This document shows, piece after piece, positions 1 through 41,968 of a DNA stretch of 41,968 bases (position 1 is the first letter of the stretch; every line of letters starts with the position of its first letter). The notes under the pieces were generated by a model. The model searched no databases. It had not been told where the DNA came from and saw only the letters and a list, made by a program, of their open reading frames with translations. The stretch is taken from positions 1 through 41,968 of the forward strand of contig JBBISH010000047.1 in assembly GCA_037441385.1 (NCBI GenBank). The letters run 5' to 3'. Both the position numbers and the translations under genes were made by a program. Source of the stretch: Myxococcales bacterium. Its GTDB lineage: Bacteria; Myxococcota_A; UBA9042.

Positions 1-2727
1 CAAGGTCGAGATCCTCGGTTCCCTGGGGCAGGGGCGTCTCTTGACGCAGGTGCCGTACTTCGAGGAGATCGGCGTCACCTCGCCTGCCGCCATCATCCAG
101 GCATCAATGTCCATGTAGGGGAACAGGGTGGACGTCTTGTCGGCAAAGGCGCCCGAGCCGCTGTTTTCGAAGTAGGCAAAGCCCGTTCCCAACGTGCCCA
201 GGAGAAGATCGGGCTTGCCGTCACTGTTCACGTCGGCCGCAGAACAGCCCAGCGACGGCAACCACAGCGTCGCATCGATCTTGCTGAGGACGATCTGCAT
301 GCCTGTACTTTTGTTGAGCAATGCCCGGATCTGGTAGAGCGTCTTTCCCGGCCCCAGCGACTTGTGCTCGACCGTGACCAGGTCGTCGCGGTCGTCGCCG
401 TCCAGGTCGATGCCCAGCGCGCAATCGTTGTGCGTGTAGGTCAAGGCGTCGCCCAGGGCCAACTGGCCGGTGACGTCGATGAAATTCGCAAGTGGCTGAT
501 TCTCGAGGTTGAGCGGCGTGATGCCCGAGTACTCGGGGCCGCCCATGCCGACCGGCGGGCTGGTGTCGCTGTCGCTGGCGTCCGCGTCGCCACTCCCTGC
601 CGCGTCCGGCGTGCCGCCTGTACTTGGGCTTGGGCAGGTCGCCTCCGTCTCGTAGACTGCAAGCACCTGATCTGCCTGCGTCTTGCCGATCATCGACACG
701 CAGCCCGTCGGCCACCACACCACGATCTGGTCCAGGCTCGTCACGCTGCCCAGTCCAAAATGGCGCGGAAAGCTGCCGTGCGTGAGCGCCCCCGGACTGG
801 CCGAGATCTCGTGCTCTTGGACGTGGCCTTGCGCCCAGACCTGCACGCGCGCGCCCACGCCGCCCAGCGAACTCTGGTTGCTCTGCAAGTCCACTTCCAA
901 CCAGTGATTTTTGAGGGAGTCATTGCGCAATACGCGTACGAGGCCAGGCGGGCTCAGGTGCACCACGTCCAGGTCGCCGTCGTGGTCAAAGTCTGCCGAC
1001 GCCACGGCCAGCGGCGTGATGGTGGCCTCCGTGGTGGGCGCCCAGGGCACCGCTTGGGCCGTGAAGGTCGCGCCCTGATTGTGGAAAAGCACGTGGTGCC
1101 CAGGGTCCAGGTAGGGCGCCGGCTGGCTCTCTTGCACGGCTTGGGCCAGTTGCCCTGGCTTGGCCACCATCGAGAGGCTCGACCACAGGTCGGTCCAGCC
1201 GTCGTTGTCCAGATCGGCGGTCATCTGGCCCCAGGACACCGCGTACTGGCTGGGACCGGTGATGCCCGCGCTGGCGTCGGCCACTTTCCACGAACCGTTG
1301 GCCTGGCCGCGGTACAGGCTGATAGGGCCCACGTCGGCGGTGACGAAGTCGAGGCGGCCATCCAAGTCGAAGTCGGCCGTGCCGATGCCCATGGTGTGGC
1401 CATAAGGGCGCAAGCCGGCGGCACTGCCATGGGCCAAGTAGGTGCCATTGCCCTGGGACGTGAACCAGTGCGGCGCGGCAAAGTCGTTGCCGATGAACAG
1501 ATCCGGCCAGCCGTCGCGATCCACGTCGTGCACGGCGGCCACCAGACTTGCGCCAGGGTCGTCCACGCCCGAGCCCAAGCTCGCGTCGATCAACATGCCC
1601 TTGTCGTTGTGCATCATCAGGTTGCTGGCCCCCAACTCGAACGACGGGCAGCAAGTAAAGGTGTTGATTGGGTTTGTCGCGGTCGCTGCCAAGCATTGGG
1701 CGCTGGGAGTCCCTTTGCCATAGCAGCACTCGATGTACACGCCGTCAGCGGCAAAGCAGGCGTAGTTGCCGGGTTGCAGGTTCATGATGCCCGTGCGCGT
1801 CAGGTGCAAGTCTTGGACGCCGTCGCGATCGGCATCGAACGCGGCGGGCGACCACGCCATTACACCCTTGGCAAAGGCTGGCAGTGTGGCGGTGTCGTCG
1901 GCAAAGCCCAGCGAACTGTAGCGGAGCAGATGCAAGCCGGTCGTGGAGCCCAGCGCCACGTCCAAGTCGCCGTCGCTGTCCACATCGATGGGCGCACAGT
2001 CCAGAATCAGCGTACTGGACGGCAGGGTCGTGGTCGAAACCAGCCAGGGGCCGCTGTCGTTCTGCTCGTACAACCGGGCAAAACGCTTACTAGTCGGCCC
2101 CGTCGGCTGTTCGACGACGAGCAAGTCCTGGTTGCCGTCGCCATTGAAATCCTGCCAGAGCACGCACGAATCCACGTAGCCGAGCTTGCCCAGGCCCACG
2201 GCCGCGGTGATGTCGGTGAACACTGGGGCCGCAGTTGCGGGCGGCGATGGCCAGCCCGGCTTGGCGCAATCGACGCCTGGCACCGGAAAGCCTTTCTGCG
2301 GGCCGAGCTTTGTGAAGTACGCCAGCTTGGTCGGTGGGCACACGCCCAGCCAACTTGGGCCGGCCGCGTCGGCATCTGCGACGTCCGCGTCGGCGCTGGC
2401 GTCGATCAGACCGTCTGGTGCGTCGGCGTCCAGCGCATCGCTCACTCCATCGGCCGTCGCCGTGACCTCGGCGAAGCTGTCGCTGGCATCGGCGTCTTCG
2501 GCATCGGCCTGCTGGTCTTCAATGGCGTCGCCCCCGTCGACTTCTCCAGTCAAATCAAAGGTTTGTAAGGTGTCGCTGGCCACGTCGGCGCTCGCGTCGC
2601 CGTCGAGGCTGCTGTCGGCGGCTGCGCTATCGGCTTGGGGGGCCGCATCGCCCGACGACACCGCACCTTCGCTGCACGCCGAAGCCAGGACGTACACAGC
2701 GATGGCGGCGAGTGCTCGGCGAGCCAT
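1..2727 (-). CDS. Lipoprotein with FG-GAP/VCBS repeats and an ASPIC/UnbV domain (CRTAC1-like); 3'-partial
   Basis: Absent from the ORF track, consistent with no stop inside the window. Manual translation from ATG 2727 gives MARRALAAIAVYVLASAC (lipobox), an Asp/Ala linker, repeats DFNGDGNQDLL, DVDSDGDLDV, DVDRDGWPDLF, DFDLDGRLDF, DLDNDGWTDL and DFDHDGDLDVV, then NHWLEVDL..GARVQV..HFGLG..IVVWWPTG (ASPIC/UnbV) and a second FG-GAP block. The reading loses protein-like character below about nt 85. Confidence 0.88.
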   Translation of the reverse strand, partial: MARRALAAIAVYVLASACSEGAVSSGDAAPQADSAAADSSLDGDASADVASDTLQTFDLTGEVDGGDAIEDQQADAEDADASDSFAEVTATADGVSDALDADAPDGLIDASADADVADADAAGPSWLGVCPPTKLAYFTKLGPQKGFPVPGVDCAKPGWPSPPATAAPVFTDITAAVGLGKLGYVDSCVLWQDFNGDGNQDLLVVEQPTGPTSKRFARLYEQNDSGPWLVSTTTLPSSTLILDCAPIDVDSDGDLDVALGSTTGLHLLRYSSLGFADDTATLPAFAKGVMAWSPAAFDADRDGVQDLHLTRTGIMNLQPGNYACFAADGVYIECCYGKGTPSAQCLAATATNPINTFTCCPSFELGASNLMMHNDKGMLIDASLGSGVDDPGASLVAAVHDVDRDGWPDLFIGNDFAAPHWFTSQGNGTYLAHGSAAGLRPYGHTMGIGTADFDLDGRLDFVTADVGPISLYRGQANGSWKVADASAGITGPSQYAVSWGQMTADLDNDGWTDLWSSLSMVAKPGQLAQAVQESQPAPYLDPGHHVLFHNQGATFTAQAVPWAPTTEATITPLAVASADFDHDGDLDVVHLSPPGLVRVLRNDSLKNHWLEVDLQSNQSSLGGVGARVQVWAQGHVQEHEISASPGALTHGSFPRHFGLGSVTSLDQIVVWWPTGCVSMIGKTQADQVLAVYETEATCPSPSTGGTPDAAGSGDADASDSDTSPPVGMGGPEYSGITPLNLENQPLANFIDVTGQLALGDALTYTHNDCALGIDLDGDDRDDLVTVEHKSLGPGKTLYQIRALLNKSTGMQIVLSKIDATLWLPSLGCSAADVNSDGKPDLLLGTLGTGFAYFENSGSGAFADKTSTLFPYMDIDAWMMAAGEVTPISSKYGTCVKRRPCPREPRISTL

Positions 2728-2833
2728 GGGTGGAGTATACGGAACGGCCGTAGGGCCGGCAAACCCAAGTGCCGCGGTGGATTGGGGCGAGCCGCCGCAG
2801 CCGCCGCTGGGGCCAGGCCTTGCTCGGCTGCGC

Positions 2834-4252
2834 CTACTTGGCGGGCTTGGACGGAGGCTCGATGGGTAGGGCCAACTCGATCACCACCTTGGGGGTGTCG
2901 CCTTCTTCGTGATAGAGGTACGTGATCGTCATGCGCCGCTCGGCCGCGGCCTTGTAGCCGGCTTGTTCGGCTTCGAGCAAGAACACGGCGGCCGTGGCGG
3001 GAACTTCGCTGTAGGGGACCTCTAGCCAGCGGCGAACGATCGCGGGTTCGTTGGCATAGGGCTTGGTGTGGACCTGCAAGCCGCTGGCCGCCAATAGCAC
3101 CTGACTGCGCGGAATCAAAAGCAGATCGATGCCCTGGTCGCGGGCCTGGCCCAGCGGTGCCAACGCCTCGACCACGTCGTATTGCGACTCCCGCAGTGGA
3201 CTGGCCAGCAGCGCCGTCGCCTTTTGAATGGCGGGCACGAACTGGTCGTGGCTCCCCACCGCGAACTGCAGCGCCAAACCGCCAGGCCGTGTGCCGACTT
3301 GCAGTGACTTGGGCAGCGACATGGTCAGCGCCGACTTGGGCAGCTGCGCCCCAGGCTTGACGTCGACTACGCGCAACACCGCGTCGTCGCTGGTCTGATC
3401 GATCAGGCGAATCCGCAAGGTAGACGGGAGGTTCCAGGCGCCGATCTTGCGCGCGTCTTCGAACTCGATGTGCGCGTGCGAGGGCAGCGCATTGCCGCTC
3501 TCTTTGGCCTGGCGGTTGGAGCTGATGTCCATGCCGGTCAGGCGACGGCCGGTGGGGTCGAGCAGGACCGCGAACATCGCCACGCTAGCGATCGGCGCGC
3601 CGCCCGTGTCGTACGTAATGATGTTGTGCAGTTTGTCGTTCTCGGTGCCCGAGGCGGCGTGGACGACCTGCCAAGGGGGCTCGCCAATCCCCACGACCGC
3701 CGCGCCGCGCAGCGCCCAATGAACCGCGCGCATCAGACCGGTGGTCGGGCGCAAGCAGGGGACCACCACCTCTTGTCGGCGGACCCAGCACCCGCCATCC
3801 AGGTAGGCCAATTCGTCACCGCTTTCGTCGTCCTGCAACACCACTCCGCGACTGGCATCGAATTGCACCGTCGCCGTGCGCTGTTGAGCCCCGCTCATCA
3901 CGACGCGCCAGGTCGACTGGCCGAGCTGGCGCCGGGCCGTGGGCTCGCCGACGGCGTCCTCGGCCATCCGCAGCGCCTTGGCCATGTCGCTGGCTTCTTT
4001 GATGACGAAGTCGCCCGCGGGCCCGGCCTGCGGATTGCCCATCGCTGTCCAAGTCGGCATGGCGGGCGCCTCTACGGCCGATGCTGCCTCGGCCGCGGCG
4101 ACCGCGGTCGCACCTTGGGGTAGACCCACGCCGCCGGTGGTCGGTGCCGTCGCAGGCGCCTGCGCCGGGCCGGGTTTGAGCATCCAGGCTGCGCTGGCGC
4201 CAAGTCCGACCAGCAACAAACCCACCAGAGCGTTCTTTACTTGCGACGACAT
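2834..4252 (-). CDS. Membrane-anchored hypothetical protein, possible C-terminal GyrI-like domain
   Basis: Long ORF, likely start MSSQVKNALVGLLLVGLGASAAW (N-terminal TM). The C-terminus VPYSEVPATAAVFLLEAEQAGY...ITYLY...VIELALPIE resembles the GyrI-like fold. Confidence 0.65.
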   Translation of the reverse strand: MSSQVKNALVGLLLVGLGASAAWMLKPGPAQAPATAPTTGGVGLPQGATAVAAAEAASAVEAPAMPTWTAMGNPQAGPAGDFVIKEASDMAKALRMAEDAVGEPTARRQLGQSTWRVVMSGAQQRTATVQFDASRGVVLQDDESGDELAYLDGGCWVRRQEVVVPCLRPTTGLMRAVHWALRGAAVVGIGEPPWQVVHAASGTENDKLHNIITYDTGGAPIASVAMFAVLLDPTGRRLTGMDISSNRQAKESGNALPSHAHIEFEDARKIGAWNLPSTLRIRLIDQTSDDAVLRVVDVKPGAQLPKSALTMSLPKSLQVGTRPGGLALQFAVGSHDQFVPAIQKATALLASPLRESQYDVVEALAPLGQARDQGIDLLLIPRSQVLLAASGLQVHTKPYANEPAIVRRWLEVPYSEVPATAAVFLLEAEQAGYKAAAERRMTITYLYHEEGDTPKVVIELALPIEPPSKPAK

Positions 4253-4362
4253 GGACTGCACACCGCGCACCCAGGTCGGGCGACCAAGGCAGGTTGGCGC
4301 AACGTCAGGCCGATTGCAAGAACCCGGATGCGGGTCGGGAATGCTGCCGGGCAGCCAAGGGT

Positions 4363-4391
4363 TTGACGCTCTGGCGGGTGGGCGGTACCCT
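4363..4391 (+). promoter_or_regulatory. sigma70-type promoter candidate
   Basis: TTGACG-17 nt-TACCCT upstream of the 4442 operon. Confidence 0.55.
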
Positions 4392-4441
4392 TCGCAGCGC
4401 GGTTGGACCCGCCGCCCGAACCTTTTTCAGTGAGTTACGCC

Positions 4442-4963
4442 ATGTTCGTTTGCTCTGTTCCGCGTCGCCCTGTGACTTTGCTGCGCTTTGCCCTGCATCT
4501 GCTGGCGGCCCTGGCCCTGGCGGCTCTGGTGGCGGCTTGCGGTCCTGGCTACCTGGATGCGGCCAAGAAGGTTCCGGCCTCGGACCAGAACAAGCAGGTT
4601 TACGAGGTGGTCAAGGCCTATCACGCTGCCGTAGAGAACAAGGACGTGGAAGCCCTGCGCAAGATGATCAGCCAGCGCTACTACGAAAACGGCGGCACCA
4701 CCGACGATCCGACCGACGACTACGGCTACGACAAATGCATCCAGCGCATCGAGATGCTGGTCAAGAACGTCAAGCGCGCCCAGCTGAAAATCCGCTTGGT
4801 GGACATGCAGGTGTCGGGCGACGATGCCACGGTCGACTACCAGTACGTGGGCCGGGCGCTGCTGACCGAAGGCAACGTGGACGCGTACCGCACCTACGAC
4901 AGCTTCTCGCGCATGAAGTTGGCACGCGAAGACGGCCGTTGGATGATCACCGGGGGATTGTAG
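4442..4963 (+). CDS. NTF2/SnoaL-like lipoprotein
   Basis: Hydrophobic signal ending LVAAC. The pattern VVKAYHAAVENKDVEALRKMISQRY...GDDATVDY...KLAREDGRWMI is typical of the NTF2-like fold. Start codon uncertain. Confidence 0.75.
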   Translation: MFVCSVPRRPVTLLRFALHLLAALALAALVAACGPGYLDAAKKVPASDQNKQVYEVVKAYHAAVENKDVEALRKMISQRYYENGGTTDDPTDDYGYDKCIQRIEMLVKNVKRAQLKIRLVDMQVSGDDATVDYQYVGRALLTEGNVDAYRTYDSFSRMKLAREDGRWMITGGL

Positions 4964-4966
4964 CCG

Positions 4967-7939
4967 GTGAGCGCACGCATGCTGTGGCTGCACTGCGCCG
5001 TTGCGCTGGCCACGGTGGCCGTCCTGGCCGGGCCGGTGTGGGCCGAACAAACCCCGCTGGAACGCGAAGTGGGCGACGCGCTGCTGCACGGGCGCATGGA
5101 CGCCGCGCTCAAGGCCGTTCAGGCTACTGCGTTGGACCGCGGCAGTCCGCTGGGCCCTTCGACCCCGCTCTGGAAGGTGAATTGGAGCCCCGGTGAGGCC
5201 CTGGCCGTGGCGCGGTATTGTCAGCGCGGTGGGGACCACGAGGCGGTGCGCAAGCTGCTGCGCCCGCAAGTCGAGAGCAAGAAACCGGATCCGACCGCCA
5301 CGCTGGTGCTGGCCGAGACCGAGCGCCAGACCGGCAAGGCCGAAGCGCGCCTGGCCCTGCTCACGCTCGCGGCGCAGGCCTGGCCGACCAATCCGCAACT
5401 GCGGGTGCGGCTTGGCGAACAGATGATCGATCTGGGCCAGCAAGTGGCGGCGCGCAAGCTGTTGGATCCGCTGGCCGACGACTACCAAGATGGCAAGTTC
5501 AGCGACACCGCGGATTTGGTGGCGGTGGCCGAGTCTTTGATTCTGGGCGGCTACCCGCGCGACGCCCTGAGCGTGCTGCAAAAGGCCGAGGAAGGCGCCG
5601 CAGAAGCCGGCGAGGTGGTGCAGGTCGAGTTGGCGATTGCCGAGCTGTTCCTAAGTAAATACAACTATCGCGACAGCGACAAGGCCTTCAAGAAGGTGCT
5701 GGCCATCGACCCAAGCCACCCGCGCGCCCAGGTGGGAATGGCGCGCATCGACCTGGCCAGCGACTCGGATGTAGGCAGTGCCCGCCGACGCGTGGACCAA
5801 TTGTTGCAGCAAAATCCATCGTTGCTGGATGCCATCAGCCTGCGCGCCGAGGTCGCCCTGCAGGACGAAGACTGGCCGGCGGCGCGGCAGATGGTGCAGC
5901 GCGGGCTGGCGCAGCGCGCCGATGCCTTGCAAGTCCGCTATGTGCAAGGTGCTCTCTGTCAGCTGACCGACGACAACGCCTGTTGGAAAGAGGCCGAAGC
6001 CGCCGTGCGCAAATTGAACCGCGACAACGGCGAGTTCTACCTGGTCGCGGCCGAGTATCTGGTCTTGGGGCATCGCTACCGCGACGCACAGAAGCTCTTG
6101 GCGACCGCAATTGCCCGCGATGGCGAGCTGTGGCCGGCTCACGCCGCGATGGGCGTGGCGCTGGCCCGGGAAGCGGACGACGTGGGCGCGAAAAAACACT
6201 TGGAGATGGCCTACTCCGGTGACCCGTTCGATGTGCGGACCGCCAATCAACTCCACGTGTTGTACGACGACTACCTGCAGAACATGCAACTGGTCCCGGG
6301 CCCGGCGGTAGACGTGCGGTTGCACAAGCGCGAACGCAAAGGCCTGGAGCCGTCGGTGGTGCCGTGGCTGCAAGGTGCCGTGGAACAGTTGGCGCAGCTG
6401 TATGGGTTCAAGGCCGAGCGGCCGTTGCAGATCGAGATTTTTCCTGACCTGCAAGCATTTTCGGTGCGAACGGTGGGTCTGCCGCAGCTGGGCGCCCACG
6501 CGGTTTGCTTTGGCCACCTGGTGACATCGCGCTCACCGGCCGCGGAGCCCTTCAACTGGAAGATGGTCCTGTACCACGAGCTCTCGCACGTGTTTCACAT
6601 GCAGGCCAGCGGGGGCCGCGTACCGCGCTGGTTGACCGAGGGCCTGGCGATGATGGAGGCCGCGTGGCTGGACCCGCGCTACCAGCAACGCGACGACCGC
6701 CGCGCCTGGGACCGCTTGCAGGACGGGCGGCTGGCCAAGCTGGCCACCTTCAACTTGGCGTTTTCGCAGGCGCGGTCCATGCAGGACATCTTGGACGCCT
6801 ACGATCAAGCGATGCGCACGGTGGATTTTCTGGCCGAGCGGTACGGCAAAGACAAGGTGCGGCAGCTGATCCTGCAGCACACGGCCGGGTCGAATACCCT
6901 GGCGTTGCTCAAGAAGATCTACGGCAAGGACGCCGCAGAGTTGGACGCCGAGTTTGCGGCGTGGCTGCGCGAGCGGCTGGGGCACTTTGCCCGCGACTTT
7001 CGGCCACGGGTGGACGCGGAGGCGCGCCGGCTGGGCGTCAAGCAGGACAAGGACAGCGATGAGCCCGCGGCCGTGCCCAAACAGCGCGATCCGCTGCGGC
7101 AGGCGCTGGCCGAGGCGATGCTGGCGATGCAGCGCGGGGTTGATCCGCGGCCGATGTTGCAGCGCGCCCAAGCTACGTCGCTGGCGGGCCTGCCCGACGA
7201 CGCGTGGCGCGACCAGTGCGCGGCGCAGTTCTGGCTGATGGAACTCAGTCTCCACGCGGGGGATCGGCCTGCGGCGGCCAAAGAGGCAGCGGCGCTGGCC
7301 GCCCAGCCCGGCGGGCGCTGCGATGGCGTGCGCCAGCAACTGGTGTTGGCGGCGGCCAGCGGCCAGGATCCCAAGGCGGCGGTGGCGCATCTGCGGGCGG
7401 CCCAGGCGATCGACCCACGGGACGGAGCCTTGCGCGAGCGGCTGCGCTTGGCCCAACAGAAAGCCATGCCTGCGGCGCTTGGGCCAGGCGGCGGCGAGGC
7501 GGCCACTTGGTACGCGGCTTTGGCGGGCAGCAAGCCAGCCGTACTGCTGACCGATGCCGAGAATTTGGCGGCCGGCGAGCTGCACCAACCTCAGCCCGTC
7601 GCCGATCTGGCCGATCTGGCCTGGCACCTCGCCAACGAGGCGACCGACACGACCGTGCAAGTTCAGGCCAAGAAAGCGTTTTATCACGCTGCCGACTGGT
7701 ACGACGAACGGGCTCCGGCGACAGCGCTCGCGCCGTTGTTGGCCGCCCGTGCGCAAGTGCTGCAAGGCCAGCCCAAGGCCGCACTGGCGCTGTTTCGCCA
7801 GGCGGCCGATCGCAGCGCGACCGAGACCGAGCAAAACGCCGTGTGGTGTGAGCTGGAAAAGGTGGCGGGCCGCGCCGGGGCCAAGGCCGATCAGGCGGAA
7901 GCGGGCCGCCGGTGCCAGCGATCGACGGCGCCCAAGTGA
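4967..7939 (+). CDS. Exported TPR-repeat protein with a peptidase MA-like (gluzincin) domain
   Basis: Signal peptide, multiple TPR-like helices (FKKVLAIDPSHPRAQVGMARI), and VLYHELSHVFH...PRWLTEGLA (HExxH plus downstream E). Confidence 0.85.
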   Translation: MSARMLWLHCAVALATVAVLAGPVWAEQTPLEREVGDALLHGRMDAALKAVQATALDRGSPLGPSTPLWKVNWSPGEALAVARYCQRGGDHEAVRKLLRPQVESKKPDPTATLVLAETERQTGKAEARLALLTLAAQAWPTNPQLRVRLGEQMIDLGQQVAARKLLDPLADDYQDGKFSDTADLVAVAESLILGGYPRDALSVLQKAEEGAAEAGEVVQVELAIAELFLSKYNYRDSDKAFKKVLAIDPSHPRAQVGMARIDLASDSDVGSARRRVDQLLQQNPSLLDAISLRAEVALQDEDWPAARQMVQRGLAQRADALQVRYVQGALCQLTDDNACWKEAEAAVRKLNRDNGEFYLVAAEYLVLGHRYRDAQKLLATAIARDGELWPAHAAMGVALAREADDVGAKKHLEMAYSGDPFDVRTANQLHVLYDDYLQNMQLVPGPAVDVRLHKRERKGLEPSVVPWLQGAVEQLAQLYGFKAERPLQIEIFPDLQAFSVRTVGLPQLGAHAVCFGHLVTSRSPAAEPFNWKMVLYHELSHVFHMQASGGRVPRWLTEGLAMMEAAWLDPRYQQRDDRRAWDRLQDGRLAKLATFNLAFSQARSMQDILDAYDQAMRTVDFLAERYGKDKVRQLILQHTAGSNTLALLKKIYGKDAAELDAEFAAWLRERLGHFARDFRPRVDAEARRLGVKQDKDSDEPAAVPKQRDPLRQALAEAMLAMQRGVDPRPMLQRAQATSLAGLPDDAWRDQCAAQFWLMELSLHAGDRPAAAKEAAALAAQPGGRCDGVRQQLVLAAASGQDPKAAVAHLRAAQAIDPRDGALRERLRLAQQKAMPAALGPGGGEAATWYAALAGSKPAVLLTDAENLAAGELHQPQPVADLADLAWHLANEATDTTVQVQAKKAFYHAADWYDERAPATALAPLLAARAQVLQGQPKAALALFRQAADRSATETEQNAVWCELEKVAGRAGAKADQAEAGRRCQRSTAPK

Positions 7940-8070
7940 GCGGCCGCCGCCACGCCGCTGGCCCAACCGGTATAACCTGGCGGGTCGCGGCCGAGTCGGG
8001 CCCCACCGCTTGACCCCAGCTTGGAGCGCGGCCGACAATGGCCAGCGGATGCACCCCAGCGAGTGAGGCC

Positions 8071-8829
8071 ATGGCCGACATCTACGAAGTCTACAACCGC
8101 TGCGGATCTTGCCGACATTTTGTGGTCCTCCACACCGATCGCATGGGCCGCACCATGGGCGAGTGCCGCGGCCGGCCGACTCACCCCGAGGTGCCGGCCC
8201 ACGAGTACGGCTGCCCGGAGTATCACCTGGACCGCGAACGCATCTTGCCAGGGTCGCCGGTGCCCGAAGACGCCGACCTGGCCCCGCGGCTGCGCGAGCA
8301 AGCCCGCCGCACCGAGCTGGCACGCCACCGCTTTGAAAGCCGCCCAACTGTACGCGTGCGAATGGTGCGGCCTTCAGACATCGAACCCGTGCGCCGGCGC
8401 CCGGATGCGGTCCCGCTGGCGCTTGCCGACGACCTTGCAGACCCGCAATCGGAGTCGACCGAACTCCGCCAGGACACTATGCAACGTAGCGAACTGAAAG
8501 CCTTGTTGGCCGAGGTGCTTGAGGAAGCACTCGGCGTTGCCGACGCACCCATTCATCCGCGCTACCACGGTGGCAAGGTGGTGATCCAGCCCGCCAACCC
8601 CGAGCTGCAGGCCAAAGAGATCGACATCGAAGTCTTCTTCCGCAAAATCGTGACGATGCGCGACAAGCTGCGGGTGCTGGAGCAGCGGATCAACGCGTCG
8701 GACAAGCTGGAGACGGCCGAAAAGGTCCAGCTGCAACAGTACATCACCGGCTGCTACGGCTCGATGACGAGTTTCAACTTCTTGTTCCGCGACCGCGAAG
8801 ACTGGTTCGTGGGCGAGTCGGGCAAGTAG
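8071..8829 (+). CDS. Conserved hypothetical protein with a Cys-rich N-terminal domain
   Basis: ATG after GAGG. N-terminal CGSC..C..C. The C-terminal KEIDIEVFFRKIVTMRDKLRVLEQRIN...LQQYITGCYGSMTSFNFLF resembles an uncharacterised family as I recall it. Confidence 0.75.
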   Translation: MADIYEVYNRCGSCRHFVVLHTDRMGRTMGECRGRPTHPEVPAHEYGCPEYHLDRERILPGSPVPEDADLAPRLREQARRTELARHRFESRPTVRVRMVRPSDIEPVRRRPDAVPLALADDLADPQSESTELRQDTMQRSELKALLAEVLEEALGVADAPIHPRYHGGKVVIQPANPELQAKEIDIEVFFRKIVTMRDKLRVLEQRINASDKLETAEKVQLQQYITGCYGSMTSFNFLFRDREDWFVGESGK

Positions 8830-8831
8830 CC

Positions 8832-9641
8832 GTGACGCGCGCGCTGCAACTCAGCCGGCCGCTGGTCGCCTTTGATTTGGAGACCACCGGGTTGGACGTG
8901 GAGCAAGATCGCATCGTCGAGCTGTCGCTCGTCAAGCTCACGCCCGATGGCGAGCGGCAGATTCGGACTCGCCGCATCCATCCGGGTCGGCCCATCCCGC
9001 CCGAGGCCACGGCGGTCCACGGAATTGGCGACGCCGACGTGGCCGACTGCCCGCGGTTTGGCCAAGTCGCGAAAAGCCTGGCCGAGTGGCTGCGCGGCTG
9101 CGATCTGACGGGTTACAACATCGAGCGTTTTGATCTGCGACTGCTGGCCGCCGAGTTCAAGCGCGAAGGCATCGAGTGGCCGGAGTCCGGTACCCAGACC
9201 GTGGATGCCTTTGTGATCTTTGCCAAAAAGGAGCCGCGCGATCTGACGGCTGCGCTGCGTTTGTACTGCGACCGCGAGCTGGTGGGCGCCCACAGCGCCG
9301 AGGCCGACACCCTGGCGTCGCTGGACGTGCTGCTTGGGCAGATTCGCAAGTACGACGACTTGCCGGACACCGTGGCGGGCCTGCACGAGTACACCCATGC
9401 GCGCGACCCCAGCTGGATCGACGCCAGCGGCAAGCTGGTGTGGAATGCCGACAATCAAGCCGCCATCGGCTTTGGCAAGTACAAGGGCAAGGCCCTGAGC
9501 GAGATGATGGCGATGGATCCCGGCTACTTGCGCTGGATGCTGAGCAAGGATTTTGGCGACGATGTCAAGGCGGTGCTGGCGCAGGCGCTGGAGCGGCGCT
9601 ATCCGGTGCGGCCTCCACTGGTCGACAAGCCAGTTCTGTAG
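8832..9641 (+). CDS. DEDDh 3'-5' exonuclease (DnaQ/Pol III epsilon-like)
   Basis: ExoI FDLETTG, ExoII GYNIERFD, ExoIII AHSAEADT, and a C-terminal FGKYKG...DPGYLRWM extension. Confidence 0.92.
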   Translation: MTRALQLSRPLVAFDLETTGLDVEQDRIVELSLVKLTPDGERQIRTRRIHPGRPIPPEATAVHGIGDADVADCPRFGQVAKSLAEWLRGCDLTGYNIERFDLRLLAAEFKREGIEWPESGTQTVDAFVIFAKKEPRDLTAALRLYCDRELVGAHSAEADTLASLDVLLGQIRKYDDLPDTVAGLHEYTHARDPSWIDASGKLVWNADNQAAIGFGKYKGKALSEMMAMDPGYLRWMLSKDFGDDVKAVLAQALERRYPVRPPLVDKPVL

Positions 9642-10457
9642 TTAATTGCAGGCCTTCGACTTCGACTCGGCCTCGTCGTCGGTCTTCCACTTGACGGTGT
9701 TGTCGCGGAAGCACGTGGCGCTCTGGAACTTGCCCGTCACGGTGTACTCGACGTGCAGGCCTTCGAGCCGGTTCGAGATGTAGCGCTCTTCGTACTTCTT
9801 TTTGCCGCTCTCCATCCACACGGTGTGCTGGCCTTCGCGCTTGCCGTCTTTGTGCTCGTATTCCTCTTTCTTCTTGCCGTCTGCGAAGTACCACGTGGTG
9901 GGTCCGTGGCGGCCGCCGTCTTTCCAGCCGCTCTCTTCGGTCTTCTTGCCGTCGCTGTCAAAGTACACCGCGTGGCCGTGCTTCTTGCCGTTCTTGTAGT
10001 CGACTTCGCTTTTCTTCTTGCCGTCTTTGTACCACTCGAGGCACTTGCCCTCTTCCTGATCGTCTTTGAACTGGCACTCTTCTTTCTTTTGCGCGTTTTC
10101 GTACCACGCCAGCCGCTTGCCGTCGCGCTTGCCGTTCTTGTACCAGGTCTCGGTCTTTTTCTGGCCGCTGTCGTACCAAAACACCCAGGCGCCCTCTTTG
10201 TTGTAGCTGGGGTGGTAGCAGTAGCGCTCGGTCTTGGTGCGGTGCAGCGACGTGCCGGCCGGGCAGGCGCCGTCGGCGTCTTCGGTCGGGGCCTGATCCT
10301 GCGGCGACGTGGGCGCCTTGGGGATCGCTTTGCCTGCCGCGTGGGCTGTGGGGGCAGCTAGGGTCGCGGCGCCCGCCAACAGGAGCGCGCTGAGCCAGCG
10401 GTGGTGGCGCGCGCGGCCAAACGTTGCCGAATCGAACCCAGCTTTGCCAAACATCAT
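9642..10457 (-). CDS. Exported MORN-variant repeat protein (YwqK-like)
   Basis: Signal-like segment followed by repeats of WYxxGxKKxExxYKxGKxxG. Confidence 0.85.
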   Translation of the reverse strand: MMFGKAGFDSATFGRARHHRWLSALLLAGAATLAAPTAHAAGKAIPKAPTSPQDQAPTEDADGACPAGTSLHRTKTERYCYHPSYNKEGAWVFWYDSGQKKTETWYKNGKRDGKRLAWYENAQKKEECQFKDDQEEGKCLEWYKDGKKKSEVDYKNGKKHGHAVYFDSDGKKTEESGWKDGGRHGPTTWYFADGKKKEEYEHKDGKREGQHTVWMESGKKKYEERYISNRLEGLHVEYTVTGKFQSATCFRDNTVKWKTDDEAESKSKACN

Positions 10458-10632
10458 TTGCTTTTCCGGATGCGGCGGTGCCGCGCTTGCAGTGGGCCAA
10501 TAGTGTGCCAGACTCCGGTCGCCAAGCATAGAACCCTGGCAGGCCCCGGCGGGCTCTACTATACTGCAGCGGTGGCGCCGCAGCGAACGCGCCCACCGAA
10601 TCAGCCGCAAACCAGGCGAGAGGGCAGATCCG

Positions 10633-11184
10633 ATGCAGCGGACCGAAGGCAAAGGTGGGCGATTTTCTTACGTTGTCGCCAGGTTGGCCGCAGTGCTGGG
10701 CCTGGTGGCGGGCGCGGTGGCCATCGTCGCGGCGGCGCCCGCGGAGGCCAAGGTCGAGTTCGGCGGCCCAATCCACTGGCAGACCTATGATCAGGGCCTG
10801 AAGGCCGCCGGTGGTCACAAGAAGAACGTGCTGCTGTTCTTGCACACCGACTCGTGCCCCAAGTGCACCCTGCAGGGCGAGGCGTTCAAAACCAATCGCG
10901 ATCTGCAGAAGTTGGCCAAGGACCTGGTGATGGTCGAGGTCAACGGCGGAACGGCGCCGATCGACTTGGTCAATCGCTTCGCCCGCTTTGGCAACTACTA
11001 TCCGCGAATCGTGTTCCTGCAAAGCGACGGCACGCCGATGGACAGCATCATCAGCGCCAATCCCAACTTCCCGTACTACTTCCAGCCCAGCCGTCCCGAG
11101 GTTCTGATCGAAGCGATGAAGAAGGCGATCGCCACGCACGCGGCCAGCGGCACCAAGGCGCCGGTTCGCCACGCCAAGGGCTAA
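10633..11184 (+). CDS. Exported thioredoxin-family protein
   Basis: Signal peptide, IHWQTYDQGLKAA..KNVLLFLHTDSCPKC (CxxC), and the cis-Pro motif YYPRIVFL. Confidence 0.85.
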   Translation: MQRTEGKGGRFSYVVARLAAVLGLVAGAVAIVAAAPAEAKVEFGGPIHWQTYDQGLKAAGGHKKNVLLFLHTDSCPKCTLQGEAFKTNRDLQKLAKDLVMVEVNGGTAPIDLVNRFARFGNYYPRIVFLQSDGTPMDSIISANPNFPYYFQPSRPEVLIEAMKKAIATHAASGTKAPVRHAKG

Positions 11185-11190
11185 GCACCC

Positions 11191-11208
11191 GTTACTATTG
11201 TTACTATT
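11191..11208. repeat. Tandem 9-bp direct repeat GTTACTATT x2
   Basis: Exact duplication in an AT-rich patch between convergent genes. Confidence 0.8.
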
Positions 11209-11274
11209 GTAGAATCATGCAGCGCCACGACCGACTTGGATGCCTGCGGCCGCGTTGGGCCGCTGCGTCCATGC

Positions 11275-13290
11275 CTACTCACTACATAGGGTCATGAGCT
11301 GCTTGGCCTGGCTGTCGGGCCCCGCCTGCAGCGCCACTTGGGCATGCTCGCGGCACTTGGCCTTGTCGCGCTCGCCGTACCAGTAGATGGCGGCCAGACC
11401 GCTGTGCGCCTTGGCGTAGCCGCGCGCGGCCGCAAGAAGGTACAGATCTTTTGCCATCTTGCGACGCTCGCTCGGCGAATGGCGCGCTCCGTAGATGATC
11501 GAATAGCCCTCGCGGTACAGGCGCTGAGTTAGGCCTTTGGGGTCGGGCGGATCGACCGGTTCGGCGGCCGCGTCGGCCACTTGTCCGTGGCACTGCGTCA
11601 CCAGCGCGCCTGCAGCGGCGTCGGCCGGGTGCGCCGCCAGGGCCAGGCGCGCATAGTGGCGGCACAAGGCCTGACTGCCCGCTTGGGCGTGAACGGCGGC
11701 CAGGGCCAGATCGGCGTGCGGGTGCCCTTGCTCTTTGGCGACCTGCAACTTGAGCACGGCATAGGCCGGCCGGAGGGCCGCATCGCGGCGTGCCTGCTCT
11801 AGAAATTCGCCAGCCGCGACGGGCTGGGGCAAAGCGGCAACCGGGGGTGGTGGCGGCGGTGCGACGGGCGGCGGCGGCGCAGGTGGTGGGGGCTCTGGCG
11901 GTGCGACCGGCGGTGGGGGCGCGGCGGCAGCAACTTCCGCTGGCGTGGGTGCGACTTGCCCATCTGGCGCCTCGATCTGAGCCAACTCTGCCGGCGGCGC
12001 CGCGGCGGCCACCTGCCCAACGGGCGCCGCAACGGGGCTCGCTTCCGCGGCCACCGCCACCGCTGGCGCCGCCGGTGCCGGCCCATCGGCTGGTGCGCTT
12101 GCGGCGACAGCACTGGGGGTTCCGGGCGGGGTCACGGCGGCTGCCTGGGCGATCGGCGTCGGCAGTGGCTCAGGCGCAGGGTGTGTGCGCGGCTTGGGCG
12201 CCAGGCCCACGGCTGCCGCCACGACAAGAGCAAGCAAGACCGCCGCTTGGAGTGCCAAACCGACACGCCGCGACCACCCAGAGCGCCTGGTCGCTTCCTC
12301 CGGCGCGGCAAAAGCGTGGTCGGACAAGTCGGCGATTGGTCGCGGTGGTGCGACTGTGGGTAACTGGTACGCCGGCGGCGGCGGCAGATGCGCGGCCAAC
12401 TGCGGGTCGTGATGCAAGAAAGGCTGCAGGACTGCGGCGAGCCAAGGCCGCTCGTCGCTTGGCTGCCCGTGAATCACCACGGCGCTTTGGCGCTCACTGG
12501 GGATCTCGGCCAAAAGCACCTGATCGGGTGCGCGCACGCCGCACCACAGCTGGCAGTGCGGGGCCTGGCGCCGGCTTTGGGGCTCCAGCGCGAGCAGCGG
12601 CGACACCTCGAGCAGGGCGTCGCCTTCGGGATTGGCCAGATACAGGGTGTTGGCCAACAGGTGCGCCGTCCAGGTGGCGGCATGGCGGTTGGGCTCGACT
12701 TGGGCGCCAGCGAGCAGGTGCAACTCCCCGCGAAAGCCCCCGCGACGCACGGTGGTCAGCGACGCCACCTGCAGTAGCCGCCACTGCGCCAGCCAGGCCA
12801 AAGATTCTAGAAGTCCGGCCACCAGGCCCACGCTGTGACCGATGCGGGTGGTGCGTGTGAAGTCGGCCGCGCTGGCCTCGATCGGGTGGCTGGTGGCAAA
12901 CAGGCACTGGCGCAGCTGTTCAAGCCCCGACGGCCGATTACCTTGCGGGGTCCGCAGCCAAAGGGCGAGCGGGGCAAGGATGTGCGCCGGTTCTGGCGGG
13001 GCCGATGCCGCCAGCGCCGCGAGCAAGGGCCACCACACCGAGCGGTCGGCTTCGTCCAGGTTCGCAAGCGCCTGATCGACCTCTGGGGCCGCCGGGCCGC
13101 GGAGGTAGTCCGCCACGGCCAGCGCTGCCAGAGTGCGCACCACCACGTCCACGGTCAGGATCAGGCGGTGTTCGGCCTGCCTCTGCCCAGACGCCAGCAG
13201 CAGGTGCTGCCACGCTGCGGCGATCGGCAGGGGCAGCGATCGTCCAAGTTGCTGCTGCTGCTGCGTCAGCCCCGCCAGCGGTGCCAGCAT
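11275..13290 (-). CDS. Single-pass membrane hypothetical protein with a Pro/Ala linker and Sel1/TPR-like C-terminus
   Basis: 671-aa ORF with TM VGLALQAAVLLALVVAAAVGL, a poly-Pro linker, and LYLLAAARGYAKAHSGLAAIYWYG (Sel1-like). Confidence 0.7.
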   Translation of the reverse strand: MLAPLAGLTQQQQQLGRSLPLPIAAAWQHLLLASGQRQAEHRLILTVDVVVRTLAALAVADYLRGPAAPEVDQALANLDEADRSVWWPLLAALAASAPPEPAHILAPLALWLRTPQGNRPSGLEQLRQCLFATSHPIEASAADFTRTTRIGHSVGLVAGLLESLAWLAQWRLLQVASLTTVRRGGFRGELHLLAGAQVEPNRHAATWTAHLLANTLYLANPEGDALLEVSPLLALEPQSRRQAPHCQLWCGVRAPDQVLLAEIPSERQSAVVIHGQPSDERPWLAAVLQPFLHHDPQLAAHLPPPPAYQLPTVAPPRPIADLSDHAFAAPEEATRRSGWSRRVGLALQAAVLLALVVAAAVGLAPKPRTHPAPEPLPTPIAQAAAVTPPGTPSAVAASAPADGPAPAAPAVAVAAEASPVAAPVGQVAAAAPPAELAQIEAPDGQVAPTPAEVAAAAPPPPVAPPEPPPPAPPPPVAPPPPPPVAALPQPVAAGEFLEQARRDAALRPAYAVLKLQVAKEQGHPHADLALAAVHAQAGSQALCRHYARLALAAHPADAAAGALVTQCHGQVADAAAEPVDPPDPKGLTQRLYREGYSIIYGARHSPSERRKMAKDLYLLAAARGYAKAHSGLAAIYWYGERDKAKCREHAQVALQAGPDSQAKQLMTLCSE

Positions 13291-13299
13291 GACGGTGGG

Positions 13300-14901
13300 C
13301 TACGAACCTTTCTTTCGGCTGAGCGACGCCATCAGCGCCTCGCCCAAGCTGCCCACGCCCGCGTGGGTCGCCACAGTGCTGGCTTGCTGCTTGAGCCAAT
13401 CACTGGCTTCGTTCTGCTCGCGCGCATGGACGGCGGCGGCCTTGGACAGGCGGACCTTGCCGTCCGGGCGGGCATCCAAGACCACCGCCTCGAACGTGGA
13501 GCCCACGGGCAGGTTGCGGCGCGTGTCGGCGCCGGTCGCCAGGCCCAGCTCACTCACCGGCACCAGGCCGCGACCCAGTTGCGGCGGCACGCCCCAAGTA
13601 ACGAATACGCCAAAGCTTTCGTGCTTGTCCACCGTGACCGTCAGCACCTCGCCCATGGCCGGGACGCGCGCCTTTTCGGCCCGCTGGTTGCTGGGGGCGT
13701 TTTGCAGCCCCTCGGCTGCGCCGCGATCTTCGAGCTGCAGCGCCACGCCCACGATGTGCAACCCGGCTACATCGCTGGGCTTCTTGGCCGAAGGATCGAG
13801 GATCTTGCTCAAGTTCTCGGGCGCCACGTAGGCCAGCGAGATGCGCCGCTGAGCCGCGTCGACCGCCAGAACGCGCACGGTCACGCGCTGTTCGGCCTGG
13901 ACCACGTCGCTGGGGCGGTTCACGCGGCGGCCAAAGGCGCTGACATGCACCAACCCTTCGACACCTGGCACCAATTCCACAAACGCACCGAACAACTCCA
14001 CGCGGCGGACCTTGCCTTCGAGCACGACGCCCGGCAGCAGGGCCGGTAGCGCGCCCTCGAAAGGATCCGCGGCAAGGGCCCGCATCGACAGGCTGATCCG
14101 CAGGCTGGGCCGGCCGCGGTTGTCGACCGACGGCTCGACGCGCATCACCTCGACCTCGACCTTCTCGCCGGGGTGCACCACCTCTTCGACCTTGACCCGG
14201 CCGTAGGCCAGTTCGCTTGCCGGGATCATGCCTTCGACGCCACCCAGGTCGACGAACGCGCCGAATTCACGGACGTTGGTCACGGTGCCCTTGAGGCGAG
14301 CGCCGACCACCACCGCGGCCCGGGCGTCTTCGGCTTTGCGCTCTTGCTCTTCTTGCAGCACGGCGCGGCGCGACAACAGCACGTCTTTTTGATCGCGAAT
14401 CTCGAGCACGCGGAAATCGAAGCGCTGCCCGACCAGGGTGTTGGGGTCCTCGACGCGGCGCAGATCGACCATGGCGTGCGGGCAGAAGCCTTGCGCGCCG
14501 TTGCCCAGATCCACCACGTAGCCACCCTTGTTGGTCGCGGTGATCACGCCGGCGATCGGCAGGCCCGAGCGCGCGGCTTCGTGCAGCACATCCATATTGA
14601 CGGTGCCGCGGCCGATATGCCGCGCAATCTCGATCACGCGGTCGCGGATGCGCACGACGTGACCCTCTACGGAATCGCCTGTGCCCACGGTCAGTTGCCC
14701 GTCCTTGCCCCGCATGCCGGACAGGTCGAGCAGGCCCTCTTGGCCGTCGGGGAGCAGCAGGGTCGCGGTCTTCTCGCCCAGAAATACCACCTGGCCGCGG
14801 ACTTTGTCGCCGGGCTTGTAGCGGTTGCGGGTAGGTGAGGCATTTTCGGCGAGCAGGGCGGCGAATTCGTCGGCGTCTTGCGGAGTGAACTTCATGACCA
14901 T
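13300..14901 (-). CDS. Multi-S1-domain RNA-binding protein (ribosomal protein S1-like)
   Basis: S1 repeats: GTVTNVREFGAFVDLGGVEGMIPASEL, GKVRRVELFGAFVELVPGVEGLVHVS, VDKHESFGVFV. Start is 14901 or 14895. Confidence 0.9.
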   Translation of the reverse strand: MVMKFTPQDADEFAALLAENASPTRNRYKPGDKVRGQVVFLGEKTATLLLPDGQEGLLDLSGMRGKDGQLTVGTGDSVEGHVVRIRDRVIEIARHIGRGTVNMDVLHEAARSGLPIAGVITATNKGGYVVDLGNGAQGFCPHAMVDLRRVEDPNTLVGQRFDFRVLEIRDQKDVLLSRRAVLQEEQERKAEDARAAVVVGARLKGTVTNVREFGAFVDLGGVEGMIPASELAYGRVKVEEVVHPGEKVEVEVMRVEPSVDNRGRPSLRISLSMRALAADPFEGALPALLPGVVLEGKVRRVELFGAFVELVPGVEGLVHVSAFGRRVNRPSDVVQAEQRVTVRVLAVDAAQRRISLAYVAPENLSKILDPSAKKPSDVAGLHIVGVALQLEDRGAAEGLQNAPSNQRAEKARVPAMGEVLTVTVDKHESFGVFVTWGVPPQLGRGLVPVSELGLATGADTRRNLPVGSTFEAVVLDARPDGKVRLSKAAAVHAREQNEASDWLKQQASTVATHAGVGSLGEALMASLSRKKGS

Positions 14902-15084
14902 GGCAAGGGAGTCCTGGGCGACCGTGCGCCGCGAGCGCTTGTAGCGCGGCAAGCCCCCTGGCTGCAAGTCCTTTGCCCGGTGATACGATCGCGGTTTGCC
15001 AGCAGCGCGCCGCCGGGCTAGCATGCGCCACCGCCGTAGACCGCCCAAGGTCCAGCAAACTTGCAGAATCACGGGAGAACGCTG

Positions 15085-17103
15085 ATGAACTACCGCCGCC
15101 TGCTCGCCCGCACCGCCGTTGTGTTGGCAGCCTTTGCCGCGCTCCTGATGGCCGGCTCGGCCTTTGCCGTCCCCAAGACGACTGTCGTTGGACTCGCCAC
15201 CAATCCGCCGGGGGCCGAGGCGACGCTCCTAGAGCCCGCGCCAGCGCAGCTGCTGGGCATCACGCCGCTGCCCAAGGCCAAACTGCCGCAAGGGCCGGTG
15301 AAGATTCAGTTTCGTCTCAACGGCTATCAAGACAAGGTCGAGACGTTCACGATTGGCCCCAAGCCGATGACGTTCACGGTCGAGCTGGTACGCAAGATCG
15401 CGCCGGCCACCCTGGATCTGGGCGGCGACGCCAGCGCCCAAGGCGCCGACATCACGGTGGACGGCGATGGCAAAGGCAAGCTGCCGCAAAAAGTCCAGGT
15501 GCCACCGGGTCGACATCAGATCGTGGTCAAGAAAGCCGGCTTCCAGCCTTGGGAAAAGTGGGCGGACGTGACCGAGAACCAAACCGCTACCTTTGATATT
15601 TCGCTCAAGCCGGTGGAAAAGGCCAAGGGCTCGGTGCTGGTTTCGTCGTCGCCCACCGGCGCGGACGTGGGGCTCAACGGCGCCCCCAAGGGCAAGGCGC
15701 CTCAGCTCATCGAGAACTTGGAGCCGGGCAGCTACGAGGTCGAGCTGACGCTGGACGGCTACAAGCCGGCCCACCAGACCGTGGCCGTGCGCGAAGGCGG
15801 CCGCGAGACGGTGTCGCTGACGCTGGACGCCACGGCGGCGCCCACCGGCGAACTGACCGTGCTGTGCGACGCTCCCAAGGCGATGATCGCCGTGGATGGC
15901 GAGGACAAGGGCGCGCCGCCGGTCAAGGTTGCGGGTCTCAAGGCCGGCGATCACATCGTGATGTGCTCGGCGCCCAACTACCCGGCGGCGTCGCAGTCGG
16001 TCACCGTGCGGGCCGGCGAGGTCAAGACGGTGCAGTTGAGCCCGCGCCAAGCGGTGGCGGCGAGCCGCGGCTCCCTGTCGGTGATTGCGAATGTGCCCAC
16101 GGGTAAGGCGAAAGTCGGCGAAGTGACCAAGAACCTGCCGGCCCAATTCGATGACTTGACCCCAGGCAAGTATCTGGTGACCGTCACAGCCGAGGGCTAC
16201 GCGCCGTGGAGCAGCACCGAAGCCGTGGAAGCCCAGAAGACCACCGAGGTCAAGGCCGAGCTGAAGGCGATGGGCAAGATCACGGTGACCGTGCCCGCGG
16301 GGCGCCGCGCCAACGTGTACATCAACGGCGAGATCAAGGGCGCCGCGCCGGTGACGGTGGATCTGCCGATCGGTGCGCACAAGGTCCGCATCGTAGAGGA
16401 TGGGCCGAACCCGGCGATCGAAGAACACGACGTGCCCGTGGCGGCCGGCAACACCGCGCGCGTGGACGCGAAACTGGTGCCGCCGCCGGAGCCGCGCATC
16501 GTCCGGCGCAGCAACCCAACCTCCGCGCACGTCAACGATGTGGGCAAGGGTACGGTGCAAGTGGGCGTGGGCATGCCGGTGCCGCTGAACTTTGCGGTGG
16601 CGGCGGGCGTGGCGCCGGATGTGTCGGCCGGCCTGGACATCGGCGTCTCGGGCGTGATCAATGAATTCGTCTTGACCGGCGCCTACAAGCTGGCCGGCAC
16701 CAACGCCTTCGCGGTGGGCGTGCAGGGTGGTCTGGGCGGCGGACTGGGGCCGAGTGACCGCAACTCGTTCACGGCCTACGTCAAGCCGGTGGCCTCGCTG
16801 CTGCTGGGCGATTCGTCGGCGTTCTCGCTGTACGCGCAGTTCCGCTTCTTCTCGGATACCAACAAGAACCCCAAGATCCTGGATACTGCGACCGCCAAGA
16901 TGGCCTCGCGCGTGACGGATTTTGTCATGCCGGTGGGCCTGCAGGGCGAGTTCAAAGTGAACAACTCGCTGAATGCCTACGTCCGCATCGAGATGGACTT
17001 TGTCCACCCGGCGGCGCGGCGCATCTACGACGAGAACGACTTCACCGGCGGCCTGAACCAGAAGTTCGCGGCAGGCGCCGGCTTGACGTGGTTGCTCAAC
17101 TAG
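15085..17103 (+). CDS. PEGA-domain exported protein
   Basis: GGGAG RBS, signal peptide, and repeated PEGA motifs (VSSSPTGADVGLNGAPKGKAP...LEPGSYEVELTLDGYKP). Beta-rich C-terminus. Confidence 0.88.
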   Translation: MNYRRLLARTAVVLAAFAALLMAGSAFAVPKTTVVGLATNPPGAEATLLEPAPAQLLGITPLPKAKLPQGPVKIQFRLNGYQDKVETFTIGPKPMTFTVELVRKIAPATLDLGGDASAQGADITVDGDGKGKLPQKVQVPPGRHQIVVKKAGFQPWEKWADVTENQTATFDISLKPVEKAKGSVLVSSSPTGADVGLNGAPKGKAPQLIENLEPGSYEVELTLDGYKPAHQTVAVREGGRETVSLTLDATAAPTGELTVLCDAPKAMIAVDGEDKGAPPVKVAGLKAGDHIVMCSAPNYPAASQSVTVRAGEVKTVQLSPRQAVAASRGSLSVIANVPTGKAKVGEVTKNLPAQFDDLTPGKYLVTVTAEGYAPWSSTEAVEAQKTTEVKAELKAMGKITVTVPAGRRANVYINGEIKGAAPVTVDLPIGAHKVRIVEDGPNPAIEEHDVPVAAGNTARVDAKLVPPPEPRIVRRSNPTSAHVNDVGKGTVQVGVGMPVPLNFAVAAGVAPDVSAGLDIGVSGVINEFVLTGAYKLAGTNAFAVGVQGGLGGGLGPSDRNSFTAYVKPVASLLLGDSSAFSLYAQFRFFSDTNKNPKILDTATAKMASRVTDFVMPVGLQGEFKVNNSLNAYVRIEMDFVHPAARRIYDENDFTGGLNQKFAAGAGLTWLLN

Positions 17104-17121
17104 TCAGTATTTCTAGATAAA

Positions 17122-18102
17122 CTAGACGTTCGGCGGGCGGCGCGGCGGCGGGTTGGGCGGCACGGCCTGGGTGCGGCCAAAATCGCCCTTGCCCATCATG
17201 TCGATGGCCATCATGCGCTTCATCTGTTGCTCCATGCCGTCGACCGAGCCGTCCAGGAAGATGACGTTGCCCTTGCCTTGCTCGGCAAAGTGCTTGACCG
17301 CCTCGGTCCACATGAAGAACAGCAAGAACGACGGGTCCAGGCCGGCCTGGGTCATCTCGGCGATCGACTGCCGCACACCCTTGGCCATCTCTTCGCGGAA
17401 TTGCGCCACGCCTTGACCCTGTAGGCGGCTGGCCTCGCGCTGGGCTTCGGCCGAGATCTGGATCGCGCGACCCTCGGCTTCGGCGGCCTTGGTCTTGGTG
17501 ATCAGCAGGGCCTGGCCTTCATTTTCGGCGGCGGAGCGCAGATTGGCCGAGGCCACCACGCGCGCCATCGAGTCCATGATCACCTGATCGAACACGATGT
17601 CGTTCATTTGCAGGTCGATCAGGTGATAGCCCCAGGTCTCTAGACTGGCGTCGAGTTGGTACTTGACCTCGTCGACCAACTCGCGGCGCAGGCTCAGGAT
17701 TTCGCTCTGGCGCTTGGTGGCCACGAACGAACGCACCGCGCCTTCGACGGTGCGGACCAGGGCGCGCATGAAATCGGCGTCGCTCTGGAACTTGAAGGCC
17801 ACGTTCTTGATGGTCTCTTCTTCTTGGTTCAGCACGGCGTACAGGAGCATGGCTTTGAAGCCTACGCTGGCCTGATCGGCGGTGATGGCCTGGAACTCGA
17901 GTTCAGCGGAGCGGTTTTGCACCGAGATGCGCTTTTCGATTTTTTCGAGGAGCGGCACCTTCAGGTTGAGGCCCGGGTACATCACCCGCTGGTACTTGCT
18001 GAACATGGTGACCACGCCGACGTGGCCTTGGTTGATGGTGACGAACGATCCCCACAGGACGACGAACCCGGCGAAGAGCAGAAAGCCGATGATTGGACCC
18101 AT
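17122..18102 (-). CDS. SPFH/band-7 domain membrane protein
   Basis: GGGAGG RBS, N-terminal TM, GVVTMFSKYQRVMYPGLNLKVP, and an AEAE-type coiled coil. Only the last 326 aa of the 1563-aa ORF-track entry are real. Confidence 0.92.
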   Translation of the reverse strand: MGPIIGFLLFAGFVVLWGSFVTINQGHVGVVTMFSKYQRVMYPGLNLKVPLLEKIEKRISVQNRSAELEFQAITADQASVGFKAMLLYAVLNQEEETIKNVAFKFQSDADFMRALVRTVEGAVRSFVATKRQSEILSLRRELVDEVKYQLDASLETWGYHLIDLQMNDIVFDQVIMDSMARVVASANLRSAAENEGQALLITKTKAAEAEGRAIQISAEAQREASRLQGQGVAQFREEMAKGVRQSIAEMTQAGLDPSFLLFFMWTEAVKHFAEQGKGNVIFLDGSVDGMEQQMKRMMAIDMMGKGDFGRTQAVPPNPPPRRPPNV

Positions 18103-18234
18103 GGTCCCTCCCATGTGCACGGAGCTGCGCAGCGCCACCGATGCTACACCCGGCGCGGTGCGGCGCAACCATGCCGGACAAGGCCCTGAGAGTACAGCGG
18201 GAATGGCTTGGCCTGCGCCGACCAGAGCCCGCAT

Positions 18235-18263
18235 TTGACAGGGGCGCCCAGCTTGTCTAGCGT
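18235..18263 (+). promoter_or_regulatory. sigma70-type promoter candidate
   Basis: TTGACA-17 nt-TAGCGT, about 50 nt upstream of ATG 18313. Confidence 0.6.
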
Positions 18264-18312
18264 CGCACGCGCGGCATGGCGGGCAGATTCGCCCAGCAAC
18301 CGCGGCAAGCCC

Positions 18313-19041
18313 ATGATTTTTGCCGAAACTCGCGAGGGGCGCCGCTTCGTCGGCGAAGTTCCGCCCGGCGTCCCGTTGATGGCGACCCTGCGCCAACTGG
18401 CCGACAGCTACCGGATCGACTCGGGCTGGATCGAGGCGACCGGCTTGGTCCGCGACGCGATCGTTTTGTGCGTGGGCGAGGATGGCCGCTACTCGGTGCC
18501 GCGGCAGCTGGCGGGCTTTGCGGCGCTGGGGTCCTGCAAGGTGGTGGTGTCGCACAAGAATGGCGCCCGCGATCTGGTGGCGACCGCGTTGCTGCAGGGC
18601 CAGGACGGCGCGGTGCTGGCCGGGCAGATCCAAGAAGCGGTCTCGGCCTCGGTCGAGTTGACGGCGCAGACCTTTGACGACATCACGTTGCGGCGCTTTG
18701 AAGACTTGGACACGGGCCACTGGCGCTGGATGGATGTGGCGGTCAACGTGGTGGCGGGCGATGCCAAGGCGGCGCGCTCGGGGCGGTTGGCGATGGAGGC
18801 ACTGCCGTCGCGGCTGCTGGAGCCCGAAGAGATGCCGCAGCTCAAGGTGGGCGATGCGTTGCAGCACCCGGCGTTGGGGCTGTGCGTGGTCACCCAGGTG
18901 CACGATCAGGACCGGGTCGCCATCCAGATGGAATCGGGCAAGATCGCGCAGTTGCATCTGGGCGTGTTGACCCTGAGCCGCGCCGGCCAGAAGCAGGGCC
19001 GTACCGTGTACGAGGTGCAGGTGCGGCGGCGCACGACGTAG
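18313..19041 (+). CDS. PPC/DUF296-like domain protein with a small C-terminal beta domain
   Basis: GRRFVGEVPPGVPLMATLRQLADSYRIDSGWIEATGLV...GAVLAGQIQEA resembles DUF296. Confidence 0.7.
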   Translation: MIFAETREGRRFVGEVPPGVPLMATLRQLADSYRIDSGWIEATGLVRDAIVLCVGEDGRYSVPRQLAGFAALGSCKVVVSHKNGARDLVATALLQGQDGAVLAGQIQEAVSASVELTAQTFDDITLRRFEDLDTGHWRWMDVAVNVVAGDAKAARSGRLAMEALPSRLLEPEEMPQLKVGDALQHPALGLCVVTQVHDQDRVAIQMESGKIAQLHLGVLTLSRAGQKQGRTVYEVQVRRRTT

Positions 19042-19104
19042 GGTAACCCGACGACGTTGCTGCCTAAATCGAGCAAGTTCCCCTCCATCCCGAATAGGCG
19101 CGCC

Positions 19105-19665
19105 ATGGACGTTCGGACGGCAATTCGCACTCGGCGATCCCACAAACAATTCACCGGCGCGGCCGTGCCCGACCAGGTGCTGAGCGAGTTGGTGGAGCTG
19201 GCGACATGGGCGCCGAACCACCGGCTGACCGAGCCGTGGCGCTTTGCGGTGGTGCGCCACGAGCGGTTGCCGGCGCTGCTGCACGCGATCGAGCACGGGC
19301 TGCGTCACGAGGGCGGCGACGAGCAGAAGATCGCCCTGCAAGTGCAGAAGGCGAAGGCCGTCTTGCACGGCGCGGGTGGGGTCATCACACTGCTGCGTCA
19401 CGCGAGCCCGGACGATCCGCTGCTGGATCGCGAGGATTATGCGGCCTGCGCGTGTGCCATGCAGAACATGCAACTGGCGGCGTGGGAACAGGGTTTTGGC
19501 TCGTTTTGGTCGACGGGCGGGCATTTTGTCGGGCGGGCGCTGCGTGGGTTTTGGCGGGCCGAGCCGCACGACGAAGTGGTGGGGGCGCTGATCCTGGGCG
19601 TACCCAGCGGCGAGTTGCCGGCGCACCGACGCAAGTCTCTGCAAGACCTGATGTATTTCGTGTAG
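19105..19665 (+). CDS. Nitroreductase family protein
   Basis: AIRTRRS, ATWAPNHRLTEPWRF, and AMQNMQLAAWEQGFGSFWSTG. Confidence 0.92.
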   Translation: MDVRTAIRTRRSHKQFTGAAVPDQVLSELVELATWAPNHRLTEPWRFAVVRHERLPALLHAIEHGLRHEGGDEQKIALQVQKAKAVLHGAGGVITLLRHASPDDPLLDREDYAACACAMQNMQLAAWEQGFGSFWSTGGHFVGRALRGFWRAEPHDEVVGALILGVPSGELPAHRRKSLQDLMYFV

Positions 19666-19677
19666 GCCGGGAGTCCG

Positions 19678-20808
19678 ATGTACCGCTTCGAACTGCAGCA
19701 CACCTGCGCGCAAACGGGCGCCCGCGCTGGACTCTTGCACCTGACCCACGGCGTGGTGCGCACGCCGATTTTCATGCCGGTGGGCACCCAGGCCACGGTC
19801 AAGGCCGTGCTGCCGCGCGACGTGCGCGAGCTGGGCGCCCAGATTATCCTGAGCAATACCTACCACTTGATGCTGCGGCCGGGCGCGGAGCGGATCGCGG
19901 CTGCGGGCGGGCTGCACAAGTTCATGGCGTGGGACCGGCCAATCCTGACCGATTCCGGCGGGTTCCAGGTGTACTCGCTGGCCAAGATCCGCAAGGTCAC
20001 CGACCAGGGCGCCGTGTTCCAGAGCCACATCGACGGCAGCAAACACGTCTTGGATGCCGAGCGCTGTATGCAGCTGCAGGAGCAATTCGGCAGCGATATC
20101 ATGATGCAGCTGGACGAATGCCCGCCCGCCAAAGCCGAGGACAAGGTGGTGCTGCGGGCGATGAAGCGCACGGTGGCGTGGCTGGATCGCTGCCTGGCGG
20201 CGCGGCGGCGGCAGGACGAGTGCGCGCTGTACGGCATCGTCCAGGGCGGCGTGAACCATGCCCTGCGCACGGCCCACGTCGAGCAGATCTGCCAGCGGCC
20301 GTGCGAGGGTTTTGCCATCGGCGGCCTGTCGGTGGGCGAATCGAGCGAGGAGATGTGGGCGACGTGCGAGCACACGGCACCGCAAATGCCCAAGGATAAA
20401 GCCAGGTACCTGATGGGCGTCGGCACGCCGGAGGACATCGTCCGCTGCATCGGCTACGGCGTGGACCAGTTCGACTGCGTGATGCCGAGCCGGAACGCGC
20501 GCCACGGGGTGGTGTTTACGCACGACGGCAAGCTGTCGATCAAGAATCGCCGCTTTGCCGAGGATGATGGCCCCTTGGATCCCGACTGCGGCTGCATGAC
20601 GTGCACGACGTTCTCGCGGTCGTACCTGCGGCACCTGTTCGTGGCGGGCGAGGCGTTGTCGGCGACCCTGCTGACGATCCATAACTTGGCGTTTTACGTA
20701 AAGCTTTCGCAGGATGCCCGCGCAGCGATCCTGCAAGATCGCTTTGGCGACTGGCAGCGGCAGACGCTGGCGCGGCTGGCCTCGCAGCGCTGGGCGCCCA
20801 AAGGCTGA
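19678..20808 (+). CDS. tgt: tRNA-guanine transglycosylase
   Basis: TPIFMPVGT, ILTDSGGFQVYSL, YGIVQGG, YLMGVGTPED, FDCVMPSRNAR, and the Zn site CGCMTC...H. Confidence 0.98.
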   Translation: MYRFELQHTCAQTGARAGLLHLTHGVVRTPIFMPVGTQATVKAVLPRDVRELGAQIILSNTYHLMLRPGAERIAAAGGLHKFMAWDRPILTDSGGFQVYSLAKIRKVTDQGAVFQSHIDGSKHVLDAERCMQLQEQFGSDIMMQLDECPPAKAEDKVVLRAMKRTVAWLDRCLAARRRQDECALYGIVQGGVNHALRTAHVEQICQRPCEGFAIGGLSVGESSEEMWATCEHTAPQMPKDKARYLMGVGTPEDIVRCIGYGVDQFDCVMPSRNARHGVVFTHDGKLSIKNRRFAEDDGPLDPDCGCMTCTTFSRSYLRHLFVAGEALSATLLTIHNLAFYVKLSQDARAAILQDRFGDWQRQTLARLASQRWAPKG

Positions 20809-20829
20809 GATCACGGGGAGGAGAGAGCG

Positions 20830-21402
20830 ATGACGGCGACGAATCACCTGCGGCTGGAGGCCGGGCGGACCGGCCTCGTCCTCATCGATTTTCAAGAGCG
20901 CCTGCTGCCGGCGATGGCCCACGCCGACGGGTGCCTGCAGAACGCCGTGCGCCTGGCGCAAGGGGGGCAGTTGCTCGGGATGCCGACGCTGGTGACTCAG
21001 CAATATCCAAAAGGAATTGGCCAAACGGTCGAGCCGCTGCGGCAGGTGCTGGGCCCCGACACGCCGGTGCTGGACAAGCTGGAGTTCTCGGTGCTGCAGA
21101 ACCACGCCGCCGCCCGGCTGCTGGCGGGCTGGAGGCTGCAGGGCCGCGACACGCTGATCGTCGCTGGCATCGAGGCGCACGTGTGTGTTTGGCAGACCGT
21201 CGCCGACCTGCGCGCCGCGGGCTGGCAGGTGCACGTAGCGGCCGATGCGACGAGTTCGCGGGCCGTAGAGAACTGGGCGATCGCCAAGGGTTTGTGGCAG
21301 TCGGCCGGGGCAGTGTGTACCTCGACGGAGGTCGCGCTCTTTGACCTGGTGCGCGGCGCCGGGCACGGCCAGTTCAAGGGGATCTCCAAGCTCGTCAAGT
21401 AG
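20830..21402 (+). CDS. Isochorismatase-family cysteine hydrolase
   Basis: LIDFQERL, QYPKGIGQTV, KLEFS, and GIEAHVCVWQT. Confidence 0.92.
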   Translation: MTATNHLRLEAGRTGLVLIDFQERLLPAMAHADGCLQNAVRLAQGGQLLGMPTLVTQQYPKGIGQTVEPLRQVLGPDTPVLDKLEFSVLQNHAAARLLAGWRLQGRDTLIVAGIEAHVCVWQTVADLRAAGWQVHVAADATSSRAVENWAIAKGLWQSAGAVCTSTEVALFDLVRGAGHGQFKGISKLVK

Positions 21403-21477
21403 TGCAATTGCTCGACCCGCGCCAGACGTGCTAGCCTGCCGCGCCCATTGGGCCATTGCCCAGGTCGAATGCACCCC

Positions 21478-22509
21478 ATGTCTGAACGCGTCGCCATTAC
21501 CTTCCAAGACGTGATCGCCAAGCTGAATTCCTTCTGGAGTTCGCGCGGTTGTCTGCTGGTCCAACCCTACGATCTGGAGAAGGGCGCCGGCACCTTCAAC
21601 CCGGCCACCTTCTTGCGCGCGCTGGGGCCCGAGCCGTGGAACGCCGCCTACGTAGAGCCGTCGCGGCGGCCGACCGACGGGCGCTACGGCGAAAACCCCA
21701 ATCGCCTGCAGCACTACTATCAGTATCAGGTGATCTTGAAGCCGTCGCCCAAGGACGTCCTGGAGCAGTACCTGGACTCGCTGCGGGCGATCGGCATCGA
21801 CCCGCAGGGCCACGACATCCGCTTTGTCGAGGACGACTGGGAGTCACCGACCCTGGGCGCCTGGGGTCTGGGTTGGGAAGTGTGGCTGGACGGCATGGAA
21901 GTGACGCAATTCACGTACTTCCAGCAGTGCGGCGGTCTGGACCTGCCGGTCATCAGCGCCGAGATCACCTACGGCCTGGAACGGCTGACCATGTACCTGC
22001 AAGGTAAGGAAAGCGTTTATGATTTGGTGTGGACCTATGGCCCCGACGGCCGCGCGGTGACCTACGGCGAGATCCACCACGAGGACGAAGTCCAATTCAG
22101 CGCGCACAACTTCGAACACGCGGACGTGGCCCTGCACCTGCACCTGTTCGAACAGTTCGAGAAATCGGCCCTGGAACTGGTCAAGCGCGATCTGGTGCTG
22201 CCTGCCTACGACTACGTGATGAAGGCGAGCCACGCCTTCAACGTGCTGGATGCTCGGGGGGCAATTTCTGTGACCGAGCGACAGAAGTACATCGGCCGCG
22301 TCCGCAACCTCGCCCGCCAATGCGCGGTGGCCTACGAGGCGATGCGCTACCGGCTGGGGCTGCCGATGTGCCCGCCCGAGCAACGCGAACCGCTCCTTGC
22401 CGCGCGCCAGGCCCAGCTCGCCGCCGAGGCCGAGCGCGCCCGGCAGGCTGCCGAGAAGGCGGCGCAAAAACAACAGAAAGCCCAGAGCCCCGCGGAGGTG
22501 CGCAAATGA
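21478..22509 (+). CDS. glyQ: Glycine--tRNA ligase alpha subunit
   Basis: [38 protein letters not shown], and EITYGLERL. Confidence 0.98.
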
Positions 22510-24599
22510 ACGCCTCAGGCAACGCAGCACCCCTTCTGATCGAGATTGGCAGCGAGGAAATCCCGGCCGGCGTCGTCGGCAACGCCGCACGCTGGCTCCA
22601 CGAGCAAGTCGCCCAGCTCACCGGGTTGGCGGCGGATCAGGGACAGTACCTGTATACGCCACGGCGCATGATCTCGTACTTCCCGCAAGTTGTGCTGCGT
22701 CAGCCCGACCGGCACGAAGTCGCCATGGGCCCGGCCCTCAAAGCCGCCCGCAGCGACGACGGCCACTGGACCCGCGCCGCCGAGGGCTTTGCCAAGGGCC
22801 AGGGCGTCGCCATGTCCGACCTGGAGGTGCTGGACACGCCCAAGGGGCAGTACATCGCTGCCAAGAAAACCATCGTGGGCAAGCCGACTTCGGACCTGCT
22901 CGCCGAGGCCTTGCCGCGCCTGCTGCGCCAGATGCCCTTGCCCAAGCGGATGCGCTGGGGTACCGAGCGCGAGGCGTTCGTCCGGCCCGTGCACTGGCTG
23001 GTGGCGCTGCTCGGTAACCTACCAATCGAGTTCGAATTCGCAGGGATGCGCTCGGGCACTACCTCGCAAGGGCACCGCTTCTACCACCCGGGCCCGGTCG
23101 AGGCTACGGCCGAGCTGCCGCTGTACAAGCTCCGGCTGCGCGAGGCCCAGGTCATCGTCGACCCCGAGGAACGCAAGTCGGTCATCCTGCAGGGGATTGA
23201 CGGGCTCTGCCGCGAAGTGGGCGGGGTCTGGCGGCAGGACTTCGACACGCTCGACATCGTCGTCAACCTTACCGAGTCGCCCCGGCCGCTGCTGGGCACG
23301 TTTGACCCCGGCTTTCTGGAGATCCCGCCCGAGGTGATCTTCACCACCCTCCGCGAGAATCAGAAGCTCTTCACCATCAACGATCAGCACGGCAAGCTGA
23401 CCAACCGCTTCATTGCGGTGGCCAACACGCTCAGCGAGGCCAGCCGCTCGGTCGTGGCCGCCGGCAACGCGCGGGTGGTGTCGGCCCGCCTGGCCGATGC
23501 GCGCTTCTTCTACCGCGAAGACGTCCGCACACCGCTCGCCGAACGCGTGGCGGGTCTGGGCGACCGTATCTGGCTGGCGGGCATGGGCTCGATCGGCGAG
23601 AAGGTCAAGCGCATCGAGAGCCTGGCCACAGGCTTCGCCGAGCAGTTGTGCCCGGGCGCCGTGGGTCAAGTGGCCCGCGCCGCCTACCTCTGCAAGGCCG
23701 ACCTCGCGACGCGCATGGTCTTTGAGTTCCCAGAGTTGCAGGGCGTCATCGGCGGCTACTACGCCCGCGCCGACGGCGAAGAAGCGGCCGTGGCCGAGGC
23801 GATCGCCAGTCACTACCAGCCTCGCTTTGCTGCCGATGCGATTCCTGCGACCGTGCAAGGGCAGATGATTGCCCTCGCCGACAAGCTCGACAGCATCGCC
23901 GGTTGCTTTGGCCTTGGGCTCGTGCCGTCCGGGACGCAGGATCCCTACGCACTGCGTCGGGCCGCGCTGGGCGTGTTGCGCATCTTGGCCGAAGGGGGCC
24001 ACGCCCTACCGCTCTCCAAGGCGGTGGCGCAGGCGGTGGCGGCGCTGCCCGAGACGGTGCGCGCCGGCAAAGAGGCCGCGATTGCCGCGCAAATCCTGGA
24101 CTTTTTCCGGGGTCGCCTGGCGTCGCTGCACGCGGCCGATCACCCGGTCGACGCGGTGGATGCGGTGCTGGAGGCCGGTTTTGACGCCGTGGGCACCATC
24201 GCGCCGCGCCTGCAAGCCCTGGCCGATCTGCGCGCCGCTGCGGACTTCGTGCCCCTGGCGGCCGCCTTCAAGCGCGTAGGCAACTTGGTCCGCAAGTCGG
24301 CCGGCGACGGCGACCTGGGCGCGGAATTCGACGCCAAGCTCTGTGAAAAACAGGCCGAACTGGACCTGCACCACAAGCTCGACAGCCTGGCCGGCACCAG
24401 CGCAACGCGCCTAGCCGCGGGCGATTTTGCCGGGGCGATGCGCCTGCTGGCCCAAGTCAAACCCGAGGTCGACGCGTTCTTTGATGGGGTGATGGTCATG
24501 GTCGACGACGCGGCCGTGCGCCGCAACCGCGTGGCCCTGCTGGGCCGCTGCGCGGCGTTGTTCGCCCAGATCGCCGATTTCTCCAAGCTGCAGGGTTAG
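22506..24599 (+). CDS. glyS: Glycine--tRNA ligase beta subunit
   Basis: ATGA overlap with glyQ. Motifs [40 protein letters not shown], and a C-terminal DALR-type domain. Confidence 0.97.
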
Positions 24600-25886
24600 G
24601 TGACACACGTGGCTTGCTGGCACCGCCCCAACCGTTTGTTGCGCCGATTGTGGCGGCTATTGCCGGCGCTGGCGGCCTTGGGACTGGCCGCGTGCGGCGA
24701 CAATCCCGGTCTGCCCGAAGACACCGGCCTCGCTGTGCGCTACCCAATGGCGCTGGCGGCGGTGCCGTCGGGCGAACTGCTCTTTGTCGTCGGCGCCAAC
24801 TTCGACCGGGCTTTCCGCGCCGGCAAGGTGCGCGTCCTGGACACCACCCGCGACGTCTTTGTGCCGGGCTCGCTCGAGATCCCGGGCTACGCGGGCGGGG
24901 TGGCCCTGCAATACCCCGAGGCCAGCACACCCACCGCGGGCGGCTCCAACCCGGCCTTGCCCGAGCGGATGCTCGTGACCTCGCGCGACGACGACAGCAT
25001 CAGCTGGGCCAGCTTTGACAACAAGAGCGCCAGCCTCAGCTGCGGCAGCCACGACGCCTACGGCCGCTGCGACAGCGGACACCGCTTCGGCTTCCCCGAG
25101 GACACCACGCCGATCGGCAATGATCCCATGGGCATCGAGGTCGTGCCGTGGGATCCGGGCTACTGGCGGGTCACCGTCGTGTCGTCCGCCTCGGCCAAAG
25201 CCACCGTCTTGCGCATGGACAGCAAGGGCCACTTCGACGTCGTGGACCAAATCGCTTTGTCCACGGGCCTCTACGGCGTCAAGACGGCGCCCGGCACCGG
25301 CCGTACCTACATCTCGACCATCGGCGCGCCCTACCTGCATGTCCTCCGCGTGGACGCCGATCCAAGCCGCAAGACGGGCTACAAGGTCGTGGCTGAGCCC
25401 ACCCTGGTGCTGCCCTCGCTCCTTGCGTCGTCGTACGGGCGCGGACTGGCCCTTTCTTCAGACGGCGCCCGCCTTTACGTGGCGGATCGCAGCCCGCAGG
25501 CGGTGCTGGAGATCGACGTGACGCCGGGACCCTCGGGCGCGCCGCGCAACGCTATCGCCGCCGTGATGACCATTGGCCCTGGACCGTCGGAGATCGCCGT
25601 GGCGCCCACCGGCCCCAACGGCCGCGATCTGCTGTATGTCAGCTGCTTTGGCGACGACTCGGTGTGGGTGCTCGACCCGTACCTGCGCCAGACCGTGGAC
25701 ACCATTCGCATGCCGCACGGTCCCTACGCACTGGCCGCGGTCCACGTCGCCGACCAGGGCCAGACGCAAAAGCAGTGGAAGCTCTACGCGGCGCTCTTTG
25801 GCGCGCACAAGCTGGCGGTGGTGCCGATCGACCCCACCTCGCCGATGCGCAACACGGTGCAGAACCTGCTGACGGGGAACCCATGA
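24600..25886 (+). CDS. Lipoprotein, YncE-like beta-propeller
   Basis: Lipobox LAAC. Blade motifs GRGLALSSDGARLYVADR and GPGPSEIAV..LLYVSCFGDDSVWVLD. Confidence 0.8.
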   Translation: MTHVACWHRPNRLLRRLWRLLPALAALGLAACGDNPGLPEDTGLAVRYPMALAAVPSGELLFVVGANFDRAFRAGKVRVLDTTRDVFVPGSLEIPGYAGGVALQYPEASTPTAGGSNPALPERMLVTSRDDDSISWASFDNKSASLSCGSHDAYGRCDSGHRFGFPEDTTPIGNDPMGIEVVPWDPGYWRVTVVSSASAKATVLRMDSKGHFDVVDQIALSTGLYGVKTAPGTGRTYISTIGAPYLHVLRVDADPSRKTGYKVVAEPTLVLPSLLASSYGRGLALSSDGARLYVADRSPQAVLEIDVTPGPSGAPRNAIAAVMTIGPGPSEIAVAPTGPNGRDLLYVSCFGDDSVWVLDPYLRQTVDTIRMPHGPYALAAVHVADQGQTQKQWKLYAALFGAHKLAVVPIDPTSPMRNTVQNLLTGNP

Positions 25887-28534
25887 AGCGGCCGAGTTCG
25901 TTCCCCTTTGGGGCGGTGATTGCGCTGGCCGCGCTCGCGCTGGCGGCCTGCACCCAGACCACGACGCCGGTGCTGCGTGGGCTGAGCGGCGGTCGATCGA
26001 TCGCGTTGGCCTGCGTCGACTCCAAGGGCCTGCACGACGACTTTGCCTGCACCAGCGATGGTACGGTGCGCGCGCTGGTGGGCGGCGGGTCCAAGGGCAC
26101 GTTGTCGCTGGCCATTCCCAGCGGGCCCAGCTGGGTCGACCTGTCGTCGCTGGTGCCTGGGCTGACGCCGCTCCGCGTGCCGGGGCCGCCAGTGGCGCTC
26201 GCCGTGGACGCCACCGGGAGCCAGGCTTTTGCCGCGATCTCGGCCGGGACTGGGGCGCAGATCGCCCGAATCGCGCTGAGTTCGCTGCCCAGCGGCTCGA
26301 TCAAGTACCTGGACAGCGTGAAGGTGGACTACGAGCCGACGGACCTGACGATCGTTCAGCGCGGCACGTCGTATTGGCTGGTAGTGGCCGACCCGAACGG
26401 GCAGCAACTGCACGCCGCCGAGCTGGCCACCTTTGGCGCCACCGCGCAATGGACAACGTGGTCGGTGCCCGGCAGCCCGGCGAGCCTGGCCTGGTTGCCC
26501 GCCAAGAAACAGCTGTGGGTGGGCCACGTTCAGCACGGCTACGTCACCGTGATCGATGTCACTACCGGGGCGGTGGTCGGCACCCCGATCTCGATCGACG
26601 CCGCCTGCCGCGATGGCTTGGACAACGACGGCGACGGCTTGGTCGACCGCATGGACACGGGCTGCGACGGCCCCGACGACGTGAGCGAGACCGGCGCTGA
26701 AGTGGGCAACTCCCTGTGCAGCAACGGCATCGACGACGACGGCGACGGCCAGACCGACGCGGCTGACCTGGGCTGCCAGGCCGCGGCGGTGGCCGATGGC
26801 GTGGTCGACGGCTGCCGCAACGGCAAGGACGACGACGGCGACGGCAAGACCGACTTCCCCGACGACCCCGGTTGCGCCGGCTTTGCCGACTCCAGCGAAA
26901 ACAGCGACGCCGCACCCTGCGCCGATGGCCGCGACAACGACGGCGATGGCCAAACCGATCTTGCCGACAGCGACTGCCAGGGCAGCCCGGCCGGCACCGA
27001 GTGGCCCAACCCGCAGACGGTGCAACCCAGCGCGGTGGCAAGCGCTTTGCCCTGCGCCAACGGCCTGGACGACGACGGCGATGGCCTGACCGACCTGGAC
27101 GACAGCGGTTGCTTCAACAGCGCCAGCGGCAGCGAATCCGGCCCAGACATGGCCCCGGCGGCACGTATCGCGGCGTCGTTCGACGGTCGCTGGGTCGCTG
27201 TAGCTCACCAAGGCCGCCGCGAATTGCTGCTCATCGACGCGGCGTCGCGGACCCTGCTGCTGCCCAAGCGCGGAGAGACCGTGCCGTATCTGCGCACTTC
27301 GCGCCTGGACGAGCGCGACGGCGTCATGGGCCTGGCCCTGGGGGCACCGGTAACCGCCATCGCGCCCATCACCTACAGCGGCCGGTCCGCGTTTGCGGCC
27401 GTTACCACTCCGGGCGGTCTGTTCGTGGTCCGACCCGCGGGCGACGACGCCAGCCTGGCCACGGTGCAGCTGGTGCCCTCGGCCACGCAGACCGCGACCA
27501 CCGTGGGCAAACCGGCACTCGTCATCGGCGGGACTGCCGTCGATTTGGGTGCTTCGGTGCCGACCCGCTATGCCGCGTTGGGGCCGCTGCGCCTCACTTC
27601 CACGGCCGCGGGCACCAACTACTACGGCGTCCTGCCCAGCACCGAGACCTATGAACACCGTACCGAGCAATGGCGCCTGACGTTCCAGGGCCTGCTGCCT
27701 GGCGGCCAGCGCAGCACCGGCCAATGGCGCGGGCCGGGCCGCCTGCACGACCCGACTGCCGATTTTTGTCAGTTGGGCATCGTGCCGGGCGATCTCGTGG
27801 TCTTTGCCGCGTCGAGTCAGGCCGGCTGCCCCAGCAAGCCGGTCGCGGTACCGGTCTTGGCTGTCTATGGCGATACCCTTGAGCTCGACACCGCCGGCGT
27901 GCGCGAAGACATCGTGCTCACCACCGCCGACCAGACCAGCTACGACCTGGCCAGCAACGCGGCTTCGCTGCTCAAGCCGGCCAGCCTGCCGCCGCCGCAG
28001 TGCGCCGCGGCTGGGCAAGTCGCCTACAGCGTGCGCTCGGCCGATTGGCTGCTGGTGGGGAGCCGCAGCGGGCTGCTCAGCAGCCGCGTGGTTCGCGATG
28101 GCCGCTGCAGCGACCTGCCAGCCACAGAGCTGCTGGGCGCGCGCCTGACCGAGCCCAAGCTCCGCGCGCAGAGCAACGGCACCCCGCAGCGCCCCGCGTC
28201 GTGCCCTTATGCCGGCGGCGTGCTCGACAGCGCCTTTGTTCCCACGCCGACGTCCACCCCGATGTTCGCCGGTCTGCAGATTCAGCCGGGGTGTCAAAAC
28301 CACACCGACGCCTCGGGCAAGCCGGTGGTGGGCGTGCTGCCGTCCCTGCGCGACGAGACCTGGATCTTCAACGTGACCGCCGGCTTCCGGCCACGAGTGA
28401 CGGCCGTGGGCTCGGCGCCGACGGCGGTGGTCTCGGGCCCGGGCCTGGCGCGCGCCTATGTGGTCGATGGTGGCGCGGCGACCTTGGGCGTCGTCGAGAT
28501 TAGCACCGGCAACTTGCTGGCAACGCTGCAATAG
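25883..28534 (+). CDS. Large lipoprotein: beta-propeller with an inserted Cys/Asp-rich repeat array
   Basis: ATGA overlap with the previous gene, lipobox LAAC, propeller-like blades, and five C-x-[DN]-G-x-D-[DN]-DGDG-xx-D...C repeats. Confidence 0.82.
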   Translation: MKRPSSFPFGAVIALAALALAACTQTTTPVLRGLSGGRSIALACVDSKGLHDDFACTSDGTVRALVGGGSKGTLSLAIPSGPSWVDLSSLVPGLTPLRVPGPPVALAVDATGSQAFAAISAGTGAQIARIALSSLPSGSIKYLDSVKVDYEPTDLTIVQRGTSYWLVVADPNGQQLHAAELATFGATAQWTTWSVPGSPASLAWLPAKKQLWVGHVQHGYVTVIDVTTGAVVGTPISIDAACRDGLDNDGDGLVDRMDTGCDGPDDVSETGAEVGNSLCSNGIDDDGDGQTDAADLGCQAAAVADGVVDGCRNGKDDDGDGKTDFPDDPGCAGFADSSENSDAAPCADGRDNDGDGQTDLADSDCQGSPAGTEWPNPQTVQPSAVASALPCANGLDDDGDGLTDLDDSGCFNSASGSESGPDMAPAARIAASFDGRWVAVAHQGRRELLLIDAASRTLLLPKRGETVPYLRTSRLDERDGVMGLALGAPVTAIAPITYSGRSAFAAVTTPGGLFVVRPAGDDASLATVQLVPSATQTATTVGKPALVIGGTAVDLGASVPTRYAALGPLRLTSTAAGTNYYGVLPSTETYEHRTEQWRLTFQGLLPGGQRSTGQWRGPGRLHDPTADFCQLGIVPGDLVVFAASSQAGCPSKPVAVPVLAVYGDTLELDTAGVREDIVLTTADQTSYDLASNAASLLKPASLPPPQCAAAGQVAYSVRSADWLLVGSRSGLLSSRVVRDGRCSDLPATELLGARLTEPKLRAQSNGTPQRPASCPYAGGVLDSAFVPTPTSTPMFAGLQIQPGCQNHTDASGKPVVGVLPSLRDETWIFNVTAGFRPRVTAVGSAPTAVVSGPGLARAYVVDGGAATLGVVEISTGNLLATLQ
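26606..27112 (+). repeat. Five coding CxDGxDNDGDGxxD..C repeats (putative Ca/metal-binding)
   Basis: CRDGLDNDGDGLVD, CSNGIDDDGDGQTD, CRNGKDDDGDGKTD, CADGRDNDGDGQTD, CANGLDDDGDGLTD. Confidence 0.88.
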
Positions 28535-28732
28535 CGACCGCGACGTCGCCCGCCAAGATCAGCACGAGTTGGGGCAGATCCTGCCGCTTGGTCGGCAGAA
28601 TCGCCGAGATCATTTTTTGCACTTGCGCGCAAGGTCGGCTGAAGTCCCGCTGCGGGGACGCCGAGTTGTGGGTCGCCCAGCAGCGAAAAACCGCACCGTC
28701 GCGAAAAAATTTCGCGCCCGCCGATCTGGGAC

Positions 28733-30079
28733 CTAGTTTTGCCCTTGTACGGCGGTGACTTGGGCGCCAAACTGCCCGTCGTGGAGCAGCACCTGCACAG
28801 AGTCGCCCACGGCCACGCCGCCGATGCCCGCGACCGCCGGACCGTCGGGCCGCCGCACGATGGCATAGCCGCGCCCCAGGGCCGCCGTGGGGCTCAGCAC
28901 CGCCAAGACGTCGCGCCGCCGCTGCCACCATTGCCGGCGCTGGCTCACCGTCGCCCGGCCCGCCGTCACCAGGCGTTGGTGCAGGGCCTCCAGCTGCCGC
29001 CGCTGCCCCGCCAACTTCCGCAGCGGATGCGCGATGTGCAGGCGCGACCGCAGCCGCTCCAACTTGCGCCGCTCGCCATCCAACTGCCGCGCCAACCCCC
29101 GCGCCAGCCGCTGCTGCAGGTCGCCCAGCTGCACCGAGCGCATCGCGGTGACCGCATCGCCGTTGCCCAGGCGCGCCCGCAGCTGTAGCAAGTGCCGGCG
29201 ATCATTGGCCAGCTGCCGCTGCACCGTTTGGGCCGCTCGTCGCTGCCACTGCTCCAACCACGCCACCAGGTCGGCGTGGCGGGGTACCACCAGTTCGGCG
29301 GCGGCGGTGGGGGTCGGCGCGCGGCTATCTGCCGCCAGATCGGTCAGCAGGGTGTCGATCTCGTGGCCCACCGCGCTGACGATGGGCGTCCGGCAGGCCG
29401 CCACCGCCCGCACCGCGACTTCTTCGTTGAAAGCCCACAGGTCCTCGGCGCTGCCGCCGCCGCGACCGACGATGATCACCTCGGCCCAGCCCAGCGCGTC
29501 GACGAGCTCGATACCCGCCGCGATCGACGCCGCCGCGCCCTCGCCCTGGACCTTGACCGGCACCACCAGCACCCGCACCGGGCAGCGCTGGCGCAGGATC
29601 CGCAGCATGTCGGCCACCGCCGCGCCCGTCGGCGAGGTGACCAGCGCCACGGTCTTGGGCAAATACGGCAGCGGCTTCTTGCGCCCGGCCTCAAAAAGCC
29701 CCTGGGCGTTCAGCTTTTCTTTCAGCTGCTGCAGCGCCAGCCATTGGGCGCCCTGCCCGGCCGGCTCCACGTTCTGGGCAATCAGCGCATAGGCGCCGCC
29801 GGGCACCCACACGTCGATGCGCCCGCTGACCACCATCTGTTGGCCTTCGCGCGGCAGGTGGCGCAGGCGGGCCGCCACGGTCTTCCACAGGCGCACGCTG
29901 AGCTTGCTGCCGGCGTCTTTCAGGTCGAAGTAGTAGTGGCCGGCCGAGATCGACACCCGGCTCACCTCGCCCTGCACCCGCACGGCCGGCATGGGCGACA
30001 GAAGACCGCGAATCTGCTCGTTGACCGCGGTCACGCTCAGGGCAGCAGTCGGCGGCGCGGCTTCGTCGTTCCAGGCCAT
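28733..30079 (-). CDS. xseA: Exodeoxyribonuclease VII large subunit
   Basis: VQGEVS..GHYYFDLKD, ALVTSPTGAAVAD, GRGGGSAEDLWAFNEE, SAVGHEID, APTPTAAAE. Confidence 0.97.
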   Translation of the reverse strand: MAWNDEAAPPTAALSVTAVNEQIRGLLSPMPAVRVQGEVSRVSISAGHYYFDLKDAGSKLSVRLWKTVAARLRHLPREGQQMVVSGRIDVWVPGGAYALIAQNVEPAGQGAQWLALQQLKEKLNAQGLFEAGRKKPLPYLPKTVALVTSPTGAAVADMLRILRQRCPVRVLVVPVKVQGEGAAASIAAGIELVDALGWAEVIIVGRGGGSAEDLWAFNEEVAVRAVAACRTPIVSAVGHEIDTLLTDLAADSRAPTPTAAAELVVPRHADLVAWLEQWQRRAAQTVQRQLANDRRHLLQLRARLGNGDAVTAMRSVQLGDLQQRLARGLARQLDGERRKLERLRSRLHIAHPLRKLAGQRRQLEALHQRLVTAGRATVSQRRQWWQRRRDVLAVLSPTAALGRGYAIVRRPDGPAVAGIGGVAVGDSVQVLLHDGQFGAQVTAVQGQN

Positions 30080-30097
30080 GCGGCAACCCTGCGGTGG

Positions 30098-31027
30098 CTA
30101 GAGGGTGGTTCCGACGGGCCCGCGATTGGTGCCCAAATCCAGGGCCTGCCGAATGTGCTCCAGGTGGGCGGCGGTCAGGCGGAAGTGGTTCAGCAGAGTG
30201 TAGTTGCCGCGGATCGGCAGCTCGCGCGGCGCCGGGTCGGCCGGGTCGAGCACCAGGATCTCCGGGTTGCCCGCGTCGTCGGCCACGTCGGACACCACCG
30301 CCGTCAGTTGCCGCTGCGAACCGCGCTTGCGCTGCACCACCACGATGTCGCCGGCTTCAAAGCTGCCCGCGGGCTCCACCGCCACTTTTTCGGCAAAGGT
30401 GTCCAAGAACACCACCAAGTTGGCGGTAGTCCAGGTGCGGCGGCGCTCGTCCAGGGTGGGGGCCGGCTTGCTCGCCAGTCCGTAGGCCTGCGGGTTGCGG
30501 GTGCGGTGGCGGACCAGGGCCGACTTGAGCGACAGGTCGCTGGCCAGCGCCCGCTCGAGCAGATCCAGATGGCTGCCCGAATTGGCGCGCGGATCGTCGA
30601 CTGAATAGGTGGTGGGAGTGACTTTGCGTCCCAGATGGTCGCGGGCCGTGGCCAACAGCTGCTGCGCCACCGTCTCGACCTTGGCTTCACTGTGCGGCTT
30701 GCTCCGAACGGTCGGTTCGCCAGTGGTCGGCACCGGGGCCGGGCTGGGCACCGCCGGAGCAGTGGCGACCGCCGCCGCGACCGCATTGGCCGGGACCGCG
30801 CCCTCTTTGGCGTCGTCGGCGTGACCGGCGCTGATGTGCGTCGCTGCCCCCAGGTCGCGGCCGATGACCCGCACGCCCATGTACGCCACCGCCGCCGCCA
30901 GCAGTGCCAGTAGCACCGTCGAGTGGTTCCAGCTCAGCCTGCGCCGCCGTTGGCCACCCAACACGGGTCGCGATCGATCTTGGTGGAGCCGCAAAATCAC
31001 CGGGGTGCGCCTTGGCAGCGCCCGCAT
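30098..31027 (-). CDS. Membrane-anchored DUF1287-like protein, divergent
   Basis: N-terminal TM. The C-terminal order DLLERAL...NPQAYGL...LDERRR..NLVVFL...FEAGDIVV...AVVSD...GNPEI...YTLLNHFR follows the DUF1287 pattern as I recall it. Start uncertain. Confidence 0.65.
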   Translation of the reverse strand: MRALPRRTPVILRLHQDRSRPVLGGQRRRRLSWNHSTVLLALLAAAVAYMGVRVIGRDLGAATHISAGHADDAKEGAVPANAVAAAVATAPAVPSPAPVPTTGEPTVRSKPHSEAKVETVAQQLLATARDHLGRKVTPTTYSVDDPRANSGSHLDLLERALASDLSLKSALVRHRTRNPQAYGLASKPAPTLDERRRTWTTANLVVFLDTFAEKVAVEPAGSFEAGDIVVVQRKRGSQRQLTAVVSDVADDAGNPEILVLDPADPAPRELPIRGNYTLLNHFRLTAAHLEHIRQALDLGTNRGPVGTTL

Positions 31028-31152
31028 TGCGCCCAAAGGCGCGCTCCAACTCAGAGCAAGGGGCGTGCTGCGCTGGCGAGGTACGGCGCGGGGCCCAGCC
31101 CGTCAAGGCGCGGATCGTAACTGGCGGGGATAACGCAGCTTTGAAAAAGCCC

Positions 31153-32571
31153 TTACGGATCGCCGATCTCGGTGGGCGGCGAAGCGATCGAATTGACGCT
31201 GAAAGCGGGGTTATCCACAGCGTTGTCCACAGGCTCAATGGCCAAAGGGCACGCCGTACGCCACCCGGTCAGCTCTTGGCGGGCTCGCTGGCTGTGGGCG
31301 GATTTCCGGTCCGATTTCCCAAGTTTGCGTGCCCCTGGCTCGGGCTCCAGCGGGCTGAACAGACCAAAATGGACGTTCGACGGCTGGAAGGACGGCGCAT
31401 CGGCATCGAGCACGTGGTGCAGCAGCGCCCCCAGCGCGGTGGTGGGCGGCGGCAGCGGCAGCTCGCGACCCCCTTGCGCCGCCGCCAGCGCCAGCCCGAC
31501 CCATAGGCCACTGGCCGTCGACTCCACGTAGCCCTCTACCCCCGTGATCTGCCCGGCAAAATGCAGCCGCGGCTCACTTCGCAGCGCCATGTTGGCCTGG
31601 AGTAGACGGGGGCTGTCCAAGAACGTGTTGCGGTGCACCGAGCCATAACGCAAGAACTCGGCCTGCTCCAGCCCTGGGATCATGCCCAGCACGCGCCGCT
31701 GATCGGCCTGGCGCATCTTGGTCTGGAAACCGACCAGGTTCCAGGCGGTTTTGTGGCGGTTCTCGGCCCGCAGCTGCACCACCGCGTAGGGCCACCGGCC
31801 CGTGCGCGGGTCGTCCAGGCCCGTCGGCTTCATCGGCCCAAAGCGTAGCGACTTCGGACCCGAGGCTGCGATCACCTCGACCGGCTGACAGCCTTGGAAG
31901 TAGTGAACATCCTTTTCAAAATCCTGGAGCGGCAGCGGCTCGGCCGCCAGCAGCGCCTCGACAAACGCAGTGTACTGGGCCTTGTCCAACGGGCAGTTCA
32001 GGTAGTCGTCGCCGTCGCCTTTTCCCCAGCGCGAGGCCGCAAAAACCTTGTCGCGATCGATGCTTTCGTCGGCCACGATCGGCGCAATGGCGTCGTAGAA
32101 GGCCAGCCGCTCGCGGCCGGTGCGCGCCGCCAACTCCCCCGCGAGGGCGTCGCTGGTCAACGGCCCGGTCGCCACCACCACGGTGCCCTCGGCCGGGATT
32201 TGCGCGACCTCTTGGCCGATCACTTGGATGTTCGGATGGTTGCGCAGCCTGGCCTCGACCGCTTGGCCGAACAGGTCGCGGTCCACCGCCAGCGCGTCGC
32301 CGGCCGGCACCCGGTGCTCCTCCGCCACGCGAAAGATCAGTGAACCCAGACGGCGCAGTTCCTCGTGCAGTAACCCAACGGCATTGTTGGGGTTATCGCT
32401 GCGAAACGAGTTCGAGCAGACCAGCTCGGCAAAGTAGTCGGCGGTCTGGGCGGGCGTGCGCCGCGTGGGCTTCATCTCGTACAGGCGCACCGGGATGCCG
32501 CGCTCGGCCAACTGCCAGGCGCATTCGCTGCCGGCCAGTCCGGCGCCGATGACGTGGATGGGTGAATTCAA
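31153..32571 (-). CDS. trmFO: Folate/FAD-dependent tRNA (uracil-54) methyltransferase
   Basis: VIGAGLAGSECAWQLA, AELVCSNSFRS, FYDAIAPIV, FGPMKPTGL, NLVGFQT, AGQITGVEGYVES. Confidence 0.97.
   Translation of the reverse strand: MNSPIHVIGAGLAGSECAWQLAERGIPVRLYEMKPTRRTPAQTADYFAELVCSNSFRSDNPNNAVGLLHEELRRLGSLIFRVAEEHRVPAGDALAVDRDLFGQAVEARLRNHPNIQVIGQEVAQIPAEGTVVVATGPLTSDALAGELAARTGRERLAFYDAIAPIVADESIDRDKVFAASRWGKGDGDDYLNCPLDKAQYTAFVEALLAAEPLPLQDFEKDVHYFQGCQPVEVIAASGPKSLRFGPMKPTGLDDPRTGRWPYAVVQLRAENRHKTAWNLVGFQTKMRQADQRRVLGMIPGLEQAEFLRYGSVHRNTFLDSPRLLQANMALRSEPRLHFAGQITGVEGYVESTASGLWVGLALAAAQGGRELPLPPPTTALGALLHHVLDADAPSFQPSNVHFGLFSPLEPEPGARKLGKSDRKSAHSQRARQELTGWRTACPLAIEPVDNAVDNPAFSVNSIASPPTEIGDP
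31211..31231 (+). promoter_or_regulatory. Two tandem DnaA boxes
   Basis: TTATCCACA (31211-31219, perfect consensus) and TTGTCCACA (31223-31231, one mismatch), in the same orientation. Confidence 0.6.
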
Positions 32572-32574
32572 GAG

Positions 32575-33390
32575 TTATTTTCCAAGGATGGCCGCGTCGA
32601 ACTGCGCGACGATCGGACAGTGGTCCGAGCCCATGACGTGGGCATCGATCCGGGCTTCGCGCAAGTGCGGCGCCGCGGCGGGCGAACACAGCGCCAGATC
32701 GATGCGCCAACCGATGTTCTTCTGCCGCACGCCAAACCGCTGCGACCACCAGCTGTAGGCGCCGGTGGCCGTTGGGTGCACGTGCCGGAACGTGTCGGTC
32801 CAGCCGGCTGCCAACCAGCGCTCGACCTCCGCACACTCGATGGGCAAAAAACCCGACGTTTCGCGGTTGTCCTTGGGCCTTGCCAAGTCCACGGCCTGCG
32901 GCGCGGTGTTCCAGTCGCCCAAGACGACCACGGCGTAGCCCGCGGCGACTTCCTGGGCGGTCAGATCAAATAGCCGTTGATAGAATGCCAGCTTGTAGGG
33001 TACGCGGTCGTTGCTGCGCTTGCCGTTCGGCAGGGTCGCGCCGTTGCCGTTGGGGAAATAGCCCGACACGACCCACAATGCGCCAAAGCGCGCCCACAAT
33101 ACCCGACCTTCGCAATCGAATTCCGGGCTGTCCAGGCCAATGCGCAGCTCGTCCCAGCGCTGGCGGGCGTAGATGGCGACGCCGCTGTAGCCGGCCTTCT
33201 CGGCGGCGACAAAGGCGGTGTGCCAGCCGGCGGGATCGCGCACCTCGGCGGGCAATTGCTCTGGCTTGGCGCGGACTTCTTGCAGGCACACCACGTCGGC
33301 GTCGCATGCGCTCAGCCAAGCGCCAAAGCCCTTGTCGCTGCACGCTCGCAAGCCGTTTACGTTCCAGGATGTCAAGGTCAAGTTGGCCAT
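32575..33390 (-). CDS. xth: Exodeoxyribonuclease III
   Basis: SWNVNGLRA, VCLQEVRA, GYSGVA, GDWNTA, GWRIDL, GSDHCP. Confidence 0.96.
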   Translation of the reverse strand: MANLTLTSWNVNGLRACSDKGFGAWLSACDADVVCLQEVRAKPEQLPAEVRDPAGWHTAFVAAEKAGYSGVAIYARQRWDELRIGLDSPEFDCEGRVLWARFGALWVVSGYFPNGNGATLPNGKRSNDRVPYKLAFYQRLFDLTAQEVAAGYAVVVLGDWNTAPQAVDLARPKDNRETSGFLPIECAEVERWLAAGWTDTFRHVHPTATGAYSWWSQRFGVRQKNIGWRIDLALCSPAAAPHLREARIDAHVMGSDHCPIVAQFDAAILGK

Positions 33391-33523
33391 GGGCGCGCAA
33401 GCTAGCCGCACGCCCTTTGGATTTCAACCCGCCTGGGGGCAACTGCTTGCCGCGTCTGGTCCATGCTGCCATGATCCGCCGGTCGGCGGCTGCACGGGCT
33501 CCCGGCGTTGCACGCGAGGCCGA

Positions 33524-36244
33524 ATGCTGCGCTACCTGGTTCCGCTGCTGCTGCTCCTGACGGGAACCACGGGTCTTGTCTACGAAGTGGTGATGGGGCG
33601 CCTGCTGTCGCTGCATCTCGGTTCGTCTGGCGCGTCGCAGGCCGTGACCTTGGCGACCTTCTTGGGCGGCATGGCCGTGGGCGCAGCCTTGGCCGACGGG
33701 CCTGGGCGGCGCCTGGTGCAGCGTCTGGGCCGGCCGCTGGATGCATACGCCGCACTGGAGGCCTTCATCGGCGCTTGGGCACTGGCTTTTCCGCTGGTTT
33801 CAGCCCAAGGTTTCAAGCTGTTCGTGGCTGTGGCCGGCGGCCTTGACCCCGCAGGTGCGGCGACGACCGTGGTCAAGCTGCTGCTGGCGGCGGCGCTCAT
33901 CCTGCCGCTGACCACCGCGATGGGGGCGACGCTGCCGGTGCTGGCCGCGGGCGTGCAGCGGGCCGACGCGGCCCACGGCGCGCAGCTGGTATCGCGCTAC
34001 TACGTGGTCAACGCCAGCGGGGCGACCCTGGGCGCCGCGTTGGCCGGCTTCGTCCTGCTCGAAGCGCTGGGCCTGTACCAGCCCCTGTACTTGGGCGGCG
34101 CCGTCAACTTGTCGGTCGCTGCAGTCGCCCTGCTGGCGGCGCGGCGGTGGCCGGTGACCGCGGCGGAGCACACCGCCACGGACGAGGCGGTGGCGGGCGA
34201 CGGCGCTCCCCCTTGGGACCTGATCGTCGCCGCCTTTGCGACCGGCTTTGTCGCGCTGTGTGCCGAGGTGCTGTGGACCCGCCTGGTTGGGCTGGTGCTC
34301 GGCTCGTCGGTGTATGCGTTTGCGTTCATGCTTGTCGTGTCGATTTTGGGCATCTCGCTGGGCAGCGGCGTGGCGGCCACCCTGATTGGCAGAGGGGCCA
34401 ACCCGGCGCGCACGCTGTCTTTTTCTCAGGCCGGCGCGGCTGCCGCCACCACGCTGTTGCTGGTGCGCCTGGATGCGCTCCCGGTCGAGTTGGCCGAGCT
34501 GCGCCTGTCTTTGCCGCCGCGCGCCGACCTCTACGCCACGTTCCTCTGGGAGTCCTGCGGTTGGGTGGCGCTGCACTTGCTGCCGGCGGCGGCCTGCCTG
34601 GGTGCCTCGTTTCCCGCACTTCTGGCGGCGGCGCGCGCGCGCGGGGCCCGCACCGATCGCGCCACGGCGCGGATTTTGGCCGCCAACACCCTGGGCAACT
34701 TGCTGGGATCCTTGGGCTGCGGCTTTGTGCTGATGCCCGCCTTGGGTATCGAGGGTGCGCTCATGCTGGGCGCCGTGTTGTCGCTGGGCGTGGCGATGCT
34801 GACCCTGCCCAAACCACGCGCGATCCTGGATTTGGCCGTGCCAGGGGCGACCGCGCTCGTGGCCGGGCTGCTGCTGGTGGTGGCCGCGCCCGATGGGTTT
34901 GCCCTGACGGCCGGCCTCTTTCGCCTGCGCGACAAGCGCCCCGAACAGATCCGGCCGCATCTGGCCACCTTGCGCAAGCACGTGCAGGTGCTGTTTCGCC
35001 ACGATGGCAAAGACGCCACCATCACCGTCAACCGCGGTGCCGACGGCTACATGAGCCTGCGCACCAACGGCAAGAGCGACGGCGGCACGTCGGTGGACAT
35101 GCTGACGCAGATCTATTCGGGCTTGCTTGGGGTGGTGCACCGGCCCAAGGCGACGCAGGCCTTTGTGGTGGGCCTGGGCACTGGCCAAACGGCGGCCGCG
35201 CTGGCGGCCTTGCCGCAGATGCAGGTGGTCTGCGCCGAGCTGTCGCCCGCGGTCGTCGATGCGGCGGTCCTGTTTGCCGACGTCAACATGCAGGTGCTGC
35301 AGAACCCGCGTGTGCGCATCCAAGTCGCCGATGCGCGCGAGATCCTGCGCACACTGCCCGACCACAGCTTGGACATCCTCGCCAGCGAGCCGTCGAACCC
35401 GTGGCTGGCCGGCGTGGCCGACTTGTTCACCCAAGAGGCGTTTGCCCGGATTCGGCAGAAGTTGCGCCCCGGCGGCGTGCTGGTGCAATGGCTGCAGTCC
35501 TACGAGACCAGCGACGAGGTGGTGCAGCGCATCGTTTGCACGCTGCACAGCGTGTTTCCCCACGTGGCCATCTACCGCCTGACTTCGGGCGATCTGGGGC
35601 TCGTGGCCTCGGACCAGCCGCTCACCTTGGACCTGGAGCAGGTGCAGGCGCTGCTCGCTCACCCCGCCGTGGTGCAGTTGTTCGATCGCTTGGGGCGGCC
35701 CGACCTGCCCAGGACCGTGGACCAAGTGCTGCTGGGGCAGCTGTGCGGGGCGCGCACGATTGAGCAACTCTGCACGGGCTTTGCCGATCCGCTGCGCGAA
35801 GAGCACCCGCAGATCGAATACCGCGCCCCCCGCGATTTTTTTGCCGCCGCCTCGGCCAAGGGCATCGTGCGGCGCTTGGACACGCGCAGTAGTGGCAATC
35901 CAGCCCTGCTCGGCGACAGCGAGTTGGTCCGCTGGCTGGCGCAGCACCCCCTGGACGAGCCGCGCCGAGGGGCCCTTTTCAAACACATCAAGGCGGTCAA
36001 CCATCCGCTCGACACGGCGCTGGGTGGGGCGCTGGTCGAACCAGCCAAGTTGCCCAAGGCCCTGCGCGCCGACTTGGAGGGGCTGCAGCCCTTTGCCGAC
36101 GCGCCGCCCGCCCAGCGCGCCACCACCTGTGCCAAGCTGAAGAACACCGCCGAGTGGCTGATGAATCAGCCCTACACCATCCTGGGACCGGCTAGTCGCG
36201 ACCCGATCGCCCAAAGCTGGGCCCAGGGCTGTCGCCGGCCCTGA
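33524..36244 (+). CDS. Fused MFS-like membrane domain / spermidine-synthase-like protein
   Basis: Many TM helices (GLVYEVVMGRLL, MGATLPVL, NTLGNLLGS), then VVGLGTGQT, AELSPAVV, DILASEPSNPWLAGVADLFT, and LRPGGVLVQW. Confidence 0.92.
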   Translation: MLRYLVPLLLLLTGTTGLVYEVVMGRLLSLHLGSSGASQAVTLATFLGGMAVGAALADGPGRRLVQRLGRPLDAYAALEAFIGAWALAFPLVSAQGFKLFVAVAGGLDPAGAATTVVKLLLAAALILPLTTAMGATLPVLAAGVQRADAAHGAQLVSRYYVVNASGATLGAALAGFVLLEALGLYQPLYLGGAVNLSVAAVALLAARRWPVTAAEHTATDEAVAGDGAPPWDLIVAAFATGFVALCAEVLWTRLVGLVLGSSVYAFAFMLVVSILGISLGSGVAATLIGRGANPARTLSFSQAGAAAATTLLLVRLDALPVELAELRLSLPPRADLYATFLWESCGWVALHLLPAAACLGASFPALLAAARARGARTDRATARILAANTLGNLLGSLGCGFVLMPALGIEGALMLGAVLSLGVAMLTLPKPRAILDLAVPGATALVAGLLLVVAAPDGFALTAGLFRLRDKRPEQIRPHLATLRKHVQVLFRHDGKDATITVNRGADGYMSLRTNGKSDGGTSVDMLTQIYSGLLGVVHRPKATQAFVVGLGTGQTAAALAALPQMQVVCAELSPAVVDAAVLFADVNMQVLQNPRVRIQVADAREILRTLPDHSLDILASEPSNPWLAGVADLFTQEAFARIRQKLRPGGVLVQWLQSYETSDEVVQRIVCTLHSVFPHVAIYRLTSGDLGLVASDQPLTLDLEQVQALLAHPAVVQLFDRLGRPDLPRTVDQVLLGQLCGARTIEQLCTGFADPLREEHPQIEYRAPRDFFAAASAKGIVRRLDTRSSGNPALLGDSELVRWLAQHPLDEPRRGALFKHIKAVNHPLDTALGGALVEPAKLPKALRADLEGLQPFADAPPAQRATTCAKLKNTAEWLMNQPYTILGPASRDPIAQSWAQGCRRP

Positions 36245-36268
36245 ACGACCGATCGCAGTGGATTGCCC

Positions 36269-37945
36269 ATGAGAACCATTGACGTGCGCCTGCCGGCTGA
36301 GCCGGGCGGCCCCACCCCAGAGACCCATCCCGAGTTGCTGGCCCGCACCGCCGAGGCCCTGGGCCTCACGCCCGCCGACCTGGGCAGCGTGGCCGTGCGC
36401 CGCCGTTCGCTGGACGTGCGCCGCCGTCGCGAACCGACTTGGGTGCTGCGGGTCGACGCGTTCCTGACCAGCGAAACCCCGCCCGACGATCCGCTGCCGC
36501 CGCTGGTGCGTCCGCGACATTTGGCCAAGTCAAATCGGGACTTGCGGCCTATCATCGTCGGTGCCGGGCCGGCCGGACTGTTTGCGCTATTGGCCTTTGC
36601 CGATGCCGGGATCGCCTGCACGCTGATCGACCGCGGTGGCCCGGTCGAGACCCGCAACCTGGCGGTGCGCGATCTGCGTGTGCATGGGCAACTCAACCCC
36701 GAGTCCAACCTGTGCTTTGGCGAGGGCGGCGCCGGCACCTACTCGGACGGCAAGCTGTACACGCGCAGCAAGCACCCGCGCGTCCGCGAGGTCTACGAAC
36801 GCCTGGTGGCGCTGGGCGCCGGTCGCGACATCTTGGTGCACGCGCACCCGCACATCGGCACCAACCGCTTGATCAAGATGCTCAAGGTGTTGCGCGAGGC
36901 GATGCTGGAGGCCGGCCACACCCTCCACTTTGGTCGGCGCGTCGACGATTTGCTGATCGACACCAACACCGCGCCCCCCAGCGTGCAAGGCGTCATCCTG
37001 GACGATGGCAGCGAAATTCGCGGTGGCCCCGTGATCCTGGCGACGGGCCACTCCGCGCGCGACACCTACAAGATGTTGGCCGGCCACGGCGTGGCGATGG
37101 AGCGCAAGGACTTTGCCGTCGGCGCCCGCGTCGAGCATCCGCAGCACCTGGTCGACACCGTGCAACTGGGCCAACTGGCAGGCGATGCCGTCGTGGGGCC
37201 GGCCGAGTATTTCGTGGCGCAGACCGTGCCCGGCGGGCGCGGCGTGTACTCGTTCTGCATGTGTCCGGGCGGCTTCATCCTGCCTTCGCCGACCACGGCC
37301 GGCTGTTTGAACGTCAACGGCATGTCCAACTCGAACCGCGGCAGCGGCTACGCGAACGCCGCCCTGGTCGCTCAGCTGAAGGCCAGCGAGTTCTACTTCG
37401 CCAAGCCCGGCGATCTGGACGGCGATCCCGAGTTCGGCGCCCACGTCGCGGGCGGGGCGCTCTTGGGCGTGGCCCTGCAAAACCGCTTGGAGAAAGCTTG
37501 TTTCGTCGCCGGCGGCCAGAACTACTCGGCGCCGGCCCAGTATCTGACCGACTTTGCCCAAGGCCGCGCTTCCAGCGAGCTTCCCGCCCACTACACCTAC
37601 CGGCCGGGGCTGGTGCCGGGGCGCATTGACCAGTTGCTGCCGCCGCGCCTGGCCCGCGATCTGCAGCTGGGCGCCCGCCAGATCGATCGCCTGCAGTTCC
37701 GCGGCTACCTGTCGCGCGAGGCCGTGGTCGTGGGCGTCGAGACGACGACGTCGAGCCCGGTGCGGCTGATCCGCGGCGCCGATCGCCAGTCTGTGTCGCA
37801 TGTTGGCCTGTATCCGTGTGCCGAGGGGGCCGGCTACGCCGGGGGCATCGTCAGCTCGGCGATCGACGGCTTGGAAGCGGCCGAAGCGATCCTGGCGGCG
37901 GCAGGCCTGGTTACGCGCGCCGCTGACGCTCGGTCCCCGGAGTAA
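36269..37945 (+). CDS. FAD-dependent oxidoreductase
   Basis: IVGAGPAGLFA, FGEGGAGTYSDGKL, YSFCMCPGG, GLYPCAEGAGYAGGIVSSAIDG. Confidence 0.92.
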   Translation: MRTIDVRLPAEPGGPTPETHPELLARTAEALGLTPADLGSVAVRRRSLDVRRRREPTWVLRVDAFLTSETPPDDPLPPLVRPRHLAKSNRDLRPIIVGAGPAGLFALLAFADAGIACTLIDRGGPVETRNLAVRDLRVHGQLNPESNLCFGEGGAGTYSDGKLYTRSKHPRVREVYERLVALGAGRDILVHAHPHIGTNRLIKMLKVLREAMLEAGHTLHFGRRVDDLLIDTNTAPPSVQGVILDDGSEIRGGPVILATGHSARDTYKMLAGHGVAMERKDFAVGARVEHPQHLVDTVQLGQLAGDAVVGPAEYFVAQTVPGGRGVYSFCMCPGGFILPSPTTAGCLNVNGMSNSNRGSGYANAALVAQLKASEFYFAKPGDLDGDPEFGAHVAGGALLGVALQNRLEKACFVAGGQNYSAPAQYLTDFAQGRASSELPAHYTYRPGLVPGRIDQLLPPRLARDLQLGARQIDRLQFRGYLSREAVVVGVETTTSSPVRLIRGADRQSVSHVGLYPCAEGAGYAGGIVSSAIDGLEAAEAILAAAGLVTRAADARSPE

Positions 37946-39305
37946 TCGCCAGCATTTCCGGAGCCTTGTCGCGCACGGCCTGCAGGTAATAGTCGGGCTC
38001 GCGCAGGGCCTCGAGCCGCCCGGCGTCGCACTCGGCCTCCAGCCACTGCTGGATCCGCCCCAGCCACGGCCCGGCCTGCAGCTGCGTCTGCTCCAGCACG
38101 TAGGTGCCCAGCCCCTTGGGCAACGGCGGCACGCGCTGGGTCTCGGCGATGATCTCTGGGATACGTCCAGCCAATTCCGCCGTCAGCCCCTTTACTTCTG
38201 CGATACGCCCGGCGCGCTTGGTGGTCCAGTCCGAGCGCGAGAAGGCCAGCACATCGTCCAAGTGGTCGCCCAGCTCGCGCACCAAGCGCCGCACCGCGCT
38301 GTCGGTCCAGTCGTTCAAGTAGGCATTGGCGCGGGCGTGGTGGGCGATCACGTAGGTGACGCGATCACGGAGCTCGGTCGGCAACTGCAGCCGCGCCGCC
38401 ACCCCTTCCATCAGCAGCGCGCCCACGGCTTCGTGGCCAAAGAAGTGGACCTTGCCGCCTCGCACTGTCCGCGTCAGCACCTTGCCGGTGTCGTGCATCA
38501 GCGCCGACCAGCGTACCACCAGGCGCGGCGGACACTTCTCCACCACCTCCAGCGTGTGGCTCCAAATGTCCTTGTGGTGCAGCGGGCAGCTCTTGTGGAA
38601 GCCGGACATCGCCAGCGCCTCGGGCACCATCACCGTCATCGCGCCCAGATCCGCCAGTAGCTGCAGGCCCTTGGCCGCGTGCGGCCCCAACAGCACCGTA
38701 TGCAGCGCCCGCCGCCAGGTAGGGCGATCGACCAAGAGCCAGCTCGCCGGATCGCGCCGCAGCGTCCGCACCACCTCGTGCGAGGGCTGCAGCCCCGTCC
38801 ACGCCGCCACCGCCGGCCAGCGCAATGCCTCGCCAAGGCTCAGCCCCGCCTCGCCTTTGCGCGGCCAGCCGGTCTGCCAGCGCAGGCGCCCTTGCTCCAC
38901 ATCGGCCAGCGACTCACCCAGCCAAGTCCCGTCGCCCAGTTGCGCGACCGCCAAGGCGCGGATCGGCTCGTCGGTCAGCCACTGCGCGACCACGTCGGAC
39001 CAGGTGCCGCTGTCCGACCCCACTTCGATCTGCAGGGGCAGTCCCGCCGGTGGCGGCGGCGCGTCCGGCCGAGTGAGCACGCGCCAGAGGCAGAACTCCT
39101 CAAGAAGTTCATGGTGATCGGGTAGTGCCGCGGGGTTGAGCACCCAGTCCGCAGCCAGGCCCTGAACGGCCGGCCAGCCGCGCAGGGCACAGTCGCCGGC
39201 CGCCGTCATCCACGTGCGCAGCGCGGTCATTTGTTCTGGTGTTCCAGCAGGGTAGACCCACTCGTTGCCCAGCGCCTCGCGCTCTTGACTGCCCACCACG
39301 CGCAC
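37911..39305 (-). CDS. HD-domain protein resembling the C-terminal half of CCA-adding/poly(A) polymerase enzymes
   Basis: HHKDIWSHTLEVV, SALMHDTGK, HFFGHEAVGA, WTDSAVRRL, LQAGPWLGRI. Start uncertain (39305 or 39299). Confidence 0.8.
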   Translation of the reverse strand: MRVVGSQEREALGNEWVYPAGTPEQMTALRTWMTAAGDCALRGWPAVQGLAADWVLNPAALPDHHELLEEFCLWRVLTRPDAPPPPAGLPLQIEVGSDSGTWSDVVAQWLTDEPIRALAVAQLGDGTWLGESLADVEQGRLRWQTGWPRKGEAGLSLGEALRWPAVAAWTGLQPSHEVVRTLRRDPASWLLVDRPTWRRALHTVLLGPHAAKGLQLLADLGAMTVMVPEALAMSGFHKSCPLHHKDIWSHTLEVVEKCPPRLVVRWSALMHDTGKVLTRTVRGGKVHFFGHEAVGALLMEGVAARLQLPTELRDRVTYVIAHHARANAYLNDWTDSAVRRLVRELGDHLDDVLAFSRSDWTTKRAGRIAEVKGLTAELAGRIPEIIAETQRVPPLPKGLGTYVLEQTQLQAGPWLGRIQQWLEAECDAGRLEALREPDYYLQAVRDKAPEMLAITPGTERQRRA

Positions 39306-39390
39306 CTCCCGCCAGCTGTGGACTTGGCGGCGGCGGCGGTGTAACCGGCCCGGCGGTCGCGGTCAAGGGGTTGCGAAAAGCACTTGCTGG

Positions 39391-39422
39391 TTGACACCAC
39401 TGCGGGCCGATGGTACTACAAT
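39391..39422 (+). promoter_or_regulatory. sigma70-type promoter candidate for the leader and HxS peptide
   Basis: Perfect TTGACA at 39391. TG-G-TACTAC lies at 17-nt spacing, overlapped by TACAAT (39417-39422) at 20-nt spacing. Confidence 0.55.
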
Positions 39423-39424
39423 TG

Positions 39425-39770
39425 AGGAGTCGCGTTGCCTTCCTCCGTCCCCCCGGGGTAGGCAGTGGGGCGACCGACGAGCAGGTTGCCCGCGAAAGCG
39501 ACAAAACCGGCGGAATCGTCCGCACCAAATGGCTTCAGGGTCGCGCACTTTGGTTCGCGGCCAGCCCGGTCCGGCCGGGAGCTGAATCCAGCAACGTTGA
39601 GTTGAGACGAGTAGAAAATACGAGTTCGGTTGGGAAGTTGTGTATCCCCCAGTGACCGGTCGGCCGCCGCGTCGTTACCCCAGCGACCTTGGCCGAGCAC
39701 CGCAACGACCTGACACCCAGACCCGCAGTTCGGCAACCGTCGGGCCCGGGAAGCGACAACCAAGGACCAG
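39425..39770 (+). ncRNA. Candidate structured leader or ncRNA (family unassigned)
   Basis: No convincing ORF. Successive helices found by eye include GTCGC/GCGAC with GTTGCCT/AGGCAGT, a CGC-GAAA-GCG tetraloop, GCGGA/TCCGC, a three-way junction at 39531-39589, and CCTTGG/CCAAGG. Confidence 0.4.
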
Positions 39771-39824
39771 CCGCCAACGCCTGCGAGCGCCTCAAAACGC
39801 CAGAGGGCGCCTAAAGGGGAGACG

Positions 39825-40139
39825 ATGAAGAAGACCCTTCCGAAGTTGAAGAAAAGCGCAGCCGACTTCCTGTCTCCGGAAGAGGGGGCGATCAGCGAGA
39901 AGCAGGAAGCGCGCGTGTCGACCTTCTTGACCTTGTCGAGCGGCGACGGCAGCGTGCTGCCCGGCGGCGACGTGAACCTGTCGGCCGAGCACTGCAGCCA
40001 CGGCTCGCACGGTTCGCACGGTTCGCACGGCAGCCACGGTTCGCACGGCAGCCACGGCTCGCACGGCAGCCACGGTTCGCACGGTAGCCACGGCTCGCAC
40101 GGCTCGCACGGCAGCCACGGTTCGCACGGTTCCTGGTAG
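39825..40139 (+). CDS. His-Xaa-Ser repeat peptide (HxsA-like RiPP precursor)
   Basis: AAGGGGAG RBS. 55-aa leader (MKKTLPKLKKSAADFLSPEEGAISEK...) followed by HCS, 15 x HGS, W and stop. Confidence 0.88.
   Translation: MKKTLPKLKKSAADFLSPEEGAISEKQEARVSTFLTLSSGDGSVLPGGDVNLSAEHCSHGSHGSHGSHGSHGSHGSHGSHGSHGSHGSHGSHGSHGSHGSHGSW
39990..40133 (+). repeat. 16 x 9-bp coding tandem repeat (CAC-GGY-TCS/AGC)
   Basis: Counted directly: one CACTGCAGC and 15 His-Gly-Ser units that differ only by synonymous codons. Confidence 0.97.
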
Positions 40140-40248
40140 CTGGCGACCTGCCTCGCAGGCCGGTGGTGCAGAACGGACGCGCTCCGGCCAGCCGGTCTGC
40201 ACCAGAACCGGAAAGCGAGGCGATTTCGCCGCGGCCTTGGCCGAGTCC

Positions 40249-40288
40249 CATGGCATTCGGGGTTCTTCCCGAGTGCCATGCCTTTTTT
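40249..40288 (+). terminator. Intrinsic (rho-independent) terminator
   Basis: CATGGCATTCGGG-GTTCTT-CCCGAGTGCCATG (13-bp stem, one G-U) followed by CCTTTTTT. Confidence 0.85.
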
Positions 40289-40521
40289 GCACCCCTACCC
40301 CTTCACTTCCGCTCTGGACCGCCGTCTCTCCTTCGCGTTGACGGAAGCCGCTGGCCGGTGCCCGTAGAGGGAGTCGGCCAACTATTGGGCACTCGTTCTG
40401 AAGTTCGTTCTGCCGATCGCGTCTCGAACGCCCAGTGGGGCGCAAGCGAACGCCTACCGCGACGCCACGCGCCGAGTTCGACGGCTTGGATGCGCGGGGA
40501 AAGTCCAAACTGATCGGCCAT

Positions 40522-41058
40522 CTAGCCGAGCTCCAGACCCAGGCCCTGGGCCAGCGGGCTCCGCAGCCGTTCGAGCAGACGTTTGTGGGCGCGCCCCAAC
40601 GCATCGGGGCTCTCGCCGGCCAAGGCCGCGGCCTCGTTCAAGCTGCGATCGCCGTAGTACACTTCGCGCAGGACCAGCGCCTCGCGGGTGCTCAGATCGC
40701 GGCCGATCTGCTGCAGCACCTGGCGCACAGCCACCGGCGTAGAGGTGCGCTGGACCGACGCGGTGGTCTGGCGCGCCGCAAGCAGGCGCCGCAGGTGGGC
40801 TAGGCGCTGTTCGCGGCGCAGCAGATCGCGAGGTTGGCCGTACATGCGCCAATAGGCGTGGGTCAGCGCGCGCGGGCCGCGGGCGGGATCGTAGCGGGCC
40901 AGACTTTGGGCAAAACCGAACAGGGCCTCAGCGCGGAGCTCGCCCGCCGCTTCGCCACTGTGGGTCAGCCGGCCCGCGATCGAACCGGCCAAGGTCAGAA
41001 AGTCCAACGGGCGGCTGTGGCAGCGGGTCTGGAGGGCGAGCGTTGGGGTCGCGGTCAC
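40522..41058 (-). CDS. Small sigma-70 family factor (FliA/WhiG-like region 2 plus region 4)
   Basis: GGGAG upstream of GTG 41058. Region 2 ELRAEALFGFAQSLARYDPARG..THAYWRMYGQ.RDLLRR. Region 4 LSTREALVLREVYYGDRSLNEAAALAGES...HKRLLERLR. Confidence 0.8.
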   Translation of the reverse strand: MTATPTLALQTRCHSRPLDFLTLAGSIAGRLTHSGEAAGELRAEALFGFAQSLARYDPARGPRALTHAYWRMYGQPRDLLRREQRLAHLRRLLAARQTTASVQRTSTPVAVRQVLQQIGRDLSTREALVLREVYYGDRSLNEAAALAGESPDALGRAHKRLLERLRSPLAQGLGLELG

Positions 41059-41299
41059 GATCGAGCTCCCAGGCGTCGAGGGTCGGCGCGGCTGGCAGAA
41101 ACCCAAGCAAGATGTATGCCGGCCCAGCGGATCGTGCCGATTGCCCTTTGGTTGCGCCGGGATCGATCACCGATCGTGAAGTGAGCGAGCCACAGCGCCC
41201 GGGGCCGGCAGTCCCCAGGTCCGGCCGTCGCGATTTCGTTGACGCCGGCTGCGCTTCGATTATCGTCACCTCGCCGGCCCGAGCCGGCCGCAGGGCGCG

Positions 41300-41968
41300 A
41301 TGCACAACAGCAAGAATCGAGTGGGTAACATACGGAATTGTTTGACGGTCCTGGCCGCGCTGGTCGGAATGGCCGGCTGCGAAGGCCAAGAGACCCCCAA
41401 GAAGCCCGATGAGGCGGCGGCTCCCCAGGCCGGTCCCGCCCCAGTGGCGGCGGCCGCGGCGGCACCTGCTCCCAAGCTCGCCGACATCGTTCAGAAAATC
41501 GCGACTGCCGCCAAAAAGGCTGGCGACGACGAAGCCGCCACGGTCGCCAAGCAGCTGAAGTCCGCGGGTGCCGACAAGAAGGTGCTGGAGCTGGCGGCGC
41601 CGGCGGGCACGCTGCGTTTCTATAGCCGCGACGGGACGTTGAGCAAGGACGGCGCCGACGTCTTGGCGTTGCTGGCCGACCTCGATCGCCACGGCATCGA
41701 CAAGTCGGGCTATCGACTGGGCCAGATCGATCAGGCGACCGCGGCTGTGACCCAAGCCTTTGCCGAGGAGCGCAAGATCCTGCTGACGCTAGAGAAACAG
41801 CCGCGGGCCGCGCTGGTGGCGGCGGCGGCGGCGCTGTGGCTGCGCGGTGGCGAGGGCAGTGCGGTGTCGCTGTCGCGCGCCGGGGCCGAGCAACTGGGCG
41901 ACAACGGACTGCGCGCCCTGGATGCGGCCCTACCGGCGCTGGCGCCAGCGGTGCAGAAGTCGCGCGAG
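41300..41968 (+). CDS. Lipoprotein, possibly an L,D-transpeptidase (YcbB-like scaffold); 3'-partial
   Basis: Not in the ORF track because it runs off the window. Translation MHNSKNRVGNIRNCLTVLAALVGMAGC (lipobox). LLADLDRHGIDKSGYRL resembles the L,D-transpeptidase scaffold HGL..DY motif; no catalytic domain is visible in the window. Confidence 0.65.
   Translation, partial: MHNSKNRVGNIRNCLTVLAALVGMAGCEGQETPKKPDEAAAPQAGPAPVAAAAAAPAPKLADIVQKIATAAKKAGDDEAATVAKQLKSAGADKKVLELAAPAGTLRFYSRDGTLSKDGADVLALLADLDRHGIDKSGYRLGQIDQATAAVTQAFAEERKILLTLEKQPRAALVAAAAALWLRGGEGSAVSLSRAGAEQLGDNGLRALDAALPALAPAVQKSRE

Follow-up and report, generated by a model that had tools for sequence, protein, structure and literature searches.

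An HxsA4-family peptide encoded apart from Hxs enzyme genes at a conserved locus in Myxococcota

The window under study, a 41,968-nucleotide stretch of DNA from a Myxococcales bacterium, encodes a 104-residue peptide that is assigned by profile match to the HxsA4 family of His-Xaa-Ser repeat proteins. The gene belongs to a conserved HxsA4 clade in Myxococcota that is unlinked to Hxs enzyme genes. This clade is new, as is the evidence, unusually clean, that selection acts on the sequence of the peptide as well as on its unit number. Comparison of related loci showed that the gene has long been kept at a housekeeping locus without Hxs enzyme genes in this clade. The balance of the evidence leans modestly towards a ribosomally produced precursor of the HxsA4 branch whose maturation in trans would depend on Hxs enzymes from other parts of the genome. 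The clade represents a clean natural experiment in which the same core peptide occurs both enzyme-linked and unlinked and, if matured in trans, the peptide would provide a convenient minimal substrate with 16 identical sites for HxsB/HxsC chemistry on H-x-S units. The positions of the gene, its parts and its neighbors are listed in Table 1.

Table 1. Coordinates in the window of the peptide gene, its component parts and the adjacent genes.
Feature	Position	Strand	Basis or remark
HxsA4-family gene	39825..40139	+	104 codons plus TAG; NF038313 match
Leader, residues 1-55	39825..39989	+	without a transmembrane-grade hydrophobic stretch
Leader motif LPKLKKSAADFLSPEEGAIS, residues 5-24, putative recognition element	39837..39896	+	family alignment
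Core, HCS + 15 x HGS + W, 49 residues, 16 His	39990..40136	+	read from the translation
Shine-Dalgarno-like AAGGGGAG	39814..39821	+	ends 3 nt before ATG
Intrinsic-terminator-like hairpin plus T run	40249..40290	+	terminator/promoter scan
HD-domain protein, like the C-terminal half of CCA-adding enzymes	37911..39305	-	TIGR02692, 116 bits, below the cutoff of 438
ECF-type sigma factor	40522..41106	-	TIGR02937, 47 bits (cutoff 42.9); Sigma70_r2
L,D-transpeptidase-like lipoprotein, N-terminal part	41300..41968	+	runs off the window; domains of orthologues

Translation bore out the initial annotation, which had described a 55-residue leader followed by an HCS-(HGS)15-W core with 16 consecutive H-x-S triplets. 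The triplets occupy residues 56-103 and precede the terminal Trp, and the core possesses a single Cys in addition to its 16 His residues. All 16 of the core His codons are CAC, the Gly codons are GGC (8) and GGT (7), and the Ser codons are TCG (9), AGC (6) and TCC (1). Tandem Repeats Finder called a 9-nt period of 14.6 copies in the repeat DNA and likewise a 36-nt period of 3.2 copies. As matches over the 9-nt period amount to only 70%, the repeat is far more regular in the peptide than at the DNA level. The GC3 value of the peptide frame is 0.88 compared to 0.76 for the longest antisense open reading frame which, together with the whole-protein match to a curated family model, establishes the plus-strand frame as a real reading frame. 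The antisense open reading frames across the repeat (39416..40279, 39792..40604 and 39892..40251, all minus) matched no family and were lower in GC3, and were discarded as repeat artefacts.

The ribosome-binding site attributed to the gene at the outset corresponds to a Shine-Dalgarno-like sequence (Table 1), and a GGGGA motif precedes the ATG in nine of 13 aligned orthologous upstream regions. Besides the conserved ribosome-binding site, these 13 regions have no common promoter or operator, and a sigma-70 promoter scan returned no sites. A TTGACA box upstream of the gene was seen in only a few orthologues. A long intergenic interval (39306-39824; 519 nt) separates the peptide gene from the divergent HD-domain gene; it has no Rfam match and shows little conservation outside close relatives. 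The gene also had been credited with its own terminator, which agrees with a hairpin at 40249-40280 of 14 pairs, eight of them G-C, followed by CCTTTTTTGC. Three terminator-like sites were observed in the region compared to 1.2 expected, and this stem is by far the longest.

The peptide matched the NCBIfam model NF038313 (His-Xaa-Ser repeat protein HxsA4) with 91.6 bits against a cutoff of 55, and the match spans residues 5-104 of the peptide and positions 2-93 of the 93 in the profile. The model for classical HxsA, TIGR03979, was not matched by the peptide (6.5 bits, E = 7.3, against a cutoff of 121.65). Thus, the original proposal of a His-Xaa-Ser precursor-like peptide stands, but the suggested relationship to the TIGR03979 family does not. 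The HxsA3 model NF038309, whose members have the leader motif in common with the window peptide, scored 42.5 bits on residues 5-90, which is below its cutoff of 65 and therefore places the peptide outside HxsA3; the cutoff of the NCBIfam model for HxsA2 likewise was not reached. In view of the NF038313 match, and of a leader motif and HxS array that are common to thirty aligned family sequences (alignment A1), the peptide is a member of an already catalogued family and not of a new one. In terms of annotation, the gene is real and its name should be HxsA4. A large protein collection yielded 293 relatives at E ≤ 1e-3, a few of which carry the NCBI name HxsA4, and those so named are from Omnitrophota, Elusimicrobiales and Actinobacteria MAGs. 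Aligned relatives terminate in GQW, GSW, GGWC or SY. The window peptide has the same N-terminal motif, tandem HxS core and aromatic C-terminus as the HxsA4 family, but differs in being unlinked to HxsB/HxsC4, in lacking a hydrophobic segment after the motif, and in a fully homogeneous core, with HGS only after HCS, that is fixed at 16 units in the clade. The best 15-residue Kyte-Doolittle mean in the leader is 0.91 compared to 1.6-1.9 in relatives from Omnitrophota and Elusimicrobia.

The only Pfam model to match the peptide was Collagen (PF01391), with 34.5 bits against a threshold of 27.2. This score counts in favor of the gene being a relic or artefact, that is, a decaying orphan, a repeat expanded by slippage or during assembly, or a collagen-like G-X-Y repeat, and the breakage of several contigs inside the repeat points in the same direction, as does a regular 18-nt codon pattern in two orthologues (L010 and L011) that suggests recent DNA homogenization. 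However, His and Ser are invariant across the family alignment whereas the middle residue varies (G/A/S/C/T/N/V), so that the Collagen match reflects three-residue periodicity and not homology. A conserved Gly every third residue is not the defining feature of the family, and the collagen-like reading was rejected.

Selection on the gene was assessed in the 11 complete genes of the syntenic clade, comprising the window and ten loci. Sixteen units are present in ten of the 11 genes and 12 units in the other (L016). The 49-residue core is identical in ten genes with no amino acid differences over 45 pairs, but 6-46 of the 147 nucleotides differ per pair (mean 26.5). The pattern of GGC/GGT and TCG/AGC/TCC codons is distinct in every gene, and L010 and L011 have a regular 18-nt pattern yet still possess 16 units. 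The orthologue comparison much strengthens the initial suggestion that synonymous variation at the Gly and Ser codons denotes selection on the peptide. The peptides of the window and L001 are identical, with neighboring proteins that are only 79-93% identical. Median pairwise dN/dS in the leader was 0.18 among the 11 orthologues (49 of 55 pairs computable; the pairs are not independent), and dS was 0.6-2.7 in most pairs that include the window. As the core is identical in protein despite the nucleotide differences, and leader dN/dS is ~0.18, strong purifying selection acts on the leader as well as on the core, and the gene is neither the product of slippage nor an assembly artefact. Thus, a relic, slippage product or assembly expansion already is contradicted by core identity across ten assemblies and by selection on the leader, and the relic or artefact explanation as a whole is very improbable. 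Breaks or gaps at the repeat were noted in the assemblies of L003 and L014 (end), L009, L013, L015, L029 and L038 (start), and L021 (N run). Because assemblies break inside the HGS repeat, genes of the family often are cut short where a contig ends, with loss of the unit count.

Related loci were collected from species-representative genomes, at least 44 in number and each with flanks of at most 10 kb. At least 12 (L001-L007, L010, L011, L014, L016 and L017), all from Myxococcota-type MAGs, are syntenic with the window in the order FAD-dependent gene, HD-domain gene (minus), peptide gene (plus), usually an ECF sigma gene (minus), and L,D-transpeptidase gene. The HD-domain gene is divergent from the peptide gene, adjoins it in at least 12 loci, and specifies proteins whose identity to that of the window ranges from 89% down to 48%. 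The ECF sigma gene is convergent with the peptide gene and had a tblastn match (E<1e-8) in six of the 12 syntenic loci listed. The L,D-transpeptidase-like gene was matched in at least nine loci; its full-length orthologues in L001 and L017 have YkuD and PG_binding_1 domains, and SurA-like, UvrC, Ser/Thr kinase and RNase E/G genes lie downstream in these two loci. One syntenic record (L006) is titled Klebsiella pneumoniae, but its synteny is of the Myxococcota type with a GC content of 0.586, and the organism label looks wrong. In a second unlinked type, represented by at least three loci (L008, L027 and L031), the gene is located between trxB/nth and topA or ccmE genes and encodes 16, 16 and 32 units. 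An open reading frame of 166-184 codons lies directly upstream of the unlinked HxsA4 gene in L031 (9332-9829) and L008 (9331-9882); the two products are 56% identical (E = 2e-59) and have no Pfam or NCBIfam match.

The claim that the window lacks a radical SAM gene was upheld, as no radical SAM domain was found by Pfam or NCBIfam in its 29 open reading frames and 15 Hxs radical SAM and HxsD proteins used as tblastn queries had no match in it. No Hxs-type radical SAM gene was present in the 12 syntenic loci listed, for 10 kb on either side where the contig allows, and the interval without a radical SAM gene covers ~40 kb upstream (window) and 10 kb downstream (orthologues). The genes of the window have housekeeping or envelope roles, S1, tgt, glyQ/glyS, xseA, trmFO and xth among them, and a fused MFS/spermidine-synthase-like protein and an FAD-dependent protein also are encoded. 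A search of the whole window with Rfam gave no matches. The window further encodes, at 25664-28531 (plus), a 956-residue protein that scored 102.3 bits (cutoff 41) with NF033662, a model of acidic double-disulfide repeats, and that has no match in Pfam.

Hxs-type radical SAM genes adjoin the peptide gene in 20 of the 44 loci listed, as revealed by the comparison of homologue neighborhoods that the initial annotation had advocated. HxsB-like matches are present in 14 of these 20 enzyme-linked loci, and full-length HxsB genes scored 536.6 (L019), 504.5 (L012), 476.5 (L034) and 554.1 (L021) bits against a cutoff of 370. The L021 locus also includes HxsD (70.9 bits; cutoff 50) in the order HxsD-HxsB-HxsA4, and HxsC and HxsC4-like genes likewise occur in enzyme-linked loci. 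Many loci of this group were fetched in an orientation that puts the true peptide gene on the minus strand. PADLOC gave no match for the peptide and detected only generic viperin-like radical SAM similarity for HxsB and HxsC of the fetched loci. In two further loci (L038 and L041), the HxS peptide is genuine but the surrounding sequence is insufficient for sorting, and seven of the 44 listed (L024, L026, L032, L033, L036, L043 and L044) are not family members.

In Myxococcota, Binatia and related MAGs, the cores of enzyme-linked peptides consist of A-Q-H-C-S (or H-M-S, or H-A-S), (HGS)n, and W or QW, with 12-37 units among the loci listed, and many of these peptides have soluble leaders. Because the linked peptides are of the same design, the homogeneous HGS core is typical of the sub-branch and is not a peculiarity of the window, and the characterization of the core as 'unusually long and homogeneous' had to be abandoned: HCS/HMS-(HGS)n-W cores are found next to HxsB. 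The number of units, fixed at 16 in the unlinked clade versus 12-37 in linked relatives, hints at a different constraint and counts against maturation in trans. Derivation of the window locus from an L021-like locus by deletion of hxsDB in place also was considered, but is not supported: no common ancestry of the loci was seen, as the two ECF sigma factors and the next open reading frames are dissimilar (E = 1.6 and 2.3).

The leader carries a motif with the consensus LPxIKKxIKxFLxSEEGKI in alignment A1. Phe-15 and Glu-20 are invariant in A1 and Leu-16 in alignments A4 and A6; across unlinked and HxsB-linked peptides, Pro-6, Phe-15 and Glu-20 are at least 90% conserved and Leu-16 is invariant. 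The leader of L021, the nearest cis-linked relative among the loci listed, is 44% identical over 72 residues. At the Cys of the first unit and at the terminal Trp, the clade does not depart from its enzyme-linked relatives, and the combination of a conserved 55-residue leader and an invariant core matches the general architecture of RiPP precursors. A protein search with the leader alone (residues 1-55), as the initial annotation had advised, returned three candidates, none at E ≤ 0.01, and no wider leader family.

These features suggest a scheme in which the N-terminal motif LPxhKKxxxDFLSxEEGxIS would act as the handle bound by Hxs maturases encoded elsewhere. The enzymes then may modify the H-x-S units of the core, and the leader may be cleaved off close to a conserved junction, A-(E/Q)-H-C-S, which would free a 49-residue product with 16 His residues that ends in Trp. 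Continued recognition by Hxs enzymes appears plausible because linked relatives have the conserved leader residues, the Cys of the first unit and the final Trp in common with the clade. In favor of maturation in trans, relatives with the same core directly adjoin genes for HxsB (a SPASM radical SAM protein), HxsD and HxsC/HxsC4-like proteins. One enzyme set that serves several precursors also has precedent, as L020 (9636-10361) and L023 (10098-10742), both minus, each hold two tandem precursor genes, of 16 and 13 units and of 13 and 18 units, respectively, with one Hxs enzyme set. Conserved leaders on scattered precursor genes similarly characterize Nif11/NHLP-leader peptides and prochlorosins, which are RiPP precursors encoded away from their maturases and for which maturation in trans is documented, whereas that of the window peptide is presumptive. 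Counting against maturation in trans, no Hxs enzyme gene is nearby in the window or the 12 syntenic loci listed. Moreover, no second HxS-repeat locus from the 12 genomes with unlinked genes was among the 44 loci listed, which counts weakly because most of the records are incomplete MAGs. A complex prediction for HxsB of L021 with residues 1-70 of the window peptide (score 0.02; mark 0.32) favors neither side.

A stand-alone role offers an alternative to maturation in trans: the peptide may be a former Hxs precursor whose maturases were lost, or were never needed in this lineage, and that works unmodified in the cytoplasm. With a length tuned to 16 units, such a His-rich peptide might buffer or chaperone Ni, Zn, Cu or Co, or might bind nucleic acids as a polycation at low pH. 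The lack of radical SAM genes near the gene in the window and in 12 orthologous loci is consistent with this proposal, as are the stable position among housekeeping genes, the want of a signal- or transmembrane-grade hydrophobic stretch, and the constancy of unit number (16 in ten of 11 genes, and 16, 16 and 32 in the second unlinked type, versus 12-37 in linked peptides). His-rich peptides bind metals, and the core offers 16 His and one Cys. However, a metal buffer would need neither the leader motif, the first-unit Cys nor the terminal Trp, all of which are under purifying selection and match those of enzyme-linked relatives. In addition, none of the neighboring genes was recognized as encoding a metal transporter, a metallochaperone or a regulator of metal response. 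A CorE-like metal-sensing sigma factor was considered and dropped, as the neighboring sigma sequence has no Cys-rich tail. Overall, a stand-alone role is unlikely, albeit with an appreciable chance of being correct. Its fuller form, in which a domesticated Hxs precursor was freed from its maturases, has no membrane segment, and is held at 16 units as an unmodified cytoplasmic 16-histidine device, is slightly more doubtful still; if correct, the peptide would exemplify a RiPP precursor exapted as a functional small protein. By description, the peptide resembles Helicobacter Hpn, a His-rich metal-binding protein that also is small and dominated by histidine. Proteins of the Hpn type are not known to have a RiPP-like leader or strict three-residue periodicity.

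Leader conservation without nearby Hxs genes also might be explained by a different partner, such as another class of maturase, a protease or an exporter, that recognizes the same leader. There is a precedent for this possibility: a peptide with His-Xaa-Ser motifs in Mucilaginibacter is reported to be encoded beside radical SAM enzymes that are unrelated to HxsB/HxsC (PMC9062424). However, the conserved neighbors of the gene in the clade (HD-domain, ECF sigma, L,D-transpeptidase, SurA-like, UvrC and kinase) include no candidate, and all informative relatives among the loci listed are tied to enzymes of the Hxs type. A non-Hxs partner therefore is improbable.

Hxs systems reportedly were predicted in 2011, and their original description is said to be that of Haft and Basu. 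One branch received a function only in 2026, when HxsABCD of E. coli and Klebsiella was described as an HXS antiphage system that blocks the entry of phage DNA (Li et al., Nat Commun 2026, PMC13128918). In that account, HxsA combines five repeats with a peptidoglycan-binding domain, the order hxsD-B-C-A is found in 99.6% of HXS systems, and HxsA of E. coli undergoes N-terminal processing (PMC13128918). A change of +8 Da at a single SHRSS motif in the E. coli protein is the only chemistry reported for any Hxs system (PMC13128918). The window peptide resembles the HXS system, as portrayed there, in the use of HxS repeats as a functional array and in a tie at the family level to maturation by HxsB/HxsC/HxsD, but has 16 repeats and no neighboring hxs genes. 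Pfam detected no peptidoglycan-binding domain in the peptide, and the window has no hxsD-B-C-A operon. Judged by profile and domain content, the peptide thus is neither a classical HxsA nor a member of the HXS antiphage system. The term HxsA4 was absent from the literature on Hxs systems that was searched.

Several of the fetched loci have features of separate note. In L012 (9989-10549), from a Gracilibacteria MAG, the HxsA4 gene contains many in-frame TGA codons that are read as Gly under code 25. Its neighbors are the HxsB gene (504.5 bits), a gene for a U32-like peptidase and two short radical SAM genes, and the system therefore is present in a recoded CPR lineage. The L033 locus (9851-10312) encodes a secreted-looking protein of Pirellulales with RGSHGSHGSHGSHGG, GSxGG repeats and a tail rich in Cys and acidic residues; the protein is rich in His, Gly and Ser but has no Hxs leader, and no Hxs enzymes are nearby. 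Finally, L039 (9950-10312), from the MAG of a Woesearchaeota archaeon, encodes an HxsA3/HxsA4-like peptide for which both scores are below the cutoff; its gene adjoins B12-binding and SPASM radical SAM genes, with DNA polymerase D and Cdc6 genes beside them.
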